Shown here: positions 1 to 64,000 of the stretch, one piece after another
Layout of the letters: every line of letters starts with the position of its first letter
Position numbering within the stretch: the stretch's first letter is position 1
From: Candidatus Micrarchaeia archaeon
GTDB taxonomy: Archaea; Micrarchaeota; Micrarchaeia; Anstonellales; J096
NCBI GenBank assembly: GCA_041500865.1
Contig: JBGQMY010000003.1
Coordinates: 11,333 to 75,332, forward strand
Length of the DNA: 64,000 nt
Direction of reading: 5' to 3'
The notes under the pieces: model-generated
What the model saw: the letters and a program-made list of their open reading frames with translations, nothing else
Told to the model about the DNA's origin: nothing
The model's database searches: none
Made by a program: the position numbers and the translations under genes

Positions 1-426
1 AAGAGCGGCGCAGACGTGAATGCGAAGGACATCAACGGCTTGACTGCGCTCATGTGGGCGTCACCCTGGGCAGACACGAACATCGCCAGGATGCTTCTGG
101 AAAAAGGCGCCGATGTGAATGCAAGCGACAAGGAAAGAAAGACCGCGCTGATGCACGCAGCCGAAGGCAGGAACATCGGAACCATAATGTTCCTGGTGGA
201 CAACGGGGCATGGATAAACACAAAGGACATATATGAAAGGAATGCCGTGGATTACGCGCTTAGATACGACAGCAGCAGGACGGACATGCGCGTGCCGTAC
301 ACCGATTCGCAGGGCGACGGGATGGAAACTGCAAGATTCCTGAGGTTCGCCCACATGTTCCAGCCCCTTGTGGGGATAGGACCGCTGAGCGAGCTTGCGC
401 TGGATTTCGCTGCATGCGTTTCGTAA
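1..426 (+). CDS. Ankyrin-repeat protein (5' truncated by window edge)
   Basis: Repeated GLTALMWA/KTALMHAA...GADVNA motifs; C-terminal LDFAACVS. Confidence 0.85.
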   Translation, partial: KSGADVNAKDINGLTALMWASPWADTNIARMLLEKGADVNASDKERKTALMHAAEGRNIGTIMFLVDNGAWINTKDIYERNAVDYALRYDSSRTDMRVPYTDSQGDGMETARFLRFAHMFQPLVGIGPLSELALDFAACVS

Positions 427-455
427 GGGAACCAAGGTTCCCTTGACGCTCAACC
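420..455. repeat. 36-bp hairpin element, copy 1 (copy 2 at 51942-51977)
   Basis: TTCGT-AAGGGAAC-CAAG-GTTCCCTT-GACGCTCAACC; flanks identical to copy 2. Confidence 0.7.
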
Positions 456-499
456 TTCCTTTTATTTGGCACTGCGGTGCCCTAAATGCTTTTTTCTTT

Positions 500-672
500 C
501 CCGTAGACGGCTTTCTTTTTCGCAAAAATAGCTTCTTTTTTCCCAAGTATTTTTTCTTTGCAAAGGAGAACTTTTGCGCCAGCAGGCGCCAAACATAGCT
601 TCTTTTGGGGTGAAGGCAAAAATAGTTTCTTTTTCTCCAAGTACTTTTTCTTTTCTAAAGAAAAAGGACTTT
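500..672. repeat. Modular palindromic intergenic repeat array 3' of tRNA-Met
   Basis: 570-615 matches 62557-62602 at 43/46; T-run/A-run inverted repeats. Confidence 0.75.
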
Positions 673-808
673 TGCCAAGGGGGGGACTCGAACCCCCGAC
701 CTCTAGATGGCCCAAAGCGTGCCTATCATCGCCGTTTTCCAACGGCTCAGCACTCACAAAAGCGTGTTTTATGAGTCTAGCGCTCTAAGCCGGCTGAGCT
801 ACCTTGGC
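673..808 (-). tRNA. tRNA-Met(CAT), elongator type, 61-nt intron (709-769) at position 37/38
   Basis: GCCAAGG/CCTTGGC acceptor stem, GGTTCGAGTCC T-loop, BHB motif (CTCA:TGGG helix, TAA and CCA bulges). Confidence 0.9.
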
Positions 809-924
809 TTGCATTAGGGATAGCCATGCATTATTTTTAAAACCCTGCTGTAGCGTTCCGCCTAACGTATGTGAACGTCAAAAAACGGCAGCAAAATAAT
901 GAGCATCCGGACAATGGGCACTCA

Positions 925-1130
925 TTGGCAAGCCCAAGGACTTAGCGTTGGGCGGGGGTCGGATTCCCTCGCGGATGGCCTGCAGCGTGCGCATAAGCGC
1001 GCTATCCTGCCCCTTATCTCCAGCCGCCCCTGGGAAGGCCCCTGCCGGCTCGTTGCACCTTATATGCCAGGCCAGCTCCAGGCGGAAAGGCCCAAACATG
1101 CCGTCAAGCCGTATCTAAGCGCCTTGCCAA
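925..1130. ncRNA. Candidate structured RNA, family not identified
   Basis: Nested complementary segments 925-932/1123-1130, 941-945/1115-1119, 948-953/1090-1095, 976-982/1068-1074 in a GC-rich gap with no convincing ORF. Confidence 0.25.
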
Positions 1131-1210
1131 CGAAAACCTGCAGAAAGAGCCTTGGGACAGTGATTTTATCGTGCCTGCTGCAAGGCCGATAAAACCCCTT
1201 TTCCAATAGG

Positions 1211-2056
1211 CTATTCGCACCTGAATGTCATGGTGTTGCAGAACATGCCGTGCGGGCAGTTGTCGTCGCTTGCGCACCTGCCCTGCTGGGGCACGCATGT
1301 GCTGTTAGGCGCGCAGTACTGCCAGTTGTCGCAGTCTGCGTTGCTGTAGCAGTTTCCGTTCATGACCGTGCACTTGTGCGTCCTGCTTGCGCAGAACTCC
1401 AATGCATTGCAGTCGGAATGGGTGTCGCAGTATCCAAGCGCCGCCTTGCACTTGTGGGACGGCAGCTGGCACAGCTGCCACGTGCTGCATTCCTCGTCCC
1501 CGTTGCAGAAGCCGGACTTCGGCGTGCACATGTGCGTCTTCACTGTGCAGGTCTCCCACGCCTCGCAGTCGGTGTCCAGGTCGCACCTGTCGGCCATCGG
1601 TATGCATCTTTGGAGCGTCGTGTTGCAGTACTGGTACGAGTTGCACTCCGTGTCCTTCGTGCACCTGCCCGCCTTCAGCTTGCAGACGTGGCCCTTGGTG
1701 TCGCAGGAATACAGCGGGTTTGTGCAGTCTTCCTCGACGTTGCACCTGCCTTCAGCCGCTATGCACTTGTTGGCGGTAGTGTTGCACCATTCCCACAGGT
1801 TGCAGTCGGCGTCCTTGCCGCACAGGCCCTGCTTCGCTATGCAGGTGTGCGTCTTGCCGTCGCAGGTCTGCCAGCCCAGGCAATTGGAGGACGAGTCGCA
1901 CATGCCAGGCCTTGACTCGCACGCCTTGTCCGTTATGTTGCATGACTGCCAGCTCTTGCATTGGTCGTCGCCCGTGCAGCTGCCCTGTATGCAGCCGAAA
2001 GAAAACATGAATGCCGTTGCTATTGCCGCAATCGCCAAAATTCCTATGTGCTTCAT
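1211..2056 (-). CDS. Secreted/lipid-anchored Cys-rich repeat protein
   Basis: Hydrophobic leader ending FGC; about 11 repeats of ~22 aa (CxxDxDCxxWxxCxxxxHxC). Confidence 0.8.
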   Translation of the reverse strand: MKHIGILAIAAIATAFMFSFGCIQGSCTGDDQCKSWQSCNITDKACESRPGMCDSSSNCLGWQTCDGKTHTCIAKQGLCGKDADCNLWEWCNTTANKCIAAEGRCNVEEDCTNPLYSCDTKGHVCKLKAGRCTKDTECNSYQYCNTTLQRCIPMADRCDLDTDCEAWETCTVKTHMCTPKSGFCNGDEECSTWQLCQLPSHKCKAALGYCDTHSDCNALEFCASRTHKCTVMNGNCYSNADCDNWQYCAPNSTCVPQQGRCASDDNCPHGMFCNTMTFRCE

Positions 2057-2122
2057 CAAAAATACACCCTTGCTTAGATTTTTACACAAATGTTTTTAAT
2101 GGTTTGGAATGGAGTTGGTAAT

Positions 2123-2350
2123 ATGCTTTACAGGATACCCATGGATAGGGGCGCATTCAGCGGCAAACTGTTCTACCTTGATAAGGATACGGACGCGCCG
2201 TACTGCAAACAGCACGGGGCCATGAACGTCGTAACCGTCGTAAGCAAGAATGGAAAAAAGTACCTGTGGTACAGGTGCCTCGTCTGCCACATAGGGGTCG
2301 TTTACGACAAGGATAACAAGACAAACCAGGGCTGGGCCGAGGCGAGGTAG
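2123..2350 (+). CDS. Small zinc-ribbon-like protein
   Basis: CxxH...CxxC pattern; abuts the next gene. Confidence 0.5.
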   Translation: MLYRIPMDRGAFSGKLFYLDKDTDAPYCKQHGAMNVVTVVSKNGKKYLWYRCLVCHIGVVYDKDNKTNQGWAEAR

Positions 2351-2749
2351 ATGGACGCTGAAGGCATGATGAAGAAGCTCGACGCTTTGAAAATCAAATT
2401 CAGCGTTGTCGGAAGCTACGCGCTCATGGCAAACGGCTACAAGGTCAAGCCCAACGACGTTGACATCATAGTTGATAAGAAAGATGTTGAAAAGGCGAAA
2501 TCCGCGCTCTCGGAGTTCGGGGCAGAGGCGGAAGTCTACGAAGGGACGCCAAAATCAAGGGTATTCACTCCGCAAGAGTACAAGGAGCTGTTCCTTTCAA
2601 AGTTCACCAACGACGACCTCATGATAGAGAAGCTCGCAAGGCACGCGGTTGACGAGCCGAGGCTGCTCGCGCTTTTTGAGGGAACGGAAATTATGTTCGT
2701 ACTTGAAAGCATGAAAAAGGATATTGAACGGAAGCTTGCGAAAAAATGA
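2351..2749 (+). CDS. Minimal nucleotidyltransferase-like protein
   Basis: VVGSYAL...DVDIIV (GS...DxD) motif. Confidence 0.7.
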   Translation: MDAEGMMKKLDALKIKFSVVGSYALMANGYKVKPNDVDIIVDKKDVEKAKSALSEFGAEAEVYEGTPKSRVFTPQEYKELFLSKFTNDDLMIEKLARHAVDEPRLLALFEGTEIMFVLESMKKDIERKLAKK

Positions 2750-3498
2750 GCGCCCTGGACTGGATAGCTTTGGCCATTGCCGGAATATACTCCAAGCTGC
2801 TTTCACTTGTCCAGCACCTTGGCACGCCGCTGCACGAGTCATGCCATTTTGTCGCCGCGTCGCTCGCCGGCCTAAGGGTCAGTGAGTTTGTGCCGTATTA
2901 CGCGCTTTCCAAGGACAGGAATGCGCTGAAGGCGCAGGGCGTACTGGGCTATGTCAGGCACGAGAAGGCAAGGGACGAGGCAGTCAACATAATAGTCGGC
3001 GCATCGCCCCTGCTTGCGCTTTGTTTCGTGATACTTCTTGCTGACGCATACCTTGCAGACATGTACGGGAAGGCGCTTGTCAGCATAGTCGCGCTCGTTT
3101 TCCTCACGCCCTCGCGTAAGGATACGTTTGAGGACTTCTCTGACGTGGGGGCCACGATCATGAACATTCCCCTCATAATATTCATAAGGCTCGTTGGCCT
3201 GCTTTTCAACTCAAACGTCTTGCTGGCGATGGCGTTCCACGTTTTGCTGGCAATAGCGGTCCTGCTCCTTGTCATTGCCATGAAAACGCTTGTCGTCGCG
3301 TTCCTGTTCGCGTCGCTCCTCACGCTGCTTTCGTACAGGATGGCAAACGGCATATTGCTGTTCATTTCCAAGATGCTGTTTTACCTGACATTTCCGCTGT
3401 CAACCATTTTCTGGGCCGCGTGCGCAATATCTTATTATTACCTTGGGACAGACTATTTCAGCGCGATAATCGGCTATGTCCACGACATCTGGCCGTAA
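2746..3498 (+). CDS. Membrane metallopeptidase, M50-like
   Basis: LHESCH (HExxH) motif plus multiple TM segments. Confidence 0.6.
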   Translation: MSALDWIALAIAGIYSKLLSLVQHLGTPLHESCHFVAASLAGLRVSEFVPYYALSKDRNALKAQGVLGYVRHEKARDEAVNIIVGASPLLALCFVILLADAYLADMYGKALVSIVALVFLTPSRKDTFEDFSDVGATIMNIPLIIFIRLVGLLFNSNVLLAMAFHVLLAIAVLLLVIAMKTLVVAFLFASLLTLLSYRMANGILLFISKMLFYLTFPLSTIFWAACAISYYYLGTDYFSAIIGYVHDIWP

Positions 3499-3505
3499 TA
3501 CCCCC

Positions 3506-3585
3506 TGAAGCCTTTTTGGAAAAGGCTCCAGCGAAGCTTTTTAGAAAAAAGCTTCAGCAAAAACGGGCCTTTTTTGGAAAGGCGC
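3506..3585. repeat. Tandem palindromic repeats between convergent genes (possible terminator)
   Basis: GAAGCCTTTTTGGAAAAGGCTCC and GAAGCTTTTTAGAAAAAAGCTTC; same module at 19236-19260 and 54700-54722. Confidence 0.65.
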
Positions 3586-3586
3586 A

Positions 3587-4615
3587 TCAGTTCATCTGGT
3601 CGTAATACTCCTTGAGCCTTCCGTGCATGAGGTAAGGCGCGCTCTTTAGCGACTCTATGTCCCTGCTCCCCGTAAGGAACATGCAATGCCTGAACTGGCG
3701 CGTCCACATATTGACTGTTTCGTCAAGCCTCTTTTCCTTGTGCGCCTTGAGGAAAGGCATGGCTGCCCCGAACATGTCCGCGCCTATCGCGAATGATTTT
3801 GCGCCGTCTATGCCGCTCCTTATGCCGCCTGTCGCGATTATCTTTGCGAACGGGGATGACATGATTATTGAAAGCGCCGTTGGTATGCCCCATTCTTCAA
3901 ACCCCGGAATCTTGCCGTTTCTTAGATACTCGACCTTGCTCCAGCTTGTGCCTCCGGAACCTGCAACGTCAATCCATTCTATCCCGATTTTGCCAAGCCG
4001 GAAAGCAACGCCCTTGACTATGCCGCCGCCGACCTCCTTTACGATGACCGGTATTTTCAGTGCGTCCTTGAGCGCCGCTATTTTTTCCTGCACGCCTTCC
4101 CAGTCCTTGTCGCCTTCAGGCTGAATCAGCTCCTGGAGCGGATTGAGGTGCACGGCAATTGCATCAGCCTCTATGGATGATGCGGCCTCGTCTATCTTCA
4201 TTATTTCGTACCTTTTGAGCTGGATTCCGCCGATGTTGCCTATCACAAATGCGCCAGGATGCTCTTTCTTCACGTAATAGGTGTCCCTAAGATTTGGGTT
4301 TTCAACCATCGCCCTCTGGCTTCCGAGGCCCATCGGTATCTTGTACTTTTCCGACATTTCCGCAAACGCGAGGTTTATGGGCTTCGCGCCCTTGAACCCG
4401 CCTGTCATCGCTGAAATCAGCAGCGGATGGCTGAACGCCTTTCCAAGGAACTTCGCCTTTGTCGATATTGAATCGTAATTGATTTCAGGCATGGCATTGT
4501 AAAGAAGCTCAACGTCGTCCAGGCCAGTGGCCTTGGAATATTGGGATTCCTTCCTCAGCGAGGCGAGGATGTGCTCCTCCTTCCTTTTCTCTATCTGGCT
4601 CGTGTCCTTGGCCAT
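3587..4615 (-). CDS. fni: Type 2 isopentenyl-diphosphate isomerase
   Basis: RKEEH, AMTGG, GSQR, HLNPLQE, VKEVG, GGTSW motifs; start taken at MAKDTSQ. Confidence 0.95.
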   Translation of the reverse strand: MAKDTSQIEKRKEEHILASLRKESQYSKATGLDDVELLYNAMPEINYDSISTKAKFLGKAFSHPLLISAMTGGFKGAKPINLAFAEMSEKYKIPMGLGSQRAMVENPNLRDTYYVKKEHPGAFVIGNIGGIQLKRYEIMKIDEAASSIEADAIAVHLNPLQELIQPEGDKDWEGVQEKIAALKDALKIPVIVKEVGGGIVKGVAFRLGKIGIEWIDVAGSGGTSWSKVEYLRNGKIPGFEEWGIPTALSIIMSSPFAKIIATGGIRSGIDGAKSFAIGADMFGAAMPFLKAHKEKRLDETVNMWTRQFRHCMFLTGSRDIESLKSAPYLMHGRLKEYYDQMN

Positions 4616-4791
4616 GTTCCTGAATCGGCTGAAAGGGTTTAAAATGCTTCCATGGCCGCGGCTTTGCCCCTGAACTTCCCTGATTAAGCGACTTTGGGTC
4701 CAGAGCCCATGGCGGCCCTGAAGCAAATGGCGGAAATGCCTTTGTTCCAATAAAAATAGGTATTAAAGCTTTCCGTTGCAATGCTAATAAG

Positions 4792-5517
4792 ATGGTCGAA
4801 AACGTAAAAATCGTGCTTTTCAAGGACATGAAGAAGATGGGGCTCAGCAGGCCCAAGTTCATAGTCGGCTTCCCGACAATCGGGCTTGTCGGCAGTATAT
4901 CTCTTGCGTATCTTACCAGCACCATGGATTTTGAGTTTGTCGGAACCATAAAAAGCAGCAGGTTCGCGCCTGTAGTTGCGATACACGACCACAAGCCGAT
5001 ACCGCCATTAAGGATAATGGTGTCCAGCAAGAGCAACCTCGTTGCCATAGTTTCCGAAATGAGCATCCCGATGACGATGTCGCAGAGCGTGTCTGATGCG
5101 ATACTTTCGCTGTTCAAGGAGATGGACGGCGAGATGATAGTGGTCTTGGGCGGGATTTCGCTCGGGGAGAAAAAGGACGGGATTTATTACATTCCCTCGA
5201 CAGACCGGGCAAAGGCCCTGTGCGAGACAAAGAAGGTCGGCGAAAGCATAAAGGAGGGCGCAACGACAGGCGTAACGGCATTATTGATTATGGAGACCGC
5301 GATGAGGCGGATAAACGCAGTGACGCTTTTGGCAGAGGCAAACCCTGACATAAGCGACCCCAGGGCAAGCAGCAACATACTCAAGTCCCTTTCAAGGCTG
5401 ATTGACCTGCCGATAAAGACGGCGGAATTGGACAGGGAGGCAAGGGAAATCAGCGAGCAGGTCAAGGAAACGGAGCTGAAGTCAGCGCCGTTCCGCGGCG
5501 GGGACATGTATCGCTAG
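4792..5517 (+). CDS. PAC2 family proteasome assembly chaperone
   Basis: GFPTIGLVG N-terminal motif; DPRAS motif near the C-terminus. Confidence 0.85.
   Translation: MVENVKIVLFKDMKKMGLSRPKFIVGFPTIGLVGSISLAYLTSTMDFEFVGTIKSSRFAPVVAIHDHKPIPPLRIMVSSKSNLVAIVSEMSIPMTMSQSVSDAILSLFKEMDGEMIVVLGGISLGEKKDGIYYIPSTDRAKALCETKKVGESIKEGATTGVTALLIMETAMRRINAVTLLAEANPDISDPRASSNILKSLSRLIDLPIKTAELDREAREISEQVKETELKSAPFRGGDMYR
5500..5517 (+). repeat. Direct repeat copy 1 (3' end of PAC2 gene; copy 2 at 6988-7005)
   Basis: GGGGACATGTATCGCTAG vs GGGGACATGTACCGTTAG, 16/18 identical. Confidence 0.7.
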
Positions 5518-5549
5518 TGTCCCTTAATTCAAAGGAACTATTTTTTGCG

Positions 5550-5993
5550 CTATACGTTTATGAGCTTTAGTTGAACCTTGGCGTTTATGTTAATACCTGA
5601 CGGCACATCCAGCTTAGCCTGCACGAACCAAGGTATGGTTGAGGGATCGCGTATCTTGGATTTGAGAAAATTTGCCAATGGATTATCCGGCATATCAATT
5701 GGGGCAAGGGAGAGCGAGGAAGGAACTGCTATGGAAAATGCGTACACATCCCCGTTGTTGTATATTTTTTCTCCCGAAATCTGTTGTGGAATCTCGTGAA
5801 AGATTTGGGGTGGTCTTCCCTTCCAAACCATCATTTCTCCATGAAAAATTATCTCCAAGCTACGGGCTTGCAGCGGTTTTGGCAGATTAAGATAAATCTT
5901 GCCGTTGATATTCTGCCCTGGCTTGAATTCAAGGCTTTCAAGTTCAATTTTTATGCTGCCATTGTCGCCAAATCCAAACATGCTGCCACCCAT
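5550..5993 (-). CDS. Arrestin-N/SpoOM-like hypothetical protein
   Basis: FKPGQNINGKI...YAFSIAVP...WFVQAKLDVP pattern; AT-rich. Confidence 0.5.
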   Translation of the reverse strand: MGGSMFGFGDNGSIKIELESLEFKPGQNINGKIYLNLPKPLQARSLEIIFHGEMMVWKGRPPQIFHEIPQQISGEKIYNNGDVYAFSIAVPSSLSLAPIDMPDNPLANFLKSKIRDPSTIPWFVQAKLDVPSGININAKVQLKLINV

Positions 5994-6083
5994 TTTTATA
6001 TTTACTCGGCCTGTTTTAAAATATGCCGTAATATCTAAATCAATGAGCACATAGTTTTTAAATAAGCGAAGATATATCTTATC

Positions 6084-6962
6084 ATGGAATTGGCAAAAGT
6101 CGATCAGATTTTGTTCGGGATAGTTTTTCTGGCAGGGAGCTTCATGTTTGTATTGATCTCCCTTTGTCTGACTTTATTACCAGGCGGCTATATCCTTAAT
6201 TCGCTGCCTGAATGGGTTCTATTGGGAGCATTCTTTATTTTTTTTATCGAGGCAGTAGCATGGTGGCTAAAGGGAACCCTTGCCATGGACGAAGCAAAGC
6301 TTGAACAAAAGAGCGCCACCCTCTGGTCGCAGTTGGGCCGCTTTCGCCAATATTTGGATGCGTTTAGGGTCGTGATCACTTCAATATTACTCCTGATAAT
6401 TTTTGGCGTTGCTTTTTATTACATATTCAACAGTCTCAAATCAGGAATGGTCTTCAGAATCCAATTCTTTGTTTTGCTTGCGACATATGTCTTTTATCTT
6501 GTCGTAAGGAGCCCGCTATTGTCATTTCTGGAAAAACTGTTTGCGCCAGCAAGCAAGATGTTCCGCGGCAACCTGCCAAGCTACACGTTGAATGGCAGTG
6601 GGCTGACAATAGATCTTAATATAAGGAATCTATGGGGCCCGTCAGAGAAATATCTGGTTAATATAAACTTTGATGAGCTTGATGAGATAAGGACATTCAC
6701 GTTCCAAGAAGCAAGCACATTCCTTAGATATAAGATAGGTCCTAATGCTGAACTACTGGCAAAGCAAGCAAAGGGCATGTACAGTTACATGAAACATGAG
6801 ATACCGAGGCCATCAACCTATATAGTACACGCTACTTCAAGCATCGGCAAAATCGTATTGCTAAGGGGGCCTGAACTTCTTTATTTTGTCGCTTTTGACA
6901 AGGACGACGTCAGCGACCTTCTGGACGCTTTTGAAAAATACAAGAAAAAGGCAGGAAAGTAA
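6084..6962 (+). CDS. Hypothetical membrane protein
   Basis: Four N-terminal hydrophobic segments; AT-rich. Confidence 0.65.
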   Translation: MELAKVDQILFGIVFLAGSFMFVLISLCLTLLPGGYILNSLPEWVLLGAFFIFFIEAVAWWLKGTLAMDEAKLEQKSATLWSQLGRFRQYLDAFRVVITSILLLIIFGVAFYYIFNSLKSGMVFRIQFFVLLATYVFYLVVRSPLLSFLEKLFAPASKMFRGNLPSYTLNGSGLTIDLNIRNLWGPSEKYLVNINFDELDEIRTFTFQEASTFLRYKIGPNAELLAKQAKGMYSYMKHEIPRPSTYIVHATSSIGKIVLLRGPELLYFVAFDKDDVSDLLDAFEKYKKKAGK

Positions 6963-6987
6963 GGTTTTGCATGCAAAGCCCCAACTA

Positions 6988-7005
6988 GGGGACATGTACC
7001 GTTAG
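6988..7005 (+). repeat. Direct repeat copy 2 of PAC2 3' end
   Basis: Encodes G-D-M-Y-R-stop like 5500-5517. Confidence 0.7.
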
Positions 7006-7070
7006 GCCTTGTTTGAATCAGCTTAAAAAAGAAAGAACTGGGTATCAAGAACACCTGCTTGGTTATTCTG

Positions 7071-8174
7071 TCATACGGCTAATTCCTTGGCAAATAGCCT
7101 ATTGAATCTTTCCACGACTCTTTTCCTGAAATTATAGCTATTTGCAAATCTGGCATAAGCAAGCCAGCCTTCCAGGCTTTTCACTATTTCTTCCCTGTTC
7201 ATCTCTCCTTTATCGCATTTCCGTTTGAACATGTCAAGGCGCTCCCAGATTCTTCTGGCATTGCTCTTCTTGAGAAGCCGGTACCCATGAAAAATCCTGA
7301 AGCCAAGAAATGCTATGCCCCGTTCCAATGGAATAATGCTGGACTTTTCAGGATGGAGCCTTATCTTGAGCCGGTATGCCAGAAACTCGCTTATTTCAGC
7401 GTTCCACATTTCAAGCATTTTCCTGTCCCTGTGCAGAATCACGAAATCATCCACATAGCGGATGTAATATCTGGCCCCAAGCCGCTCCTTTGCAAAATGG
7501 TCGAATCCGTTCAGGTATAGATTGGCAAAGAATTGCGAGGTCAGGTTTCCAAGGGGCATCCCTTTCCCATGAACTTCAGCTTTGTGGTTTGCCAATATCA
7601 TTCTTACCAATTGCATAATATCCGGATCCTTTATTTTACGGCTAATCATCTCCAATAGGATTTCATGTTCAACTGTCGCAAAATAATGCAGAATGTCCGC
7701 CTTGAGGGCATATCCGCAGCAAACGGATTCTTCATCGCTAGGCTCTTTTTCTGCTTTTGGCTTGCAGAAAGAGACCGCGCGCATGAACCGCTCCAGTCTC
7801 CGTATCGCATTATGCGTTCCCTTGCCTTTCCTGTTGGCAAATGAGTCAAAGATGAAATCCTTTTCAAAAATGGGCATTATGACGTTGCATAATGCATGGT
7901 GCACAACGCGGTCCCTGAAATGGGACGCGCTTATTTTTCTGGTCTTTGGGTCCCTTACGAGGAATACAGTTGGCGGGCGAGGCGAATAGGCAAATGCCTT
8001 CAGCTCGGATTCCAATTGCCTGAGATTATTTTCAAGATTGGATTCGAACTCAATTACATAATCCTTCAGCGTTTTCCTTTTTCTGGCTTTCTGAAATGCA
8101 AGCTTAAGGTTTTCATAGGAGCAAACCTGCGGATAAAGATGCCTGTAGGATTTCATGGGTTTCGCCAAGCGCAC
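7071..8174 (-). CDS. DGR-type reverse transcriptase
   Basis: PKTRKI, FRDRVVHHAL, RKGKGTH, ADILHYF, GMPLGNLTSQFFANLYL and YVDD motifs; directly downstream of a TR. Confidence 0.95.
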   Translation of the reverse strand: MRLAKPMKSYRHLYPQVCSYENLKLAFQKARKRKTLKDYVIEFESNLENNLRQLESELKAFAYSPRPPTVFLVRDPKTRKISASHFRDRVVHHALCNVIMPIFEKDFIFDSFANRKGKGTHNAIRRLERFMRAVSFCKPKAEKEPSDEESVCCGYALKADILHYFATVEHEILLEMISRKIKDPDIMQLVRMILANHKAEVHGKGMPLGNLTSQFFANLYLNGFDHFAKERLGARYYIRYVDDFVILHRDRKMLEMWNAEISEFLAYRLKIRLHPEKSSIIPLERGIAFLGFRIFHGYRLLKKSNARRIWERLDMFKRKCDKGEMNREEIVKSLEGWLAYARFANSYNFRKRVVERFNRLFAKELAV

Positions 8175-8185
8175 AGATAAATGCC

Positions 8186-8445
8186 CCTAGGGTGCAAGCC
8201 CAAGTCATTCCGAACGCATTGGACGGCCTGTAGTTCGCGTTGACGTTCTGCCTGTTGTTGCCGTTGTTGTTGACGTTGCGGACCAGAAGGCCTCAAGAGT
8301 AACCCGTCTGCCACAATGGCACTTTCGTGCCAACACCGCCGCTTCACGCTTTCAATCCATGATTTACTCAATGTCGCGGCTGAATCCCATGTCTGGCTTT
8401 AACCAGCACTGCAGACAGGTGTGTGGCCTAGGCTTGCACCCTAGG
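8186..8445 (-). ncRNA. Putative structured DGR template RNA containing the TR
   Basis: 15-bp inverted repeat 8186-8200/8431-8445, 10-bp helix 8302-8311/8411-8420, GAAA-tetraloop hairpin 8317-8332. Confidence 0.7.
8204..8292 (-). repeat. DGR template repeat (TR)
   Basis: 89 nt, nine AAC triplets; aligns without gaps to 8710-8798. Confidence 0.97.
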
Positions 8446-8471
8446 AATAGGGAAAAGGATGGAAAGCTTAT

Positions 8472-9383
8472 TTAAAGCGCTTTCCCTACCGCATCCAGGA
8501 ATTCCCTGATTGGCGCTACGATCTGGGCGTCGATTATGCCAGGCATCCTGCCAACAGCGCTTACAGCCCTATTATATGCGGCTTTCAGCTCATCAGCCGA
8601 GATGCCGGGCACTTTGATAATCGTCTCTTTTTCAGCCGGTTTTCCTGACTGAACATTAGAGGCAAGAAGCGCCTGGATTTTTTCGGTGTCCCCTTCGGGG
8701 ACTTCCAACGCCACCCCGAACGCACCGGACGGCCCGAAGTACGCGTAGACGCCCTGCCTGCCGTAGCCGAGGTCGTCGACGACGCGGACCAGAAGGCCCA
8801 CATATGAAGAACCATTCAGCCTCCAAAGATATCTTGCATCCGGGCTTTGCGGCACCTTGTCTCCATGCGGAACGCCTGTTTCCTTATGCGGCATGTACAA
8901 GCCATCAGGACCTGGGAATTCTGGAACCGGTATCAGCCTGTCTTTTGAAATGTCCAAAACCATTGAATCTCCGTCTTTCTGGAAATCTTTTGAGGTTAGA
9001 CCCAGTGCCACAAGCGCAACGTTCTTTTCGCCCTTATAATCCCCTGTTGTCGGCAAAACTATCCTTGAACCGTCTCCTGCGGAAAAGACTATCTCCTTTC
9101 CCAGTCTAACGCCTGGCTTTTCATAGGCGATTGAGGCGTCAACAGCGAAAGGCGTCATTGGAACCAAGCTTCTCCATGTCGCTCCAACGTTAAGCGCAAC
9201 ATCCGCTGTGTTATGGGATATGACTAGGCAATTGGTTCCATGCACATTGTTGAATTCCTCAACTAAAGGATGGGCATCAAAAAGCTTTGTTGTTCCGCTG
9301 TTCCTTAGAATCAGTATGTTCTTCTTTTGTCCGTTAGCCTCTAACTTTATCAGTTCCTTTCCAGCAATTTGGATTTGTGACAT
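8472..9383 (-). CDS. DGR target (variable) protein with internal VR
   Basis: Codons 196-225 (GLLVRVVDDLGYGRQGVYAYFGPSGAFGVA) are the VR. Confidence 0.92.
   Translation of the reverse strand: MSQIQIAGKELIKLEANGQKKNILILRNSGTTKLFDAHPLVEEFNNVHGTNCLVISHNTADVALNVGATWRSLVPMTPFAVDASIAYEKPGVRLGKEIVFSAGDGSRIVLPTTGDYKGEKNVALVALGLTSKDFQKDGDSMVLDISKDRLIPVPEFPGPDGLYMPHKETGVPHGDKVPQSPDARYLWRLNGSSYVGLLVRVVDDLGYGRQGVYAYFGPSGAFGVALEVPEGDTEKIQALLASNVQSGKPAEKETIIKVPGISADELKAAYNRAVSAVGRMPGIIDAQIVAPIREFLDAVGKAL
8688..8702 (-). promoter_or_regulatory. DGR target-recognition hairpin (GAA triloop)
   Basis: GTCCCC-GAA-GGGGAC, 7 nt downstream of the VR end. Confidence 0.8.
8710..8798 (-). repeat. DGR variable repeat (VR)
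   Basis: 20 mismatches to TR over 89 nt, all at TR adenines. Confidence 0.97.
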
Positions 9384-9492
9384 ACGATATATTGGGAACC
9401 AAAGGATTTAAAAAACACACCTTTTAACACAAGATTACACATAGATGCCGCTGTTAGAAAAACTAATAAACCTACCCCTAACATAAGCCTAT

Positions 9493-10074
9493 ATGTCCAA
9501 ACCGATAAAGGGAACACAGACGGAAAAGAACCTTCTCAAGGCATTTGCCGGCGAATCCCAGGCAAGGAACAGGTACACGTTCTTCGCGTCCGAGGCAAGG
9601 AAAGCCAATTATGAGCAGATATCCGCGATATTCCTTGAGACCGCAGAAAACGAGAAGGAGCACGCAAAAGTATTTTTCAAATACCTGGAAGGCGGGGATA
9701 CTAAGATAACTGCGACTTATCCTGCAGGAAGGATAGGCACGACCGCGGAGAACCTGCTTGAGGCGGCAGACGGCGAGAAGCTAGAATGGGGCACGCTATA
9801 CCCGGAGTTCGAGAAAGTCGCAAGGCAGGAAGGCTTTCCGGACGTTGCAAGCTCGTTCAAGGAGATAGCCGAAGTCGAGATGCACCACGAGCAGAGGTAC
9901 AGGGCGCTGCTGGACAACATCAAGACCGGCGCGGTGTTCAAGAGGAAAGGGGACGCCGTGAGGTGGAAGTGCAGGAACTGCGGCTACATCCACGAAGGGC
10001 CCGAGGCGCCAAACCAGTGCCCGGCATGCAAGCATCCGCAGGCGTATTACGAGCTGCTGTGCGACAACTTTTAG
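9493..10074 (+). CDS. rbr: Rubrerythrin
   Basis: [12 protein letters not shown], two ExxH motifs, C-terminal CxxC...CxxC rubredoxin-like domain. Confidence 0.95.
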
Positions 10075-10079
10075 ATTTT

Positions 10080-10553
10080 TCAGTTTAGCAGGAACACTGC
10101 CGCGTTCAGCAGCGCGGCAAAAGACACCCAAGCAATGTAAGGAGCCAGCAAAAGCCCGGCCGTCTTGGACACCTTATTGAATTCATTTATCGTCATTGCG
10201 ATTGAAGCCCAAAGCGCGATGATGCACAAAAGGCCCAGAAGCGGGGAATGCATGCCGAAGAAAAGGACAGACCATAAGACGTTAAGGATTAGCTGGACTG
10301 CAAATGCCGCCATGGCGCTTTTGGTTTCACGCGTTTTCCGTTCCATGAAAACCAGGTATGCGGCAATGCCCATCAGGATATATAGGATTGTCCAAACAGG
10401 CCCGAAGACCCAATTTGGAGGCGAGAAGAACGGCTTGTTGAGGCCGGCATACCAGCCTGTTATTGAGGGAAACGTGAAGATTGGGCCGATTGCGCCTGCA
10501 ATTAAGCAAACAACAACAAAAGCAACGGCGATTGCGGTGTCCCTTGCGTCCAT
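10080..10553 (-). CDS. tspO: TspO/MBR tryptophan-rich sensory protein
   Basis: WYAGLNKP, PPNWVFGPVWT, PYIAWVSFA motifs. Confidence 0.92.
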   Translation of the reverse strand: MDARDTAIAVAFVVVCLIAGAIGPIFTFPSITGWYAGLNKPFFSPPNWVFGPVWTILYILMGIAAYLVFMERKTRETKSAMAAFAVQLILNVLWSVLFFGMHSPLLGLLCIIALWASIAMTINEFNKVSKTAGLLLAPYIAWVSFAALLNAAVFLLN

Positions 10554-10605
10554 GGCTGGCTTTCTGCTCAGCATTTTAAAATACCTTCCAAACACCATTT
10601 GGTAC

Positions 10606-10690
10606 GCAGGGGTTGCCAAGCCCGGTCAAAGGCGCGGGACTTAAGATCCCGTCTCTCAGGAGTTCGTGGGTTCAAATCCCACCCCCTGCA
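10606..10690 (+). tRNA. tRNA-Leu(TAA)
   Basis: GCAGGGG/CCCCTGC acceptor stem, long variable arm, GTTCAAATC T-loop. Confidence 0.95.
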
Positions 10691-10762
10691 TTCGCACCGG
10701 CTCATGCAGTGGCTGGTTTGGAGCTTCGGCTCCAAATCCCTCCAACCGTCCGCGGTTGAAGG

Positions 10763-10777
10763 TCCCACCCCCTGCAT
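10763..10777 (+). repeat. Duplicated 3' end of tRNA-Leu
   Basis: TCCCACCCCCTGCAT identical to 10677-10691. Confidence 0.8.
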
Positions 10778-10820
10778 AATTTTTTAAACTGGTTAAACCG
10801 AAAGATTCACTGGGGATGCA

Positions 10821-11396
10821 ATGGAACTCACGCTGATGCTTTTTTTGATTGCTGTAATCGTAATCAACGCCATCCCCGCATTCATGCCGCCAACGTGGGT
10901 ATTGCTGGCGTATTATTCCAGGGGCAGCGGCGTGGACCTGCTGGTGCTTGCCGTGCTTGGCGCAGTTTGCTCGACAATCGGCAGAATCGTGCTTGCCAAG
11001 TGGTCCGGCCCGGTCACGTACCGCTTCTTCAGCAAGTCCATGGCCAGAAACGCAGAATTCGCGCATGAAGAAGCGGCGAAGCATCCGGGCGCGGAATTCG
11101 TAAGCTCCTTTGTCTATGCCCTCAGCCCATTGCCGAGCAATACGGTATTCATCGTTACAGGCGCTGCAAATCTCAGGCTTCTTCCGATTGCAGGGGGCTT
11201 TTTTGCAGGGCGCGTAATCTCGTATTACCTGATTATGAATTTGGTGCGCTTTTCAATGTACCAGCTTGGTAGGATGTTTTCATTCTACGACCCTACCGCA
11301 TGGGTTCTGGACTTTCTCGGGATTGCGCTCTCCTTGCTGGTCTTCACAATAGACTGGAGGGGCCTGCTCCAGAGAAAACCCGGAAAAAAAGCTTGA
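10821..11396 (+). CDS. Membrane protein (DedA/VTT-like)
   Basis: Multiple TM segments; PAFMPPTW and SPLPSN re-entrant-type motifs. Confidence 0.6.
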   Translation: MELTLMLFLIAVIVINAIPAFMPPTWVLLAYYSRGSGVDLLVLAVLGAVCSTIGRIVLAKWSGPVTYRFFSKSMARNAEFAHEEAAKHPGAEFVSSFVYALSPLPSNTVFIVTGAANLRLLPIAGGFFAGRVISYYLIMNLVRFSMYQLGRMFSFYDPTAWVLDFLGIALSLLVFTIDWRGLLQRKPGKKA

Positions 11397-11479
11397 GGCT
11401 TTTTGACAGGGAAGTTAAGCCGGCAAAGGGCGTCATTACGGCAAACAGCCACAAGGAACTTGTTGAGGCGCTTGAAAAA

Positions 11480-12514
11480 TCAGGAATTGGACTCAATCAG
11501 CGAAACCAGGTTCCGGATTCCGTTCATCTTCTTGCCCGTGCGGTAGAAGACGTCAAGGTTCCGCCTGAGCCTCCTTGCCTTCTCTATGGCCATTGAAAGG
11601 CTGTACTCGTTGAGGCTGGACTGCTCCAGGTATTCGCCGATGCCAAGCTCTTTCACCATCCTGCAGTTGTTCACCCTCTCCGGATACCTTGGATTTGGGA
11701 TGCAGACCATGGGCTTGCGCGCCATTATGCTTTCCATTATGCCGGTGTGGCCGCCGTGCAGGACGTTGAGCATGCTGCCGCCTACGAACTCACGGACGTT
11801 TTCAACGTATATCAGGTTGCCCTCGCGCGGCCTGCTGCCGCGCATGATGAAATTGTAGTCCTTCATCCGCTTCGCGACTTCAGCTATGCCGCTTTCGGTG
11901 TTGAAGCCGGCGCCCAGGTTCAGCACGATTGAGCTGTTCTTCACCTTCCTTATGCTTGAAAGGTCCACCATCGGGCCAAGGAACTCCGCCGTCTTCGGAA
12001 GGTTGTGGTGGATGTTTTTCGCGCATATGGCATAAGGCAAGGGAAAATCCGGAACTGCAACGATGTTGGAGCTTGAGAACGCGGACGAAAAGAACTTGTC
12101 CAGCCCCTTGACAAGCGCCTTCTGCATGCCTGAAAAGAACACGGAGTTGTCCGTGTTGTTTGAAACGAAGATGACCTTCTTTTTCAGCATGGTTGACAGC
12201 ATCAGGCCGAACATTGAGGAGTCAATGACAACCAAGTCCGCGCCCTCAATCGCCTTTTTCGCTGTGTCAATCGTTTTCGGGTCAAAGCGCTTGACGATTT
12301 CAGCTATGGAGGCTGTCACGTCCAGGCCCTCCTGGCCGAGCTTTATGTCATACGGCTGCTCGACGTCAATAACGTCCACATGGCCCTCCTTCAGGTATTC
12401 GGAGCCCTGGCCGTAGCTTAGCACGCTGCCCCCTGTCCTGCTTATGACAGGCAGCATCCTCGCGGCATGGCCGTAGCCGAGGCCTTCCACTATAAATGAA
12501 ACGTTCTTCGGCAT
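11480..12514 (-). CDS. Glycosyltransferase, GT-B (MJ1255/GT28-like)
   Basis: GLGYGHAAR N-terminal motif; HGGHTGIMES. Confidence 0.8.
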   Translation of the reverse strand: MPKNVSFIVEGLGYGHAARMLPVISRTGGSVLSYGQGSEYLKEGHVDVIDVEQPYDIKLGQEGLDVTASIAEIVKRFDPKTIDTAKKAIEGADLVVIDSSMFGLMLSTMLKKKVIFVSNNTDNSVFFSGMQKALVKGLDKFFSSAFSSSNIVAVPDFPLPYAICAKNIHHNLPKTAEFLGPMVDLSSIRKVKNSSIVLNLGAGFNTESGIAEVAKRMKDYNFIMRGSRPREGNLIYVENVREFVGGSMLNVLHGGHTGIMESIMARKPMVCIPNPRYPERVNNCRMVKELGIGEYLEQSSLNEYSLSMAIEKARRLRRNLDVFYRTGKKMNGIRNLVSLIESNS

Positions 12515-12619
12515 GAGAAATTGACCCGTAGCCATGTCTGCCTGGTGTTTTAAAAAGAATTGCGGCATCGGATTAGGTTTTTAAATGCTTTACCCAAAAT
12601 GTCCCTTAGCTGGGCTTGT

Positions 12620-12719
12620 GGGCTCGTAGCTCAGTCGGTAGAGCGACGGTCTTATATGGCGCGTTCTAGCACAAACCTAAGTTAGCCGTAGGTCCTGGGT
12701 TCAAGTCCCAGCGGGCCCA
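12620..12719 (+). tRNA. tRNA-Ile(TAT) with 27-nt intron (12657-12683)
   Basis: GGGCTCG/CGGGCCC acceptor; canonical BHB (CTTA:TAAG helix, TAT and TTA bulges) gives mature loop CU-UAU-AA. Confidence 0.88.
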
Positions 12720-12732
12720 CTTTTTCAATTTT

Positions 12733-13740
12733 GTGGTTGCAATGCCGTGCATAAAGGTGGAAAAACTGAAGGCGGAGAAGGCCATAAGGAGCCTGGCGGC
12801 AAAGGGCCTGATTGACATGTCCTTCTCAGTCATGCATGACAAAAGCCACGTTTATATTCCTGTAAAGGAAAAAATCAGAGGATACGCATACTCAATGAAA
12901 AGGCCAAGGCCAAGAAAAGCGGGGCCGCGCAACCTTTCAGAGGCGCTTGGATTGCAGGGCGTGAAAGCCAAGAACGCGCTGTCCTCGTTTGACCTGCTTG
13001 GCAACATTGCGGTCGTGGAGCTGCCGAAAGGCATGGACGCAAAAAAGGCAGCAAAGGCCATCATGTCAATCCATAAGAACATAGAGGCAGTTTATGCAAA
13101 AAAAGGCGGCATGGAAGGGAAATACCGGGTAAGGAAGTTCAGGCTGATTGGGGGAAAGGGGAAGAGCGTCGCAAGATACAGGGAAAACGGCGTGGCAATG
13201 GAGTTTGACGTAAAAAAGGTGTTCTTCTCGCCAAGGCTTTCAACAGAAAGGAAAAGGGTCGCCGGCCTTGTAGGAGAAAACGAGAGCGTGCTCGTGCTTT
13301 TTGCGGGCGTCGGGCCTTTTGCGCTATGCGTGGCAAAGGAAAGGCCAGCAGCGAAAGTGATAGGCATAGAGCTTAACGCAGAGGCTGTCAAATGGTTCAA
13401 AAGGAACATCAAACTGAACAAGCTGGGCAACGTTGAAGCCGTGCTGGGCGACGTGAAAAAGGAGCTTGCCAAAAGGGAATATGCGGGATGGGCGGACAGG
13501 ATTGTCATGCCGCTGCCCAAGGATGCGGAGCGCTTCCTGAAGGATGCAGGAAAGGCGTCAAAAAAGGGGACAATAATCCATTTCTACACGTTCGTGGACG
13601 CGAAAAGGCCGCTGGAGCACGCAAAGGAAAAGATAAAGGCCAATCTGGAAAGGCCTTTCAGGATAATCCAGGCCAGGAAGGTCAGGGACTACTCGCCAAA
13701 AACCGTGCAGGTCGTGGCTGATATAGAGATCCTGGGCTAG
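12733..13740 (+). CDS. trm5: Trm5/Met-10+ family tRNA methyltransferase
   Basis: VFFSPRLSTER, LFAGVGPFA SAM motif, DRIVMPLP. Confidence 0.85.
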   Translation: MVAMPCIKVEKLKAEKAIRSLAAKGLIDMSFSVMHDKSHVYIPVKEKIRGYAYSMKRPRPRKAGPRNLSEALGLQGVKAKNALSSFDLLGNIAVVELPKGMDAKKAAKAIMSIHKNIEAVYAKKGGMEGKYRVRKFRLIGGKGKSVARYRENGVAMEFDVKKVFFSPRLSTERKRVAGLVGENESVLVLFAGVGPFALCVAKERPAAKVIGIELNAEAVKWFKRNIKLNKLGNVEAVLGDVKKELAKREYAGWADRIVMPLPKDAERFLKDAGKASKKGTIIHFYTFVDAKRPLEHAKEKIKANLERPFRIIQARKVRDYSPKTVQVVADIEILG

Positions 13741-13808
13741 TCTGGCACTGGCACCTTTTGGCTGGCATGGGGCTGGGGTGTGCGTTCAAAATGGCAGCAA
13801 ACGCAAGG

Positions 13809-13919
13809 TTAGAAGGAAAGCGTCACGCCCTTCTTCTTTTCAACCGTTCCCTCGCATCCCATGTCCTCCAGGTCCTTCATGTCCTTGAGCGTCATGCTTT
13901 CTATTGAAATTCTCATCAT
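13809..13919 (-). CDS. Possible 36-aa small protein (below ORF-track cutoff)
   Basis: MMRISIESMTLKDMKDLEDMGCEGTVEKKKGVTLSF with GGTGA just upstream. Confidence 0.35.
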   Translation of the reverse strand: MMRISIESMTLKDMKDLEDMGCEGTVEKKKGVTLSF

Positions 13920-14013
13920 GGTCACCAATGAATGCTCCGGATTCCTTGTTTATAAAGAAGGGCAGACCTCATTGCCAGAAGCCCAGGATGATGGGCGCTA
14001 TGCCGAAATGATA

Positions 14014-15138
14014 CTATTGTTCTTTATTGCCGTCGACCTCTGGATTGCGCAGCGTGGTGTTTCCGTCAAGCCCGTCTATCTCGACGCTTGCCCTGGTAGA
14101 CATCCTGGCGCTCACAAAGTCACCCAGCCGCTTCAGCGGCGCCTTTTCGGCGGCTTTGAACATCTCCTGCTGTATTGCCCCGTCCACCCAGGCGTTTATC
14201 TGCTCCCAATCGCCCTTGTCAATTGCCCTGGCGATGGCAGGGGCCTCCTTTTTCACATCGTTGATATAGCGGCACTTGGCTTCTAATTCAATGACCTTGA
14301 ACCTTATGAAGGCGAGCCTCTTGTTGACTTCGCCCTCCTCCCACCCCATTATGGACTTTATCTTGTCGTTCACTGCATTCATTATCTTCCTTATTCTCCT
14401 GTTGACGAAGAAGTCCATGAGCTTCCCTGTGGTGAAAAGGACCGTGGAAACGACGAACGCCCCTGTCCCGAGGACCATGGCCACATTGCTGCTTCCGGCC
14501 ACTTTCTCAACTACGTCCCTCAGGTTTGACGCGAATGCTGCGGTCGTCACGCCAAGCGAGGCGGATATTGCGCTTAGGTACGTCATTATCCTTGGCCAGG
14601 ACTTTTTTGAAAGGAATTCGTTGGCATAGGCTATGTCCTTTGACTGCTGTTTCTTAAGCACGTCTATCTCGCAGTCGGCGCTTTCCCTTATGTCTTTTAT
14701 AGTGTAAAGCTCGCTCATTATCATTGAGTATACCGTTGAGACAAACTTGAAGTCCTTGAGCGCATTGTATCCCATGCCGATCAGTTCGTGGTTTATCGTC
14801 TCAAGCCCGCAAATCCTCGCGTTTATCTCCTTTAGCGCGTTTGGTATGCTGTCGCAGTTGAACACCTGGTGGGCTTCTGCCATTATGTTGGATATGAACC
14901 ACGGCGCATCGTACTTGTCCTTTGCTATTATTGAATTTAATATGATTTTCAGCTTTGTGTCATCGTCTATGAGTTTACTTATGACCTGGTTTTCCTCGCA
15001 CTTGGTGTAAACGCTGAGAAGCACGTCATTGGCATTTTTCTGGAAAACGCTGCGCCTGTCCTTTGCGCTGAACTTTCTGGTGTACTTTAGCCTTCTGGGC
15101 TTTTCCTGAGGGCCCTGGTTTTCTGCCATTTGCGCCAC
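14014..15138 (-). CDS. Hypothetical protein with central two-TM hairpin
   Basis: 374-aa ORF; two hydrophobic helices flanked by helical segments. Confidence 0.7.
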   Translation of the reverse strand: MAQMAENQGPQEKPRRLKYTRKFSAKDRRSVFQKNANDVLLSVYTKCEENQVISKLIDDDTKLKIILNSIIAKDKYDAPWFISNIMAEAHQVFNCDSIPNALKEINARICGLETINHELIGMGYNALKDFKFVSTVYSMIMSELYTIKDIRESADCEIDVLKKQQSKDIAYANEFLSKKSWPRIMTYLSAISASLGVTTAAFASNLRDVVEKVAGSSNVAMVLGTGAFVVSTVLFTTGKLMDFFVNRRIRKIMNAVNDKIKSIMGWEEGEVNKRLAFIRFKVIELEAKCRYINDVKKEAPAIARAIDKGDWEQINAWVDGAIQQEMFKAAEKAPLKRLGDFVSARMSTRASVEIDGLDGNTTLRNPEVDGNKEQ

Positions 15139-15202
15139 CTGTGATATATTGTGGTCAATAGGGTATTTAAATGGAGACTATCCGACGGAAAAAGCCCTTT
15201 GC

Positions 15203-16492
15203 CTAAGGCGAAATCCTTGTCCTGTCCCTTGGGAACAGCATGGCCTCCCTTATGTTAGGGAGGTTGAGCGCCTTCATAGTCAGCCTTTCAAGGCCAAGGC
15301 TCCAGCCTGCATGCGGCGGCGCCCCATAGCGGAATGAATCAATGTAGAACCCAAAATCCGCAGGCTCAAGGCCCCTTTTCTTTAGCTGCGTTTCAAGCAT
15401 GGCAGGCACGTGAATCCTCTGCGCGCCGCTGCTTATCTCCAGGCCCTTGTACATTAGGTCAAACGACTTGCAGATTTCCGGGTTGTCCTCTTTGGGCATT
15501 GAGTAGAACGCCCTTATCGCTGTCGGGAACTCGCTTATGACATATGCGTCCTCGTTGAGTATCTCGAATATCCTCTTCTCGTGCTCCTTTGAGAAGTCCT
15601 CGCCCCATTTGATTTTAACGTTATTTTCATTGAGCAGGTCTATCGTCTCTGTGTAGGTATACTCCTTGACGTTTTTTACCTCATGGATTTCCGGGTTGAC
15701 TGACTTGGCTGGCCCGAACTCGGACGCCTTCTTGATAATATACTTGAACGCGTCAACTAGGCATTTTATGGCCATCTTGTCGTCGCAGAAGCCCATTTCG
15801 CAGTCCATCTGCACAATCTCGTTCAGGTGGTATATGGTGTTGTGCTTCTCTGCCCTGAACACGGGCATCGTCATGAACACCTTTTCAAGGCCGCCGACAA
15901 CTGCCATCTGCTTGTACAGCTGCGGGCTTTGCGCAAGGAAGGCCTTGTTCTCGAAATACTGGACCTCGAACACGTCCGCCCCGCCCTCGGTGGCGGCCCC
16001 TACAAGCGTAGTCGGATGGATTTCAACGAACCCGTTTGAGAGCATGAAGTCCCTGAACGCAGTGACTATGACTGACTTTGTCCTGAATATTGAACTTACG
16101 CCTTCGCTCCTCAGGTCTATGAACCTGTAGTTGAGCCTTGTGTCTATCTCGGACGGAACGACCCCCGTAGGGTCAACAGGCAGCTTCCTTTCCACTTTTG
16201 AAAGCACGCTCATGTCGGAAAGGACTATTTCAACGCCGTCCGGCGCTATGCTGTTTTTTGAGACAATGCCTTCAACGAAAATTACGTCCTCCTTGTTTAC
16301 GTTAGTTTTTGAAAAGACGTCATCGCCAACGTCGTTCTTCTTTGCAATGACCTGGACCTTCCCTGTCCAGTCCCTCAGAAGTATGAACGCAAGCTTGCCC
16401 ATCCTCCTTGTTTCGTGCACGTAGCCGGAGACTGCAACCTTGGAACCGGGTTTCAGCTTGGCCTCGGCGACCGGGATACGGGACGACAGCAT
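15203..16492 (-). CDS. aspS: Aspartate-tRNA ligase (archaeal type)
   Basis: OB-fold N-terminus, AFLAQSPQLYKQ, FRAE, GLERL. Confidence 0.95.
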   Translation of the reverse strand: MLSSRIPVAEAKLKPGSKVAVSGYVHETRRMGKLAFILLRDWTGKVQVIAKKNDVGDDVFSKTNVNKEDVIFVEGIVSKNSIAPDGVEIVLSDMSVLSKVERKLPVDPTGVVPSEIDTRLNYRFIDLRSEGVSSIFRTKSVIVTAFRDFMLSNGFVEIHPTTLVGAATEGGADVFEVQYFENKAFLAQSPQLYKQMAVVGGLEKVFMTMPVFRAEKHNTIYHLNEIVQMDCEMGFCDDKMAIKCLVDAFKYIIKKASEFGPAKSVNPEIHEVKNVKEYTYTETIDLLNENNVKIKWGEDFSKEHEKRIFEILNEDAYVISEFPTAIRAFYSMPKEDNPEICKSFDLMYKGLEISSGAQRIHVPAMLETQLKKRGLEPADFGFYIDSFRYGAPPHAGWSLGLERLTMKALNLPNIREAMLFPRDRTRISP

Positions 16493-16496
16493 CTAA

Positions 16497-16835
16497 TCAC
16501 AGCTTCTTTGGCGCTTGCCTCTTCTCCTCCTTTTTCTCCTCTTTCTTTTCCTCTTCCTTTATGAAGCCGTTCCTCTTGAGTATGTATTTCGGCTCAACGG
16601 CCATCATGATGTCCGCATCGCTGTATGCGTAGGCTATCACGGTAGCCTTCCTTTCGCCGGCATGCTGGTTTATGGACTTCAGCACAAGGGTGTCCGGAAG
16701 CACGCCAGTCTTCAGCACTATGGCCTCCTTGACCTCTTCCTTCTTTGGAGTCGTCTTCTCGTACGCTATCTCAAAGACGAATTCCTTCCTCCCGATGACC
16801 TTGTTCTCAGATTTCGCTATTATGTCTATGTTCAT
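16497..16835 (-). CDS. rps24e: 30S ribosomal protein S24e
   Basis: ENKVIGRKE, TPKKEEV, EPKYILKRN. Confidence 0.9.
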   Translation of the reverse strand: MNIDIIAKSENKVIGRKEFVFEIAYEKTTPKKEEVKEAIVLKTGVLPDTLVLKSINQHAGERKATVIAYAYSDADIMMAVEPKYILKRNGFIKEEEKKEEKKEEKRQAPKKL

Positions 16836-16839
16836 GGAA

Positions 16840-17241
16840 TCAATCCCCCTTGAAGACGCGCACTATGGCCTTTCTGCCCATGGACTCCATGACTTCAACG
16901 TCCCTGCCTTCAACGACCTCTGCCTTGAGGTCTTCCGGAACGTATGCCTCGAACATCTCTAACGTGTCCTTGTTCATGAGCTGGACGGTGTCCCCGCTTA
17001 CGCTTATGACCTGCGCATTGTACTTGTTTATTACGGGAACGTGGACTTCGCCGTCGCTGCTGGTAAGGAAGTTCTTCTTCTGCCCGTCAAAGATGCCTAT
17101 TGCGACTATCCTCATCTTCGCCGCGCCGTGCTTGCCGGGCTTTGAGACGTCTATGCTCACGACCCTGCACGGTATGTCGTCTATTATGATATACCTGCCG
17201 GGCTTTAGGTCCTTTGCCGAGCCGAAGTTGAAATCCGACAT
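16840..17241 (-). CDS. eif5a: Translation factor aIF-5A
   Basis: SKPGKHGAAK hypusine motif. Confidence 0.97.
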   Translation of the reverse strand: MSDFNFGSAKDLKPGRYIIIDDIPCRVVSIDVSKPGKHGAAKMRIVAIGIFDGQKKNFLTSSDGEVHVPVINKYNAQVISVSGDTVQLMNKDTLEMFEAYVPEDLKAEVVEGRDVEVMESMGRKAIVRVFKGD

Positions 17242-17282
17242 CCTAACACCAGTTTTTGCTAAAAAGGAAAGGGCTGAATCTT

Positions 17283-17591
17283 TCAGCCGAAAAGGTTCGC
17301 AAGGCCTGCCGCAGCCTCCTCTTCCTTCTTTCCCTCGTCCTTCTTCTCCTCCTTCGGCTTTTCCGCCGCAGGCGCAGCCGCAGCCGCAGGCGCAGCCGCA
17401 ACCGCCGTTGCCGCCTTGAGAAGATCCTCGAAGTTCACGCCCTTGCAGGCGTCCGCGAGCACCTTTGCCCTGGCCTGGTCGGCTTCTGCGCCGGCCGCCT
17501 TCAGTATTGACACTATTCCGTCAGCGCTAACGTCCTTTCCCGCCCCGTGAAGGACGAGAACCGCATGCAAATATGGATCCACTTTTGTCAT
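17283..17591 (-). CDS. rpl12: 50S ribosomal protein L12 (aP1)
   Basis: Ala-rich hinge, acidic segment, GLANLFG end. Confidence 0.93.
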   Translation of the reverse strand: MTKVDPYLHAVLVLHGAGKDVSADGIVSILKAAGAEADQARAKVLADACKGVNFEDLLKAATAVAAAPAAAAAPAAEKPKEEKKDEGKKEEEAAAGLANLFG

Positions 17592-17609
17592 TTCAATCTA
17601 CCTCTTTTT

Positions 17610-18554
17610 TTAGCCACCACTCTGTTTCTCAATTGACTTGAGAGCGTTACCCTGTGAAAATGCCTTTGCCAAAAGCTCAGGCATCACCCCTTCCGAATAT
17701 GCCCCTGGATTCATCCCGATGCTCCTTCCCTGCCTCATCGCGTTCGTAAGCAGGAACGCCACGTTGGATTCGGTCGGATAGCTGGCGTTTATGCTCATGC
17801 TGAAGCCCTGCGCAAGCGCCTCCTTGAGGCCTTCCGCAAGCTGCTCAGCCCCTAGCCCGAGCACGTCAGCATTGAAGATTATCTTTCCGTCAAACGCTTT
17901 CCATATGGTCAATCCGACCTTGAACGGCTTGATGCCCAGCATCTGGAGCGCCTGCACCTTTTCTTGCGTTAGCGTTGCGCCTTCCTTGGCCAGCACGCTG
18001 TCTGCCGAAACCGCTATCTTTCCCTTGTCGACTTTGACGTTCAGGCCGGCCTGTTTCAGCTGCGTGAGCGCAGGGCCAGGCGGCATGTCCGTCTCCCCTG
18101 CCGGTATCACTATGTCAAACGGCGCCTTGTCGCCCGGCTTTGCGGCAACGCTGAGCATGTTGCCCATGAACATGTTGCTTATCTCGTATGGCGAAAGCTC
18201 GTTCGCCGCTATCAGGGCGACCGGGAAGTTTATGTCCGCATAAAGCTCCTTGGGCGCATTGCACTGCTCGAGCGCCCTTTTCACTATCGCGAGCTTCGCT
18301 ATTTTGAACAGTGCGCCGTGCTTTTCCTTCAGCTTCCTCCTTACCTGCTGCACGAGCTTGTCGGGCGTCTTGGAAAGGTTGAGCAGCACTATTATCTTCC
18401 TTTTCTTCAGCTCGTTGGCCATGTCCTTGACAGCGTTCTGCTTGTCCCTTATGGCCTTCCTCTCCTTCTTTTCTTTTGCAATGTCTTTGACTGCGCTTTG
18501 TTTGTCCGCTTTCTTCTCCTTCGTTTCCTTTGAACTTGAGACCTTGGCTGCCAT
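17610..18554 (-). CDS. rpl10: 50S ribosomal protein L10 (aP0)
   Basis: AKPGDKAPFDIVIPAGETDMPPGP, LGIKP; operon position. Confidence 0.93.
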   Translation of the reverse strand: MAAKVSSSKETKEKKADKQSAVKDIAKEKKERKAIRDKQNAVKDMANELKKRKIIVLLNLSKTPDKLVQQVRRKLKEKHGALFKIAKLAIVKRALEQCNAPKELYADINFPVALIAANELSPYEISNMFMGNMLSVAAKPGDKAPFDIVIPAGETDMPPGPALTQLKQAGLNVKVDKGKIAVSADSVLAKEGATLTQEKVQALQMLGIKPFKVGLTIWKAFDGKIIFNADVLGLGAEQLAEGLKEALAQGFSMSINASYPTESNVAFLLTNAMRQGRSIGMNPGAYSEGVMPELLAKAFSQGNALKSIEKQSGG

Positions 18555-19187
18555 CTAGACCACCTTCTGCGGCTTGCCCATGCTGAGCTTGAAGTATACG
18601 CTCCTGACGTTGCCTGTCGGTATCTTCTTCGTGACTGCGTCGAAAATCGTCCTTGCGTTCGCCATTGCGTCATCTATCTCCATTTTCTCAGTCCCTATGG
18701 GCGCCTGCACCGTCGGCAGGTACTTCCCTTTCGTTTGGACCTGCACGTTGTTCCTCGTTCCGTCAATCGCCTTCTTCACGTCGCCCGGAATCGGTATCGG
18801 GTTCTTTCCCCTTGGGCCCAAAATCTTTGCCCAGTTCTTGGCAACCATGCCGATGAACTTCGGCTCAACCAGGAACAGGTGGTCCTTTGCCAGCTTCTTC
18901 ACTTCCTTTTTGCTGAAGGACTCAATCTGGTCTGCTGAGACCGTCGCTTCCGCGCCGGCCTTCTTTGCCTCGTGCACCGTAAGCTCGGAGCCTATGACAA
19001 CGACCTTGTTCGGCTTGCCCTTGCCTTTCGGCAGCGGCAGGTTGACGTTGAGCCTGTTTTCCGGCTTTGAGAAGTCGATTGCCCTGAAGTTTATTATCAT
19101 TTCCAGGGACTGCTCAAACTTCCGCTTGCCCTTTTCCTCGAGGGCCTTGGATATGCATTCCTTGACCTTTTCGTCTTTCCAGTCCAT
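18555..19187 (-). CDS. rpl1: 50S ribosomal protein L1
   Basis: RKFEQSLE, LGPRGK, KLSMG. Confidence 0.95.
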   Translation of the reverse strand: MDWKDEKVKECISKALEEKGKRKFEQSLEMIINFRAIDFSKPENRLNVNLPLPKGKGKPNKVVVIGSELTVHEAKKAGAEATVSADQIESFSKKEVKKLAKDHLFLVEPKFIGMVAKNWAKILGPRGKNPIPIPGDVKKAIDGTRNNVQVQTKGKYLPTVQAPIGTEKMEIDDAMANARTIFDAVTKKIPTGNVRSVYFKLSMGKPQKVV

Positions 19188-19209
19188 GTTAATCTCCCTC
19201 CCACAACCC

Positions 19210-19370
19210 CAAAAAGAACCTCGTTCTTTTTCGCTGAAGCCTTTTTCAAAAAAAGGCTTCCTGTGGTTAAACGGGCATTAGGAGAGATTGAGCGAAAAGT
19301 TTAAAAATGGAGACGTTACCCTAGGCAGGCCCTTTTTCTTCGCAAAGAAAAAGCCCCTGGGGAAAACGAC
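19210..19370. repeat. Modular palindromic intergenic repeats
   Basis: GAAGCCTTTTTCAAAAAAAGGCTTC and CCCTTTTTCTTCGCAAAGAAAAAG modules shared with other loci. Confidence 0.65.
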
Positions 19371-19379
19371 CCCTTTCCT

Positions 19380-19952
19380 TTATTCCTTGGCGCCGACCTG
19401 CTTCAGGAGATTGACTATTTCGGCGTTCCCATCGGATTCAGCATATATAAGTATAGTGTAACCGTTTTCGTCCTTTGCGTTGACGTCCGCGCCTTTGTCT
19501 ATCAGCAGGCTAACTACATCAGTATGCTTCTTTACTACAGCCCACATGAGCGCGGTGTAACCGTGATTGGTTTTTGCGTTGACGTCCGCGCCTTTGTCTA
19601 TCAGCAGCTTGGTGATATTAGTGTTCCCACCATATGCAGCCTGCATGAGCGCGGTGTAACCGTTTTCGTCCTTTGTGTTAACGTCCGCGCCTTTGTCTAT
19701 CAGCAGGCTAACTACATCATTATTCCCAAAAGGTGCGGCATACATGAGCGCGGTCATGCCGGAACGATCTGTTGCGTTGACGTCCGCGCCTTTGTTGATT
19801 AAACTTTTCGCAAGGGCAGTATCGTTATGTTGAGTAGCGTTCAGTAACTCTGCAGTGTAATTCTCCTGCCCTGTCGGTTGATTGTTTGTCTGTCCCAAGC
19901 ACCCGAAAAGCAGTACTAATCCAAGAACGATTGCCAATATCGCAGTTCTCAT
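19380..19952 (-). CDS. Ankyrin-repeat lipoprotein-like protein
   Basis: Leader ending LLFGC; four near-identical 33-aa repeats (LLIDKGADVNAK..GYTALM). Confidence 0.9.
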   Translation of the reverse strand: MRTAILAIVLGLVLLFGCLGQTNNQPTGQENYTAELLNATQHNDTALAKSLINKGADVNATDRSGMTALMYAAPFGNNDVVSLLIDKGADVNTKDENGYTALMQAAYGGNTNITKLLIDKGADVNAKTNHGYTALMWAVVKKHTDVVSLLIDKGADVNAKDENGYTILIYAESDGNAEIVNLLKQVGAKE

Positions 19953-19996
19953 GCTTCCTATAATCTAATATAAACATATAAATCCATTGTGCATGC

Positions 19997-20137
19997 CTAT
20001 TTTAGCAACTTTGCGTATTTACCAAGGGCTTCCTCTTTGCTTATCAGCCTGTGCTTGCCTTCCTTGAGCTCCTGGTCCATCCTTTGCATTTTCAGGACCG
20101 CAAGGCAATCCTTACTTTCTTTATTTGACTTCTTCAT
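19997..20137 (-). pseudogene. Orphan antitoxin fragment
   Basis: LKMQRMDQELKEGKHRLIS..KY resembles the C-terminus of 26557-26838 (AKLQKMDEEIKSGKKRVLT..KY). Confidence 0.5.
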
Positions 20138-20190
20138 CAACTCCTCTTTTTTGGCAATCCCTTTTAAACCAAAGCCGGCAATGAAAATCC

Positions 20191-22782
20191 ATGCAGGCGC
20201 CAAGTGCCGGGCAGGCTTCGCAGCTTTCGTCTGAAACGCTCATCCGGATAGCCAGTATTGATGAAGCCCAGGCACTGAAGGCGCTGAACAGCAGGCCCGA
20301 AGGCCTTACCTCAAAAGAGGCAAAGGCAAGGCTCCTAAAATACGGGGAAAACAGGCCCATTGAAAGCAAAAGGAAGGGCATGCTCTCAAGGATAATCGAC
20401 GTCCTCAAGGACCCGCTCATACTGCTTCTTTCCTTCATGGCAATCCTTTCCTTCCTGACCGGGGACATGAAAGCCGCTGCCGTAATCGCGGCCATGGTTC
20501 TTATGAGCTCGGCATTGAGGATGTCGCAGGAGCTCAAGGCTGACAATGCGGCGGAAAAGCTCAAGGAGATGGTGAAGACGACCGCGACCGTCCACAGGGA
20601 CGGTGTAAAACAGGACATCCCCCTCCATCTTCTTGTCCCGGGCGACATCATCCACCTTTCGGCAGGCGACCTTGTGCCTGCTGACGTCAGGATGATAAAG
20701 TCAAGGGACATCTTCGTCAACCAGTCCGCGCTTACCGGGGAGTCCCTGCCTGTGGAAAAGCACGCGCCGAAAATAACTCCGGGAAGCAACGCCCTTGAGC
20801 TTGGAAACATCTGCTTCATGGGGACAAACATCGAAAGCGGGATAGGCGACGCGGTTGTCGTTAACACCGGGACCAGGACGTATTTCAGCTCGATAGCGGA
20901 AAGCATAATGAAGGAAAGCCCAACCAGCTTCGAAACAGGCATAAGGAGCTATGCGATTTTCAACATCAAGCTCATCCTTGTCATGGCGCCGCTGGTGCTG
21001 CTGATAAACGGGATAACGAAAGGCGACTGGTTCGAGGCGTTCCTTTTCGCCCTTGCCGTGGTGATTGGGCTTGCGCCTGAAATGATGTCGATGATAGTCA
21101 ACGTCACGCTTGCGAACGGCGCGAACAGGATGGCCGAGAAGAAGGTCATAATAAAGAGGCTGCATTCCATACAGGACCTTGGCGCGATGGACGTCCTTTG
21201 CACAGACAAGACAGGGACGATAACCGAAGGGAGAATCGTCCTGGAAAAGCACCTGGATGTCGAAGGGAACGAGAACAACTTCAGGGTCCTTGAATACGCG
21301 TATCTCAACAGCGTCTACCAGACCGGCATGAAAAACGTGATGGACGATGCAATCCTCAAGCATGCCGAGCTTGAGCCAAAGCTGAAGGCAAGGCAGAACT
21401 TCAAAAAGATAGACGAGGTCACGTTTGACTTCGAAAGAAGAAGGATGAGCGTCATTGTCCAGGAGGGCGACAAAAACCCGCTGCTGATATGCAAGGGCGC
21501 GGTCGATGAGGTGCTAAGCGTCTGCGATTTGGCGGAAATGGGGGGGCGGAAGTTCAAGCTGGAGAAAGGGCACCTAATCAAGGCAAAGGGGATAGTGGAT
21601 GGATTAAACAGCCAGGGGTTCAGGGTAATCGCGGTCGCATACAAGGAAACGGAAAAGGCGAAGAAGGCGTACAAAGTGGCGGACGAGTCCCGTCTTGTGC
21701 TTTCGGGCTTCATAGCCTTCCTTGACCCGCCCAAGGCATCGGCCATAGAGGCGATAAGGGAGCTGCATGAGCACGGGGTCCATGTGAAAATCCTGACCGG
21801 CGACAGCGAGCTTGTCACGAAAAACATCTGCTCGAAGGTCGGGATACATGCCGAAAGGTTCCTTCTTGGAAATGACATAGAGAAGATGAACGACGAAAGG
21901 CTGGGGAAGGAGGTCGAGCATATCTCCATTTTCGCAAAGCTGCTGCCCAAGCACAAGGAGCGGATAATAAACGCTCTGAGGAAAAACGGCCACGTGGTCG
22001 GCTTCCTTGGGGACGGCATAAACGACGCGCCGGGCCTGAGGGCGTCCGACGTCGGAATCTCGGTCGATACGGCCGTGGACATAGCAAAGGAAACGTCAAC
22101 AGTGATACTTCTGGAAAAGGACCTCACTGTCCTTGCCGAAGGGATAAGGCAGGGGAGGGGCGTGTTCGGGAACATCACCAAATACCTGAAGATGGCCGCA
22201 AGCTCCACGTTCGGCAACATGTTCAGCGTCGTCGGCGGAAGCATATTCCTGCCGTTCCTTCCGATGCTGCCCATACAGATACTGGTGAACAACCTATTGT
22301 ACGACTTTTCGCAGACGACGATACCAAGCGACGGGGTTGACAGGGAATGGCTCAAGAAGCCCAGGAAATGGACCCTTGACAATATCAAGAAGTTCATCTT
22401 CATCATAGGGCCAATAAGCTCCATCTTTGACTTTCTTACGTTCTTCGCGATGTTTTACGTGTTCAACGCATGGGCCAGCCCCGCGCTTTTCCAGACAGGG
22501 TGGTTCATAGAGTCGCTTTTCACCCAGACGCTGATAATACACGTCATAAGGACGAACAAAATACCGTTTTTGCAGAGCAGCGCAAGCTGGCAGGTGATAA
22601 TCTCCACTTCGCTTGTGTGCCTTATCGGCGTTGCGCTTCCTTATTCGCCCATAGGCCCCGCATTGGGGTTCGTGCCTCTGCCAAGCGGCTATTGGGTTTT
22701 CCTTGGCATCACCATAGCGGCTTACCTGACGCTCACGCAGCTGATAAAGTCGTGGTTCGTGAAAAGGTTCGGGGAGGATTAG
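20191..22782 (+). CDS. mgtA: Mg2+-translocating P-type ATPase
   Basis: LTGES, DKTGT, GDGINDAP, NNLLYDFSQ. Confidence 0.92.
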   Translation: MQAPSAGQASQLSSETLIRIASIDEAQALKALNSRPEGLTSKEAKARLLKYGENRPIESKRKGMLSRIIDVLKDPLILLLSFMAILSFLTGDMKAAAVIAAMVLMSSALRMSQELKADNAAEKLKEMVKTTATVHRDGVKQDIPLHLLVPGDIIHLSAGDLVPADVRMIKSRDIFVNQSALTGESLPVEKHAPKITPGSNALELGNICFMGTNIESGIGDAVVVNTGTRTYFSSIAESIMKESPTSFETGIRSYAIFNIKLILVMAPLVLLINGITKGDWFEAFLFALAVVIGLAPEMMSMIVNVTLANGANRMAEKKVIIKRLHSIQDLGAMDVLCTDKTGTITEGRIVLEKHLDVEGNENNFRVLEYAYLNSVYQTGMKNVMDDAILKHAELEPKLKARQNFKKIDEVTFDFERRRMSVIVQEGDKNPLLICKGAVDEVLSVCDLAEMGGRKFKLEKGHLIKAKGIVDGLNSQGFRVIAVAYKETEKAKKAYKVADESRLVLSGFIAFLDPPKASAIEAIRELHEHGVHVKILTGDSELVTKNICSKVGIHAERFLLGNDIEKMNDERLGKEVEHISIFAKLLPKHKERIINALRKNGHVVGFLGDGINDAPGLRASDVGISVDTAVDIAKETSTVILLEKDLTVLAEGIRQGRGVFGNITKYLKMAASSTFGNMFSVVGGSIFLPFLPMLPIQILVNNLLYDFSQTTIPSDGVDREWLKKPRKWTLDNIKKFIFIIGPISSIFDFLTFFAMFYVFNAWASPALFQTGWFIESLFTQTLIIHVIRTNKIPFLQSSASWQVIISTSLVCLIGVALPYSPIGPALGFVPLPSGYWVFLGITIAAYLTLTQLIKSWFVKRFGED

Positions 22783-23265
22783 TCATTCAAACCTTTTCAG
22801 CGCATATTCCGCGCCGCTCTTTTCCAGCACGCACTCGAAATAGTGCTTGCCCCTGTTGACTATCATCCGCTCTATTATATGGACGTCGCTCGGGATTATG
22901 CGGCCCTTCATTTCCGCCATCTTTCCAAGAGGATACCAGCCAAGCTTGCCTTCTGTTTCGGCCGATATCTCGGTTGTTTCTGGGGAAAGCTCGCACACGT
23001 TGAGCAGGAAGTGCTGGACAACTGCGCCGTTCTCGACAAGGTGCTCCGAGACCAGGCCAAGATGGGACTTGAACACTGCCCTTATGCCGGACTCCTCGAA
23101 GATTTCCCTCACTGCGGCATCGGAAACATGCTCGCCCTTTTCCACCTTGCCTCCCGGAAGCCCGAGAAGGCCCACGTAGTCGCCCTTCTTCCTCTGGAGA
23201 AGCAGTATGTTCCTGTCATTGTCTATGAGAGCGGAAATGGCAATCGGAAGAGGATATTCTGGCAT
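22783..23265 (-). CDS. NUDIX hydrolase
   Basis: GGKVEKGE...AAVREIFEESG Nudix box. Confidence 0.9.
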   Translation of the reverse strand: MPEYPLPIAISALIDNDRNILLLQRKKGDYVGLLGLPGGKVEKGEHVSDAAVREIFEESGIRAVFKSHLGLVSEHLVENGAVVQHFLLNVCELSPETTEISAETEGKLGWYPLGKMAEMKGRIIPSDVHIIERMIVNRGKHYFECVLEKSGAEYALKRFE

Positions 23266-23335
23266 GATTCAGTATTGAGAATAAACAAATATAAAACAGT
23301 ATGAAAAATGGATTTTGGCAATGAAAAAATGCCCC

Positions 23336-23746
23336 TTATTTGGCGCCATGCTCTTTGAGGAAGGCAATGGCCTTTTCTAGGGATTCATATCTTGGATTTG
23401 GAATGCGCCTGTCATCCGGCTGCTCCGAACGCAAATGCTCAAGCTCGCGCAAGTTGCCAAGCGGTGTGCCGGCAGTGCAAATGGTTTTTGGGATGTGTAA
23501 CAGGGCTTCTTTTGCATTCTCCAGCACGGTCATCTCTTCTTCATCCACGGCATTGGGGTCTGCCCCTTTCCGGATGAGGCACTCGACTTCCTTATAATCG
23601 TAATTCTGGACTGCTTTAATCAGTTTCTTGTTTCTGTGATTCTCAACTACCGCCTTGAATTTCTCTAATATGCCGCGAGGACTGGGTTTGTACTGTTCAT
23701 TAACCTGCCTGCCAATCTTGCTCGGCTCGACTACTGTGCCGTTCAT
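23336..23746 (-). CDS. Short ankyrin-repeat protein
   Basis: LIKAV...LIRKGADPNA; flanked by 20-bp direct repeats. Confidence 0.7.
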   Translation of the reverse strand: MNGTVVEPSKIGRQVNEQYKPSPRGILEKFKAVVENHRNKKLIKAVQNYDYKEVECLIRKGADPNAVDEEEMTVLENAKEALLHIPKTICTAGTPLGNLRELEHLRSEQPDDRRIPNPRYESLEKAIAFLKEHGAK

Positions 23747-23825
23747 GTGATATACGATGTATGCAAATGCTTAAATACTGATAATGCGCTGACGGTTGAT
23801 ACAAGAGAAGAATGCCCTTTATTTG

Positions 23826-23899
23826 GCGTCGGTTTTTCCCTGGGCCAAAACGATTTCTTTTTCCGCAGGCGCTTTTTCTTTGCAAAGAAAAAGGGCCTT
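23826..23899. repeat. Modular intergenic repeat 3' of tRNA-Pro
   Basis: 23826-23845 is the exact reverse complement of 54663-54682. Confidence 0.75.
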
Positions 23900-23972
23900 T
23901 GGGGTAACCCGGATTTGAACCGGGATCACAAGCTCCCAAAGCTCGCAGGCTACCAGGTTGTCCCATTACCCC
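23900..23972 (-). tRNA. tRNA-Pro(TGG)
   Basis: GGGGTAA/TTACCCC acceptor, GGTTCAAATCC T-loop. Confidence 0.93.
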
Positions 23973-24019
23973 CTGAAAGGATGGGCATGCAAGAGTTTTA
24001 AATGCCTTGTCCCCGGCTG

Positions 24020-24583
24020 TCACAAACCGGCGCATTCCGCAAAATCCAGGATAAACCGCTTATGCCCGATGCCGATTAAGCTTTCAAGCGGCTTTATTGC
24101 ATCCATGATTGCCACAACGCCCCTGTATCCGCGCGTTATCATATGACGCCTGGTTGTTTGCCAGTATTCTCTTCTTGCATTACCTTTGAAATTCGCGCCT
24201 TTGCTTAGCAGCAGCGCGAACGTTCTTGCATTCCCATGCGCAAAGGCCAGCATGAGCGCGGTTATGCCCTGGTCGTTTCTTGCATTGATTTTTGCGCCCC
24301 TTTCCAGCAGCATGGAAACCGTTTCCGTCCTTCCGTTGGATGAGGCGAACATCAGCGGGGTCGTGCCTGCAATGCTCCTTGACTCAATGCCGATTCCGGC
24401 CTTCAGCAGCCTCATTATCCTTTTGGTTTTGCCTGTCCTTGCAGATTCTCCCAGAATGTTTTCCAGCCGCTTTACCTTTGCATTTTTGGATTCCGCGTTT
24501 TCTTGGCCCAGCTTATGGGCGGCAAGAAAAGACGCAATTGACCTTGCTGCGCGGATTGCGCGCCCCGTTGCATTTATCTGCAT
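24020..24583 (-). CDS. Ankyrin-repeat protein
   Basis: GTTPLMFAS, GITALMLA; C-terminal FILDFAECAGL. Confidence 0.85.
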   Translation of the reverse strand: MQINATGRAIRAARSIASFLAAHKLGQENAESKNAKVKRLENILGESARTGKTKRIMRLLKAGIGIESRSIAGTTPLMFASSNGRTETVSMLLERGAKINARNDQGITALMLAFAHGNARTFALLLSKGANFKGNARREYWQTTRRHMITRGYRGVVAIMDAIKPLESLIGIGHKRFILDFAECAGL

Positions 24584-24615
24584 GGCTCAACTGTTCGCAA
24601 AAAGAGGTTAAAACA

Positions 24616-25536
24616 TTATCCCTTCGTTATGGGTATGCAGCCGTCCTTCGTTACGACGACCGTTTCCTCGAACTGCGCAATCGGCTGTCCATTGGCTTCT
24701 GCAAGCACCGGATACGCAATCAGCACCCTGGCCTTCAGCATCTCTTTTATGCCTGAGTTGAGGAGCAGCCTTGACTGGAATTCCTTGTGCAGCCACCTTT
24801 CGCAGAACGGCATTGTCTTGTAGTTTTCAATGATGTACTCAAGCATCTTCCTGCTCTGCCTCATCCTTATGTTGCCCGGTATGAAAAGGCTGTAAATCTC
24901 CACGCGGTCCGTCTCCTTTATGTAGCCCGCGCCCTCCTTCGTGGTCACGAAGGGCTCTATGGCGAACACGTCTCCTTCCTGGAACTCGTACATCTCGTTG
25001 GCAGGGATGTTGGGAATCTCGATGCCTGCATGGAGGTTCATCCACTCTATCTTGTGTCCTGCGAGGTTGGAAATCGGCTTGCAGCCGTTGTCCTTAATCG
25101 TTTCGTATATGATTTTGCTGACGTCATTGACAGGCACGCCGGGTTTTACCGCCTTTATGGCGTTCTCAAGCGCGTCCCTTGACGCCTTCATCAGCGAACC
25201 GTATTTGTTGCCGAGGTCAACCGTCACGGACGTGTCCGTTATCGCCTGCCCTTTCACGAGCCCGAAATCAACCTTAACAAGGCCGTCTTCCGGTATCTCA
25301 GCCTCATCGTTCGCGGACGGCGTGTAGTGCGCCGCCAATTCGTTTGTGGATATGTTGACCGGGAATGCGGGCTTCGCGCCCTCCTTCTCCATCATCTGCT
25401 CAAGCGTTTCAGCTATGTCAAAGAGCCTCTCGCCGACTATGACAAGCTGCTCCGCGTCCTTCTTGAGCTTCGCAGTGAGCTTGCCTGCCTCCTTGAGGTC
25501 GCCAAGCTCTAGGTTTTCCATAAACGAACGTTCCAA
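24616..25536 (-). CDS. map: Methionine aminopeptidase type II
   Basis: PAFPVNIS, AAHYTP, NLAGH, AIEPF. Confidence 0.95.
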   Translation of the reverse strand: MERSFMENLELGDLKEAGKLTAKLKKDAEQLVIVGERLFDIAETLEQMMEKEGAKPAFPVNISTNELAAHYTPSANDEAEIPEDGLVKVDFGLVKGQAITDTSVTVDLGNKYGSLMKASRDALENAIKAVKPGVPVNDVSKIIYETIKDNGCKPISNLAGHKIEWMNLHAGIEIPNIPANEMYEFQEGDVFAIEPFVTTKEGAGYIKETDRVEIYSLFIPGNIRMRQSRKMLEYIIENYKTMPFCERWLHKEFQSRLLLNSGIKEMLKARVLIAYPVLAEANGQPIAQFEETVVVTKDGCIPITKG

Positions 25537-25568
25537 TCAAAGCTTTTTTAATGGCAGGCGGTTGCCGT

Positions 25569-26222
25569 CTACTGGCCTATGCAGCGCCTGAAATCCAGCA
25601 GGAATGCGGCAAATGCCTCTTTGCCAAACGGCTTTTGCAGGGATTCCCAAAAATCCAGGAGCACAATGTTGTTCCTTTTTGTATTTAATTCCGCCAGGCC
25701 GCGGGCATTGCGGCCGTCATCGTTCCTTGTGTCCAAATCAGCGCCATGCATGAGCAGGAGCCTGGCCGTTTCAATGCGGCCATGTATTGAAGTGTACATG
25801 AGCAGGGTGTATTCTCCATGGCTCCTTGCATTTACGTCAGCCCCTTTTTCCAGCAGGAGCCTGGCGATGGCAGTATTTCCTGAACACGATGCATACACGA
25901 GCGCGGTATAGCCGCAAATGCCCCTGATGTTCACGTCTGTTCCCTTTTCTATAAGGAATCTGGCTACTTCCGTGCATCCGCAATCCAATGCCCACAAGAG
26001 AGCGGTTTGGCCGTGCTTGAATAAGATATTTGGGTTTGCGCCGGCTTCAACCAGCCGCGCGGCATTTGCAATATCTTCGGGCGCGTTGTTAAATGTCAAT
26101 GCGGCCATTTCCCTGTTTAGGCTTTCAATCCTGACCGCATTGTCTGGCTCAAGCTTGCATTTATCTAATTGAATTGGCATTTTCGCATTTTGCGCATGTC
26201 CCTGCATCTGCTCCTGGGCCAT
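25569..26222 (-). CDS. Ankyrin-repeat protein
   Basis: GQTALLWA, GYTALVYA; C-terminal FLLDFRRCIGQ. Confidence 0.85.
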   Translation of the reverse strand: MAQEQMQGHAQNAKMPIQLDKCKLEPDNAVRIESLNREMAALTFNNAPEDIANAARLVEAGANPNILFKHGQTALLWALDCGCTEVARFLIEKGTDVNIRGICGYTALVYASCSGNTAIARLLLEKGADVNARSHGEYTLLMYTSIHGRIETARLLLMHGADLDTRNDDGRNARGLAELNTKRNNIVLLDFWESLQKPFGKEAFAAFLLDFRRCIGQ

Positions 26223-26296
26223 GGGCTTATTGTGCAAGAACAAGGTTAATAATGATACTGGTTGGATATTCGGGCCCGAGGATTTAAATCAAGGGG

Positions 26297-26560
26297 TTAC
26301 AGGCCTAGCCACTTTTCATATTCTTTATGCGTCCCTACAAAATAGAGCATCTTTGTTTTTGCAGATTCGTTTATCTTGTAGACAAGCCTGTACTGCCCTA
26401 TCTCAGAAACATAGAAATCAAGCCCTTGCTTCAGATGCCTGGCTTGGATATCCTGCTGCAATTGGAGGATTTTCTTTGCCACCCTTTTTTTCATGCTGTT
26501 GTCAAGCCTTGAAAAATACCTGTCCCAGTCTGCATGAAAATTAAGGGCATAGGGGCTCAT
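26297..26560 (-). CDS. RelE/ParE-family toxin
   Basis: 87 aa; YRLVYKI...FVGTHKEYE; overlaps upstream antitoxin by 4 nt. Confidence 0.8.
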   Translation of the reverse strand: MSPYALNFHADWDRYFSRLDNSMKKRVAKKILQLQQDIQARHLKQGLDFYVSEIGQYRLVYKINESAKTKMLYFVGTHKEYEKWLGL

Positions 26561-26838
26561 TCAAAAGCCTCTGGATATTTCCTGCGCACGTCCGCCAATG
26601 TCAGAACCCTTTTCTTTCCTGATTTTATTTCCTCGTCCATTTTCTGTAATTTTGCGGCTGCAAGCTCATCCAGGATTTCCTCGCTGGATTTCACAACCCG
26701 GTATTCCTTCCCAAGCTCAAGTATGCCTGCGCGGACTGCCTCCGCCTTTGTCTTGAAGAAACCGGCTTCTACCAGCCTCTTCAGCGTATCCTCCACAGAA
26801 CCGTCCAGGTGTATTAATATGTCTGCCATTTCCACCAC
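26557..26838 (-). CDS. Ribbon-helix-helix antitoxin
   Basis: LKRLVEAGFFKTKAEAVRAGI pattern; upstream of toxin. Confidence 0.75.
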   Translation of the reverse strand: MVEMADILIHLDGSVEDTLKRLVEAGFFKTKAEAVRAGILELGKEYRVVKSSEEILDELAAAKLQKMDEEIKSGKKRVLTLADVRRKYPEAFE

Positions 26839-26968
26839 AATGTGGAATATATCAAATGGATATATAAATATATCATTTTGATAGATTTAAAATGCAAAAA
26901 CGGGCCCGGGGCAGCCATGGCCGTGCGCGTCCATTTGTCCCAGGCCCTGCGCTGCAGAAGGTGATAAA

Positions 26969-27043
26969 CGGGCCCGGGGGGATTCGGACCCCCGACATTC
27001 CGGTCCGAAGCCGGACACTCTATCCAGGCTGAGCTACGGGCCC
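26969..27043 (-). tRNA. tRNA-Arg(TCG)
   Basis: GGGCCCG/CGGGCCC acceptor; loop CT-TCG-GA; T-loop reads TCCGAAT instead of TTCGAAT. Confidence 0.88.
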
Positions 27044-27158
27044 CTATTTTCGTCTGTCTTGGCCCGGAGCGATTTTGCCAACAGGCAAAAACGAGCTACG
27101 GGCCCGTAATGGATTAGTGCCCCAACAACTATTTAAAGAAAACAGGTGAAACCAAACC

Positions 27159-27668
27159 ATGGAGCTGGATGAGAGCGTTTCAAGGTTTCCCTCAATCGGA
27201 AGGGAGGGGTTTGAGCTTTTTGCGCTTTGCGCGATTGCGGTCTTTGCGCCGATGCTGGTTACGCAGCAGCTATTGCTTGGAACGATAGTCAACGCAACGC
27301 TGGTATTTTCAGCATTGAGGATAAGCGGGCCAAAGGCATATGTTCCTGCGTTCATACCTTCCATAATCACTGTCATGATGGGGTTAGTGCTTGGCCAGCC
27401 TGCTGCCGCGGTCGCTGCCATGCTGCCGTTCATATGGCTCGGCAACGCAACCCTCATGTTCATAATGAGGAAAGTGAAGGATGCATACTGGAAGGCCATT
27501 GCTGCCGCGGCTGCAACAAAGGCGGCCATGCTTTTCGCGTCCTCGCTAATCCTGGTTTACTTCGCAGGCCTGCCTGCGCAAATCCTTGCGGCGTTCGGGA
27601 TGATTCAATTCGTTACTGCAATGCTGGGCGGCGCGCTGGCATACGCAATGATAAAGGCCAAAAATTAA
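27159..27668 (+). CDS. Membrane protein (ECF S-component-like)
   Basis: QQLLLGTIVNA, LPFIWLGN, QFVTAMLGG; 5-6 TM. Confidence 0.6.
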   Translation: MELDESVSRFPSIGREGFELFALCAIAVFAPMLVTQQLLLGTIVNATLVFSALRISGPKAYVPAFIPSIITVMMGLVLGQPAAAVAAMLPFIWLGNATLMFIMRKVKDAYWKAIAAAAATKAAMLFASSLILVYFAGLPAQILAAFGMIQFVTAMLGGALAYAMIKAKN

Positions 27669-27670
27669 GC

Positions 27671-28309
27671 TCAGTTGTTCCTTGCCATGCCGACCCTTGT
27701 GCTGATGCTGCTGGCAACAGAGCGGAACAGGTCAGCCCTTCCGCCTTTGCAAAGCGACGCCACCGACATGAGGGATTCCGCAAGCACGCCTGCCATGTAT
27801 GCGTCAACCGCCTCCTTTTCCAGCCTGGAGGTCTCATTGAAGACATGCGAGTCGTCGCCGTGCTCAACAAGCGCAAGCACTGCCGCCTCTGTGCGCTCCT
27901 GGTATGCCAATATCGGAACGAACTCCTTCCCGTGCGGGTGCGACCCCATTGCAGATGCTGCGGCCTTTTTCAGGCTTATGTTGGACGTCGCCTTTGCAAG
28001 CGTCTTTGCGAAAATAAGGGCCTGCGGCATTTCCCAACAGGATAATGCTGCCGCAATGATCTCCATCCCCGCGTCTCCGGAGGCGAGCATTTTTGCCAGC
28101 AATAGCGGACTATTGAACGGGGTATGTTCGTCTACGGGCCGGCGCATTAAGATTGTCTCGGATGGCCCTTGTACCAGGAAAAACGAACGCTTGGGCGAGG
28201 TATTTTCGTGTACGAACGGGGACTTTATCGCGCCAAATTTGCCAAGCCTTTTCAGCTCTCTCTTCCTTTCATTGGTGGGGATGTCTACAAACGTTTTGGT
28301 TTCTGCCAT
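27671..28309 (-). CDS. Hypothetical protein
   Basis: 212-aa ORF with GGTGA upstream. Confidence 0.55.
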   Translation of the reverse strand: MAETKTFVDIPTNERKRELKRLGKFGAIKSPFVHENTSPKRSFFLVQGPSETILMRRPVDEHTPFNSPLLLAKMLASGDAGMEIIAAALSCWEMPQALIFAKTLAKATSNISLKKAAASAMGSHPHGKEFVPILAYQERTEAAVLALVEHGDDSHVFNETSRLEKEAVDAYMAGVLAESLMSVASLCKGGRADLFRSVASSISTRVGMARNN

Positions 28310-28369
28310 CGGATTTCACCTATATACGCTAATACTTCCAAAGAAGTGTTTAAAAATGTATCATTGTGT

Positions 28370-29461
28370 TCATTCTTTCTTGGCGTTCTGCAGGAACGCG
28401 AAGCAGCTTGCGCCCTGCAAACTCGTGAAGAAAAGCGGGTCCAGCATCTTTATGGATTTGAGTTCTGCAGGCGTCCTTTCCTTGCTTTTTTCCGCAGCCT
28501 TCCTCATGGCCTCAGCCCTTGTCCTTATTGTGTCAGTGCCGGCTTTCGGGACCGGCTGGCCAGGGCCGCCGACGCACCCATACGTGCACATCATCACTTC
28601 AATAAAATGGTATGTGGAGCCTGACCTTATCTTCTCAAGCAGCCTTTCCAGCGAAGGAAAGCCATAAACGACGGCTGCGCGCACCTCGTGCTTCCCTATC
28701 TTGAACGTATACTCCCTCATGCTCTCATCATGCCTCAGCTCGAGCAGCTCCTTTTTCTCGCCCATGTATGCCGCAACAGTAGTCAACAGGGCCTCGGTCA
28801 CGCCTCCTGTCGCCCCAAAAATGACGCCGTCCTTCGAAGGAACGCTTATCTCCGTTATCGCACTTTCCTTCATGTTGGCGATGTTGAGCCCTTCCGACCT
28901 TGCCCATTCGCCTAGCTCCCTGGTCGTGACAACGTAATCGGTGTATTTCAGGCCGTTCTGCATCTTAAACTGCGCTTCGTGCTTCTTTAATGTGCACGGC
29001 ATTATGCCGACAACGGCTATGTTCTCTGGGGTGCGCCCCCATTCCTTTGAGAAGAACAGCTTTGAGACCGCGCCTGCCATCATCATTGGCGTCACGATCT
29101 TGGATATCCTTGGAAGCAGCTCCGGGTGCCTTTTTTCCGCATACTCCCTCCAGCCCACGCAGCAGGAGTTGAAGACCGGGAACGCGCCTGCATCCCCTTT
29201 CTCAAGCATGCCGATGAACTCCTTTGCCTCAATGTAGACAATAACGTCCGCGCCGAATGACGTGTCAATGACCTCGTCAAAGCCGAGCGCCCTTAGGAGG
29301 GAGACAAGCTTTCCCGTAAGCTCGGTGCCAGGGGCGAAGCCGAACTCCTCGCCTATGCTGACGCGCATTGCAGGCGCAATCTGCGCAACCAGGTACTTGC
29401 CTTTCTTTTTCTCCTCCCTAAGAGCCTCAAAAAGCCCCTTGCCCGAAAGGTCCATGCTCAA
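28370..29461 (-). CDS. Minimal monomeric [FeFe]-hydrogenase (H-domain only)
   Basis: QIAPAMRV; L1 NSCCVGW, L2 MPCTLKKHE, L3 EVMMCTYGCVGGPGQP. Confidence 0.88.
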   Translation of the reverse strand: MSMDLSGKGLFEALREEKKKGKYLVAQIAPAMRVSIGEEFGFAPGTELTGKLVSLLRALGFDEVIDTSFGADVIVYIEAKEFIGMLEKGDAGAFPVFNSCCVGWREYAEKRHPELLPRISKIVTPMMMAGAVSKLFFSKEWGRTPENIAVVGIMPCTLKKHEAQFKMQNGLKYTDYVVTTRELGEWARSEGLNIANMKESAITEISVPSKDGVIFGATGGVTEALLTTVAAYMGEKKELLELRHDESMREYTFKIGKHEVRAAVVYGFPSLERLLEKIRSGSTYHFIEVMMCTYGCVGGPGQPVPKAGTDTIRTRAEAMRKAAEKSKERTPAELKSIKMLDPLFFTSLQGASCFAFLQNAKKE

Positions 29462-29505
29462 GTTTCCGCCATATGCGTTTTAATGCTTTCTGCCAATATC
29501 AAAGC

Positions 29506-29898
29506 ATGGACGCCGGCGCATTCAAGAGATATATGGAGGAAAGGTTCGGCATAAGGCAAAGCGGAACCGTCTTTGAGGACAGGAACGGCATGGTCAGGGT
29601 GTTCTCAAAACAGATTATGTCATCGCCGATAAGGGGAAGCAGGGGGTTCCCGGCATATGACATGGCGACGACCCATTATTTCTCCACGATGTTCGGGCAT
29701 CTTGCCATGCGCAACTTCGTTGAATTGAAAAAGGAGGATGCCGAGGCGCTTGTCTCGGGCAAGGAAATTAAGCTGGGCCTTTCGGACGGAGAATACATTG
29801 GAAGGCTGAATGAAAGGGGCATATGCACCATTGAAATTGAAAAGGGCATTGCAAGGGCGCACCTTCCCAAGCTGCTGAAGAGAAACAAAAAAGAATGA
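29506..29898 (+). CDS. PUA/Nip7-like protein
   Basis: FGHLAMRNFVEL..AEALVSGK; paralog of 49829-50254. Confidence 0.55.
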   Translation: MDAGAFKRYMEERFGIRQSGTVFEDRNGMVRVFSKQIMSSPIRGSRGFPAYDMATTHYFSTMFGHLAMRNFVELKKEDAEALVSGKEIKLGLSDGEYIGRLNERGICTIEIEKGIARAHLPKLLKRNKKE

Positions 29899-29902
29899 GG
29901 AA

Positions 29903-30157
29903 TTACTGGATGAGCTCGCCTGTCGCGAAGTTCCTGCCTATCCTTGATATCCTTATCATGTACTTCTGGCCGACCTCGGTCTCGCCCTTTACGAATATTA
30001 CATAGCCGCTTATCTTGGCCACGCCGTCGCCGCTCTTTCCCTTGCCTTCTATCGTGACCTCGAGCTCCTGGCCGACTTCCACCGGCTTTGCGCCGTAGTC
30101 CCTTGGCCCTGCGCCTTCCTCGCTCCCCATTCCTGCTTCTTCATCCATGACATCCAC
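29903..30157 (-). CDS. TRAM-domain protein
   Basis: PVEVGQELEVTIEGKGKSGDGVAKISGYVIFV. Confidence 0.9.
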   Translation of the reverse strand: MDVMDEEAGMGSEEGAGPRDYGAKPVEVGQELEVTIEGKGKSGDGVAKISGYVIFVKGETEVGQKYMIRISRIGRNFATGELIQ

Positions 30158-30282
30158 CTTTCCAAGACTTTGAAAAACAAGGGAGGGAAAGGTTTTTAAT
30201 CAATTTCTTTTTCTGCTGCCTGTTGGAACATGCAACACAAAAAAGCCTGGCATTTGGAAATGCAAATACTGGCGGTTTCCTG

Positions 30283-31245
30283 CTACCCTTTTCCCGCAAG
30301 CATGAACTGGGCCAGCAGCGCGTCTATCTGTATCCTTTCGTTCGCGCCTTCAGCTATCCTGAAGTTGTATTCGCCTATCCTGTCTATCAAGGAGACTTTC
30401 AGCCTCTCGTCTATCTCCAGGGAAGGCAGCTCCTTGTAGAACTGTATGACGATGTCCTCCCCGCTGAGCCCGTATTTTATCATCATCTGCTCGACTTCCT
30501 TCCTGGCCTCCTGGAACTTCCCTGCAAGCGCCAGCTTCATTGCCTTCCGGACAGCCTCCGGCTGTGCCGTGTTGCCGATGCTGAACACAAGCTCCGCGTC
30601 TATCTTCTTTGCGTGAAAGGACGCGCCCTGCATGACGTTTATGGCCTTCCTGAGGTCCCCTTCCGAAACGTAGAATATGGCGTCTTTCCCGTCTTCAGTC
30701 ACTTCAATGCCCTCGCCTTCCTCAACCCGCTTTACCATTGAAAAGACGTCCTCCCTCTTCAATTGCAGAAAGCGGAATACGGCGCACCTGCTCTGTATCG
30801 GCTCTATTATCTTGCTGGAATAGTTACAACTGAGGATGAACCTCGTCACGTCGGAATAAATCTCCATCGTCCTCCTCAGGGCCTGCTGCGCGTCGCTCGT
30901 CAACGCGTCAGCCTCGTCAAGGAAGATGATTTTGAACCCTATCTTGTTCGTCCCGATGCTGCGCGCGAACTCCTTTATCTTTCCCCTTACGACATCTATG
31001 CCCCTCTCGTCGCTCGCGTTGAGCTCAAGAAAATTGCCCCTGGCATCCTCGCCGTAAAGCTCGTGCGCCATGGCTATGGCCATCGTGGTTTTTCCTACGC
31101 CCGGAGGCCCTGCGAACATCAGGTGCGGGAGCGTCCTTTTCTTTACAAGGGACGCAAGCGCCTCCCTCACATGGGACTGGCCTATGACGTCCTTTATTGT
31201 TTTTGGCCTGTACTTCTCGGTCCATGGAAGGAATTCACCGTGCAT
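30283..31245 (-). CDS. rfcS: Replication factor C small subunit
   Basis: WTEKYRP, GPPGVGKT, LELNASDERG, DEAD, SRC. Confidence 0.97.
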   Translation of the reverse strand: MHGEFLPWTEKYRPKTIKDVIGQSHVREALASLVKKRTLPHLMFAGPPGVGKTTMAIAMAHELYGEDARGNFLELNASDERGIDVVRGKIKEFARSIGTNKIGFKIIFLDEADALTSDAQQALRRTMEIYSDVTRFILSCNYSSKIIEPIQSRCAVFRFLQLKREDVFSMVKRVEEGEGIEVTEDGKDAIFYVSEGDLRKAINVMQGASFHAKKIDAELVFSIGNTAQPEAVRKAMKLALAGKFQEARKEVEQMMIKYGLSGEDIVIQFYKELPSLEIDERLKVSLIDRIGEYNFRIAEGANERIQIDALLAQFMLAGKG

Positions 31246-31343
31246 GGCTGTGATATGGGAAGCGGGGTTTTAAAAGCTTTTTAAATACAGAAATCAACTC
31301 AAACAACCACATTTTTAATACCTTCCATATATAGCCTTTAAAT

Positions 31344-34300
31344 ATGGCAGCCCTCAAAAACAAGCTACGAAGAGCAGTCGTCTACACGATGATTGCCGCT
31401 AACGCCGGTAATGCGAGCCCGGCATGGCTGCCGCGACATGAAAGATTGGGTGAAACAATGGCTGAAACAACCGTGAAGGGCGTTGAAAAGAAGGACGAGG
31501 ATGCCAGGCTCAAGAAGGGCGCGAAAATGCTTTATGACACGTACAAGAAGCTGTATCCCAAGGTCGATGAGAAACAATACTACATGTACCTTACGGCTTT
31601 CGGCAAAAAGCTGAACATATACAACGTGGAGGCCTTTAACACAAGCATCGGGGACGTAAGGAACATAGGGAATGGCCAGATGACCTTCATGGCGATAAAA
31701 GAACTTGAAAGGCAGCGCTTGGAGAAGAAGGAGGCTGAAAGCTCCGGAAAGAGCTTTGTCCAGATGCAGAAGGAAAAAGAAACAAGGAGAGCGGAAACTG
31801 CCGGGCAAAGGGCAAAGAAAAGGGAGGCAGTCAAAGAAGAAGTTAGTAAGGTGATTACAGGCGGCGAGATAACGCCAGAGACCAAGCCTGCAAAGGTAAC
31901 GGCTCCGGCCGTCATTGCCGGAAAAGGCATATTCGGGCAGACGCAAGGCGTTTTCCAGACGGAACAGAACGTCCTCAAAGGAAGCGACGGCAACGCAATG
32001 CTTGACAGCAGGGGCGCGGTCCAATACGCATATCCTTCAAACATGGCGTCGCTGCAGTCGCTTGGAGTGGTAGATTACAGCGCGCTGAAGGAAGCCACGG
32101 GAAATGATTTCATCGACCAGCTCAGGAAGAGCGAGGCAAAGGGCGGAACGGTCGAAGAAAGGGGCCAGAGGAGCTTCGAGACAACGGCAAGGATGATAGG
32201 CGCGATAGTGCTTTACAACTCATTCGCATTCGCGGACAAGGCCGGGACAGTCAAGAAAAACCAGCTGAAGGATTATTGCGGCGACGACGGATACGCGGAA
32301 AACCTCGGGCGCGTGCTTTCGGCAAAGCCGCTGAGGAACCAGGGGCAGTTCATAGGCGAAGTGACGTCATTCATAGGGGCATACGTAAAGAACGGAAAGC
32401 TGACCGAGATAAACGGGGAAGGCAAGGACGAGAAGGGCAAGTCCAACGTGGGCATGTATGTCTATTCAATAGCCGCAATCGGCTCCGCATACACGCAGCG
32501 CGTGATAGGCGAAACGTTCGAGAGCCAGATGTCGTACCTCCAGGAAAGGAAGAAGGCCGCGGAGACGCAGAAGGCGGGGCTGGAAGGCCAGGTCAAGGAA
32601 GAGGCAAAGAGGCCCGCTGCCGCGCAGAGAGCCAAAAAATTGGCAGGTGAGGACGCGGAGACGCAGCTGAAAAAGGCTGATGCAGAAATACAGAGCATAA
32701 CCGACATGACGGACAGCATCAGCAGCTACAGCTGGTACTACAAGAAGCCCATGACCGTGTCCGAGCTTTACAAAAGGCACAGGGACGAGGACAGGAAAAG
32801 GCTGACAAGCCTGAACGACTATGTCGGGGGCCTAAACATACCGCAAAGGATAAAGAGGCCGTTCCAGGACGCGCTTGAAAACGAAAAGACGCAGATGGTG
32901 CTGCTCCAGATGGCCATAGAGGAGGCAAACCCCGAAGGGAGGATGACGCTTGCGGAGCTCAGGGAAAAAGGCAACATCTGGAGAAACTACAAGACGCTTG
33001 TCACGCACAAACTCAAGGAGATAGCGACTTACAAGCTCAACAAGGGCCAAAGACTGATTTACGTGATGCTCAACAACAGGTACGGGGACCTCGTTGATGC
33101 CATAGAGGCAAAGCTGGGGCCTGAGGAGACGGCCAGGTTCATAGTGGACCTTGCAGACCCGTCGCAGGCAAAGAAGCAGGGCATGAGCTACGACGACTAC
33201 ATAAGGGCCACGCTCAAGGATAAATGGATAAATGGAGGCATTTCCCCTGTAAAGGATGCAAAGGGCAGCATCCTAAAGGACCCAAGGGGCAACGTCATAA
33301 AAAGAGGCAGAAGCTGCCTTGATGATTACAGGAGCGGGTTCAACAGCAGCTACGGGCAAAAATCCGGCAGCCTGGACAGCCAAAGGTTTCCGGACAAGCT
33401 GGTTGCGTCGCTTGTCATAGACCACAGGATAACGCAGGCGGAGCTGGACTTCCTGATTGCGAACAGGGGCGACATGAAGCCGGAGGAGGCGCTCAACGCA
33501 TTCAACGCCAAGCTCAACGACGCAAAGAAGAATTTCAACGAGAAGTCATATTCCACGGTAAAGCGCATGGTGGACGAGGCGCAGGGTCTCATAGGGTTTG
33601 ACAAGGCGTATTATGAGGAGTTCAGGGACATAATACTTGTGAGGCTGGCCTTGATAGACATGACAAACCGGGCAACCCAGCGCACGTCAAGCCTTACGCT
33701 GGACGGAATAATTGAAGGCAACCTGTCCGGGGTCAGGGCATTCGGGGCAAAGACGGCGGCGCTCGTTGCCAAGGTTGACGAGATTGCGCCTTTGGAGAAG
33801 ATGCCGGACAACATAACCGGCGACGCCAAAGGGGTGCTGCTCCAGAGGGCGCGCACGCAGAGAATCAACGCGTACATAGAGCTTTTCAACAACGAGTTCT
33901 TCACGCTGAACGATGAAAGATATACCAAGATAACGGTGCAGAGGCTGAACGACTTCAAGCTCAGGCTTGACACGTGGGAGGAGGTGCTCAAAACGATGAA
34001 GGAGGACGACCCGTACCACATCGCGAAGGACACTGTGCTCAGGGCCGGATGCATCCGGACGCTTGAGTCCATGAAGCAAAGGCTTGACGCAATCATGAAG
34101 GAGGTCGGCGACAAAGGCATTGACCTGAGCGAAATAAAGGACCCTGGCGACAGGTTCCTGCTGGACCTTGTCATAAACGGAAGGGTCATCATCGCAGGAA
34201 TCAACGGGTTCAGGTATTACGACAACGTCGCAACCGTGGACAGGCAGGGCTTCATACCCGTGATATTCTACTTCCTGAACAACATACAGCTCAACGCCGA

Positions 34301-36794
34301 GGAGAACAGGTCGTACCTTGACCATGTGCTCAAAATGCCGGAAGGCAATGGCATAGACGTGTGGGAAGCGCCTGAAACAATAGCGCAGCAGCTGGAGACG
34401 GAAAGGAGCAACCGCATAGAAAACATGAGGTCGGAAGGCTGGAAGACGATAATGGGAAGCAGCGACAAGGCAACCGAGATGTACAGGATGCTGGGGTTCC
34501 AGCAGGCGTATGACTATTACTCCTCCTACCTGAAAAAGAACAAGGACAGCACATACGATTACAGCGACGCATCAGCCCTTGACGCTGAGCTGGAGCGGAT
34601 TTTCGGAAAGGACATGCTCGACAACGTGAACCTGTCTGTAAAGTTCGCCATGAACATGTACACACCCAATAGGAATGTCTCCAAATACGACCTTGACAGG
34701 CTGTCTACCCGGTTCAAGATGGTCCTGGCATCCAACCTTGTCCTGGAGGCGCCGTACTACGACTTGAGCAACACGGCAAAGCAGGGCTCCAAGAGCATTC
34801 CCGTTTCCGTGACAAAGAAGGACGGGGCAAAGGAGAGTGTCAATATCCAGTACCACGACAACATGGTGCAGAGATGGATAGAGGGCTACCGCAGCGCAAG
34901 GATTGGCGGGATATCCGTTGACAAGGACATGATTGAGGGCTTCATAGGCAGCATAGCGCAATGCAAATGGGCAGCGACGCTCAAGCCTGGCCAGTATTCC
35001 ATAACGTTCGAGAACGACCTGCACGAATTGAGGTCTTTCGACGTCACGGTAAGCAAGGTCGGTGGCGACATGAAAGGCGCGGCAGCCAACATAAAGATAG
35101 AGCCGATGTCCACGCTTGAGGACCTGCTGAAGACGCCCGGCGGATTCAGGGCGTACGAGGGCGACAGGATAGTCATGAGGAACAAGGCCGACAACAGCGT
35201 GGCGCTGGCAACAAAGTCCAATTTCGGGGTTTTGATGGTGGCGAGCGCAAAGGTCGGCGGAAGGGGATTCGAGAATGCCGTAAACCAGGTGTCGCTGATG
35301 AACGACAACCTCGTGCCTGACGGAAGGCTTGAGGAGGGAACGCAGCCCGCATCGTTCTGGACAGGGCTGTACTTTGCCGTTACGAAGAAGGAGGCCATGT
35401 CATTCATCTCAAACAGGCAGATGGCGCTGTACGACATCGCGGCGACCTTCAGGCCAATCCGCGACATCAGGCCCGAGGTGCCTGTCAAGGTGACAAAAGT
35501 CCTTGGCAAGGAAACGCTGGACTTTGCGGCGCTCATAGGCGCCCCAAGCGATGCCGGAATATCCACCACGTGGGTGGATGCCGGCGGAGCGGTGCACAAC
35601 TGGTTCTCGGAGATGGCTGAAGGAAAACTGACAATAGACGAGAATGGGAACCTTTCTGCGCAGATAATGTCAAGGGCGACAGGAACGCAGCTCATGCTCG
35701 GCGAGCTCAAAACGGAGCTTGACAGGCTTGGCTACACCGACGGCACGCCGCAAAGGGCCATCATACTGCAGCACCTGTTCGGCACAGGGCCGTACAACGA
35801 CAACATGGTAATCGAGGTCGTGGCGACCCAGCAGGGCAACAGGATATTCATAGTGACTAAAGGCGCGCAGAACATGGCACAGGCGGAGATAGGCATTGAA
35901 ATAGACAGGCAGACCATATCGGAAATGAGGTACGGATACCTCACCGACAGGCTAAGGCTCTTCATAGCGACGCAGACGCAGCTGAAGCTCGGGAACGAGA
36001 TAATAAACGTAAGGGTTGAGCTTGGGAAGACCGCAGCCGATTTCCAAAGCATGAAGAGGTTCAAGGACATCAAGACTGCGATAGTGAACGCATACCTCAG
36101 CTCGAACATATTCGGCGCGGGATGGAGCACGGTGCTTTCTGAAAGCGGGAATGCGGTGACAGTGCAGCCGTACCTTGTGGCTTACCTGGAGCACATGATG
36201 CCCAACGACCTGCAGAGGATAATCGAGACCGGCGGCGGAGTTTCCGGAATCCTGGAGACCGCAAATGCGGAATTCGGCGCCACCCCGCAGCTGACAGGCA
36301 TAACAGTCGGGCAAGGGGGGGACTGGATGGTAACCCCGAGCCTGAACCTGTACCAGAGATGGTTCACGGGAAGGCATTTTGACCTGTACCAGAGCGCTTC
36401 GGTGCACTACAGGTTCCCCACAGCCGGTCTCGTGGACAGGGTAAGCAAGGGGCATCTTGGGGGAACCTGGGGGGGTGGGGGGAACCTCGGATTCGACTAC
36501 ATAATAGACAGGAACTGGAGGATGGGCCTTGGCGGAGGGTATGAATACGCCCCAATCTCCATACAGGCGCCTGTAAGCGTGTTCAGCTCCAGCGCCAGCA
36601 TATCGTTCAGGAACAGGCTTTCGCTTGAGGTGATGGCCAACTACCAGCTGGACAAGGACTGGGGAACGGAGAACCTGCCTGTGCTGGGCCGCGGAGTCGT
36701 CGCAGGCAAGGCCGCGCTTGTCTACAACATCGGAAGGCTTGACTTCACCCCAAAGGAAAAGGGAACAGCAGCGAAGAAGGGCGGTAAGAAATGA
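31344..36794 (+). CDS. Giant 1816-aa hypothetical protein with beta-strand-rich C-terminus
   Basis: Uninterrupted ORF; charged helical N-half; Gly/aromatic alternating strands in the last ~270 aa. Confidence 0.85.
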   Translation: MAALKNKLRRAVVYTMIAANAGNASPAWLPRHERLGETMAETTVKGVEKKDEDARLKKGAKMLYDTYKKLYPKVDEKQYYMYLTAFGKKLNIYNVEAFNTSIGDVRNIGNGQMTFMAIKELERQRLEKKEAESSGKSFVQMQKEKETRRAETAGQRAKKREAVKEEVSKVITGGEITPETKPAKVTAPAVIAGKGIFGQTQGVFQTEQNVLKGSDGNAMLDSRGAVQYAYPSNMASLQSLGVVDYSALKEATGNDFIDQLRKSEAKGGTVEERGQRSFETTARMIGAIVLYNSFAFADKAGTVKKNQLKDYCGDDGYAENLGRVLSAKPLRNQGQFIGEVTSFIGAYVKNGKLTEINGEGKDEKGKSNVGMYVYSIAAIGSAYTQRVIGETFESQMSYLQERKKAAETQKAGLEGQVKEEAKRPAAAQRAKKLAGEDAETQLKKADAEIQSITDMTDSISSYSWYYKKPMTVSELYKRHRDEDRKRLTSLNDYVGGLNIPQRIKRPFQDALENEKTQMVLLQMAIEEANPEGRMTLAELREKGNIWRNYKTLVTHKLKEIATYKLNKGQRLIYVMLNNRYGDLVDAIEAKLGPEETARFIVDLADPSQAKKQGMSYDDYIRATLKDKWINGGISPVKDAKGSILKDPRGNVIKRGRSCLDDYRSGFNSSYGQKSGSLDSQRFPDKLVASLVIDHRITQAELDFLIANRGDMKPEEALNAFNAKLNDAKKNFNEKSYSTVKRMVDEAQGLIGFDKAYYEEFRDIILVRLALIDMTNRATQRTSSLTLDGIIEGNLSGVRAFGAKTAALVAKVDEIAPLEKMPDNITGDAKGVLLQRARTQRINAYIELFNNEFFTLNDERYTKITVQRLNDFKLRLDTWEEVLKTMKEDDPYHIAKDTVLRAGCIRTLESMKQRLDAIMKEVGDKGIDLSEIKDPGDRFLLDLVINGRVIIAGINGFRYYDNVATVDRQGFIPVIFYFLNNIQLNAEENRSYLDHVLKMPEGNGIDVWEAPETIAQQLETERSNRIENMRSEGWKTIMGSSDKATEMYRMLGFQQAYDYYSSYLKKNKDSTYDYSDASALDAELERIFGKDMLDNVNLSVKFAMNMYTPNRNVSKYDLDRLSTRFKMVLASNLVLEAPYYDLSNTAKQGSKSIPVSVTKKDGAKESVNIQYHDNMVQRWIEGYRSARIGGISVDKDMIEGFIGSIAQCKWAATLKPGQYSITFENDLHELRSFDVTVSKVGGDMKGAAANIKIEPMSTLEDLLKTPGGFRAYEGDRIVMRNKADNSVALATKSNFGVLMVASAKVGGRGFENAVNQVSLMNDNLVPDGRLEEGTQPASFWTGLYFAVTKKEAMSFISNRQMALYDIAATFRPIRDIRPEVPVKVTKVLGKETLDFAALIGAPSDAGISTTWVDAGGAVHNWFSEMAEGKLTIDENGNLSAQIMSRATGTQLMLGELKTELDRLGYTDGTPQRAIILQHLFGTGPYNDNMVIEVVATQQGNRIFIVTKGAQNMAQAEIGIEIDRQTISEMRYGYLTDRLRLFIATQTQLKLGNEIINVRVELGKTAADFQSMKRFKDIKTAIVNAYLSSNIFGAGWSTVLSESGNAVTVQPYLVAYLEHMMPNDLQRIIETGGGVSGILETANAEFGATPQLTGITVGQGGDWMVTPSLNLYQRWFTGRHFDLYQSASVHYRFPTAGLVDRVSKGHLGGTWGGGGNLGFDYIIDRNWRMGLGGGYEYAPISIQAPVSVFSSSASISFRNRLSLEVMANYQLDKDWGTENLPVLGRGVVAGKAALVYNIGRLDFTPKEKGTAAKKGGKK

Positions 36795-38398
36795 GAATGC
36801 TGAAACTGGCGTTTGCGATTTGCCTGCTCGCCGGCGTTTCGCTGGCGCTGCAGTGGGGGGGAAGCGCGACCAGCAACGTAAGGTACGACGGCGGAAGCAT
36901 AGCGACTTCCTGCATTGGCGAGCCAAGGCAGGACCCGTTCGACCTTTACGCCAACATACTGCATACGCTAACGGTCAACGCAAGCCTGACGCAGAACGGC
37001 GTTGAGCCGGCCGAGTTTTCCTCAGGGCCGGCAAACCTGGACATAAGGGTGACGACGAACACCAGCATAGGCGCCATACTCGCGTCCTCATCGCTTAATT
37101 TCAACCAGAATGCGCAGCCTTCTCCTGCCGCAGCGAACCTTGCGTTTGACAATGCGGAATACAGCTACATAAGCAGCAAGTATCCGGTCTGCATAAACGA
37201 GGACCCCTCAAGGCCCGACGACAGGGGCGTGCATTACCTCAACTACATTTACGGCAGCGCAACGTGCAACCATGCAATGAGTGCCGCGGACGCAGTAACC
37301 GTCAATGTCGGATACAAGCCGTGCATGGCGGGGCCTGTCAGCGGCATGGGCAAGGGATACATGTACTGCACCGGCGGAACGCTCAAGGTCAATGGGCTGA
37401 ACGCAGGCACGTTTTCATCCAGCCAGCAGTCATTCAGCACGACGGTAAATCTCGCAACAGGCACGACATCCATTCCCGTGTCAGTCACATACCAGTGCTA
37501 CTTCGTTTTGGAAAAATACCTCAACACCGGGGACGTCCAGCCGATTGAACACCTGATATACCAGATGCCTGGCGGAGTGCCGATAACGCAGACTGTCAAC
37601 ATACCCATAAACAGGGTCAATCCGCCGCAAATCAACCTCGTGCCGTTCATAACGCTGAACAACACCAACTATTATACCGGGACGCATGTAACCGTAAACA
37701 AGGTCAATACGAAATTCGACATATCGTTCTTTGTCAACAGGACGGACAATCTCGTGCTGATAGAGACGCCATACCTGAACTGGTCAATAACGTCAACGCC
37801 GCCCGAGCTAATCACCAGGACATACAGGGACTTCAAGCTCGTCCCTCCGCTCACTGTAGGGACGCCGCACCATCTGGTTCCGTCAGGCACAACGCCGCCC
37901 ATAACAATAACGGTCTGCAGGCCAGGATTTGACACTGACACTATCACGCTGAACATCAACCAATGGAGGTCAATAATAGAGAGCAGCTACGACGACAACA
38001 GCATAACAATAACGTTTGACTGCAGCAGCCTGGACAATCCCATGTGCACGTTCAACCCAAGCACCCTGATAACGTATCCTGGCCAGACGAAGATGACGAA
38101 CATGAGCTGCTACGACAAGAGGACTATGGAGCCCATGGACTGCCCCTCATACAGCGATGCGTCAATAACCCACGCAAACGGGGAATTTTCGAGCCATTAC
38201 CTACCCCTGGCATGGACGTATGACATCAGCGAGAATGCGACCAACCTGGTCAATGTAACCGCAATAGGAGGCACGAACCCTGACGAGGGGACTTACAGCG
38301 ACACTGTCACGGCGACGTTCCCTGGCAGCTACGTCCAGCCGTTCAGTTGCAAATTCAACCTTGAATGGGGAAGGCCCGACTGCAGGTATTACATGTAG
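36791..38398 (+). CDS. Secreted Thr/Asn/Cys-rich beta protein
   Basis: Signal peptide (GVSLA|LQ); 4-nt overlap with the giant gene. Confidence 0.8.
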   Translation: MRMLKLAFAICLLAGVSLALQWGGSATSNVRYDGGSIATSCIGEPRQDPFDLYANILHTLTVNASLTQNGVEPAEFSSGPANLDIRVTTNTSIGAILASSSLNFNQNAQPSPAAANLAFDNAEYSYISSKYPVCINEDPSRPDDRGVHYLNYIYGSATCNHAMSAADAVTVNVGYKPCMAGPVSGMGKGYMYCTGGTLKVNGLNAGTFSSSQQSFSTTVNLATGTTSIPVSVTYQCYFVLEKYLNTGDVQPIEHLIYQMPGGVPITQTVNIPINRVNPPQINLVPFITLNNTNYYTGTHVTVNKVNTKFDISFFVNRTDNLVLIETPYLNWSITSTPPELITRTYRDFKLVPPLTVGTPHHLVPSGTTPPITITVCRPGFDTDTITLNINQWRSIIESSYDDNSITITFDCSSLDNPMCTFNPSTLITYPGQTKMTNMSCYDKRTMEPMDCPSYSDASITHANGEFSSHYLPLAWTYDISENATNLVNVTAIGGTNPDEGTYSDTVTATFPGSYVQPFSCKFNLEWGRPDCRYYM

Positions 38399-38859
38399 TC
38401 TGTTATTGAGCAGAACGCATCCCTGCTCTTGCCGAGCAGGAAAACCCTTTTTTTCATCCTGTTGGCCTTTTTCATCACGCTTTCGCTTGAGGTAAGTATG
38501 TCCCTGAAGCCCGGATACTTTTCCAAATCGGCTTCATTGTCCGCCTTCAGGAGGCTGAACTTTGGATTGAAATTCTCCGGGACATTGGGCGGGATGAACG
38601 CAACCCGCACGTCCATTGCATATAGCTTGTCAAGGAAGCGGATTTTCGGCATCTCTACCTGGATGAACAGCATCCGCGTGAGCGCGTCGTATATGTCAAG
38701 GTTCTTGCTGACGCCCTTTTCAAGGTCCTTGTCAATTATATGCAGCAAATCCGCGTCTATGCTCCGCGCGACCTCTATGGCAGGGCCGACCTTCCTCAGC
38801 GAGCTGTTGAAAAACGAGTAGAACGACTTGCCCCTGAGGCAGAGCCTGTAGCCTTTCAA
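38389..38859 (-). CDS. Degenerate HisA/HisF-like half-barrel protein
   Basis: PAIEVA..LLHIIDKD..GVSKN..IQVE resembles the HisA N-half; coupled to hisS. Confidence 0.45.
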   Translation of the reverse strand: MKGYRLCLRGKSFYSFFNSSLRKVGPAIEVARSIDADLLHIIDKDLEKGVSKNLDIYDALTRMLFIQVEMPKIRFLDKLYAMDVRVAFIPPNVPENFNPKFSLLKADNEADLEKYPGFRDILTSSESVMKKANRMKKRVFLLGKSRDAFCSITDYM

Positions 38860-40079
38860 GACAGCTTCCCCCCTAGCTTGGAGATTGGAACTGCCTCTTC
38901 CTTGCCGCTCTTCATGTCCCTTAAAACGGCCTTGCCTTCGGCATACTCCTTAGGCCCGACAATCACGATGAACGGCATCGCCATCTTGTTGGCATAGTCC
39001 AGCTGCGCAGAAAGCGACCTTTTTGAATAGTTCATGTCTGCATTGATTCCTGCCTTCCTTAATGCCGAGGCCACTTCAAACGCCTCCTTTTCCATGTCCT
39101 TGACCCAGGCGACGTATGCCTTTGCATACGTTTTGACTGAAGGCGGCTGCTCCTTTCTCAAAAGATAGTAAAGCCTCTCAAACCCGAAGCTTATGCCTGC
39201 AGCGCAGTCCGGCTGGCCATACATGCCAAGCAGGCTGTCATACCTTCCGCCTGCGCAAACAGTGCCGATTTCCTCGCTGAGCTTGAGCTCGTAGATGGGG
39301 CCTGTGTAATAATCAAGGCCTCTGACAAGATATGGCTTTATCTCGGCGTTATTGAAACGTTCAAGGATGTACTCCAGCTCCTTCGCGCCTTCCTCGCTGA
39401 ACTTGGAGAGGTAGGACAAAAGCTTCTTATTGTCGCCCTCCACGAAAACGTCGGAAACGATTTCCTTTGCCTTTTCCTTGCCAAACGCCTTGGAAAGGTC
39501 CGAAAGCACGCCATCCTTTCCGGTCCTGTCGTACTTGTCTATTATCCTCAGCGCGGAATCCCTGTCCACGTTCCATTTTGCAGCCATGCCTTCCAGTATC
39601 TTCCTGCTGTTCAGCCAGAATTTCGCCTCTGAAACGTCAAACCCTGTTGCCTTCAATCCCTCAACCGCGAGGCTGAGAAGCTCCACTTCCGCTGACTGCT
39701 CCTTCACGCCTATGATGTCGCAGTCTGCCTGCACGAATTCGCGGTACCTTGCCTTCTGCGGCTCCTCGTTGCGCCATACCGTGCCTATCGCATAACGCTT
39801 GAAAGGCTTGTAAAGCGAAAGGTTGGATGCGGCATAGCGCGCAAGCGGAACGGTCAGGTCGAACCTCAGGCCGATGTTTTCTCCCTCAATCTTGAAAATT
39901 TCCTCCTTCACGGCCTCCCCGCTTTTTTTCGTCAGCGTGGAAAGGAATTCCATGGAGCCTGTTTCTGCAGGGTAGAACCCGTATTTCCTGAACACGGCCC
40001 TGAGGCTGTCTGCCATTTTTTCCCTTTGCATGCTTTCCTCCACAGTGAAATCCCTTATGCCTGTCGGGGTCTGCTCCAT
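38856..40079 (-). CDS. hisS: Histidine-tRNA ligase
   Basis: LRFDLTVPLARY, YREFVQAD, VRGLDYYTG, GGRYD, GFERL. Confidence 0.97.
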   Translation of the reverse strand: MEQTPTGIRDFTVEESMQREKMADSLRAVFRKYGFYPAETGSMEFLSTLTKKSGEAVKEEIFKIEGENIGLRFDLTVPLARYAASNLSLYKPFKRYAIGTVWRNEEPQKARYREFVQADCDIIGVKEQSAEVELLSLAVEGLKATGFDVSEAKFWLNSRKILEGMAAKWNVDRDSALRIIDKYDRTGKDGVLSDLSKAFGKEKAKEIVSDVFVEGDNKKLLSYLSKFSEEGAKELEYILERFNNAEIKPYLVRGLDYYTGPIYELKLSEEIGTVCAGGRYDSLLGMYGQPDCAAGISFGFERLYYLLRKEQPPSVKTYAKAYVAWVKDMEKEAFEVASALRKAGINADMNYSKRSLSAQLDYANKMAMPFIVIVGPKEYAEGKAVLRDMKSGKEEAVPISKLGGKLS

Positions 40080-40127
40080 GAGACAGAAGAAAGCAGGAAG
40101 AGTATAAAAGATTAGCGTTTTTGCGCG

Positions 40128-41438
40128 TCAGAGGGAGTTTATCTTTCTGCTGAACTCCATCATCCTGGGGTCGCCGAGCAGGAACCCCTTCTTCAGCTCT
40201 GCCTTGATTGCCCTGAGGAACATTTTCGCCCCTGCCCTGTCCCTCCTTTTCTTTGCAAGCTCATAAGCCCTTTTTGTTATGGACTCGAAGTCCAGCGCTG
40301 GCGTTATCCTGTACATTGAGTTGCTGAGCAGGACCTTCCTTGCCGTCTTTAGCGCCTTTTTCTCCCTGCCATTGTCGGCTATCCTGAGATAGAGCGCGCG
40401 GGCGCCGGCTCCCAGGCCCAGCAAACCGATTACTGCAATGATTCCGTATGTTGCGTACCTGATTATCTTCTTTTCCGTAGCCAAGAACTTTGCAAACCCT
40501 GAAGGCTCGGCATTCTTCGCAGGCTCTGCGGCTGCGACTGTTTGCTGGGCGGCATGGACGTGCCTTATTATTGATGCCGCATGATGCTCATGATGCTTCT
40601 TTTTGGCTTCCTTTATGATTTTTGTTATTTTTGCGGCTGCGGCATGCACCGGCCTTGGCTTCGGCTTGGCAGCAAAGGCGGGCTTGCTCGCCCTTGGCTG
40701 AGTCACCCTTGTGTTATCTGTCGGCAGGTTCTGCTTTGCAACTGCAGGCGCCTTTGGCTCTGCAATTGCAGGCTTTTGCGGAACTGCCGTCATGGAGCCG
40801 TTCCAAACGTGTTGCGTGTCGTTTGCAGTCGTGGTTGCAGGTTCTGCAGCCTGTGCGCCTGTACCTGAGCCGCAGTACTTGTCGTATGTGTTTTCAAGGC
40901 CGTCCATGACAACGAAAACCGAATTCGGGATGGACCTCAGGTTTGCGCTGGTCGAATCGCCGTTCACGTAGACCATATGAAGGACGAGGGTGCCGGGCGA
41001 AACGACCGGAACGCCCTTTCCCTTTATCTCGCCCACAACGTCACCAAGCAGAAGCAGGGACCTGCGGTTGAGGCCCTTTGCGCTGAAATAATCGTTTACC
41101 ACGTCGTTTATCTGCGACGCATCGGTTGAATTGGAGAAAAGCCAGAGCAGGTTGTCCCTTGCCTTTGCCTCCCTTGCGGTGGGCTTTTGTATGCCAACGT
41201 CGCTGAAGATGGAGTCCACTGACCAGGTCCTTTCTGACTCTGATTTGGAGAAAAGCGAGGAAACGAGCTCCGCCTTGGACGTTGTGTCCGCAAGCGGCTC
41301 GGCAAAGGAAATGCTTTTTCCTATTGTCGGGCTTAGCGCAACAGCCATGCCGGTTGCTATGATTACTGATATCGGCACTCTTTTTTGGGCATATTTGCTA
41401 GCAGTGTTGTTTCTCCATACGCCTTCTGCCTTTACCAT
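40128..41438 (-). CDS. Membrane-anchored hypothetical protein
   Basis: N-terminal hydrophobic segment, Pro/Ala linker, TM, C-terminal domain shared with 41507-42265. Confidence 0.75.
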   Translation of the reverse strand: MVKAEGVWRNNTASKYAQKRVPISVIIATGMAVALSPTIGKSISFAEPLADTTSKAELVSSLFSKSESERTWSVDSIFSDVGIQKPTAREAKARDNLLWLFSNSTDASQINDVVNDYFSAKGLNRRSLLLLGDVVGEIKGKGVPVVSPGTLVLHMVYVNGDSTSANLRSIPNSVFVVMDGLENTYDKYCGSGTGAQAAEPATTTANDTQHVWNGSMTAVPQKPAIAEPKAPAVAKQNLPTDNTRVTQPRASKPAFAAKPKPRPVHAAAAKITKIIKEAKKKHHEHHAASIIRHVHAAQQTVAAAEPAKNAEPSGFAKFLATEKKIIRYATYGIIAVIGLLGLGAGARALYLRIADNGREKKALKTARKVLLSNSMYRITPALDFESITKRAYELAKKRRDRAGAKMFLRAIKAELKKGFLLGDPRMMEFSRKINSL

Positions 41439-41506
41439 ATTTATCCACTATTATATACACAAAAAGAGTTTTTAAACCTATCTGCCTGTCCCGCCATTTA
41501 AAAGGC

Positions 41507-42265
41507 TCAGACGGACTTCAGCCCGGCATAAAAGTCCCTCATCCGAGGGTCATAAGTGCCGAATGCCGTGGTAAGCTCCTTTTCAACGTCCATGAGGAAT
41601 GACCTGGCTTCCTTCCTGTTTTTCACTGTCCTGGCTATCGCAATGGCCCTGGCTGTTATCGCTTCAACAGTGAGCCCCGGCTTTTTCTTGGACGGAACGG
41701 CGATCAGCTTCTGGGACATGATGACATGCCTTGCCCTCCTGAGCGCGATGTTCTCCTTGAAGCGCCTTACTATGCCCTCGAACCTTGTCTTGGACCTTGG
41801 CTTGGCACGCCTTGGCTTCTTCCGCCTGGATATTGCATATGCCGCGGCTGCAGCCCCTATAATCCCCGTGCCTGCAAGGATGCCCTTCCATGGCAGTTTC
41901 TTGGCAGGCTTTTTCCCATGCCCGGCATCATTTGAGATGGCAAGCGCGTCTCCAAGTTCATTGCTCTTTTCAGCCTTGGCGGCCATATGCATTGCCCTGG
42001 CACATCTGCATTTGGCATGCGCCTTGGCCTTGGCCAGCCCCCCTGGGCTCTTTTGTTCCTCCTTGTTTTTGCCCAAGACCTTTTTTGGGATGGCCTGCGC
42101 TGAGGAATAGCTGGAATCGTGCATCGGGCTCTGTTTTGCCGCATATGCGCATCCGCTTATGGATGACCCGAATGCCAGCGCAAGCGTAGCGGCCAATGCA
42201 AGCGGAAAATTGATTTTCCTGGCCTGTGTTTTGGCATACGTTTTAGCATCAATTTTATTAGCCAT
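41507..42265 (-). CDS. Membrane-anchored hypothetical protein (paralog of 40128-41438)
   Basis: Shared C-terminus ITxRA...FL....EL...F...DPRM..F. Confidence 0.75.
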   Translation of the reverse strand: MANKIDAKTYAKTQARKINFPLALAATLALAFGSSISGCAYAAKQSPMHDSSYSSAQAIPKKVLGKNKEEQKSPGGLAKAKAHAKCRCARAMHMAAKAEKSNELGDALAISNDAGHGKKPAKKLPWKGILAGTGIIGAAAAAYAISRRKKPRRAKPRSKTRFEGIVRRFKENIALRRARHVIMSQKLIAVPSKKKPGLTVEAITARAIAIARTVKNRKEARSFLMDVEKELTTAFGTYDPRMRDFYAGLKSV

Positions 42266-42303
42266 GTTTATCCATTAATATGTACCTAAAACACTTTTTA
42301 AAC

Positions 42304-43065
42304 CTATTCCTGAAGCCAGATGGGCTTTCCGTCCTTCATATCTATGGACGCGGCCTGGCTTGCAAAAAGATTAATCATGTCCGGGCTGTTGATTTGCCTG
42401 GCATAGCCAAGCGCATCCATGCCTGCCTTGTCTATTGCCTTGGCATCAGCGCCCTTGCTTACCAGGAAAGCGCATGTTTCGCTGAATCCCCTCATTGCTG
42501 CCCAGATGAGCGCGGTCCTGCCCCATACAGTATCACTTGCGTTTATGCTTGCGCCATTTTCAATAAGCAGGCTGCATACGCCAATCCTGCCCAGGTATGC
42601 CGCCCACATGAGCGGGGTCCTGCCTGACTTGTCTGTTGCATTGACGCTTGCGCCTTTCTTTATCAGGAGTGCACAGGTGCTGGCTCTCCCACGGTATGCT
42701 GATTCCATGAGCGGGGTGATGCCATTCACGTCAGTCGTTTCCATGTCCGCGCCATTTTCCAGCAGGAATGCGCATATCCTTTTGTTGCCTGCGCCCGCAG
42801 ACCCCATGAGCGCGGTTTTGCCGCATTCGCTCTTTGCATTGACGTCCGCGCCAGCCTTGATGAGCCGCAGGATTTCTTCTGCATTTTTCGAGCCCTGCCA
42901 TTGGAATTTTGCGTTCCATGCCGCATTGAGGAGTTTTTTGTCCAGTTCCTCCTGCAGGTCAGTGCGGAGCTTGCTTGGTTTGTCTGGCTCAGGCTTCATC
43001 TTTTTGTCAAAAGGCGGCTTTCTGTTAGTTGCACTGCGCCTTTGTTTCTCCGTTTTCTGCGCCAT
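42304..43065 (-). CDS. Ankyrin-repeat protein
   Basis: Five GxTPLMxAA-type repeats; basic N-terminal extension. Confidence 0.9.
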   Translation of the reverse strand: MAQKTEKQRRSATNRKPPFDKKMKPEPDKPSKLRTDLQEELDKKLLNAAWNAKFQWQGSKNAEEILRLIKAGADVNAKSECGKTALMGSAGAGNKRICAFLLENGADMETTDVNGITPLMESAYRGRASTCALLIKKGASVNATDKSGRTPLMWAAYLGRIGVCSLLIENGASINASDTVWGRTALIWAAMRGFSETCAFLVSKGADAKAIDKAGMDALGYARQINSPDMINLFASQAASIDMKDGKPIWLQE

Positions 43066-43097
43066 GTGTCCGTTTATGTTAGAAAAAGATTAAAAGG

Positions 43098-43847
43098 TTA
43101 TGCGGGGCCCGGCGACTGCCGCAAGCTGGCAATATAGGGCTTTCTTTTGGCCGGACCCATGGACGCGGCGCGCCTAAGCAGGTCAACCGTGCCTGTATGC
43201 TCGTTTTCCTGTGCCCATACGTATGCGGTCATGCCCCCATTGTCCTTTATGCTGATGTCTGCGCCTTTTTCAAGCAGCAGCATTGCCGTTTCCCTGTATC
43301 CGATTTCAGCGGCATATGTAAGCGCGGTCCTGCCGAAGTTGTCCCTTGCATCCACGTTTGCGCCTTTCCCAATCAGCAATGCGCAAATGCCGGCCTGTCC
43401 GCCAAATGCCGCATGCATCAGTGCAGTCCTTTCAAGGCTGTCTGTTGCGTCCACGATTGCGCCTTTCCCAATCAGCAGGGCGCATATGGCCATCAGCCCT
43501 GACGATGCGGCGTGCATGAGGGCAGTTCCGCCGACGTTGTCCTTTGCATCGATGGCTGCCGCGTTGTCAATCAGCATTATGCATGTCTCGGCATGCCTCC
43601 GCTGTGCGGAAAGCATCAGCGCGGTCATGCCCCTGCCGTCTACTGCATCTGCCTGCGCGCCCTGTTCCAGCAGCATTTTGGCCTTGCCTGTCTCGCCGTC
43701 CATGGCCGCCTGCAGAAGTTCCAAGCCCAGCCTTTTCTGCCGCCTGTTGGCGGGCCTCTTGCACCCATCCGCCTCTGGCTTGAAAAATGCCCTTTCCGGC
43801 TTTTTTTCGCTTTTTGGGATTCCGAATTTACCCAATGTGAGGAGCAT
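43098..43847 (-). CDS. Ankyrin-repeat protein
   Basis: Five GxTALMHAA-type repeats; basic N-terminal extension. Confidence 0.9.
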   Translation of the reverse strand: MLLTLGKFGIPKSEKKPERAFFKPEADGCKRPANRRQKRLGLELLQAAMDGETGKAKMLLEQGAQADAVDGRGMTALMLSAQRRHAETCIMLIDNAAAIDAKDNVGGTALMHAASSGLMAICALLIGKGAIVDATDSLERTALMHAAFGGQAGICALLIGKGANVDARDNFGRTALTYAAEIGYRETAMLLLEKGADISIKDNGGMTAYVWAQENEHTGTVDLLRRAASMGPAKRKPYIASLRQSPGPA

Positions 43848-43928
43848 GTGTCTGTTTATGCATAAAAAGGATTAAAAGGTTATGCCGGGCCTGGCGGTTG
43901 CCGCAAGCTGGCAAGATAGGACTTTCTT

Positions 43929-45002
43929 TTATCTGGTTGCCCACTTATAGATTTCAACGCCCAGGAGAAACTGAGGCGTTGCGCCGCTGCTATCTATCGC
44001 GTTTTCGTCCGCCCCATTTTTCACAAGGAATTTGTATACTTTCCTGTTCATTCCAAAAACGGTTTCTGCGGCATAGTGCAGTGCTGTCCTGCCTTCCTTG
44101 TCGCCCATATCAATAAACTTTTTCACATTCCCGCCGGCTTCAGCATATTTTTGTATGAGGAGGTTGCAGATTAAAGTCCTGCCTGGCAACGCAGGAATGG
44201 CTGCGGCATGGTGCAGGGATGTCCGGCCGTCATTGCTTTTTGCGGCAATCAGCTTCTTTATGTCCCCTCCGGATTTTGCGTATTCTTTTATAAGAAACGC
44301 GCAGGTTTTTATGCTTCCGTAAGCTGCGGCATACATGAGCGGGGTGTTGCCGCAGTTGTCCGCTGCGTTCAGGTCGGCGCCATTTTCAACCAGAATCTCG
44401 CAGGTTTCTGTGTACCCGTAGCATGTTGATGCTGCAGTTATGAGCGCGGTTTCACCGTATTCGTTTCTCGCATTCACGTCAGCGCCGTTATCAATCAGCA
44501 GATTGCATGTCTCGGGATTACGGGCTGCAGCATATATGAGCGGAGTGTTGCCGAACTTGTCCCTTGCGTCCACATCCGCCCCGGCTTTCAGAAAAGTCTC
44601 AATCCCTGCAGAGTCACAAAAAAATGTGTTGGTTATAGCCTCATCAAGAAGCATGCTGTCCAACCGCGCCTGTTCCATCTTGGAAATCGCCGGTTTCGCA
44701 TCTGCTGCGGCCTTCCTTTGGCTTTTGTTTTTCTTGGAATAGCAATTCAGGACTTTTATGCAGTTTGCCAATTTTCTCTGCGCCATTTCCAAGCTAATGT
44801 CATTCCAGCAGCCTCCGCACGCCAGCGCGGCTGCGAGAATTCCGGGCATTACCCACGCCGGAATGCGGATTCCGATTTTTTTATTGGCGGCTGTTGGGTT
44901 ATCGGCTGCGTCCTTTGCCTTTCTCGTTATCATGCATATTTGATTTTCGCTGTTTTTTGCGCCATCCGCTGCCTTTGCCAAAAACGGCTTTTCTGCTGCC
45001 AT
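43929..45002 (-). CDS. Ankyrin-repeat protein with hydrophobic segment ending in Cys
   Basis: GILAAALACGGC; GNTPLIYAA-type repeats. Confidence 0.88.
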   Translation of the reverse strand: MAAEKPFLAKAADGAKNSENQICMITRKAKDAADNPTAANKKIGIRIPAWVMPGILAAALACGGCWNDISLEMAQRKLANCIKVLNCYSKKNKSQRKAAADAKPAISKMEQARLDSMLLDEAITNTFFCDSAGIETFLKAGADVDARDKFGNTPLIYAAARNPETCNLLIDNGADVNARNEYGETALITAASTCYGYTETCEILVENGADLNAADNCGNTPLMYAAAYGSIKTCAFLIKEYAKSGGDIKKLIAAKSNDGRTSLHHAAAIPALPGRTLICNLLIQKYAEAGGNVKKFIDMGDKEGRTALHYAAETVFGMNRKVYKFLVKNGADENAIDSSGATPQFLLGVEIYKWATR

Positions 45003-45196
45003 GCCTATAATATCAATATATCATTTTTAAAACACGCATATTCGCTAATTTACACCACAACGAAATCGCGGCTATTGCCGCCCTTTCTGCTCATTATCTG
45101 ATATTTAAGAGCGTTTGCATGCATCTTATGGAAAAGAATATCCATTGCCAAAATCCGGTGGGGGGTTGCCAGTTTGCGGTCGGGATGGGCCAAGGG

Positions 45197-46141
45197 CTAT
45201 GCCGGGCCTGCGGCTTTCGCGCCCTCCAGCTCGCGCCTGGACTTCCAGAAGAAGAACCCTATGCAAGCGAATGTGACAATCGGGGATATATACTCGGGTA
45301 TAGCCATGCCGAACGCCCCCAGCAGCATGACCAGGCCAAGGAAGAATATGGAGTACATGGCCCCGTTCTTGAGGAACACGTATTTTTTGACGTTCTCTAT
45401 GTTCCTTATCGTTATGGTCCTTACGATTATGGCGCCCAGGCCGTTCCCTATCAGTATCAGGGGTATGAAAAATGTGAATGCGAACGCGCCGATAACCCCG
45501 TCTATGGAGAACGTCGCGTCAATGACCTCCAGATAGAGCAGCTTGCTTATGTCGCCCATGCTGGAATCGGCGCTGCCGTCCATCATCTCCTTTTCCCTGG
45601 CCTCGGCGCTCTGCCTGAAGCCGTGCGTTATGAAGAACGCAGTGGAGCCTGCAACTGCCGCAAAGGCCATGAGCGGCTCCCTGTTTATCGCGAACCATGT
45701 TATGGCCAGCAGGATAACGGAAATGGCCGCATAGAACCAAATGCCCTTGCCGTAGAAGAACCGCTCGCCTGCAAGCCCGAATTTTTTCGGTTCAAGGAAC
45801 AGCCAGTGGAAAAACAGGAAAATCAGGAACACGCCGCCTGCGGAAAGCAGCAGGGGCGCGCTTTTTTCCATTGCGTCCCTTACGCTTCCGCTGTCGCTGA
45901 ACATCGCCATGGCAAGGTCATAGAGGCTGAGGCCGGGATTCGCCGCCCAAAGTATGGCGACCGGAAGCGCGAACCTTACGACCACAACCGCGATTATTAT
46001 CCCGTAAAAGAGGAACCAGCGCCTCGCCCTTTCGCTTGTCTTGGAAAGGACCTCCGCGTTTATCACTGCGTTGTCGATGCTGCTTATGGACTCGAAGAGC
46101 GCAAGCCCGAGTATGGTAAGGAATATCAGCAGCAAGTCCAC
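45197..46141 (-). CDS. TerC-like (DUF475) membrane protein
   Basis: ESISSIDNAVINA and LEVIDATFSIDGVIGAFA. Confidence 0.88.
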   Translation of the reverse strand: MDLLLIFLTILGLALFESISSIDNAVINAEVLSKTSERARRWFLFYGIIIAVVVVRFALPVAILWAANPGLSLYDLAMAMFSDSGSVRDAMEKSAPLLLSAGGVFLIFLFFHWLFLEPKKFGLAGERFFYGKGIWFYAAISVILLAITWFAINREPLMAFAAVAGSTAFFITHGFRQSAEAREKEMMDGSADSSMGDISKLLYLEVIDATFSIDGVIGAFAFTFFIPLILIGNGLGAIIVRTITIRNIENVKKYVFLKNGAMYSIFFLGLVMLLGAFGMAIPEYISPIVTFACIGFFFWKSRRELEGAKAAGPA

Positions 46142-46182
46142 GGAGGGCTATGCCATGCAAGGTTTAAAAACATGAAAGAAGA

Positions 46183-46824
46183 ATGGCATCCATGGACTTC
46201 GTTGTTAAGAAAACCATGGCCCCGGAATTCGGAAAGGAGACGCTGGAGGACGCGGACAGCATATCCAGGGGATTGGACTACGACGACGACATCGGGATGG
46301 TCAGATACGTTGACGGAAGGAAGATAGGCGTGTATTTCGTGCCGTTCTCGCTCTACCTTGCGCTCAAGCGGCACGGCATGCCGGCAAGGCAGTTCGGCGT
46401 CATCGGGCTGGTGCAAAAGGGCGAAAGGTACGTGATGACGGTACAGGCAAGGAGGACGGTGGAGCCAAGGGGTATCGGCAGGGTCCTGGACGTTCCGGAA
46501 AGGAAAGGCCTCAGCTTCCAGGGCTTCGCATCCGAGTGGGAGGAAAATCCAATTGAGGCCGCATATGCGGAGCTGGAGGAGGAGCTCGGGCTGGAGGGCG
46601 ACGACGTCACTGAAGCCAGAAGTGAATTGATAATGAAGGACGACGAGGTGCTCCTTGCCGTGCTTTTCAGGACCGAGCTGGAGGAGGGCGTGATGCGCAG
46701 GCTCAGGTCCCTTGCCGTTGACAGCTGGGAGGCAAAGGAGGTTATGCTGATGACAAAGGCGGATGCAAGGGAGTTTATCAAGGACAGCCCCCTGCTCGCG
46801 GTGTTTGACAGGCTGGTATCATGA
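46183..46824 (+). CDS. NUDIX-like hypothetical protein
   Basis: EAAYAELEEELGL partial Nudix box. Confidence 0.55.
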   Translation: MASMDFVVKKTMAPEFGKETLEDADSISRGLDYDDDIGMVRYVDGRKIGVYFVPFSLYLALKRHGMPARQFGVIGLVQKGERYVMTVQARRTVEPRGIGRVLDVPERKGLSFQGFASEWEENPIEAAYAELEEELGLEGDDVTEARSELIMKDDEVLLAVLFRTELEEGVMRRLRSLAVDSWEAKEVMLMTKADAREFIKDSPLLAVFDRLVS

Positions 46825-47507
46825 AAATAAAGATATTCCACAATCCGAAAAAGGGATGGGCAGGAAAGGCTGCCAGGGAGGTCGGGGCATACCTGGCAAA
46901 AAACGGACATGCAGCCTGCAAAAAGGGCGCTGGCGCGACAGTGATGATAGGCGGGGACGGGACCGTAATACACCACAAGAACGACATAGAGGGGATATTG
47001 ATAGGGATAGGCTCCAAAAGGTCGGGCATCTGCCAGCTCGGCAGGGACGGCTGGAAAGGCAGGATTGGGCGCATGCTGCACGCGAAGCCGGAAAAGCTGT
47101 TCATGCTGGAAGCGGACATAAGCGGAAGGAGATACGGCGTAATGAACGACATATCGATACGGTCCCCCGATTTCAGGGCCATCCACACAAGGGTTTCGTG
47201 CCCCTATGTTGACCAGGGCTTCTTCGGGGACGGCATAAACGTGTGCGGAAGGCTGGGTTCTACCGGCTACAACAGGTCGCTGTTTGGGCCGATAGTGCTC
47301 AGCAATGACGCCATTGCGATAGCGCCGATTGCGCCCATACTGCAGCAGCCCAACGCCCTTGTCATGCCTTTTTGCAGTATAAGCATAAGCTGCCTGGAGA
47401 GCGCGTGCTGTGTCATAGACGGCCAACACGTCGTTAAGATGGGCAAGTCGATTGAGGTGCGGAAAGGCAGAATGATATTGTACGGGAAGGACGGCCTAAG
47501 CCTGTAG
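46821..47507 (+). CDS. NAD kinase family protein
   Basis: GGDGT, ND, GDG, GSTGYNRSLFGP, IDG motifs. Confidence 0.8.
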   Translation: MKIKIFHNPKKGWAGKAAREVGAYLAKNGHAACKKGAGATVMIGGDGTVIHHKNDIEGILIGIGSKRSGICQLGRDGWKGRIGRMLHAKPEKLFMLEADISGRRYGVMNDISIRSPDFRAIHTRVSCPYVDQGFFGDGINVCGRLGSTGYNRSLFGPIVLSNDAIAIAPIAPILQQPNALVMPFCSISISCLESACCVIDGQHVVKMGKSIEVRKGRMILYGKDGLSL

Positions 47508-47541
47508 CCTGCCCCATAATTGTAAAGGATTGGCTATGTGC

Positions 47542-48294
47542 CTATGGCGCCGGCTCGCTGCCGGCCGCCCCCAGGATAAGCGCTGTGCCGATGATGTCTT
47601 CAAAAAGCAGGTTCAGCCTGTACCTCAAGCCGATTACGTCGTCCATTGACGGCGAAGAATCTTTGTCGAGCATCAGCGAAAGCTTCGGCTCGCCTTCCGT
47701 TTCAACCGAAATCTCCACGCCATCGCCGGCCTGCTTCATGGTTATCCTCTTTTTCCAGTTCTTGGGCCTGTCGGTTATGGTCATCGAGGAGTCGCATGCG
47801 TCGATAAAATAATATATTCCGTTTTCAGGCTGGATGTTCAGCGCCTCGTTCATCACCGCCTCGGCTATCAGCATGAATGCCCTGTTGGCGCTGTTTCTTT
47901 GCACGAATGAGCTCGTACGTCTCATGACTTTTACGACATCTGCCTCGTACGCCTTTTCCTTGCCTGGCTCGTTGAAGGAGGCGACTCTTTCAAGGGTCGG
48001 AAACAGGGATACCGCAGCCTCAGCGGTTTTTGCCTCTTGCTTTGGCTGGCCCGATGCCTGCTGCCCCGCAGCTACCGGAGAAACGGCCAGGAGCGAGCAC
48101 AGGACGAGCCTGCCTGCAAGCCTTGCCAGCCTGCCCTGCCTTTTTTTGCATTCATTCTTGAAAATGGAGATATTGTCCTTTTTCCGCGCCTTTTTCCAAA
48201 GGGCCGCCTTCTCCAGCCTTGCCACGCTATCATCTCCCCTTTGCCACTTGTTCGCCTTCGGTCTTTGGTGCCTTCTTCCTTGCCTTTGTCTCAA
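47542..48294 (-). CDS. Hypothetical protein with basic leader and signal-like segment
   Basis: 250-aa ORF; start uncertain (overlaps upstream ORF). Confidence 0.55.
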   Translation of the reverse strand: MRQRQGRRHQRPKANKWQRGDDSVARLEKAALWKKARKKDNISIFKNECKKRQGRLARLAGRLVLCSLLAVSPVAAGQQASGQPKQEAKTAEAAVSLFPTLERVASFNEPGKEKAYEADVVKVMRRTSSFVQRNSANRAFMLIAEAVMNEALNIQPENGIYYFIDACDSSMTITDRPKNWKKRITMKQAGDGVEISVETEGEPKLSLMLDKDSSPSMDDVIGLRYRLNLLFEDIIGTALILGAAGSEPAP

Positions 48295-48712
48295 CCAGCC
48301 TTTCCGCGCTTATGGCATGCGCCTTTTCCGTCACTTCCCTCAATTGCGCCGGAGTCAGCTCATTGCGGACAAGCACGACGTTCTGAGCGCCTTGGCTGTT
48401 TATGACTGCGAATATGCCTGTATGGGATACCTCTTTTGCCGCCATCCGTTCCTTTTCCTTATTCAGTTTTTCCACCATCTTCATCTTGCTGAAATTGTCG
48501 TGGTTCAGGCTTTCGCCCTTTCCAATGCCAAGGCTTTTCTTGAAATCGTCAACCGTCTTTATCTTGAAGTAAGACACGTAGTCGCGGTATTCGCTGGTTT
48601 GGATTGAGGGGAACTTTGGGCTATTTTCCTTATACAGGGACTTTGCAACATTGTCATATACTTTTTCCGGCTTTACAGCAACCTTCGTCGTGTCAGACAC
48701 CATGGATTTCAC
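48230..48712 (-). CDS. Hypothetical protein
   Basis: Lys-rich ORF with GGTGA before MVSDTT. Confidence 0.6.
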   Translation of the reverse strand: MKSMVSDTTKVAVKPEKVYDNVAKSLYKENSPKFPSIQTSEYRDYVSYFKIKTVDDFKKSLGIGKGESLNHDNFSKMKMVEKLNKEKERMAAKEVSHTGIFAVINSQGAQNVVLVRNELTPAQLREVTEKAHAISAERLVETKARKKAPKTEGEQVAKGR

Positions 48713-48785
48713 CTATAGCCATTTTGGCAGGAAAGAATTTTAAAACGCGGATGCGGATTGCTGGACAGGTGGATATGGACGCAAT

Positions 48786-48858
48786 TGGGCCCGCCCGGAT
48801 TCGAACCGGGGGTTTTCTGCGTGTAAGGCAGACGTCTTGACCGCTCGACTACGGGCCC
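48786..48858 (-). tRNA. tRNA-Val(TAC)
   Basis: GGGCCCG/CGGGCCC acceptor, loop CT-TAC-AC, GGTTCGAATCC. Confidence 0.93.
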
Positions 48859-48979
48859 TGTCTTATTCCATCTATGAGCCTGTTAGAGCCTTGGGTGCTT
48901 TTTCCAAGCCCAAGAGGACTACGGGCCCCCTCTTTTCATATGGCTAGTATTAGCCGCAATTAGAATTTAAAAGGGTTCC

Positions 48980-49483
48980 ATGCAACCAAGAACCATGCCG
49001 ATAACAACAAAGGCAGGGGACGACGGAAAGACCGGCACGCTCTCCGGCAAAAGGGTCAGCAAGTGCAGCAGCGAGATTGAGCTTTTCGGCGCCATTGACG
49101 GGCTCATTGCGATGCTGGGCTATGCGGCCGGCGAGCTCGGAAACGATGAGCTGCTCGCCATCCAAACCGAGATGGAGAGGATTTTCCGCAATGTGGCAAG
49201 GCTTGACGACATAGGCTCATCGTACGTAAAAAGCATTGAGGGAAAAATCGCGCAGAAGGAGAAGGCAGCAAAAAGCATAAGGGGCTTTGTGAGGCCCATG
49301 GGCAAGAGCGCGCTTGCGCACCTTTGCAGGGAATGCGCAAGAAACGCGGAAAGGAAGGCTGTCTGCGCATACGAGAAAAAGGGGATGGCGAACATAACCG
49401 TTTATTTGAACAGGCTCTCAGACTACATATTCCTGATAGCGTGCGAAGAGGCAATAAAGAGGAACGAGCTCAGCTTTTTTTAG
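48980..49483 (+). CDS. PduO-type ATP:cob(I)alamin adenosyltransferase
   Basis: TTKAGDDGKT, RNAER, YLNRLSDYIF. Confidence 0.88.
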   Translation: MQPRTMPITTKAGDDGKTGTLSGKRVSKCSSEIELFGAIDGLIAMLGYAAGELGNDELLAIQTEMERIFRNVARLDDIGSSYVKSIEGKIAQKEKAAKSIRGFVRPMGKSALAHLCRECARNAERKAVCAYEKKGMANITVYLNRLSDYIFLIACEEAIKRNELSFF

Positions 49484-49745
49484 CGCTTGCCTTCTTCGGC
49501 TCAGGCGCTGCCTTCTTGGTTTCCCTGTCGACCATGTTCCTGAGGTGCTGTACCGCCCACAGTATGCCGCCGAACAGGAAAAGGTAAACCACGTTTATGT
49601 TGAGGCCGAGGAACGTGGCCCCCTGCGGGAACATTATGCCGGATGCCAAGGCGAAAAATGCGGAAACTACCGCTCCCAAGAGGCAGAGCGCGCTTATCAC
49701 GAGGAAAAAGAGCCTCGCGTCCGTTTTCTCAAACATGCTTATCAC
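49470..49745 (-). CDS. Small two-TM membrane protein
   Basis: Two hydrophobic segments and a basic tail. Confidence 0.6.
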   Translation of the reverse strand: MISMFEKTDARLFFLVISALCLLGAVVSAFFALASGIMFPQGATFLGLNINVVYLFLFGGILWAVQHLRNMVDRETKKAAPEPKKASAKKS

Positions 49746-49828
49746 TTTTTTAGTCAGAAGCTACTCCGTTCATCATTAATCAGACTGGAACGGTCTCATC
49801 ATCCTGCATAATATGGGGTGCAAAGAGT

Positions 49829-50254
49829 TTATAAAGGTTGGCTGGCTTCGCCCTGCAGAATCCTCTTGTGGTCCGGCACCATGTTCATTACGTTTCCGTT
49901 GTCAAAGAACGCGCAGCCCAAAACCACGCCGTTGTGCGAAACGGCCACATAGCCGCGGGAGCACCATCCGTTTTTTGCGCTTATGTCCTTTCCGGAGCAG
50001 AAGGCCATTGCCTGCTCCCTGCCGACAAAAAGGACGTTGCGCGTGCACATCCACCCGAATGCCTGCAGGAAATCCGATGACGGTTTAAAGGCGCCGTTCT
50101 TTTTTCCGATTACTATGCCGCGCGTCTCCTCGTTCCTTGCATTAAATCCGTCAAGCGAGGACGCATAAACGACTGACTTGCCTGCGCCTGCCTCCTTTGT
50201 CGAAAGCCCTGGCACAAGGGTTATCCCGAAGCGGCTGAAAAGGTAGTCCTGCAT
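49829..50254 (-). CDS. PUA/Nip7-like protein
   Basis: FKPSSDFLQAFG..TRNVL..QAMAFCSGKD..GYVAV..LGC. Confidence 0.65.
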   Translation of the reverse strand: MQDYLFSRFGITLVPGLSTKEAGAGKSVVYASSLDGFNARNEETRGIVIGKKNGAFKPSSDFLQAFGWMCTRNVLFVGREQAMAFCSGKDISAKNGWCSRGYVAVSHNGVVLGCAFFDNGNVMNMVPDHKRILQGEASQPL

Positions 50255-50259
50255 TTGGC

Positions 50260-51450
50260 TCACTTTGAAACGGCCGAGCCTATGCCGCAGAAGCGCCACC
50301 GCTGGCCTATCCTCCTGCTTATGGCGATTTTGTCGCTTCCGAAGACGATTATGGGCCGCTTTAGCGAGATGGCAGCTATGCCCTTGTTGAGCTTCGCGAT
50401 TACGCCTACCGAGGTCGCGGAATGCACGTTTATCAGCAGCGGCTCCCCCATCCTGAGCGGGGCGTTGTCTATGTCCTTCCTGTCTATCAGCTCGTATTTC
50501 ATGCTTATTGAGGAAACCGGGTCGGGTATCGCGCCCTTTATGCTTATCGTGTTCCCTATCAGCGTGTCGGATTTGGTCAGCGAAGGGTCGAGGAACGTGC
50601 CCATGCCCACAAGGCCGCCTGGCCTTGCCTCCTCTATGCTCTCCTCCCCTGCCCTAAGGCCGGATATGGAGGTCTTAAGCGGCGTGAAGCTGTCCTCAGA
50701 GCCGTATCCCGGCTTTATCTCTATCTCGTCGCCAACCTTGAACGTTCCTTTCACGATGGCGCAGCCGAGCACGCCCCCTTTCAGGTTTTTTATCTCCTCG
50801 CCAGGCCTGTTAACGTCAAAGCTCCTTACGACGTATGCGACAGGGACATCCGATTTCTCCCTTTCAGACGCAACCATGGTCTTGTCAATCTGCTCGACGA
50901 GGTATTCCAGGTTAAGCGCATGCGGGGCCGAAATGGGCACTATTGGGGCGTTCTCGGCAAACGTGCCTTTCACGAATGCCTTTATCTCATTGTAATTTTC
51001 AATCGCCTTTTCCTTTGTCACCAGGTCTATCTTGGTCTGCACTATGATTATTTTCCTTACGCCCATCTTTTCCAGTATCATGAAATGCTCCTTTGTCTGC
51101 TCCTGCGGGCATTTTTCGCTTGCCGAAATCAGGAACAGCGCGCCGTCTATCACGCTTGATGCGGATATGGCGGTCGCCATGAGCGACTCGTGGCCCGGCG
51201 CGTCCACAAAGGAAAGTTTTCTTACGAAGCTGCACTTGCCGCCGCACTCAGGGTGCTTGTCAGAAACCCAGTATTTACCGCAGCTTTCGCACTTGTAGAT
51301 GTTCAAGTCGGCGTAACCGAGCTTTATCGTGATTCCCCTTTTCAGCTCCTCGCTGTGCGTGTCGGTCCATTTTCCTGTCAATGCCTTGACAAGCGTGGTC
51401 TTGCCGTGGTCCACGTGCCCGAAGAGACCTATGTTAAGCTCAGGTTGCAA
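50260..51450 (-). CDS. eif2g: Translation initiation factor aIF-2 gamma
   Basis: GHVDHGKTT, RGITIKLGY, DAPGH, TKID, RSFDVNRPG. Confidence 0.97.
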   Translation of the reverse strand: MQPELNIGLFGHVDHGKTTLVKALTGKWTDTHSEELKRGITIKLGYADLNIYKCESCGKYWVSDKHPECGGKCSFVRKLSFVDAPGHESLMATAISASSVIDGALFLISASEKCPQEQTKEHFMILEKMGVRKIIIVQTKIDLVTKEKAIENYNEIKAFVKGTFAENAPIVPISAPHALNLEYLVEQIDKTMVASEREKSDVPVAYVVRSFDVNRPGEEIKNLKGGVLGCAIVKGTFKVGDEIEIKPGYGSEDSFTPLKTSISGLRAGEESIEEARPGGLVGMGTFLDPSLTKSDTLIGNTISIKGAIPDPVSSISMKYELIDRKDIDNAPLRMGEPLLINVHSATSVGVIAKLNKGIAAISLKRPIIVFGSDKIAISRRIGQRWRFCGIGSAVSK

Positions 51451-51456
51451 GGCAAG

Positions 51457-51852
51457 TCACTCCTTCTTGGCTTCCTTTGGCTTAGGCGGCTTTGCGACAC
51501 TGTCTATCGCCACGCTGCCTTCAGTCACCGCGGTTGCGTTGACCTGGACGATTTCCTGGGTGTATGAGTCGCCCCTTACGGTCTTCTTGTGCCTCGCGCC
51601 CTTGTCCTTTGACTTGTAGCCTGGTCCAGACGAAAGCAGCGCCCTTTCCCTTCTCTGGCCGTGGATGTCATGCCTCATCGGTATTCCGCTCGTGTCGCTT
51701 CCGCCCCTGAGCCTTATTGTCCATCCCGCAAGCCCGATGAAGCCGGCGTCCAGCTCCTCGCCGACCTTCTTTCCGACAAGGAAGTGCTCCTTTTCCGCAG
51801 GAACCTCCACCTGGTATGTCTTTCCGCTTTTTGTGCCTATGTTTAATATCAT
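51457..51852 (-). CDS. rps6e: 30S ribosomal protein S6e
   Basis: GGSDTSGIPMR, KKTVRG, IVQVN. Confidence 0.95.
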   Translation of the reverse strand: MILNIGTKSGKTYQVEVPAEKEHFLVGKKVGEELDAGFIGLAGWTIRLRGGSDTSGIPMRHDIHGQRRERALLSSGPGYKSKDKGARHKKTVRGDSYTQEIVQVNATAVTEGSVAIDSVAKPPKPKEAKKE

Positions 51853-51941
51853 TGAATCGCCTTTGATGAAAGCAAAGTCTATGTTGGCAGTATTGTTTAA
51901 AAAGGTATGCGCATCGCCCCTGGATTGCGGTTTTTAACCCC

Positions 51942-51977
51942 TTCGTAAGGGGGAAGAATCCCCCTTGACGCTCAACC
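51942..51977. repeat. 36-bp hairpin element, copy 2
   Basis: TTCGT-AAGGGGGA-AGAA-TCCCCCTT-GACGCTCAACC. Confidence 0.7.
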
Positions 51978-52029
51978 CCCTCTTCATTAGGGTCTTGCTA
52001 GCCGTTTTTAATTTGTTCGCCGCATTAAT

Positions 52030-52734
52030 TTGATTATGGAACAGAGGCAGAAGCCCATCCGCGGAGCCATGCAAAAGGCGAAATCGCTGTTTTCAGGCAA
52101 GGCGAAGCCCGAAGGCGCGAGAAGGTTGAACGAGAAAGAGCAGAAGGAGTTGAATGACAGGCTCTTTGCCGCGATTTGGGATTATAAAAAATTATTAACT
52201 GACGAAATGCAAATCGAAACCCATATTGTAGCGCGTTATACTTCAAGGTCGCGCATCAGGAGGCTGTTGAGGCTTGGCGCAGACGTGGATGCAAAGGACA
52301 GCGGCGGCGAGACCCCGCTCACGCGGGCCGCATGGAAAGGCGATATGGACATTTGCAAAATCCTGATTGAAAACGGGGCAAACCTGGAGGCAAAAGACGC
52401 GTATTGGGGAGATACGGCATTGATGCTTGCTGCCCGCAATGGCAATCAGTATTTGGTTAAATACCTTGTTTCGCGCGGGGCTGATGTGAACGCAAGGAAC
52501 AATAATGGCGAAACGCCTTTGGTTCTGGCTGTTGGCGGCAGCACGACAAAGGAATGGAAGACTGTGCGTGTCCTTCTTCAGAGCGGCGCAAACCAGCTTG
52601 GAGCCGCTTTTATGCATGCCAGATTTGACGTGGCTGAATTGCTGAAAAATGCAATGATGAATCAGCTTGAAAATGTAATCGGAAAAGAAAGCTTCGCGCT
52701 GTTCATGCGCTCGTTCAGGGAATGCACTGCCTGA
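52030..52734 (+). CDS. Ankyrin-repeat protein
   Basis: GETPL/GDTALM repeats; C-terminal FMRSFRECTA; paralog of 53754-54488. Confidence 0.88.
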   Translation: MIMEQRQKPIRGAMQKAKSLFSGKAKPEGARRLNEKEQKELNDRLFAAIWDYKKLLTDEMQIETHIVARYTSRSRIRRLLRLGADVDAKDSGGETPLTRAAWKGDMDICKILIENGANLEAKDAYWGDTALMLAARNGNQYLVKYLVSRGADVNARNNNGETPLVLAVGGSTTKEWKTVRVLLQSGANQLGAAFMHARFDVAELLKNAMMNQLENVIGKESFALFMRSFRECTA

Positions 52735-52737
52735 TGT

Positions 52738-53664
52738 TCATTCCCCTTCTGTCATGCCCGCCTTAAGCGGCAGGCCCTGCCTCGGGACAAGCGTTTGGGC
52801 GTAATTGGAAAACAGCATTACGGCGGCGATGCCTGCCAGCAGGACCGCCAAGCCAGGCATTACTCCCATGCCGAGCACGCTCCATTTGCCCAGCGCAGTT
52901 TTCATCACCGATTCGTGGAACAGGAAGAGCGCGAACGTGGATTTCCCTGCAATGGAAAATGCGCTGCGGACGGCTTTGGAGCCGAAGTCCGGGACAAGCG
53001 AGAAAAGGAAAAACAATGCAAACGGCACTGCCATCACAGGATAGGCGATTGAAAGCAGCAATGGCGACAAAAGCCAAACGTCCCTCCTGCCGTGCGCCAG
53101 CGCGATGCCAAAGCAGAATTCAGCCATGAAGAACAGCGGCGAAAACGACGTTAGCGAACCGTCCATCAAGCGGATTGCGAGCGAAACGATTACGGCAAGC
53201 AGCAGGAAGGCAGGGAACCTCTTTGTCAGCAGGTTCAGGTAAGGATAGAGTATATACAGCCCTATCAGCGGCACCACGAACCATGATGGGCTGATGAGCG
53301 TGTATTGCACGGCACTGTCAATCCAGTTCATGAACGAGAAATGGAGCAGGATGTCGCCAATGGCCCCGGAATATACCTGTGTGCCGAAAAGAATGGCGAC
53401 AAGCAGCAAGGCAGGATAATAAAGCGAGGATATCTTCAGCCAGCGCCTGAAAATCCATCCCAAGTCAAACGAAACAAGGCCCGGATAGCGCATGGCAAGC
53501 GCGAAGCCGCTTATGATGAAGAACAGCGAGGCGCCGATGAACCCGTAAGGCCTCAGCCCGGAATCAAGCGTGAACTCGTATGCCACGTGAAAACCGATTA
53601 TGAGGAGTATGGCGACAACCCTGGCGAAATCCAGCCACACTATCCTGTTATCGGGATTGGGCAT
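52738..53664 (-). CDS. Acyltransferase family 3 (OafA-like)
   Basis: RIVWLDFARVVAILLIIGFH, LFFIISGF; multi-TM. Confidence 0.88.
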   Translation of the reverse strand: MPNPDNRIVWLDFARVVAILLIIGFHVAYEFTLDSGLRPYGFIGASLFFIISGFALAMRYPGLVSFDLGWIFRRWLKISSLYYPALLLVAILFGTQVYSGAIGDILLHFSFMNWIDSAVQYTLISPSWFVVPLIGLYILYPYLNLLTKRFPAFLLLAVIVSLAIRLMDGSLTSFSPLFFMAEFCFGIALAHGRRDVWLLSPLLLSIAYPVMAVPFALFFLFSLVPDFGSKAVRSAFSIAGKSTFALFLFHESVMKTALGKWSVLGMGVMPGLAVLLAGIAAVMLFSNYAQTLVPRQGLPLKAGMTEGE

Positions 53665-53753
53665 TGCACATATATGCGGGATAACGGTTTTATCCCTTTC
53701 CTTTTTCCAAGTGATAAAAAAGAGCCGGATTTTTAACCCCTTTTGAGCATAAT

Positions 53754-54488
53754 TTGATTATGAAGCAGAAGGAAAGGCAGGAAAGCCATGTATTCCTGCA
53801 AAAGTCGAAATCGCTGTTTTCGCGCAAGGCAAAGCCAGAATCAGCAAGAAAGCTAAACGAGAAAGAACAAAAGGATTTGAATGACATGCTCTTTGCAGTG
53901 ATTTCAAAGCATAAAAAATTTACAGAGGATGCCACCTCTTATGAGCCTGCCCAAATCCACATTGTATCATATCCTATATCAATTATCCGAATCAAGAGGC
54001 TGCTTAAAGCCGGAGCGAATCTTGAAGCAAGGGACAATGAAGGCAGGACTCCGTTAATGTATGCTATATTTACTGAGCATATGGACATCTCCAAAATTCT
54101 TGTTGAAAATGGCGCAGAGATTGAGGCAAAGAACAATGACGATATGACAGCACTGATGTTTGCTGCAGCCTCAGGTAATCATAAGATAGCTAACTATTTA
54201 ATTTCGCGGGGGGCAGACGTAAATGCAAAAGATAGAAATGGTCATACCCCATTGGTTTTGGCTGTCCATAATGACTTTGTTAGATCTGGCAGCGGCCACA
54301 ACATCCTTAAAACCGCCAAGATCCTGATAAAGAACGGGGCCATAATAGGCCAGAATGCACTCATGTGCGCGGGTAGGGATAAAACGATTGAGTTTCTTAA
54401 AAAAGCAATGCTGGCCCAGCTCGAAAAACAGATGGGAAAACAAAATTTCTCGCTGTTTATGCAATCTTTTAAGGAATGCACTGCCTGA
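53754..54488 (+). CDS. Ankyrin-repeat protein
   Basis: GRTPLMYA repeats; C-terminal FMQSFKECTA. Confidence 0.88.
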   Translation: MIMKQKERQESHVFLQKSKSLFSRKAKPESARKLNEKEQKDLNDMLFAVISKHKKFTEDATSYEPAQIHIVSYPISIIRIKRLLKAGANLEARDNEGRTPLMYAIFTEHMDISKILVENGAEIEAKNNDDMTALMFAAASGNHKIANYLISRGADVNAKDRNGHTPLVLAVHNDFVRSGSGHNILKTAKILIKNGAIIGQNALMCAGRDKTIEFLKKAMLAQLEKQMGKQNFSLFMQSFKECTA

Positions 54489-54519
54489 TTTTTAAAACGT
54501 TCCGGGGACAACTACAAAC

Positions 54520-54603
54520 GCCAGGGTGGCAGAATCCGGTAATGCGCCAGACTTGAGATCTGGTGCCCGCAAGGGCTCAGGGGTTCAAATCCCCTCCCTG
54601 GCG
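54520..54603 (+). tRNA. tRNA-Ser(TGA)
   Basis: GCCAGGG/CCCTGGC acceptor, long variable arm GCCC-GCAA-GGGC. Confidence 0.95.
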
Positions 54604-54757
54604 AAGCCCCTTTTCTTCGCGAAGAAAAGGTCCTTGGGTTCAAAAGAAGGCGTTTTGTAAAAGCCCAGGGAAAAACCGACGCATCAACCGTTTTTCGCCG
54701 AAGCCTTTTTTCAAAAGGCTTCGCGGAAAGAAAAGCTATTTTTGGCGCCTGTGGGCG
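54604..54757. repeat. Modular palindromic repeat array 3' of tRNA-Ser
   Basis: Contains four modules seen separately at 500-672, 19210-19370, 23826-23899, 62490-62640. Confidence 0.75.
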
Positions 54758-54758
54758 C

Positions 54759-55553
54759 TTATTGCCTCAGCAGTTTTTCAGCAGCGTCTAGTTGCTCTTT
54801 TGTACCCCTGACTACAAGCGTGCCGTCGTCCTCTCTTGTTACTGTCATTTGTGCGGGCTTTGCTTCAAGCGCCCGCGCCCCCTTCGGGGTCCCACCCAAC
54901 GACGCCACCCCGAGAAGCGCGGACGACCCGTTGTTGAGGTTGACGTTCCTCCTGAAGTAGTAGTCGAGGAAGTTGTAGCCGCGGGCAACAGGGCCGACCC
55001 TCCCGGAACCATCAACCCGCCACAGACGGCTGGCTTGTGGGTTGCGGGAACCAATTTCCTTTCCTGTCGGTATGCCATGCTTGCCATCAAGAGGATACCA
55101 ACCGTCCTTTTCCGGGAAGTTGGGAATAATATCAATAACGTTTGATCTTATCATAATCTCCTTGCCGTCAATTTCAAGCGAGTAGTCCGGATGCTCTGAA
55201 ACCAGGATGGCGTTCTTCTCGCTTCCGTAGTCTCCTATTGGGAATATCCAGCGCTCCCTTGTTTCCGGGTCTGTGTATACGATTGCCTTAAGCTCCTTGC
55301 TGAACATCTTGCTCCTGTTGAATTCAGTTCTAGGCTCGACGTATGCGGCCATCGTGCCTGTCCAGCACGGAAAAACCTCAACTATTGATTTATATCCATC
55401 TCCTGCAAACGCCTTTTCCATCTTTGCGTTTGAGGCGATTATCATTCCCGTCTCTGCGACCCTTTGGATTGCAACTTTGGCTGAAACGCCCTCTTTGTAG
55501 GGTATGAATGCCTTTAAGCCCTTTTCACTTGTCAGTTGGACTGTTCCTGCCAT
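54759..55553 (-). CDS. Paralog of the DGR target protein with VR-like region (54903-54995)
   Basis: Shares FPxxDGxY..GxPxG..LWR..GS..VG...R...R..V......S...GVA with 8472-9383; run of NNC codons; CCCC-GAA-GGGG hairpin at 54879-54889. Confidence 0.8.
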   Translation of the reverse strand: MAGTVQLTSEKGLKAFIPYKEGVSAKVAIQRVAETGMIIASNAKMEKAFAGDGYKSIVEVFPCWTGTMAAYVEPRTEFNRSKMFSKELKAIVYTDPETRERWIFPIGDYGSEKNAILVSEHPDYSLEIDGKEIMIRSNVIDIIPNFPEKDGWYPLDGKHGIPTGKEIGSRNPQASRLWRVDGSGRVGPVARGYNFLDYYFRRNVNLNNGSSALLGVASLGGTPKGARALEAKPAQMTVTREDDGTLVVRGTKEQLDAAEKLLRQ

Positions 55554-55641
55554 GGATATGGCTGTGCATCAAAGTCCTTTTAAATTTATCTTTGAACACG
55601 TTTTACCACAGTTGGCAGGAGGTTAGCAACGTGGCATATTA

Positions 55642-56544
55642 TTATTTCGGCAGCCGTTGGGCTAGCGCATCAAGCTCTTTCAGCACCCTGTCCGGCGAAT
55701 ATTCCTTAAGTTTCTTGACAACGTTTTTGTCGTCCAGCATCTTCCCCTCAAGCGGGATTGCAACCCCGTCAACGGTTGAAGGGTCGTTCATGTGCAGCGA
55801 AAACGGGCAGCGGCCGAGCTTGCCTGGCGGCGTCTGCGAAGGGTCTATGATTATGCGGCCAGGCAGCTTTTCATGGCCCCCTGAAACCTCGAGGCCCGTC
55901 TTCCTTTTCACTATGGCTGTCCACCTGCCCACGAACGAGCCGAGCGGGTCGGACTTGCTGTACCCAAGGTGCCTGCTGTAGAAATCAGCCGCAACCGGCT
56001 TTTCCAGCATCAGGTAGACGTGGAACGAGCTGCCTGTGTACATGGCAAACGGCTGGAACGGCGCCAAGGCGGAAAACTCCTTGTCTGCCTTTATGGTTTC
56101 AAGCAGTGTCTTTGCAGCAAGCTGCGCATCCTCGCCGCTCGCAGTCCCGCCCCTGTCTATGTCTATGAATATCCTGTCAATCGTTTTCCCTTTTTCGCCA
56201 TTTACGGCATAGAAAAAATCGGCAAGCTTGCGCGGCGGGAAATAGCGCCATATCTTTCCCTGTAACGGAGTAATATTGTCTTTTGCGTCCTCAAGGTGCC
56301 TGCCTTCGCTTCTTTGCTTGAGAAAGGCGTCGTCAACGCCTTTTGCCAGCTCCTCGGAATACAATGGAGAAAGGTATGAGCCGCGGTTCAGGAACGGCTT
56401 TGCGGCTTTCGGAATCAGCACCTTCGCCGCTATTTCTTTTCCCTTAAGGAAACCTGCCAATTTGGCAGCAACCCTAGAATAATAGCCAACAACGTCCAAG
56501 TCCCCGAACGGATGCAGCGCGTCTGCCATGGAAGCATAGCGCAA
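55642..56544 (-). CDS. AEP-superfamily primase/polymerase (LigD Pol-like)
   Basis: DRIFIDID (DxD), YTGSSFHVY, IIIDPSQ..CPFSL. Confidence 0.7.
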   Translation of the reverse strand: MRYASMADALHPFGDLDVVGYYSRVAAKLAGFLKGKEIAAKVLIPKAAKPFLNRGSYLSPLYSEELAKGVDDAFLKQRSEGRHLEDAKDNITPLQGKIWRYFPPRKLADFFYAVNGEKGKTIDRIFIDIDRGGTASGEDAQLAAKTLLETIKADKEFSALAPFQPFAMYTGSSFHVYLMLEKPVAADFYSRHLGYSKSDPLGSFVGRWTAIVKRKTGLEVSGGHEKLPGRIIIDPSQTPPGKLGRCPFSLHMNDPSTVDGVAIPLEGKMLDDKNVVKKLKEYSPDRVLKELDALAQRLPK

Positions 56545-56723
56545 CCAACGCTTAAAAGGCTAATTGATTGGGTGCAGATAATTCCTTGTACGCGTTTCAG
56601 CCCTGCCAGCCAAAGGAAGCGGATTTTTCGCTGATGCATTCGTCTCAAAACAAAGGGTTTCCTTCGTCATTCTGCAAAGGCAGCATAGCAAACGTTATAA
56701 ACCAAGCTTCCCAAGCATAAAAA

Positions 56724-58265
56724 GTGGCTGAAACAATAAACGAGAACACCAGCGGCAGGCCGGTTTCCCCTGCGCGCTGCAGCGTAAGGGAAGCGAGCAG
56801 GCAGATGAACGTAAGGAAGCTCAGGAAGATGGGCATTGACTTTTTTGTCGGCGTGTCAAAGGAAAGGGCGGAAATGCGAAGGCCGCTGGCAATACCGATA
56901 TCTTCCCCCACAGAAGAACAGAGGCTTGTCGGGAAGGCAATCTCCATAAAAGTTGTCGGAAGGAGCAGAAAAAGATACGGCATAATGAGCGACAGCGAAA
57001 CGACAGTGAACGAAAACGGCAGGACATTCAAGGTCCTGGACGCAAAGTTCATAGACAACGGAAACATCAAGAAGATGCACCTGGAATATGACGTAACGGA
57101 GCTTGTGCAGGCAGGGGCAAGGCCGGAAGAGATACCTATCGTGGAGTTCACTGCAGACGAAAGCGGCGTGCTGACCTACGCAAGCAGGCAATATGAGGCA
57201 AACATCGAAGAATATGGTAATAGCACAGGCTATTCGCTCGGCAGGCCAAGGGACGGCGTTGTCGGAAAATACATGATAAATTCATTCATGGAGGGCAAGG
57301 AGCGCGAGGAGATGGAAAATATATTCCGGGAGGCAAAGGGCGGATTCCACGTCTTGAAGGAGATAAACCTCCCGTTCTTCCTCATGTGCCTAAGCTGCTG
57401 CATGGGGCTGCAGTGCAAGGGCAGCAACATGACGAACGTCGCCTTGTCCTACGTCGTCAAAGGCGGCACGTTCTTTTACGGGGCAATAAACAACTCCAGG
57501 CTCAGCGAAAAGGAATGGAGGCAGGTCTGGGAGGCCATGGCAAAGGAAAAGCGCTGGTGGAAAATGCCCAGGAGACGCGAAATAAGGAAGGCTGACAGGC
57601 GCGATATGGGCAAGGGCGGCGAAAGGCTTATCGCGCTGCTTTCGGCGGCGGCATGGGCGTCGTCATCTCCGTCAAACGGAAAAAGGCAGGACAAGGCAAA
57701 GGAAGACGCAATGATTGCCGTTCCTGTAAGTAAAGCCGCGGCAGCCGCAGAAACCCAAAAATATTTCTCGCAAAAGACATTCCGAGGCATAATGGAAAGG
57801 CTGGAAAGCAAAACAAATGCAGGGGCAAAGGCCAAAGCGCCTGTTGCGGCAGCTATGTCCATGCTTGGCATAAGCGCATTTGCAAGGATGGACATCCGTT
57901 CTGTCAAGATTGCGTTCATGCATGCCGCGGCACAGCCCTGGCCGTTGCACCATGCGGCAATGGCGCGCACGCCATGGGCTGCAAAGGCAGTTTTCACGTC
58001 AGCCTTGCCATCAGCTTCGCCTGCGGCGCAAAGGCGCGCAAGCCCGGCTTTTGGCAGGGCGCGCAGCAAGGCGGCAAAGGCAGCAATTGGCTATGCCATG
58101 ATGATTGCGGCTGCTTTCACCAGGCATGCGAAACGCAAGAAAGCAAGGAAAAATGGCGATGCTGGCGGAATAATGCTGAACATACTGTCCTATATCGCAT
58201 CAGGCGTAAGGACATATATGCAGCTTAGGCAGGTTTCATACTACCCTTATGCCGAGCATCTTTGA
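56724..58265 (+). CDS. Hypothetical protein, tandem paralog A
   Basis: About 280-aa N-domain and C-terminal ILSY..GVR..SYYPY shared with 58377-59966. Confidence 0.75.
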   Translation: MAETINENTSGRPVSPARCSVREASRQMNVRKLRKMGIDFFVGVSKERAEMRRPLAIPISSPTEEQRLVGKAISIKVVGRSRKRYGIMSDSETTVNENGRTFKVLDAKFIDNGNIKKMHLEYDVTELVQAGARPEEIPIVEFTADESGVLTYASRQYEANIEEYGNSTGYSLGRPRDGVVGKYMINSFMEGKEREEMENIFREAKGGFHVLKEINLPFFLMCLSCCMGLQCKGSNMTNVALSYVVKGGTFFYGAINNSRLSEKEWRQVWEAMAKEKRWWKMPRRREIRKADRRDMGKGGERLIALLSAAAWASSSPSNGKRQDKAKEDAMIAVPVSKAAAAAETQKYFSQKTFRGIMERLESKTNAGAKAKAPVAAAMSMLGISAFARMDIRSVKIAFMHAAAQPWPLHHAAMARTPWAAKAVFTSALPSASPAAQRRASPAFGRARSKAAKAAIGYAMMIAAAFTRHAKRKKARKNGDAGGIMLNILSYIASGVRTYMQLRQVSYYPYAEHL

Positions 58266-58376
58266 GGCCGTCCTCATCCGAACCCATAGCGTTACTGTTG
58301 CGGTTTGTCATAGCCTTCGTCATTGGGCGAAGAAGCCATGGCATCATTTAAAAACCAGACTGGGCAACCGTAAAAC

Positions 58377-59966
58377 GTGGGAATCGATATAATTGAAAAC
58401 AGGAGCGGCAGCCCGAAATCGCCTGTCTCCTACCAGATACGCCAGACCGCAATGCAGAACAGGATGGACAGGCTGGCGTGCTACACCATAAACAATTACG
58501 TGGGCATGTACAAGGAAATCGTCAACCCAAAAAGCTTCCTTGTGCCCATATCATCTGTCGCTGCAGGCCAGAGGCTGATAAGAAAAACGATACATACTGA
58601 AACGGTAGGCAGGAGCGACGAAAAATACGGCATAATAAGCGATGGCGAAAGATTCGTCTCGGAAAACGGCAGGACGCTGAAGAGGATAGAGGCAACGTTC
58701 ATAGACAACGGAAACGTAAAGAGGATGCAGGTTGAATACGACATAACGGAGCTCGTGAATGCCGGCGCAAAGCCGGAAGAGATACCCATACTGGAGTTCA
58801 CGACCGACGCCAACGGCGTGCTGATATACGCAAGCAGGCAATACGACGACAACATAGACGCCTACAAGAGGAAGACGGGATATGATAAAGGAGTTTACAG
58901 GGACGGCGTCGTCGGAAAATACAACATCAAGAGCTTCATGATAGGAAGGCAGCAGCAGGAGATGGAAAACATATTCCAGGAGACAAGGTCCGGATTCCAC
59001 GTAATAAGGGAGATAAACGTTCCTTTCTTCCTGAGTTTTGGCCTGCACTGCAAGGACAGCAACATGACGAACGTCGTTGTCTCGTATATCATGCAGGACG
59101 GGATGCTTTTCTACGGCGCAATAAACAACTCCAAGCAGAGCGACAGGGAGTGGAAAAGGGTATGGATAGGCATAACCAAGAGGAAGTTCTGGAGGATAAG
59201 GGCAAGGAAATTCAGGAGGGAAAGGATTGACCCGAGGGAAGTTGGAATTGGCGGCGCAGCCATGCTGCAGTTCGCCGCGCTGGGCCCGGCGGCATCAATG
59301 GGATTTTCCGGAATGGAAACAAGGGAATCAAGGCTTCTGGCGCGCTTTGCAAAGGGCGGGGCGGCATTCGGGAACGCAAGGCCGCCTAAAAAAGGGGGCT
59401 CTTCTGGAGCAGGCGGCAATCTTGGCTACGCCAGGCCATTGCCTATGGGCTATTTTTCAAGCAAGATGGGCAATGCCATAAATGCGATGCTGAAGTCCAA
59501 GGCAAAAGCCATATCTGCCAACGTATCGCTCATCAGGCTTTCAACAAGGGCGCTTTATGCAAGCCCGACGCTGGTCATGGGCCTGAGCGTTATAAGGCAC
59601 CTAGACGCATCTGCGATGAAGGCTGCATTCCTGAACCCCGCGAGGGCAAAGGCGGCGCATAAAGCCCCGGCGAGGGCAATGGCAAAAGCGGCGCTGCCCT
59701 CTGCTGCGATAAGCGCATACTACGGCATAAGGAAGGGCGTTGCGGCCATCTCCTCAGGGACAAGGAAAAGCATAATGGGGTATGTTGCGTCCATGGCAGC
59801 GGCATTCAGGAAAGAAGCCGGCAGGATAGGCGCAAGGCTGGAAAAGGAGGCCAACTGCCTGATGATAAGGATACTCTCTTACGTAACGTTTGGCGTAAGG
59901 AGGCACATCGAGATAAGGAATATCTCATACTACCCTTATGTCGAACGTTTTGGATGTCTTGTCTAG
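58377..59966 (+). CDS. Hypothetical protein, tandem paralog B
   Basis: FIDNGN.K.M..EYD.TELV.AGA.PEEIPI.EFT conserved with paralog A. Confidence 0.75.
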   Translation: MGIDIIENRSGSPKSPVSYQIRQTAMQNRMDRLACYTINNYVGMYKEIVNPKSFLVPISSVAAGQRLIRKTIHTETVGRSDEKYGIISDGERFVSENGRTLKRIEATFIDNGNVKRMQVEYDITELVNAGAKPEEIPILEFTTDANGVLIYASRQYDDNIDAYKRKTGYDKGVYRDGVVGKYNIKSFMIGRQQQEMENIFQETRSGFHVIREINVPFFLSFGLHCKDSNMTNVVVSYIMQDGMLFYGAINNSKQSDREWKRVWIGITKRKFWRIRARKFRRERIDPREVGIGGAAMLQFAALGPAASMGFSGMETRESRLLARFAKGGAAFGNARPPKKGGSSGAGGNLGYARPLPMGYFSSKMGNAINAMLKSKAKAISANVSLIRLSTRALYASPTLVMGLSVIRHLDASAMKAAFLNPARAKAAHKAPARAMAKAALPSAAISAYYGIRKGVAAISSGTRKSIMGYVASMAAAFRKEAGRIGARLEKEANCLMIRILSYVTFGVRRHIEIRNISYYPYVERFGCLV

Positions 59967-60293
59967 CACCTTGTCAAAGTCAAGATAGTGGTCAAACGCT
60001 ATTATCTGCATCGTATAGGACCCCTGCTCCGTCTGCGTTGAGCCATAAACCCTCACCACGAAGGATCCCTCGCCGTGCGGGGCCACTGTGCCGAGGTTCT
60101 TTGTGGCCCGCTTGTGCACCATGGTCCTGTCAAAGCCAATCACCCCTCTTGAAAGGATGTTGACGTCGACGGAAACGAGCTTCTCCTCATCAGCCGTGTT
60201 GTGCACCGTTATGGTCAAATCGGCCGTGTTGTCAGGCCCCTTTGTAGAAAGCCTCAAAGGAAGGAGGCTATGGGATATTTTCAGTCCAGGCAT
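59925..60293 (-). CDS. Small Ig-like hypothetical protein
   Basis: Beta-strand pattern (LTITVHN..LGTVAP..GSYTMQI). Confidence 0.6.
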   Translation of the reverse strand: MPGLKISHSLLPLRLSTKGPDNTADLTITVHNTADEEKLVSVDVNILSRGVIGFDRTMVHKRATKNLGTVAPHGEGSFVVRVYGSTQTEQGSYTMQIIAFDHYLDFDKVLDKTSKTFDIRVV

Positions 60294-60315
60294 ATAATCA
60301 CACAGGTTACGATTA

Positions 60316-61569
60316 TCATGAAGCCTTTTTATTCTTTGTCCTAATCCTGCCCAAAAGCGCCTTTGCGGACCCGGAGTCGTACTTCCCCTTTTCCGAAAGC
60401 CCTTTTGCCAGCTCGCCTATCTCGTCGCCCCTTGCGCCGGCCTGTATGGCGATATTGCGGGCATGCAGCCTCATGTGGCCCTTCTGTATGCCTTCCGTCG
60501 AAAGGGCATACATGGCCGCGAAGTTGTTGGCAAGGCCTATGCAGCCCATCACCTGGGCAAGCTCAGCCGCCGATTTGACCCCAAGCATGGAAAGGCACGC
60601 TTTCGCGTGCTTCAGGGTGCCTACTGCGCCTCCGGCGGTGGCAACCGCAAGCGGCCCCTCGAATGTCCCTACGAGATTCCCTTTTTCAATGGAATATGAA
60701 ACAAACGGCTTCATGCCAATCAGCGCGGAATAGGTGTGCAGGCCTGCCTCAACCGCCCTCCAGTCGTTGCCCGTAGCCAGCGCAACGGCGTCTATGCCGT
60801 TCATCGCGCCCTTGTTGTTGGTTGCCAGCCTGTATGGGTCGTTGAGCGCAAAAGCGTATGCGTCAATAACGCCATTCGCGCCTTCCTTCCCTATTTTTTC
60901 TTCTGTCCACACTGCCTTTGCCCTCACCATCCGCCTTGTGGCAAGGTTGGAGATTATCCTGAGTATGTATCTGCCGTTGACTGCGTTTGCGACAAGCCCT
61001 CCGAGCTCCTCTGCAGCCGTGTTTATCATGTTTGCGCCCATGGCATTTCCGACGTCGACATAAAATTCCGCAATCAGGTAATCTCCATTAAAAGTCTTAA
61101 TTTTCTTGAATGACATGCCCCTCCATCCGCCGCCGTATTTCTCAAGGCTGGAGACAGATTCCCTGCCTTTTTCCTCCAGCTCCGGCTTTGCCTTTTCAGC
61201 AAGCCTTTCTGCGGCAGCCGCGTCATTGACCTTTACCTGTATCTGGCCTGTCATCTCGTTGCCAAGGCTTTGTGCAGCGAATCCGCCCGGAAGCGTGAGC
61301 TTGCATGCCTTGCACGCCGCTGCAACAACGGACGGCTCCTCCAGCATCATGGGCACAATGTATTTTTTGCCGTTCATCACAAAGTCCCGCACGACGCCTA
61401 TCGGGAGCGAGCCTGCGCCTATCATGTTCTCTATCATGCCTTCCAGCTCTTCGGGCGTTGAAGGCCGCGACAGGGCGTCCATGCTGTCCTTCCGGGCGCC
61501 TTCGCCGATGAGCGCGCTGCGCCTTTCAGCGATGGGCATCTGGTAGAATTTTTTCGTGCTTTCTGCCAT
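60316..61569 (-). CDS. mvaA: HMG-CoA reductase, class II
   Basis: ENMIG, EEPSVVAA, AMGANMIN, TNNKG, GNDWRAVEA, GIQKGHMRLH. Confidence 0.93.
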   Translation of the reverse strand: MAESTKKFYQMPIAERRSALIGEGARKDSMDALSRPSTPEELEGMIENMIGAGSLPIGVVRDFVMNGKKYIVPMMLEEPSVVAAACKACKLTLPGGFAAQSLGNEMTGQIQVKVNDAAAAERLAEKAKPELEEKGRESVSSLEKYGGGWRGMSFKKIKTFNGDYLIAEFYVDVGNAMGANMINTAAEELGGLVANAVNGRYILRIISNLATRRMVRAKAVWTEEKIGKEGANGVIDAYAFALNDPYRLATNNKGAMNGIDAVALATGNDWRAVEAGLHTYSALIGMKPFVSYSIEKGNLVGTFEGPLAVATAGGAVGTLKHAKACLSMLGVKSAAELAQVMGCIGLANNFAAMYALSTEGIQKGHMRLHARNIAIQAGARGDEIGELAKGLSEKGKYDSGSAKALLGRIRTKNKKAS

Positions 61570-61691
61570 GCTTCACGGTGGCAGGGGACGTTTTAAAAAT
61601 ATTGCCAGGCTGGCAACGGCGGCTGACGACGCCGGGCATGGCCCATGCTAAGGACGATATAAAATAAAATTAAAAAGAAAGGAAAATGGGC

Positions 61692-62390
61692 TCACTGGAG
61701 CTGCAGGTAGAAATAATACGTCTCTGTCCCGGACTGCGCTGTAGGCAGCATGAGGGCGTAGTTCCTCAGAAGCCCGTCAAACGTGAATCCTGCGCTTATC
61801 ACCGGTGCGCAGAACACGTACGACGCCTTTGCGGTTCCGCTGTCCTGCTTGGCAACGCATGTGTCTGTCGCTGCGCTCACTTTCGAGGTGTTGACTGCGT
61901 CCGACGCTATGATGCTGAGTCCGGTAACATTTGTCAGGGTGCAGTTCTGCGTCATGGTCTTGACGGCAGTGTCCACATCGGTAGAGACTGAGAATCCCCA
62001 CGCCGTGTCAACCCCCCCGCCCGTCCCGTTCGCGGTTATCGTGCCCATCGAGCTGTTTGTGGATGCGCATACGACGGCCCCGCTTATCGGGCTCCACGTC
62101 CATGTATAGAACACTACAGTGCTGTTCTTCGCAAGGACGATGCTTCCGGATATGTTACCGTAGATGCCCGCCCATTTGGAGGTGGACGAATTGGCGCCGA
62201 TGTTCACGTCTGAAACGTTTCCCCCCGCAGTCACGAATCCGCCTGCAGCCGTTGCGGAATACTTTCCTGACGTTCCCATCGTCCAGTTTGATGCAGGCGT
62301 GATGGCAAATGCCAGCGCCATTATTCCTAGTACGGCTATTACTATCATTACGGGTGTTATTGTCGCCATCTTGTTCATTGTTGTCACCAT
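61692..62390 (-). CDS. Secreted Thr/Ser-rich surface protein
   Basis: N-terminal hydrophobic segment; WAGIYGNISG; C-terminal YYFYLQLQ. Confidence 0.7.
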   Translation of the reverse strand: MVTTMNKMATITPVMIVIAVLGIMALAFAITPASNWTMGTSGKYSATAAGGFVTAGGNVSDVNIGANSSTSKWAGIYGNISGSIVLAKNSTVVFYTWTWSPISGAVVCASTNSSMGTITANGTGGGVDTAWGFSVSTDVDTAVKTMTQNCTLTNVTGLSIIASDAVNTSKVSAATDTCVAKQDSGTAKASYVFCAPVISAGFTFDGLLRNYALMLPTAQSGTETYYFYLQLQ

Positions 62391-62489
62391 CTTTATTTAC
62401 ACTCAACCAATTTTTAAATGTTTCGCCTCGAACACTGCAATACTTCAAAGACGGCACACGTATAAAGATAAGGGATTTTGCCAACAGCC

Positions 62490-62640
62490 GTTCCTTTTGG
62501 GGCAAAGACAGGTAGTTTTTCTTTTCGTTGAACCATTTTCTTTTTCTAAAAAAGGGACTTTTGCGCCATCAGGCGCCAAAAGTAGCTTCTTTTGGGGTGA
62601 AGACTTTTTCTTCTCTGAAGAAAAAGGATCAAAGGTCACT
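62490..62640. repeat. Modular palindromic intergenic repeat array
   Basis: 62557-62602 matches 570-615 at 43/46. Confidence 0.75.
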
Positions 62641-64000
62641 TCTGCTTTTTGGCCTCTGCAGTTGCCTCGGCAGGCTTCCTTCTCGTAATAAAGAAGGCGG
62701 CGGCTATTATTATGATTGCAAGAATTATTACGGCGGCTGCTGCGAAAAGCGGCGTTGAGTCCTCCTGCATCTGCGCGGCAAAGGACGCGGCATTGAGCAG
62801 GAAGCCGTCCCTTGCTCCGTAATCCACCTTCACGGAAACGGACTTGACTGAATCGCCGAACGGAAGCATGTCGTACATCACAACCCTTGTCTCGCCAGGC
62901 TCCAGGGGAAATATCCTGTCGTCCCTGAAGCTGACTGCCGAGCCTGCGGCATCGGTTGCCAAAACCGTGACCTTGTAGTAGGCACTCACTGTTCCGTTGT
63001 TCCTCAGAAGGAAGGAAAGCGCCTTCCTGCCTGCGTCGTACTTGGCGTTCTCCACTGATGCGGACGACAGGTCCGTGAACGTTATGGACGATATGTTCCT
63101 CGTGTCCATGAACGCGCTGTCCAGCGAGAGGTTGGACAGGCCGTAAAGCACGGACGTCTCCGCGACCATGGCGCCTTCCGAGTTTGCCGGGATGGTTAAA
63201 TTCAGCGAATATCCCTTCTTCTCATCCGGATTGACGAAGTCCCTTATGGAGGGAAAGACGCCGGCTACATTGTTGCCCACATAGGCCTTGACGCCCATGG
63301 ACAGGTAAGCCGGGGCGTTCCCGCTGTTGCCTATCGTTATGTCCAGCGTCTTCGTGTTCGTGTTGTATGCGGCTGAGTCTATATACGGCTCCGCATACGG
63401 CCCTGGCAGGACGATTGTGTCGGATTCCTGCGGCGTGTTGGACGAGAACGGGACCGCCTCGCCTATCTTCAGCCTTGCTATGACCCTGTTGGCGCCAAAC
63501 TCGGCGTCCATGCCTTTCTTCATGTTGTATACCGGCTGTACGAATTCGCTGCCTATGATGTTGAGTATAATCTGCCCCTTTGACGCCTGCTCATGCACGA
63601 AGCCCTGCGTGGCGTCCGGGATTATCGAGGAAACGAAAAGCACCGGGCTGTTGGCGTTTATGAGCGACTCCTCTATCTCGTTGCCGTCGGAAAGAAGGAA
63701 CGTGCTTGTGCTGCTTTCGGATATGTACCTATTGACCATCTCAACGTTGTCCAGGTATTTGTCCCTATTGTTTACTATTTCGTACTTTATCCCGGCCGCG
63801 TCAAGCGCATTGGGTATTTCCGGGGAAACGTAGCCGAACAGTATCACGGGCTTGCCTTTCACGGTTTGGGCTATCGCCTGCGCGTTGTCCTTGAACCCGA
63901 GCATGAGGTAGTATTTCGTGAACTCTCCCAGCACTAAAGTGCTGGGCTTCTCTGCTGATGCGGGATAAACGACGGCATGAACATCTGGCGGCGCTCCTCA
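62636..64000 (-). CDS. Surface protein with C-terminal TM anchor (start probably beyond window)
   Basis: Ig-like segments, C-terminal TM and basic tail. Confidence 0.7.

Follow-up and report, generated by a model that had tools for sequence, protein, structure and literature searches.

A probable archaeal-type DGR on a Micrarchaeota chromosome and the RT-16 RNA motif beside its template repeat

A gene for a reverse transcriptase (RT), two similar short repeats and a gene that contains one of them lie close together on the minus strand of a 64,000-nucleotide stretch of archaeal DNA (the window). The questions raised by this locus are whether its elements form a complete diversity-generating retroelement (DGR), and whether the position of the variable repeat (VR), which is inside the target gene and not at its end, is an anomaly. 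The locus is very probably a chromosomal DGR of the archaeal (DPANN) type. The host genome is about 1 Mb in size, and the homologues of its proteins are labelled Micrarchaeota. Read along the minus strand, the locus consists of the target gene with the VR and a hairpin, a TATA-like box, the RNA motif RT-16, the template repeat (TR), a 30-nt gap and the RT gene.

The TR (8204..8292, minus strand) is 89 nt long and contains 27 adenines and 10 AAY codons. It aligns without gaps with the VR (8710..8798, minus strand), and the likeness stops at both borders of the repeat. Realignment reproduced the 20 mismatches reported in the sequence-only reading of this DNA. All are on TR adenines (20 of 27; 13 A>G, 6 A>T and 1 A>C), and mismatches elsewhere, which that reading had named as evidence against a DGR, were found at none of the 62 non-A positions. 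The probability that 20 mismatches would all fall by chance on 27 adenines among 89 positions is 2.2e-14. The entire assembly of 1,043,478 bases was scanned on both strands for 89-mers matching the non-A positions of the TR with up to 12 mismatches. The TR itself and the VR were the only matches, so that the genome has a single TR and a single VR.

The 3' end of the TR, GGAATGAC, represents IMH*, and the non-variable end of the VR, GGGGTGGC (8710-8717), represents IMH. The final three A-to-G differences between them are a fixed contrast. Because this AAT/GGT contrast of TR and VR recurs in 20 of the 24 related cassettes, the three differences belong to the IMH*/IMH asymmetry and not to random mutagenesis, leaving 17 mutagenic differences between the repeats. 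A GC-rich hairpin, GTCCCC-GAA-GGGGAC (8688..8702, minus strand), begins 8 nt past the VR within the target coding sequence, where it encodes VPEGD. A perfect hairpin of 5-7 bp is located 0-14 nt past the VR in 16 of the 24 related cassettes. The stems vary in sequence among the loci, yet remain complementary, and 9 of the 16 have a GAA loop. A repeat pair that differs at TR adenines, a VR in a coding target, the IMH/IMH* asymmetry and a downstream GC hairpin are all features by which a DGR is recognized.

As far as column entropy indicates, the variability of the target family follows the AAY codons of the TR: among 46 target homologues, the columns of the 10 AAY codons have 3.15 bits and those of the 13 A-free codons 1.51 bits. 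There are 14 variable codons in the VR (10 of them AAY), giving about 8e13 possible proteins, and a stop codon is impossible at any of the 14.

The RT reading frame (7071..8174, minus strand) encodes 367 residues when translated from GTG 8174 and matches Pfam RVT_1 with an E-value of 3e-17. The start codon is likely to be ATG 8156 rather than GTG 8174, because the alignment with Brt, the RT of the Bordetella phage BPP-1, opens at residue 8. The frame is open and, as noticed earlier, carries an intact YVDD and the sequence LGNLTSQFFAN downstream of the TR. The latter aligns with IGSLTSQLFAN of Brt, and the motif [I/L]GxxxSQ is diagnostic of the DGR lineage. BLASTP aligns the RT with Brt at 32% identity over 354 columns (E 4e-57). 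Its closest solved relative, at 166.5 bits, is 8ub7_A, a 328-aa chain entitled 'Reverse transcriptase', which we take to be Brt from its equal length (328 aa) and similar score. The group II-type RTs reach 74.8, 71.5 and 69.4 bits. Matches were found in 174 phage records, including Vibrio phage VP585, ANMV-1 and five Bordetella records. Judged by its pairwise scores to Brt and 8ub7_A, the RT is of the DGR type, which, together with the A-only mismatches of TR and VR, supports the original description of the locus as a complete DGR.

The target gene (8472..9383, minus strand) encodes a variable protein of 303 aa. Its predicted C-type-lectin-fold core spans residues ~8-228, and its C-terminal tail comprises residues 226-303 (coding positions 8475-8708, minus strand). 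The AF2 model has a pLDDT of 91.7 and a pTM of 0.79. The best VIA-align match to the model is AvpA (5ioo_B), with 162 residues aligned, an rmsd of 3.7 and a Z of 8.0, a middling value that is, according to the tool's own note, at the level usual for best hits. It is followed by TaqVP of Thermus aquaticus (5vf4_A; Z 7.7, 177 residues aligned), so that DGR variable proteins occupy the top two places among 48,161 chains. TaqVP is likewise a DGR variable protein with a C-type-lectin fold, but its sequence identity to the target is 10%, its host is bacterial and it is longer (381 residues). About 40 C-type lectin domains come next, with Z of 6-7.5 over model residues 9-235, and DGR variable proteins and lectin-type domains, covering model residues of about 1-240, make up 45 of the 50 best structural matches listed. 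Foldseek found nothing in the PDB at E<=0.001, and its only hint was the C-type lectin domain of DEC205 at a probability of 0.3-0.47. On the evidence of the model, the target is an AvpA-like DGR variable protein with a C-type-lectin fold, whose last strands are formed by the VR.

Searches with the sequence identify no named family. The target-family profile found no solved relative among the PDB sequences, giving two chance-level matches and none to 5ioo at E<=10. Pfam contains no family that matches the target at E<=1, bearing out the earlier remark that it has no FGE (FGE-sulfatase) or DUF1566 signature, and NCBIfam returned nothing. Among 46 members of the target family, no lectin-type Pfam family was found at E<=0.01, and there was a lone marginal match to the unrelated HEM4 (E 0.0045). 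In the ESM Atlas, the nearest clusters are archaeal proteins without names, and the tail on its own (residues 228-303) gave no usable match. The target may be cytoplasmic, as the sequence-only reading proposed. The maximum Kyte-Doolittle mean over 19 residues is 1.14, indicating no membrane segment. Inspection by eye showed no hydrophobic stretch at the N-terminus, a manner of inspection by which archaeal export signals could be missed. The target family, which is without a Pfam entry, comprises 46 homologue clusters, with 374 representatives at 50% identity (E<=1e-3); among 401 genomes of the phylum, 81 carry it.

The VR opens in frame at codon 196 and ends at codon 225 of the target, leaving 78 residues after it, as the sequence-only reading stated. 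Three helices are predicted in this region of the AF2 model, in keeping with the helical module that had been proposed. The judgement that an internal VR is unusual did not hold. In 20 of the 24 related cassettes, 49-82 residues follow the VR, and all 46 close homologues extend at least 15 residues beyond it. Handa et al. 2016 (PMC5006420) describe an internal VR as common in archaeal DGR variable proteins. They place the VR of AvpA at residues 181-203, followed by 46 residues with two predicted helices, and the homing hairpin within the coding region of the AvpA gene. Because such a tail is common in the class, the internal VR with a constant tail is an already published class trait of archaeal DGR targets and no anomaly.

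The likeness to AvpA and to the other DGRs of Nanoarchaeota (DUSEL4) extends beyond this trait. According to Paul et al. 2015 (PMC4372165) and Handa et al. 2016 and to PDB 5ioo, these systems also have a VR that comes close to the C-terminus without reaching it, and a predicted helical extension beyond the VR. Inside the target gene is the homing hairpin, with its GRA triloop, and the IMH GGGGT is paired with the IMH* GGAAT; Paul et al. describe both this pair and the GRA-loop hairpins. The hosts are DPANN archaea with small genomes in both cases, and AvpA shares with the target, as modelled here, a C-type-lectin fold outside the FGE subclass. The two proteins differ in that their sequence similarity is undetectable by the profile-to-sequence comparison mentioned above. 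The tail has 78 residues here and 46 in AvpA, and the VR has 30 codons, 14 of them variable, compared to 27 residues, 12 of them variable, in AvpA.

The structured RNA motif RT-16 (Rfam RF03019; 8294..8445, minus strand) is directly 5' of the TR. It matches the full model (1-158) with 62.4 bits, compared to a gathering score of 50, and an E-value of 2e-9, and is thus a member of the family. RT-16 is an orphan motif that was reportedly found in 2017 near RT genes, and to our knowledge no role has been assigned to it. Within the order, 29 of 151 genomes contain it, compared to none of 14 control genomes. A TR is located just 3' of RT-16 in 24 of 30 RT-16 loci, and an RT homologue is downstream on the same strand in 27. 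The remaining six loci showed no TR/VR pair, four of them being cut upstream and two not. The recurrent arrangement suggests, as a lead, that RT-16 belongs to the DGR cassette, a fresher point than the internal VR. The literature search produced no link of RT-16 or RF03019 to DGRs in the texts available, although the Weinberg 2017 supplement, Paul 2017 or the bioRxiv supplement may already place RT-16 or the target family in DGRs. The DGR of the archaeal virus ANMV-1 has no Rfam motif at E<=0.1.

The accessory protein Avd is present in the prototype DGR, but not in all DGRs, and is required in the Bordetella phage system. A search of the present genome, which is 92% complete, for Avd (PF05635) gave nothing at E<=0.1. 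The only ORF between the target and the RT is a 72-aa frame (8153-8371, minus strand) over RT-16 and the TR. It was considered as a stand-in for Avd and set aside because the conservation of this stretch is that of an RNA, related loci carrying insertions that vary in length. A TATA-like box, CTTTAAATAAG (8467..8477, minus strand), overlaps the target stop codon and ends 24 nt before the 5' end of RT-16. Many of the 30 related loci have, by eye, A/T-rich boxes at a similar distance, and the box may be the promoter of the DGR RNA.

The 5' end of RT-16 (within 8428-8447, minus strand), which is followed by an invariant GCCACA, appears to form a long-range helix with the 20 nt directly 3' of the TR (8184..8203, minus strand), located in the 30-nt gap before the RT frame. 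The minimum free energy fold of 8150-8480 pairs these two segments, and the energy of the duplex is -37.7 kcal/mol. Covariation across 24 loci supports the pairing, with a score of 0.318 compared to 0.212 for shuffled alignments. The fraction of helix cells paired is 70.1%, compared to 62.5 +/- 1.3 in shuffles, and there are 63 double-sided changes, compared to 34.2 +/- 5.3. None of 500 shuffles reached the observed value in any measure except 'pairs with a change on both sides', which was reached by 11 of the 500. The slid control is biased towards the helix, whose definition came from the sequence of the window itself. Inspection by eye for a BPP-1-style primer strand, a segment of RT-16 complementary to the last 10 nt of the TR, revealed nothing convincing. 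The available texts of Paul et al. 2015 (PMC4372165) and Handa et al. 2016 (PMC5006420) mention neither RT-16 nor the long-range helix.

The BPP-1 DGR (mtd-avd-TR-Sp-brt) has, besides its homologous RT, adenine-specific differences between TR and VR, IMH and IMH*, a GC hairpin past the VR and a target with a C-type-lectin fold. Its TR is also bracketed by mutually pairing RNA segments, described as the avd:Sp 'cPRT Stop' duplex in a preprint (bioRxiv 10.1101/2023.10.23.563531). The structured RNA of BPP-1, RF03022 (2750-2882), is 3' of the TR (2887-3020), between the TR and brt, whereas here RF03019 precedes the TR on its 5' side and the RT follows the TR after a gap of only 30 nt. BPP-1 has Avd, and none was found here. 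Furthermore, VR1 of BPP-1 (3443-3576) reaches the C-terminal end of Mtd (gene 3438-4583), unlike the internal VR of the present target.

The order of the RNA elements is also that of retrons. Retron msr-msd RNA has a 5' strand of a helix, a structured RNA, a template whose 3' end abuts the closing helix, the 3' strand of this helix and then the RT gene. Part of this layout is given in PMC8867640. The likeness, which is one of layout only, and the top NCBIfam model for the RT, the group II RT/maturase TIGR04416, would fit an RT derived from a retron or a group II intron, the resemblance of TR and VR being an unrelated duplication. Such an origin is extremely unlikely. The TIGR04416 score of 149 bits is below the cut-off of 300, the retron model NF038233 gives 43.5 bits against a cut-off of 235, and a search of 6500-10500 at E<=1 matched no group II intron RNA domain. 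In direct comparison, the 328-aa DGR-type RT reaches 166.5 bits and group II RTs 75 or less, so that pairwise and model scores both speak against the grouping with retrons or group II introns that the sequence-only reading had named as its refutation. For the template there is a cognate VR that differs from it only at adenines (P 2e-14), and no msDNA is known for this template. A better, although still unlikely, alternative is an intact-looking DGR that is now silent or a fossil, with a VR written in the past and since fixed. Contigs of runs X2 (8566-8798) and X3 (8663-8816), which have different study codes, carry a VR identical to that of the window (0 differences each), but all four runs (X1-X4) are assembled contigs, which report the consensus and drop rare variants, and a single population may underlie the runs. 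Small contigs of X1 and X4, with 6-18 differences, continue into dissimilar sequence and are read as relatives. The negative search for Avd also fits a silent element, as does a paralogue of the target in the window (54759-55553), which has a VR-like stretch and a hairpin with no TR anywhere in the assembly and shows that targets can outlive their element. Against silence stand the open RT frame with its YVDD, the intact TR, IMH/IMH*, hairpin, RT-16 and long-range helix, and the 62 non-A positions of TR and VR, which are still 100% identical and argue for recent copying.

The long-range helix can be doubted separately. Its two strands might be alike by chance or conservation, with the 5' end of RT-16 forming only the local hairpin P1. 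In the Rfam consensus, a local hairpin indeed occupies RT-16 positions 1-33. The sequence is almost identical at many of the loci (CCTAGGTGCAAGCC / GGCTTGCATTCTAG), and strands from different loci therefore also form strong duplexes; in 8 of the 24 loci at least 9 of 23 cross-locus pairings are as stable as the locus' own or more so. The divergent loci, however, retain complementarity, including the loop letters (TGTAGGCAAG/CTTGCCTACA, TTGCAGGTTAG/CTTAACCTGCAA and GTCCCAGC/GCTGGGAC), and the covariation measures exceed those of the shuffles as given above. The local P1 hairpin does not exceed shuffles (0.284 compared to 0.287, reached by 267 of 500) in an alignment that was not fitted to that hairpin. 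A helix without function is rather improbable.

In an active DGR of the archaeal type, the RNA would begin near 8445 and run through RT-16 and the TR. RT-16 would fold, and the pairing of its 5' end with the 20 nt that adjoin the TR on its 3' side, which covariation supports, would close RT-16 and the TR in one loop. Starting at the 3' end of the TR, the RT would copy it with misincorporation opposite adenines, as the A-only differences and the family of the enzyme suggest. The cDNA would then replace the VR, with the direction set by IMH (GGGGTGGC) as against IMH* (GGAATGAC) and by the GC hairpin 8 nt downstream; these elements are present, and their function is taken from the Bordetella phage work. 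The predicted outcome is that 14 codons vary, in the last strands of a binding domain that resembles AvpA and has a C-type-lectin fold. A more speculative proposal, possible but doubtful, is that RT-16 marks an Avd-free class of archaeal DGRs with a retron-like layout, in which the structured RNA is 5' of the template. The helix between the RNA 5' end and the TR 3' flank might then be the primer:template duplex, with priming from a nucleotide of GCCACA, and the basal helix of RT-16 at the TR 5' border might be the stop for reverse transcription. If correct, an orphan Rfam family would gain a function, and DGRs would have a second, permuted way of self-priming their cDNA synthesis. An RT and one RNA would make a compact system for testing DGR priming and stop without Avd. 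For specialists, the RNA side may matter in that RT-16 accompanies DGR cassettes at 24 of 30 loci, on the other side of the template than the RNA element of the Bordetella phage.

The first two scans of the best 30 target-family loci, taken with 1.5-kb flanks, found a TR/VR pair only at the window's locus and at L018. The scarcity of pairs near these 30 loci suggests that most family members do not adjoin a TR. A further locus, L008, yielded its TR/VR pair, as L051, when the scanning window was set to 50 nt.

The cassette is a complete diversity-generating retroelement (DGR) of the published archaeal type. The template repeat (TR, 8204-8292, minus strand) and the variable repeat (VR, 8710-8798, minus strand) align without gaps over 89 nt, and the VR is in frame with the 303-residue open reading frame 8472-9383 (minus strand), the target, beginning at its codon 196 and leaving 78 residues downstream of the repeat. 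All 20 mismatches are at TR adenines (20 of 27; 13 A>G, 6 A>T and 1 A>C); the 62 non-adenine positions show none, and the similarity ends at both borders. The probability that 20 mismatches would be confined to adenines by chance is 2.2e-14 (hypergeometric). Realignment and inspection of the reading frame therefore upheld, as written, the gapless alignment, the adenine-only mismatches and the position of the VR inside a 303-residue frame noted in the sequence-only reading. Fourteen TR codons (ten AAY, TAC, CAG and two AGG) are subject to adenine variation; by computation they encode about 8.3e13 proteins and can never give a stop codon. In the source assembly (1,043,478 bases in 36 contigs, 92% complete) no further TR or VR copy was detected: BLAST returned the TR, the VR and three short chance matches, and a scan blind to adenine positions returned only the TR and this VR.

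The reverse transcriptase (RT) is encoded by the open reading frame 7071-8174 (minus strand), which matches Pfam RVT_1 (E 3e-17) and contains YVDD. Its best match among sequences of solved structures is 8ub7_A, 'Reverse transcriptase' (328 residues, E 7e-48, 166.5 bits), which we take to be the Bordetella phage Brt complex; group II-type RTs score 74.8, 71.5 and 69.4 bits and Drt3a scores 24 bits. Aligned directly with Brt (NC_005357), the enzyme is 32% identical across 354 columns (E 4e-57), and its LGNLTSQFFAN lies opposite IGSLTSQLFAN of Brt. The NCBIfam group II and retron models score 149 and 43.5 bits, below their cut-offs of 300 and 235, respectively. Judged from these pairwise scores, the enzyme groups with neither group II introns nor retrons, an affinity that would have spoken against a DGR. 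A tblastn search of phages matched 174 records, five of them from Bordetella, and the matches include Vibrio phage VP585 (39%) and the archaeal virus ANMV-1 (37%, E 4e-68). The ATG at 8156 is probably a better candidate for the RT start than position 8174, because the Brt alignment begins at residue 8. Outside the window, the same genome has a further, distant match to the RT at C36:61-351 (minus strand; 31% identity, residues 201-294, E 1.6e-7), within a 387-residue open frame on a 2,413-base contig.

The sequence-only reading had overlooked an RNA element. The region 8294-8445 (minus strand) matches the full RT-16 model (Rfam RF03019) with 62.4 bits against a gathering score of 50 (E 2e-9), and ends one base ahead of the TR. 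The motifs RT-1 to RT-19 were introduced as lying near RT genes; RT-10 is the only one tied in that account to a DGR, that of Bordetella phage BPP-1, where it is positioned between TR and RT, and its authors speculated that other RT motifs may act in other DGRs (Weinberg et al. 2017). Within the order, RT-16 was detected in 29 of 151 genomes (26 above the cut-off), compared to none of 14 control genomes; a phylum-wide sample of 151 genomes yielded it in 19, some of them from other orders of the class. Of the resulting 30 loci, this one included, 24 have a TR/VR pair with adenine-specific differences. In these cassettes the TR is just 3' of RT-16, starting -4 to +84 nt from its end (within 4 nt in 11), and the VR is upstream, within the preceding gene. 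Four of the other six loci are truncated upstream and two are not. An RT homolog (50-70% identity) follows on the same strand in 27 of the 30 loci, and full-length RT matches start 12-35 nt past the TR. The layout is identical in two of three extra RT-16 loci from another order. In four related loci (L045, L051, L056 and L059) the TR is interrupted by about 40-50 nt of inserted sequence (columns about 540-590 of the alignment), …GGAGTA…CTGG…CCAGTATTGCTGTGAAAGG, which is hairpin-capable, and the ungapped match between TR and VR is confined to the portion 3' of the insertion. A 2026 paper describes sarcin-ricin-like internal loops in a number of RT-associated motifs, RT-10 (the BPP-1 DGR RNA) and RT-16 among them. 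The RT-16 element of the window has the letters AGUA…GAA. In the Rfam families RT-10, RT-14 and RT-16 to RT-19 such loops could be a shared RT-docking module.

The RT-16 RNA and the TR are bracketed by a probable long-range helix. The 20 nt at the 5' end of RT-16 (8428-8447, minus strand) are complementary to the 20 nt abutting the TR 3' end (8184-8203, minus strand); the pairing is present in the minimum free energy fold and the duplex has an energy of -37.7 kcal/mol. The 20 pairs were counted on a MAFFT alignment of the 24 loci against 500 shuffles, with the helix defined from the window's own sequence and near-identical sequence present in many loci. Paired cells amount to 70.1% compared to 62.5 +/- 1.3 in shuffles, cells changed on both sides to 63 compared to 34.2 +/- 5.3, and the covariation score to 0.318 compared to 0.212, none of these values being reached in 500 shuffles; slid controls score 0.012-0.172. 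Changes on both sides occur in 17 of the 20 pairs, compared to 13.2 in shuffles (11 of 500). Loci of differing sequence keep the pairing, even at letters that would form the loop of the RT-16 local hairpin, which on the same alignment, one not fitted to that hairpin, does no better than shuffles. In 8 of the 24 loci at least 9 of the 23 cross-locus pairings are as stable as the locus' own, or more so. The 5' strand is immediately followed by GCCACA, which shows little or no variation among the 24 loci.

The order of these parts is permuted relative to BPP-1, which has mtd(VR)-avd-TR-structured RNA-brt. The BPP-1 structured RNA (RF03022, 2750-2882) is 3' of the TR (2887-3020), whereas here it lies on the 5' side, and the TR and the RT frame, with no spacer between them, are just 30 nt apart. 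Furthermore, Avd (PF05635) gave no match at E<=0.1 in the 92%-complete genome, which apparently lacks this protein, unlike BPP-1. Segments up- and downstream of the BPP-1 TR are described as pairing in a 'cPRT Stop' duplex (bioRxiv 10.1101/2023.10.23.563531). Thus a template-bracketing helix is already known in principle. The window's layout is helix strand, structured RNA, template, helix strand and RT. This is also the order of the retron msr-msd RNA, and we infer that the helix might be a primer:template duplex. It is the RT-16 link and the permuted RNA layout that merit the attention of specialists.

The internal position of the VR, regarded as unusual in the sequence-only reading, turned out to be a class trait of archaeal DGR targets. 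AvpA, a Nanoarchaeota DGR variable protein, has 46 residues after its VR, predicted to form two helices and disordered in the crystal, and its gene has a hairpin/cruciform inside the coding sequence of these residues (Handa et al. 2016, PMC5006420). The same archaeal DGRs are reported to have TGGGGT at the VR 3' end (IMH), TGGAAT at the TR 3' end (IMH*) and GRA-triloop hairpins within the target gene (Paul et al. 2015, PMC4372165). The window shares all three features: residues after the VR, 3' ends reading GGGGTGGC (VR) and GGAATGAC (TR), and a hairpin, GTCCCC-GAA-GGGGAC (8688-8702, minus strand), 8 nt past the VR and encoding VPEGD. The AAT/GGT contrast is kept in 20 of the 24 cassettes, so three of the window's 20 adenine mismatches are the fixed IMH/IMH* difference and not mutagenesis. 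In 16 of the 24, a perfect GC-rich hairpin with a stem of 5-7 bp begins no more than 14 nt from the VR; the stem sequences vary between loci yet remain complementary, and nine of these 16 hairpins have a GAA loop. The VR is followed by 49-82 residues in 20 cassettes, the remaining four (6, 19, 110 and 457) representing another cassette type or cut or mis-extended repeats. Among the 46 closest homologs, at least 45 residues follow in 15, 15-30 in 29 and fewer than 15 in none. The tails of the 24 cassettes are of at least three types (…IIVKGVTxEE…LEALxIKE, …LIxRGTxEQLxAAxRLLExL and the window's …IIKVPGISADELKAAYNRAV…), all with a short strand followed by a glycine and a helix; neither a fold nor a function could be assigned to these tails.

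The target has no match in Pfam or NCBIfam, in accord with the earlier failure to recognize an FGE/DUF1566 signature, and its 46 relatives match no lectin-type family, the sole match being a marginal and unrelated HEM4 (E 0.0045). An AlphaFold2 model from the 46-row alignment (pLDDT 91.7, pTM 0.79) has strands to residue 227 and helices at 230-246, 263-278 and 286-302. Foldseek gave no match at E<=0.001. The structure prediction proposed earlier as a check for a C-type-lectin fold did produce such matches when the model was compared with 48,161 chains by VIA-align. The top match is AvpA (5ioo_B; Z 8.0, middling by VIA-align's own note, rmsd 3.7, 162 residues), the second is TaqVP, a Thermus DGR variable protein (5vf4_A; Z 7.7, 177 residues), and about 40 C-type lectin domains follow at Z 6-7.5, all over model residues about 9-235. 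Because the list is consistent and headed by two DGR variable proteins, the clear reading of the predicted model is a C-type-lectin core. The target adds a new member to the AvpA-like lectin-fold class; a family profile run against PDB sequences found no sequence-level link to AvpA.

The 46 homologs (clusters at 90% identity) carry a source name in three cases, always 'Candidatus Micrarchaeota archaeon'. Their column entropy is 3.15 bits at AAY codons, 1.84 at six other adenine-containing codons and 1.51 at 13 codons without adenine; therefore the whole family varies at TR-adenine positions. The family comprises 374 representatives at 50% identity (E<=1e-3) and is present in 81 of 401 genomes of the phylum, reaching six or more copies per genome. 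Most members do not adjoin a TR; among the best 30 loci only the window's own, L018 and L008 (= L051) do. In two of nine genomes the VR of a remote member fits the genome's own TR with one non-adenine mismatch (22 and 17 adenine mismatches), whereas the best fit in 72 cross-genome controls has at least nine non-adenine mismatches. Remote targets therefore exist in this family. These two, L014 (G086:C1) and L023 (G037:C79), are on other contigs and their VRs fit an RT-16-linked TR. The window itself contains a 264-residue paralog (54759-55553, minus strand) that is 28% identical to the target across 185 residues (E 2e-15). In this paralog a VR-like stretch, similar to the family TR consensus, is followed by a GACCCC-GAA-GGGG(G)C-type hairpin and a different tail, ending …LVVRGTKEQLDAAEKLLRQ. 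No TR in the assembly fits it, apart from one spurious A-rich match, and the paralog is an orphan or fossil target.

An A/T-rich box, CTTTAAATAAG (8467-8477, minus strand), overlaps the stop codon of the target, and 24 nt separate its end from the 5' end of RT-16. It fits a candidate archaeal promoter for the DGR RNA, and many related loci have, by eye, such boxes at a similar distance. The perfect identity of the 62 non-adenine positions argues for recent copying from TR to VR. VR alleles were compared on assembled contigs of four sequencing runs (X1-X4). The X2 (8566-8798) and X3 (8663-8816) contigs carry the window's VR with no differences, and an X4 contig, with 18 differences and three gaps, is read as a relative. 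A 171-nt X1 contig over the TR (8193-8309) has 11 differences and four gaps, and its loose ends resemble sequencing-adapter sequence; it probably represents either an assembly artefact or the TR of a related DGR from that sample.

Follow-up and report, generated by a model that had tools for sequence, protein, structure and literature searches.

In the window, the 64,000-nucleotide stretch of archaeal DNA analyzed here, the 3' untranslated region of a DGR target gene, the template repeat (TR) and the short gap between the TR and the reverse transcriptase (RT) gene can be read as a single minus-strand RNA. We consider it fairly probable that they are one DGR RNA, whose two adjacent helices, here designated H0 and P2, would form a core like that of phage BPP-1 in circularly permuted order. 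The upstream spacer of this RNA is an already catalogued family, Rfam RT-16, and the strand flanking the TR that pairs with the RT-16 5' end to form H0 is absent from the Rfam model. The two strands of H0 covary in related DGRs, and folding calculations favor their pairing.

Tiny DPANN archaea and CPR bacteria are particularly rich in DGRs, and the sole mechanistic DGR model we know of is that of one phage element, whose scaffold follows the template. Should H0 and P2 be equivalent to the template:primer and stop duplexes of the phage RNA, the geometry of the core would be older and more portable than its linear order, DGR RNAs would be linked to retron RNAs in layout, and RT-16, an orphan motif in Rfam, would gain both a function and the strand it lacks. 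An RNA this compact (about 260-300 nt) with a single RT gene would also be amenable to a test by in vitro reconstitution. The accessory protein Avd occurs in 74% of DGRs and is not strictly defining, and for the quarter or so that lack it an Avd-independent mechanism is suspected, which the available part of that paper leaves undescribed (Wu et al. 2018; PMC5758913).

The DGR locus and its RT-16 motif

All features described below lie on the minus strand. The RT is encoded by an open reading frame at 7071-8174 (Pfam RVT_1, E = 3.1e-17), with a conserved start probably at ATG 8156, where the N-terminus common to RT relatives (M-K/E-S/T-Y) begins. The target gene (8472-9383; 303 aa, no Pfam match) contains the variable repeat (VR; 8710-8798), and a direct-repeat search located the 89-nt TR, with 27 adenines, at 8204-8292. 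All 20 differences between TR and VR fall at TR adenines, as do the corresponding positions of 12 of the 14 substitutions listed for the VR of a related population contig. The VR ends in GGGGUGGC, the TR counterpart being GGAAUGAC, and is closely followed by a hairpin, GUCCCC-GAA-GGGGAC (8688-8702), with the GRA trinucleotide loop described for nanoarchaeal DGR hairpins in the available text of Paul et al. 2015 (PMC4372165). An A-specific TR/VR pair adjoining an RT gene, an IMH/IMH* pair and a hairpin after the VR identify the locus as a DGR. With the TR ending at 8204 and the RT starting at 8174 or 8156, there is no structured spacer between them. Another open reading frame, 8153-8371 (72 aa, TTG start), spans the TR; given the covarying RNA in this region, it was taken as spurious.

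A profile search for Avd (PF05635) gave no match in the genome to which the window belongs (92% complete), and no Avd-type Pfam match was present among 11 neighboring open reading frames; Avd proteins are poorly conserved, so a divergent Avd may still be present. Two of five other RT-16 genomes do carry PF05635, not beside the RT-16 loci: the matches in G122 and G068 are 13 kb from these loci or on other contigs.

The Rfam RT-16 RNA (RF03019) matches 8294-8445 over model positions 1-158 of 158 (62.4 bits, gathering score 50, E = 1.8e-08). This is the sole match in the genome, and within 6500-10000 no other Rfam family was found at E<=1. The motif was found in 19 of 151 sampled genomes of the phylum and above the cut-off in all 20 tested metagenome loci, which were picked from 80 RT relatives. 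Among 23 genome loci, 16 have an A-mutated TR/VR pair flanking RT-16, with the TR beginning 3-80 nt after the motif.

Of the elements nested inside the motif, P2 and the hairpins at 8406-8393 and 8332-8317 are those named in a sequence-only reading of this DNA. P2 pairs ACCUGUCUGC (8420-8411; ACCTGTCTGC as DNA) with GCAGACGGGU (8311-8302; GCAGACGGGT as DNA), the latter ending 9 nt before the TR/VR homology. In the family alignment P2 is paired in 97.6% of cells, and all 10 of its 10 pairs vary on both sides. The P2 5' strand is directly followed by the hairpin CUGGU-UAAA-GCCAG (8406-8393), which lies in conserved columns, and then by a single strand that is rich in A and conserved in the family (consensus AUGAAAUUCA; here AUGGGAUUCA). 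P4, GCCGC (8380-8376) with GCGGC (8342-8338), encloses a conserved GACA...AGUA...GAA...UGAA core and was recovered by RNAalifold with compensatory changes (columns 181-185 with 290-294). P2, around the GACA/AGUA/GAA/UGAA...GGUG core, and P4 are thus both kept with compensatory changes. A GNRA hairpin, UGGCAC-GAAA-GUGCCA (8332-8317), is an insertion relative to the Rfam model and covaries in Micrarchaeota relatives (GCCAC/GUGGC, GCCAU/AUGGC).

A predicted long-range helix at the end of the template repeat

H0 joins 8445-8424 to 8186-8207. Its 5' strand consists of the entire P1 hairpin sequence of RT-16 and the linker bases C8426, C8425 and A8424, and its 3' strand of the last four bases of the TR (U8207, G8206, A8205 and C8204, the end of the IMH*-like GGAAUGAC) and 18 nt of flank. 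The 22 positions comprise 19 Watson-Crick pairs, two G·U pairs and one C·A mismatch, and an inverted-repeat search returned the same arms (22 nt, 86% Watson-Crick). The sequence-only reading had described perfect 15-bp arms and four further pairs with G-U wobbles, and rightly so: CCTAGGGTGCAAGCC (8445-8431) and GGCTTGCACCCTAGG (8200-8186) are exact reverse complements of each other, and the pairs U8430·G8201, A8429-U8202, G8428·U8203 and G8427-C8204 follow. The helix goes further than that reading had drawn it, however. After the C8426·A8205 mismatch, C8425-G8206 and A8424-U8207 carry it into the IMH*-like TR end GGAAU, where it stops, at the inner end of the helix, with A8424, the linker adenosine that is constant in all loci used. 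By chance, 64 kb should contain about 0.02 perfect 15-bp inverted repeats with arms no more than 300 nt apart (64000 x 300 / 4^15).

Folding of the minus strand, proposed as a check on the nested structure, recovered it. The minimum free energy (MFE) fold of 8455-8176 has -105.2 kcal/mol (z = -3.55; 0 of 200 dinucleotide shuffles as stable) and includes H0, P2 and both inner hairpins. The plus-strand fold is weaker (-99.3 kcal/mol, z = -2.65; 2 of 200 shuffles as stable). Within a 337-nt context the pair probability of H0 is 0.91 and that of local pairing of the same bases 0.00.

The 5' arm of H0 is RT-16's own P1 hairpin (8427-8445; CCUAGG(G)U-GCAA-GCCUAGG, GNRA loop, model positions 1-33), so a local fold competes with the clamp, and since the two use the same bases they are mutually exclusive. 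P1 can form here only as a 6-7 bp version with a GCAA loop, whereas the model has 14 bp, and its cmscan alignment contains deletions; the 5' segment folded alone gives this hairpin. In relatives P1 covaries (e.g. CUAGAGU-GCAA-ACUCUAG in L003), and the 3' flank of H0 is conserved and complementary to P1. P1, presumably the first of the two to form during transcription, may be a resting alternative to H0.

Part of 7900-8800 is contained in five sediment DNA runs, and no RNA run containing this interval was listed among the sequence runs. In one related contig (depth 2.8) among those of four runs, three bases of the 3' arm are changed (8190, 8197 and 8198); it ends at 8292, so that the partner arm lies outside it and compensation cannot be judged.

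Covariation and folding energies in related DGRs

Covariation in related DGRs had been proposed as a further check, and it supports the helix. We compared 67 non-redundant RT-16 DGR loci position by position, in a fixed register set by the linker and the TR end, in which the strand before the C(C/U)ACA linker faces the last bases of the TR and its flank. The loci were anchored by sequence patterns demanding A at k=-1, C at k=1 and AAU in the TR; the A-U pair found in 67 of 67 loci is therefore by construction, and only the C/U-G/A coupling at k=0 is free. At that position C-G occurs in 35 loci and U-A in 32, with none unpaired. Paired loci number 65 of 67 at k=2, 66 at k=3, 67 at k=4 and 55 at k=5, where AU, UA and GC all occur, and 17 loci, that of the window among them, have a C·A mismatch at k=1. 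Pairs beyond k=6 are less well kept (51-67% of loci at k=7-10). Over k=0-9 the paired fraction is 0.80, compared with 0.27-0.54 in shifted registers and 0.63 with non-cognate partners (maximum 0.67 in 2000 shuffles).

The anchor patterns missed or misplaced 30 of 103 loci, the causes being short upstream DNA, UUACA or UCACA linkers, inserts between flank and RT, or the lack of RT-16 and TR upstream. Seventeen missed loci were listed, with sequence for 11, and eight could be re-anchored. With these included, 74 of 75 loci are paired at k=0, the exception being L064 with C·A, and 75 of 75 at k=4, and the C-G pair at k=1 is replaced by U-A or U·G in three. In L078 the fit, judged by eye, is through the outer helix only; L048, with too little upstream DNA, was left out of the count. 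No RT-16 or TR was found upstream of the RT in L026, L027, L096 and L098, and no TR in L005, L017 and L018.

In the family alignment A1, pairing reaches 81.8% in helix 1, the inner part of H0, with changes on both sides in 9 of its 11 pairs. The whole structure is 89.3% paired, against 70.1% in shuffled alignments (0 of 500 reach the observed value) and 28-47% when the strands are slid. RNAalifold, run on the 67 sequences of A1, which held only the inner 12-14 nt of each H0 strand, predicted P2 and P4 and not H0. On the best tree of RT N-termini the k=0 state changes 11 times, and two independent pairs fall on supported branches, so that the number of independent compensatory events is uncertain and too small for a sign test.

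At k=2-6, G·U pairs number 53 and A·C only 7, as fits an RNA of the RT-sense strand. This bears on whether the inverted repeat instead acts as DNA, as a cruciform or as a protein or recombination site bracketing RT-16 and the TR. As DNA, the 15-bp core forms a perfect palindrome pair that includes CCTAGG, and a DNA hairpin or cruciform after the VR reportedly serves DGR target recognition. We regard a role as DNA as extremely improbable, since only the RT-sense strand retains the pairing, the plus-strand fold is the weaker one, and in most relatives an extension of P1 splits H0 into a three-way junction, which suits RNA folding rather than a DNA cruciform.

The energies of pairing point to the same RNA helix. 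When the 5' segment of each locus was cofolded with its own flank, the mean gain was -10.7 kcal/mol, compared with -4.5 (sd 3.4) with the flanks of other loci; in 44 of 67 loci the cognate flank was among the five best (permutation p<=1e-4). For the outer part taken by itself the values were -16.0 kcal/mol with cognate partners and -10.9 with others (p<=1e-4), and these outer helices vary in sequence (GUCUUAG:CUAAGAC, GUCCUGACU:AGUCAGGAC, UUCCUAGCCAUA:UAUGGUUAGGA). In single-sequence folds of the full RNAs the MFE holds at least 5 of the 8 inner H0 pairs in 44 of 67 loci and lacks H0 in 23. The pair probability of H0 exceeds 0.5 in 42 loci; the same bases are locally paired at P>0.5, with the local fold predicted dominant, in 11.

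P1 is itself a hairpin, and the flank partly resembles it, so some of the complementarity could come from two similar hairpins. Without a long-range helix, P1 and the TR flank would be separate, similar hairpins, the one for instance a terminator or protein site downstream of the target gene, the other a degenerate version of the post-VR hairpin following the TR, and would seem complementary only through the self-complementarity of each. P1 does covary as a local hairpin in the Rfam model and in relatives, several flanks fold into weak hairpins alone, the local fold is favored in the 11 loci just mentioned, and the flank occupies the position at which the VR side has its GRA-loop hairpin. Nevertheless we find this account very unlikely. 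The P1 loop faces its complement, not a copy (GUGCAAG vs CUUGCAC), and loop and complement covary in L004 (UGUAGGCAAG/CUUGCCUACA) and L014 (UUGCAGGUUA/UAACCUGCAA). Positions k=-1 to 1 connect the linker with TR bases outside both hairpins, and it is here that k=0 covaries 35:32. Flanks alone mostly reach 0 to -8 kcal/mol, compared with a mean gain of 10.7 on pairing with the 5' segment, and in many loci the outer helices far exceed the P1 base in length (9 bp vs 4 bp in L046, for example).

The central claim of the sequence-only reading, that the upstream spacer clamps the 3' end of the TR on the RT-sense strand, is therefore supported by covariation, cofolding energies, single-sequence folds and the excess of G·U. 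That reading allowed for a role in priming or in the control of RT translation, and either or both may apply. If the helix is mainly a translational switch, H0 would hide the ribosome-binding region of the RT and the competing local P1 hairpin would free it, a function with which priming could coexist. In 38 metagenome loci with a clear ATG, the flank pairing, which in these cofolds may include chance pairs, ends a median of 6.5 nt before the ATG (range -3 to 25). An SD-like 4-mer lies 4-18 nt upstream in 15 of these loci, in 14 of the 15 inside the H0 3' strand, and in the window AGGGG (8188-8184) is partly within H0 and 9 nt before GTG 8174. The helix had been said to finish 11 nt before the RT start codon, which holds if GTG 8174 is used, whereas the conserved start, ATG 8156, lies free 29 nt beyond H0. 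Furthermore, 23 of the 38 loci have no SD-like motif in range, and conservation and covariation are strongest toward the TR end and the linker (k=-1 to 4) rather than in the part nearest the RT, a pattern more in keeping with positioning the end of the template than with hiding a start site. A mainly translational role thus seems to us rather unlikely.

Relation to phage DGR and retron RNAs

The reading we prefer, that of a permuted BPP-1-like core, draws on the arrangement of H0 and P2. P2 begins three nucleotides (C8423, A8422 and C8421; alignment columns 16-18) after H0, and its other strand is just upstream of the TR, so the TR is looped out between the two helices. In the cryo-EM structure of the BPP-1 RNA, as given in the available text of Handa et al. 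(bioRxiv 10.1101/2023.10.23.563531), a TR117-129:Sp47-56 duplex with Sp A56 as primer and G117 as template is followed, after a 2-nt linker, by an avd369-379:Sp59-70 'cPRT Stop' duplex, with the TR looped out; putative upstream:downstream duplexes, 13 bp on average, are given there for 207 of 278 Avd-containing DGRs. Here too, by prediction and covariation, two adjacent helices loop out the whole TR, with a short linker between them on one strand (3 nt, compared with 2 nt in BPP-1). Of the two, the one at the 3' end of the TR shows primer:template polarity and finishes in an A-U pair with A on the primer side, the other stands just before the TR, and the bridging strand continues into a stem-loop, a conserved A-rich single strand and a longer stem. 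In the proposed mechanism H0 would present the 3' end of the TR to the RT, which may bind this RNA, and P2 would mark the end of the template. RNAs of the BPP-1 type are primed in cis from the 2'-OH of a specific adenosine. A8424, proposed by its position as the priming adenosine, would take the place of Sp A56, in which case cDNA synthesis would begin on A8208 of the IMH*-like GGAAU.

The two RNAs differ in several respects. The BPP-1 core was solved by cryo-EM, while the present one is predicted from sequence, covariation and folding. The bridging strand and scaffold are upstream of the TR here and downstream in BPP-1, only about 30-50 nt separate the TR from the RT gene, neither an Avd gene nor an Avd-binding stem-loop was found at this locus, and the first template base would be an adenine, not G. 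A scaffold upstream of the TR amounts to a circular permutation of BPP-1 and gives the same order as in retrons. We advance only tentatively a fuller model in which an Avd-independent, self-contained RNA, permuted and in retron order, would be primed in cis at A8424, copied from the IMH* adenines onward and stopped at P2, with a P1/H0 switch between translation of the RT and use of the template.

In retrons, terminal inverted repeats a1 and a2 position the priming G. The msr-msd RNA likewise has the order structured RNA, template, RT gene, and is primed from the 2'-OH of a conserved G, according to the part of PMC8867640 available to us. As in the RT-16 loci, the RNA 5' end pairs with the region just 3' of the template and a conserved purine stands at the inner end of the stem. 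The present template differs in being a DGR TR with a cognate VR inside a gene and A-specific differences (20 of 20), the RT is of DGR type, and the constant base is A, not G. To our knowledge there is no msDNA associated with RT-16 DGRs.

The Rfam RT-16 model is matched in full above its gathering score, with P2 and P4 covarying as modelled and an adjoining RT gene. It differs from the RNA proposed here in that it stops before the TR, draws the 5' end as local P1 only and leaves the linker CUACAC unpaired. RT-16 belongs to a series of motifs, RT-1 to RT-19, found near RT genes; RT-10 comes from the BPP-1 DGR, and further RT motifs may likewise serve in DGRs, while RT-16 itself is not discussed in the main text, although the supplement may say more (Weinberg et al. 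2017, NAR 45:10811, PMC5737381). Literature searches for RT-16 together with RTs returned only unrelated papers, those for 'cPRT Stop' only the Handa preprint, and those for a helix of the H0 type no description, the Weinberg 2017 supplement and Paul et al. 2017 being beyond their scope.

The Nanoarchaeota DUSEL4 DGRs offer a further archaeal comparison. In the available text of Paul et al. 2015 (PMC4372165) neither a structured RNA upstream of the TR nor pairing of such an RNA with the IMH* is described, and candidate Avd-sized open reading frames lie between RT and target, where none is credible here. The likeness is in the target signals: the contrast between IMH (TGGGGT) and IMH* (TGGAAT) in DUSEL4 and the post-VR hairpin with its GRA trinucleotide loop, inside the target gene, both have counterparts in the window.

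Layout of the retroelement and its RT-16 spacer

On its minus strand, the region encodes a compact diversity-generating retroelement (DGR). Its target gene (9383-8472, minus strand, as are the other window features described here) carries the variable repeat (VR, 8798-8710), and a spacer of 152 nt lies between this gene and the template repeat (TR, 8292-8204), which contains 27 adenines. The reverse transcriptase (RT) gene has two candidate starts, 8174 and 8156, of which the ATG at 8156 is the conserved one; it ends at 7071, and Pfam RVT_1 is the only domain found in its product. All differences between TR and VR (20/20) fall at TR adenines. The VR ends in GGGGUGGC, followed by the hairpin GUCCCC-GAA-GGGGAC, and the TR ends in GGAAUGAC; these 3'-end motifs are the IMH/IMH* pair TGGGGT/TGGAAT, which Paul et al. 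2015 (PMC4372165) described, together with a GRA-loop hairpin, in DGRs of nanoarchaea.

The spacer at 8445-8294 matches the full model of the RT-16 RNA motif (Rfam RF03019) with 62.4 bits (gathering score 50) and is the only copy in its own genome. RT-16 is among the nineteen 'RT' motifs located near RT genes by Weinberg et al. 2017 (PMC5737381), whose main text places RT-10 in the DGR of Bordetella phage BPP-1 and states that other RT motifs may function in DGRs; the main-text passages covered hold no discussion of RT-16 itself. In the Rfam model, a local hairpin (P1) takes up positions 1-33, and an unpaired CUACAC linker separates it from the core helix P2. A 72-aa ORF with a TTG start (8153-8371), which crosses part of RT-16 and the whole TR in a Q/R-rich frame, is probably spurious.

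Predicted long-range pairing at the template end

The sequence-only reading had enclosed the TR in an RNA structure closed by a 15-bp inverted repeat, which proved to be perfect and correctly placed. The four further pairs proposed beyond it are present, and past these come a mismatch (C8426·A8205) and the pairs C8425-G8206 and A8424-U8207. The whole helix, H0, thus joins 8445-8424, at the 5' end of RT-16, with 8186-8207, at the TR 3' end and flank, over 22 positions (19 Watson-Crick, two G·U and one mismatch). The remaining elements of that reading, a 10-bp helix (P2, 8420-8411/8311-8302), a UAAA hairpin and a GAAA hairpin, were also located correctly, and all lie together with H0 in the minimum free energy (MFE) fold of 8455-8176 (-105.2 kcal/mol, z = -3.55, equalled by 0/200 shuffles). 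The opposite strand folds more weakly. In full-length folding of the RNA at this locus, P(H0) is 0.91.

The 5' arm of the repeat is the P1 sequence, CCUAGG(G)U-GCAA-GCCUAGG, which can fold on itself through its CCUAGG palindrome. The same bases can thus form either H0 or local P1, and the strand that pairs with them on the 3' side in H0 falls beyond the Rfam model. In relatives, a conserved flank right after the TR is complementary to the locus's own P1, including versions that differ from the window on both sides (UGUAGGCAAG/CUUGCCUACA in locus L004 and UUGCAGGUUA/UAACCUGCAA in L014). Across the family, four segments are involved. The base of P1 supplies a (5' strand) and a' (3' strand, with GGC(C/U)A of the linker at its end); b comprises the final TR bases together with the sequence that follows, and b' is the remainder of the flank. 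Locally, a:a' is combined with a weak b:b', whereas the long-range fold joins a:b' with a':b. The latter is a three-way junction in most relatives, owing to an extension hairpin on their P1, and one continuous helix in the window and close kin, owing to a short P1 whose loop finds a match as well.

Pairing was tested in loci anchored by a linker pattern (C[CT]ACA...) and a TR-end pattern (AAT[AG][GA]...), both found in 73 of 103 loci (67 non-redundant), with pair positions k counted from the linker/TR-end junction. At k=-1 the linker A faces the U of GGAAU as A-U in 67/67 loci, both letters being imposed by the anchor patterns. Position k=0, which is free to vary, is C-G in 35 loci and U-A in 32 with none unpaired, and k=1 is C-G in 50 and C·A in 17. 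Positions 2, 3 and 4 are paired in 65, 66 and 67 loci, respectively, k=5 in 55 (AU, UA and GC all occur), k=6 in 50 and k=7-10 in 51-67%. With eight loci missed by the patterns added, k=0 is paired in 74/75, the exception being a C·A in L064, and k=1 is U-A or U·G in three loci. Over k=0-9 the paired fraction is 0.80 for cognate strands, compared to 0.27-0.54 in shifted registers and 0.63 with non-cognate partners (maximum 0.67 in 2000 shuffles).

In alignment-free tests, folding energies favoured the cognate flank. Cofolding of each 5' segment gained 10.7 kcal/mol over separate folding with the locus's own flank vs. 4.5 with the flanks of other loci (p<=1e-4), and the cognate flank was among the top five by cofold energy in 44 of 67 loci. 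The outer part of H0 alone gave -16.0 kcal/mol with its own and -10.9 with non-cognate partners (p<=1e-4), the helices there being built from many unrelated sequences. When each RNA was folded singly at full length, at least five of the eight inner H0 pairs were in the MFE structure of 44/67 loci; the MFE lacked H0 in 23/67, and the local alternative had P>0.5 in 11/67.

In A1, a 67-sequence alignment holding the inner H0 strands, inner H0 is 81.8% paired with both sides changing in 9 of 11 pairs, and P2 is 97.6% paired with both sides changing in 10/10. The whole structure is 89.3% paired, compared to 70.1% when shuffled (reached by 0/500) and 28-47% when slid. These pair counts agree with the fixed-register result. 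The RNAalifold prediction on A1 lacks H0. On the best tree of the RT N-terminus k=0 switches 11 times, with only two independent pairs on supported branches.

A repeat acting at the DNA level is contradicted by the excess of G·U over A·C at k=2-6 (53 vs. 7), an asymmetry that indicates RNA transcribed in the RT sense. Since P1 is self-complementary, part of the flank looks like it, and the two might be read as independent hairpins; the complementarity of the P1 loop and the linker-TR pairs contradict this. No RNA sequencing runs covering the region were found. In the contig of a related population from run X4, the 3' arm of H0 carries three substitutions (8190, 8197 and 8198), two of which would keep pairing as G·U; that at 8197 would need a change at 8434, and the contig ends at 8292, before the partner arm.

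Comparison with BPP-1 and proposed roles

The RT active site of the BPP-1 DGR holds the duplex TR117-129:Sp47-56, with Sp A56 as priming nucleotide and TR G117 as first template base. Two nucleotides on, the same Sp strand pairs just upstream of the TR ('cPRT Stop', avd369-379:Sp59-70), and the TR is looped out between both duplexes. From there the Sp strand runs through a stem-loop, unpaired adenosines and a long single-stranded stretch to the stem that binds the RT (Handa et al., bioRxiv 10.1101/2023.10.23.563531). In its predicted fold, the window element shares this topology: a':b is oriented as primer:template, with A8424-U8207 as its last pair; P2 starts three nucleotides after it (two in BPP-1), its other strand ending 9 nt upstream of the TR; and beyond the P2 5' strand lie a stem-loop, a conserved, A-rich single-stranded stretch (family sequence AUGAAAUUCA) and the stem P4. 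Unlike in BPP-1, the bridging strand and scaffold come before the TR, in the order of msr and msd in retrons, which makes this RNA a circularly permuted version of that of the phage. The Avd-binding stem-loop of BPP-1 joins template strand to primer strand, whereas in the window RNA this junction is open. Avd was not found in the window genome and occurs in 2/5 other RT-16 genomes, away from the RT-16 loci; Avd-sized ORFs between target and RT were noted in nanoarchaeal DGRs (Paul et al. 2015, PMC4372165).

From the topology common to both RNAs we infer roles for H0, P2 and local P1. H0 would present the IMH* end of the TR for cDNA synthesis primed in cis, A8424 being the candidate primer and A8208 the putative first template base; P2 may act as the template boundary, and local P1 may be the form arising first during transcription. 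A second, translational function of H0 is plausible. Over 38 metagenome loci, the paired flank stops at a median distance of 6.5 nt from the RT start and encloses 14 of the 15 SD-like motifs found there. However, pairing is kept best at the TR end, and 29 nt separate H0 from the window's conserved ATG 8156.

The RT-16 motif is already known, as is the idea of upstream and downstream RNA clamping the DGR template, putative upstream:downstream duplexes having been reported in 207 of 278 Avd-containing DGRs (Handa et al., bioRxiv 10.1101/2023.10.23.563531). In the searchable literature (a set without Paul et al. 2017 or the supplement of Weinberg et al. 2017), we found no description of H0 as the missing strand of RT-16, of its reach into IMH* or of the constant adenosine, nor of a permuted, retron-like, Avd-less DGR layout.

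Family spread, VR differences and RT tracts

RT-16 was detected in 19 of 151 sampled genomes of the phylum (17 over the cut-off), at 23 loci, 16 of which are bracketed by a TR/VR pair with A-specific differences, the TR beginning 3-80 nt past RT-16. The RT protein as query yielded 80 metagenome loci (37-69% identity), and all 20 chosen among these were RT-16 positive (68-107 bits). One of these metagenome contigs carries a bacterial small SRP RNA beside its RT-16 DGR (L042:2713-2806); the family is therefore not confined to DPANN archaea but extends to bacteria, probably of the CPR. At L026, RT-16 (2901-2732) is antisense to the RT and downstream of it, and the TRs of L028/L032, L049, L066 and L087 are lengthened near the 3' end by an inserted segment of 30-40 nt (AAAUUU...AAACGA).

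Over 8655-8796, the X4 contig shows 14 listed differences from the window's VR, 12 of them at positions matching TR adenines; at a depth of 2.8 these thin sequence data suggest ongoing or recent A-directed diversification between populations. At 8782, three nucleotides are inserted in the contig.

Of the 67 non-redundant RT-16 loci, 14 have a homopolymer or AG repeat within the RT gene, about 420-460 nt past the TR end and flanked by the codons for F(L/M)RKVS and GY(A/V)LKADI; the window RT (7071-8174) has none. The tracts are G9-G12 (e.g. L009, L011, L012, L008, L006, L013, L014, L102), C9-C10 (e.g. L019, L023) or (AG)6-7 (e.g. L003, L022, L029). They look like a means of switching the DGR RT on and off by strand slippage, or like sites of slippage during its transcription, and may alternatively be homopolymer assembly errors. 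The frame breaks at the tract (first ORF under 200 aa) in 13/14 tract loci vs. 3/53 loci without a tract; past it, some loci continue in the +1 frame and others in the -1 frame.

Follow-up and report, generated by a model that had tools for sequence, protein, structure and literature searches.

In nanoarchaeal diversity-generating retroelements (DGRs), the IMH reads TGGGGT where the IMH* reads TGGAAT, the GRA trinucleotide loops are highly constrained, and each hairpin lies inside its target gene, where protein-level and DNA-level selection both bear on it (Paul 2015, PMC4372165). In AvpA, the hairpin is found in a 46-residue extension (Handa 2016, PMC5006420). In BPP-1, a GC-rich hairpin/cruciform located after the VR is required for efficient homing; the structure of the stem counts whereas its sequence does not, the loop also counts, and the spacing can vary (from 4 to 34 bp among phage DGRs), with some activity retained when 6 bp are added (Guo 2011, PMC3240598).

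The DGR of the window and its probable target-site signals

The window is the whole stretch of DNA that was analysed (64,000 nt). It carries a complete DGR, consisting of a target gene, a VR, a TR and an RT, whose features are located as follows.

8472..9383, minus strand: DGR target gene P0001, 303 aa (ORF and translation), with an internal VR and 71 codons after the hairpin
8710..8798, minus strand: variable repeat VR1, 89 nt, the TR-homologous block (repeat family D12; gapped TR/VR alignment)
8708..8719, minus strand: IMH-like 12-mer TCGGGGTGGCGT, with core CGGGGTGGC, coding for (F)GVA
8688..8702, minus strand: hairpin GTCCCC-GAA-GGGGAC (GTCCCCGAAGGGGAC), 6-bp stem and 3-nt loop, coding for V228-P-E-G-D232
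8204..8292, minus strand: template repeat TR, 89 nt, with the IMH* TCGGAATGAC as its 3' end (8213..8204) (repeat family D12; alignment)
7071..8174, minus strand: DGR reverse transcriptase P0003, 367 aa (RVT_1 at E 3.1e-17)

On the minus strand, the target gene P0001 is followed by a 179-nt gap, the 89-nt TR and the RT gene P0003. In the gapped alignment, VR1 and TR differ at 20 positions, 20/20 at TR adenines, with zero gaps over 89 nt. The DGR features present comprise A-specific TR/VR mismatches, an adjacent DGR-clade RT, an IMH at the VR 3' end that is unlike the IMH* of the TR, and an inverted repeat downstream of the VR that is missing after the TR.

The best solved relative of P0003 was 8ub7_A (E 7.4e-48), group II intron RTs being far weaker (5.7e-20). 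Its translation contains LGNLTSQ, and [I/L]GxxxSQ is a mark of DGR RTs. P0003 is the sole DGR-like RT of the assembly (1,043,478 bases, 92% completeness), the other RT, on contig C36, being of group II intron type. The latter region (L012:1-1146, minus strand, outside the window) holds a group II intron RT/maturase truncated by the contig end, which scored 294.5 bits with TIGR04416 against a cut-off of 300; a second DGR on C36 was considered and rejected on the basis of this type.

No ORF was found between target, TR and RT, and the flanking ORFs gave no match to an Avd-type Pfam family; neighbouring genes of the DGR are PAC2, TRM5/TYW2 and rubrerythrin. These neighbours, the assembly size of 1.04 Mb at 92% completeness and the Candidatus Micrarchaeota names of related records agree in indicating a DPANN archaeon. 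P0001 itself matched no Pfam family, and its family matched no solved chain at E <= 1 in a profile search; 46 homologues were collected, some of them recorded as Candidatus Micrarchaeota. The AlphaFold2 model of P0001, obtained with an alignment termed A3, is of low confidence (mean pLDDT 50.4), below what a fold comparison requires. The gap between the target stop codon and the TR contains palindromic CCTAGG-containing repeats (CCTAGGGTGCAAGCCTAGG; 8420-8470, minus strand), part of which resembles CACCCTAGGGG, located directly after the TR.

The first hairpin lies on the minus strand at 8702..8688 and is read V-P-E-G-D, exactly as the initial annotation had described it. Its stem consists of two reverse-complementary codon pairs (Val GTC with Asp GAC, and Pro CCC with Gly GGG), and its loop is a single codon, Glu GAA. 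The VR core CGGGGTGGC faces CGGAATGAC at the equivalent position of the TR, which gives CGGGGT for the IMH and CGGAAT for the IMH*. This contrast recurs in most of the other loci that carry a TR in cis, the exceptions being L096, where it is masked, and L069, which has CGAGGTG. The TR has no GAA hairpin downstream. As the VR lies within the coding sequence, the IMH and the hairpin are both translated, as the initial annotation had deduced in calling the homing signal dual-coded; that idea had already been printed in the same paper that describes GRA-triloop hairpins 3' of VRs as cis elements of archaeal DGRs, also invoked in that annotation (Paul 2015, PMC4372165).

The 12-mer TCGGGGTGGCGT occurs twice in the 1.04 Mb assembly, once per hairpin site (the second being in the paralog described below) and, as had been claimed, in identical form. 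The hairpin core CCCCGAAGGGG has 3 copies, the third lying outside the window with no IMH-like motif beside it. A genome scan, proposed earlier as a means of finding further targets, returned none: the 11-mer TCGGGGTGGCG has 4 copies in the assembly, and a hairpin follows only the two known sites. Likewise, a protein profile of the target family found only P0001 and P0002 in the assembly.

Taken as an isolated 21-nt DNA strand, the first hairpin is the fold of minimum free energy (MFE; -5.7 kcal/mol, z -2.9). Neither hairpin is significant when folded with 46-49 nt of context, the first one having a z of -0.45 at 46 nt and no longer being the MFE structure. The MFE fold at 46-49 nt pairs TTCGGGG of the IMH with CCCCGAA of the 5' arm; this alternative was rejected because loci with a TR in cis and GCCGCC, GGCCGC or AGCCAC stems have no complement in the IMH.

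We consider it very probable that this 12-mer and hairpin act in cis as the target-site signals of a DGR in a Micrarchaeota-type DPANN archaeon with a genome of roughly 1 Mb, and that the paralog is a target of the same family that relates to a different template. By analogy with BPP-1, the RT would copy the TR RNA into an adenine-mutagenised cDNA, which would then replace VR1; the IMH (CGGGGTGGC against CGGAATGAC in the TR) would mark the VR as recipient and set the 3' limit of the transfer, and the DNA hairpin (6-bp stem, 3-nt loop), placed 15 nt beyond the IMH GGGG, would raise homing efficiency.

The DGRs of the DUSEL4 Nanoarchaeota (PMC4372165, PMC5006420) share with this locus the order target, TR, RT, the internal VR followed by a C-terminal extension, the GGGGT of the IMH where the IMH* has GGAAT, the coding of an xFGV-type strand by the IMH, and a trinucleotide-loop hairpin inside the target ORF, the GAA found at both sites of the window fitting GRA. 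They differ in host phylum (the records of relatives of the present locus are named Micrarchaeota), in the first base of the IMH (C here, T there, with the same G-to-A contrast) and in the loops, 5/13 loci with a TR in cis of the wider family having TTT/TCT or CAA instead of GRA. Compared with AvpA, their variable protein, which has a C-type lectin fold, the present target family lacks a match to any solved chain at the threshold given above, and the peptide encoded by the hairpin is conserved, whereas five disordered residues are predicted for AvpA (Handa 2016, PMC5006420). As in BPP-1 (Guo 2011, PMC3240598), a GC-rich inverted repeat directly borders the VR on its 3' side and is missing behind the TR, the stem stays paired while its sequence varies, and IMH and IMH* differ at few positions. 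BPP-1-type elements have a GC-rich stem of 7-10 bp (8 bp in BPP-1) and a 4-nt GRNA loop, against 6 bp and 3 nt here; the IMH measures 34-35 bp in BPP-1, against a fixed core of about 9-12 nt; and the BPP-1 element is positioned around the stop codon or beyond it, whereas all of the present one is translated. The function of the hairpin was shown experimentally in BPP-1 and is assigned by comparison here.

The case is sound and largely ordinary, the arrangement having already been described for related archaea, and the general understanding of DGRs is unchanged by it. It adds a little to what was known, namely the occurrence of the pattern in Micrarchaeota, the support from covariation and the existence of loops other than GRA. 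Within the collection of papers searched, no publication dealt with such hairpins in Micrarchaeota.

Distribution of the hairpin among homologues

Homologous DNA was gathered irrespective of the hairpin, from 9 metagenome loci, 16 genome loci and three regions of a same-genus genome (G211). Among the 401 genomes of the phylum that were searched, 74 were matched by the P0001 profile and 60 by P0002, and the best loci were taken. P0001 used as a lone query gave no match in the genome contigs and the alignment A2 was too diverse; the narrower alignment A3 succeeded. The Gly codon of the G-V motif was used as anchor, which yielded 71 unique sites, and TRs were detected with a gapped scorer that replaced an ungapped 109-nt window.

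A TR in cis with A-specific mismatches was present at 13 loci (six P0001-type, six P0002-type and one, in genome G194, found via its RT), and in 13/13 a stem of 6 bp closing a loop of 3 nt lies 15-21 nt past the IMH GGGG, the pairing being imperfect in two cases (one mismatch in L013, a bulge in L086). Of the 13 loci, 12 are included in the count of stems over the 71 sites; among the sites without a TR in cis in the fetched flank, such stem-loops were seen in 18/59. In the six P0001-type and the six P0002-type loci, the hairpin stands after the VR and is missing after the TR. A perfect stem of at least 6 bp with a 3-nt loop was detected at 22/71 sites, compared with 8/636 control windows of the same genes. 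The loops of the loci with a TR in cis are GAA in 8/13, TTT or TCT in 3/13 and CAA in 2/13. A clear hairpin is lacking at roughly half of the 71 homologous sites, which may be relic paralogues.

Several observations were made on these loci in passing. The target family is present at least five times in genome G143, and stop codons interrupt several of these matches. An AT-rich stem, TTTTGGA-TAT-TCCAAAA, takes the place of the GC hairpin in L039, L031 and L030, while L024 and L029 are without it; a search with P0003 found no RT in this genome (90% complete), and its copies were therefore set aside as a test case. The RT match of G211 (L101, G211:C18:12265-13344) contains a single TAG; in G194, the RT was recovered in two pieces (L102/L103, G194:C71). 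The DGRs of G211 and G194 may be damaged, or the assemblies imperfect. The 3' flank of the TR (8160-8203, minus strand, in the window) carries a conserved motif close to GCTTGCAYYYTRG, found in 10/13 loci with a TR in cis (the window, L013, L022, L014, L038, L052, L073, L083, L088 and L086) and after none of the VRs. By the example of BPP-1, this motif may be part of the spacer of the DGR RNA that the RT requires for priming.

The paralogous gene and its hairpin

The second site of the window belongs to a gene located 46 kb from the RT, with the following features.

54759..55553, minus strand: paralogous target-family gene P0002, 264 aa (BLASTP to P0001)
54915..54996, minus strand: VR-like segment of the paralog (alignment to the TRs of the sister genome and of the window)
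54902..54913, minus strand: IMH-like 12-mer TCGGGGTGGCGT (sequence identity with the first site)
54877..54891, minus strand: weakened hairpin GACCCC-GAA-GGGGGC, whose stem runs from a 4-bp core through an A x G mismatch to one outer pair

BLASTP aligns P0002 with P0001 at 28% identity over 185 aa (E 2e-15), the alignment ending at GVA; orthologues of P0002 in the same genus share 60-65% identity with it. The gene immediately downstream encodes ankyrin repeats (53754-54488; Ank_2 at E 1.1e-37), and many such genes, with a repeat period of 99 nt (repeat families D1-D5), were noted in the window at 1-426, 19380-19952, 24020-26243, 42304-45002 and 52030-54488.

The hairpin core of the paralog, CCCC-GAA-GGGG (CCCCGAAGGGG), is located at 54889..54879 on the minus strand and is coded as T-P-K-G in another frame than at the first site, again as initially reported, its loop not being codon-aligned. 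As an isolated 21-nt DNA it forms just the 4-bp core with mismatches (-5.1 kcal/mol, z -1.1). Relative to two same-genus orthologues, the paralog has gained 5 nt before and 1 nt after an invariant 17-mer, CCCCGAAGGGGGCGCGG; the orthologue peptide VEAPEGGAAVEAKP has become SLGGTPKGARALEAKP, and the distance between IMH and hairpin exceeds that of the orthologues by 5 nt. The out-of-frame reading is therefore due to these private indels of +5 and +1 nt, which also weaken the stem.

The initial annotation took conservation across frames to mean selection at the DNA level. Such selection is upheld by codon choice and compensatory stem changes (see below), as well as by the 13/13 loci with a TR in cis; the cross-frame argument itself proved weak, because 23/31 homologous sites with a GC-rich triloop stem of at least 4 bp are codon-aligned alike, the paralog being the exception, and because the frame shift of the paralog arose from two indels, in a gene whose stem is weakened and which has no cognate template in the assembly. 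Moreover, the DNA of the paralog and its orthologues is 74% identical and the 17-mer is merely the fourth-longest invariant run of the three-way comparison, so that its survival fits selection without proving it.

The VR-like segment was compared with candidate templates. Against the TR of the sister genome G211, of the type ending in ...GCTTTCGAATGACCC, it aligns over 83 columns with 10 mismatches, 8 of them at adenines, and 1 gap; against the TR of the window, it aligns over 59 columns with 21 mismatches, 11 of them at adenines. The G211 TR fits two targets, one in cis (20/20 mismatches at adenines) and one on a different contig (14/14). No cognate TR for the paralog was found in its own assembly, where the best non-self score was 37, against 124-126 for true pairs. 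Homing of the window TR into the paralog was examined as a candidate and rejected, in view of non-adenine differences from the TR between the shared GAACGTCAAC and the IMH. The paralog resembles remote DGR targets (Wu 2018, PMC5758913) by its distance from the RT and by its own IMH and hairpin, and the G211 TR resembles their templates in fitting two targets on different contigs. Unlike them, the paralog does not differ from the window TR by A-to-N changes alone: 10/21 mismatches are off adenines, and it is consequently not a remote target of the window DGR.

Four public sequencing runs were inspected as assembled Logan contigs. A 4,417-nt sediment contig (run X4, record 10) matches the VR of the paralog (54922-54996) with 9 differences and is taken to carry a TR of the cognate type, since its loose end equals the TR flank of the sister genome. 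Its depth (10.9) is like that of a co-occurring relative (10.1), pieces identical to the window being at 3.1-4.1. In runs X2-X4 there was no cover over 54793-54916, and in run X1 no variant was seen in the contigs, from which rare variants are dropped.

These comparisons lead us to regard the paralog as a target that has been orphaned, or that may be served by something unassembled, and as a derived copy that is probably decaying. Another template would have given rise to its VR, the DGR proper to it would be lost or unassembled, and its hairpin would have slipped out of frame through the two indels.

The alternative that retains most weight, although we regard it as unlikely, is that the paralog is still a live remote target whose out-of-frame hairpin is maintained by selection on DNA only, the source being an unassembled second DGR, that of a co-resident relative, or even that of the window. 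The intact IMH 12-mer, identical to that of VR1, and the unchanged 17-nt core argue for it, as do the service of two targets on separate contigs by the G211 TR and the presence of a contig with a cognate-type TR in one sediment run; in addition, a spacer longer by 6 bp left measurable homing in BPP-1 (Guo 2011, PMC3240598). Against it, the assembly offers no cognate TR and, besides P0003, only an RT of group II intron type; of the 6 stem pairs a 4-bp core is left, and the stem lies 5 nt further out; 2 mismatches off adenines and a gap separate the segment from the nearest known TR; the window TR is a poor fit; and the depth of the TR-bearing contig is that of the relative and not that of the window pieces.

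A related and rather improbable proposal is that the IMH and hairpin together form a label which, being pure DNA and frame-independent, would outlive its own retroelement, leaving the paralog addressable in trans by an unassembled second DGR or through capture by the resident one. If this were true, the signature of reverse-complementary codon pairs could serve to locate orphan or remote DGR targets in DPANN genomes devoid of a nearby template.

Covariation and codon choice in the stem

Several stem variants keep the pairing, such as GTCCCC/GGGGAC (VPEGD), GCCCCC/GGGGGC (APEGG), GCCGCC/GGCGGC (AASGG) and TCCCCC/GGGGGA (SPEGG), and further paired stems are AGCCAC/GTGGCT, GGCCGC/GCGGCC and GCCAGC/GCTGGC. 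These changes alter the encoded peptide, which is VPEGD, APEGG, ASEAG, AASGG, SPEGG or GRFAA. Over all 71 unselected sites, 68.1% of the pairing cells are paired, against 58.1% after shuffling (0/500 shuffles as high), and at the 12 sites with a TR in cis the proportion is 89.4% against 77.4% (reached by 0/500 shuffles), figures which, like those of the Fisher tests, overstate independence because the sequences are related. The covariation score over the 71 sites is 0.301, compared with 0.191 for shuffled sites and 0.115-0.245 for slid partners.

Codon choice points the same way. In the x-P-x-G-x sites, Pro is CCC in 21/25 and Gly is GGG in 24/25 cases, against 12% and 13% elsewhere in the same genes; Val is GTC in 13/13 and Asp is GAC in 15/15, against 17% and 35%. 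The IMH codons are fixed (GGG and GTG, each at 23/23 sites), while the codons of the spacer and downstream region vary for Val (GTG 4, GTA 5, GTT 6, GTC 1), Ala (GCA 8, GCG 9, GCC 1) and Ile (ATC 7, ATT 10). The suppression of synonymous variation that the initial annotation had suggested looking for in homologues is visible, with stem and IMH codons near-fixed between variable flanks.

Selection acts on these sites at the nucleotide level, and the sequence comparisons lend good support to the view that it is the hairpin as DNA that is selected. The same sequence would also fold as RNA, and covariation does not distinguish the two, which leaves room for a stem-loop acting in the target mRNA (as a pause, stability or translation signal) instead of as a DNA target-site element. 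We judge this very improbable: the hairpin tracks the TR in cis (12/12 against 18/59) and is missing after the TR; only Watson-Crick types and zero G-U pairs were counted at the 12 sites with a TR in cis, as expected if both DNA strands must pair; and the homologous element of BPP-1 works as DNA (Guo 2011, PMC3240598). Hardly credible, finally, is selection on the peptide E-V-P-E-G-D only (for example as a strand-to-helix junction), with the palindrome as a by-product devoid of nucleic-acid function, for although GVVAEVPEGDVAKI(E/Q)ALL is conserved among the 46 homologues (E227, V228 and D232 at 90% or more) and the low-confidence model places E-V-P-E-G-D between strand 223-228 and helix 230-242, the rarest synonymous codons are near-fixed in the stem while the flanks are free, paired non-synonymous changes preserve the stem and change the peptide, the paralog has the same DNA core with a different peptide, and the 12-13% background does not suggest a general fixation of Pro and Gly codons.

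The DNA target-site hairpin, as preferred here, provides a demonstration, from sequences only, that such an element constrains codon choice and even amino-acid pairs within a gene. It also provides an annotation signature for small archaeal genomes, namely an IMH core, a 15-nt gap and two reverse-complementary codon pairs flanking one codon.

In a subgroup of homologues (L064, L077 and L082), whose fetched flanks are without a TR in cis, a longer stem lies a few codons downstream and shows compensating changes (AATGTCGC/GCGACATT, AATGTTGC/GCAACATT and ATTGT/ACAAT).
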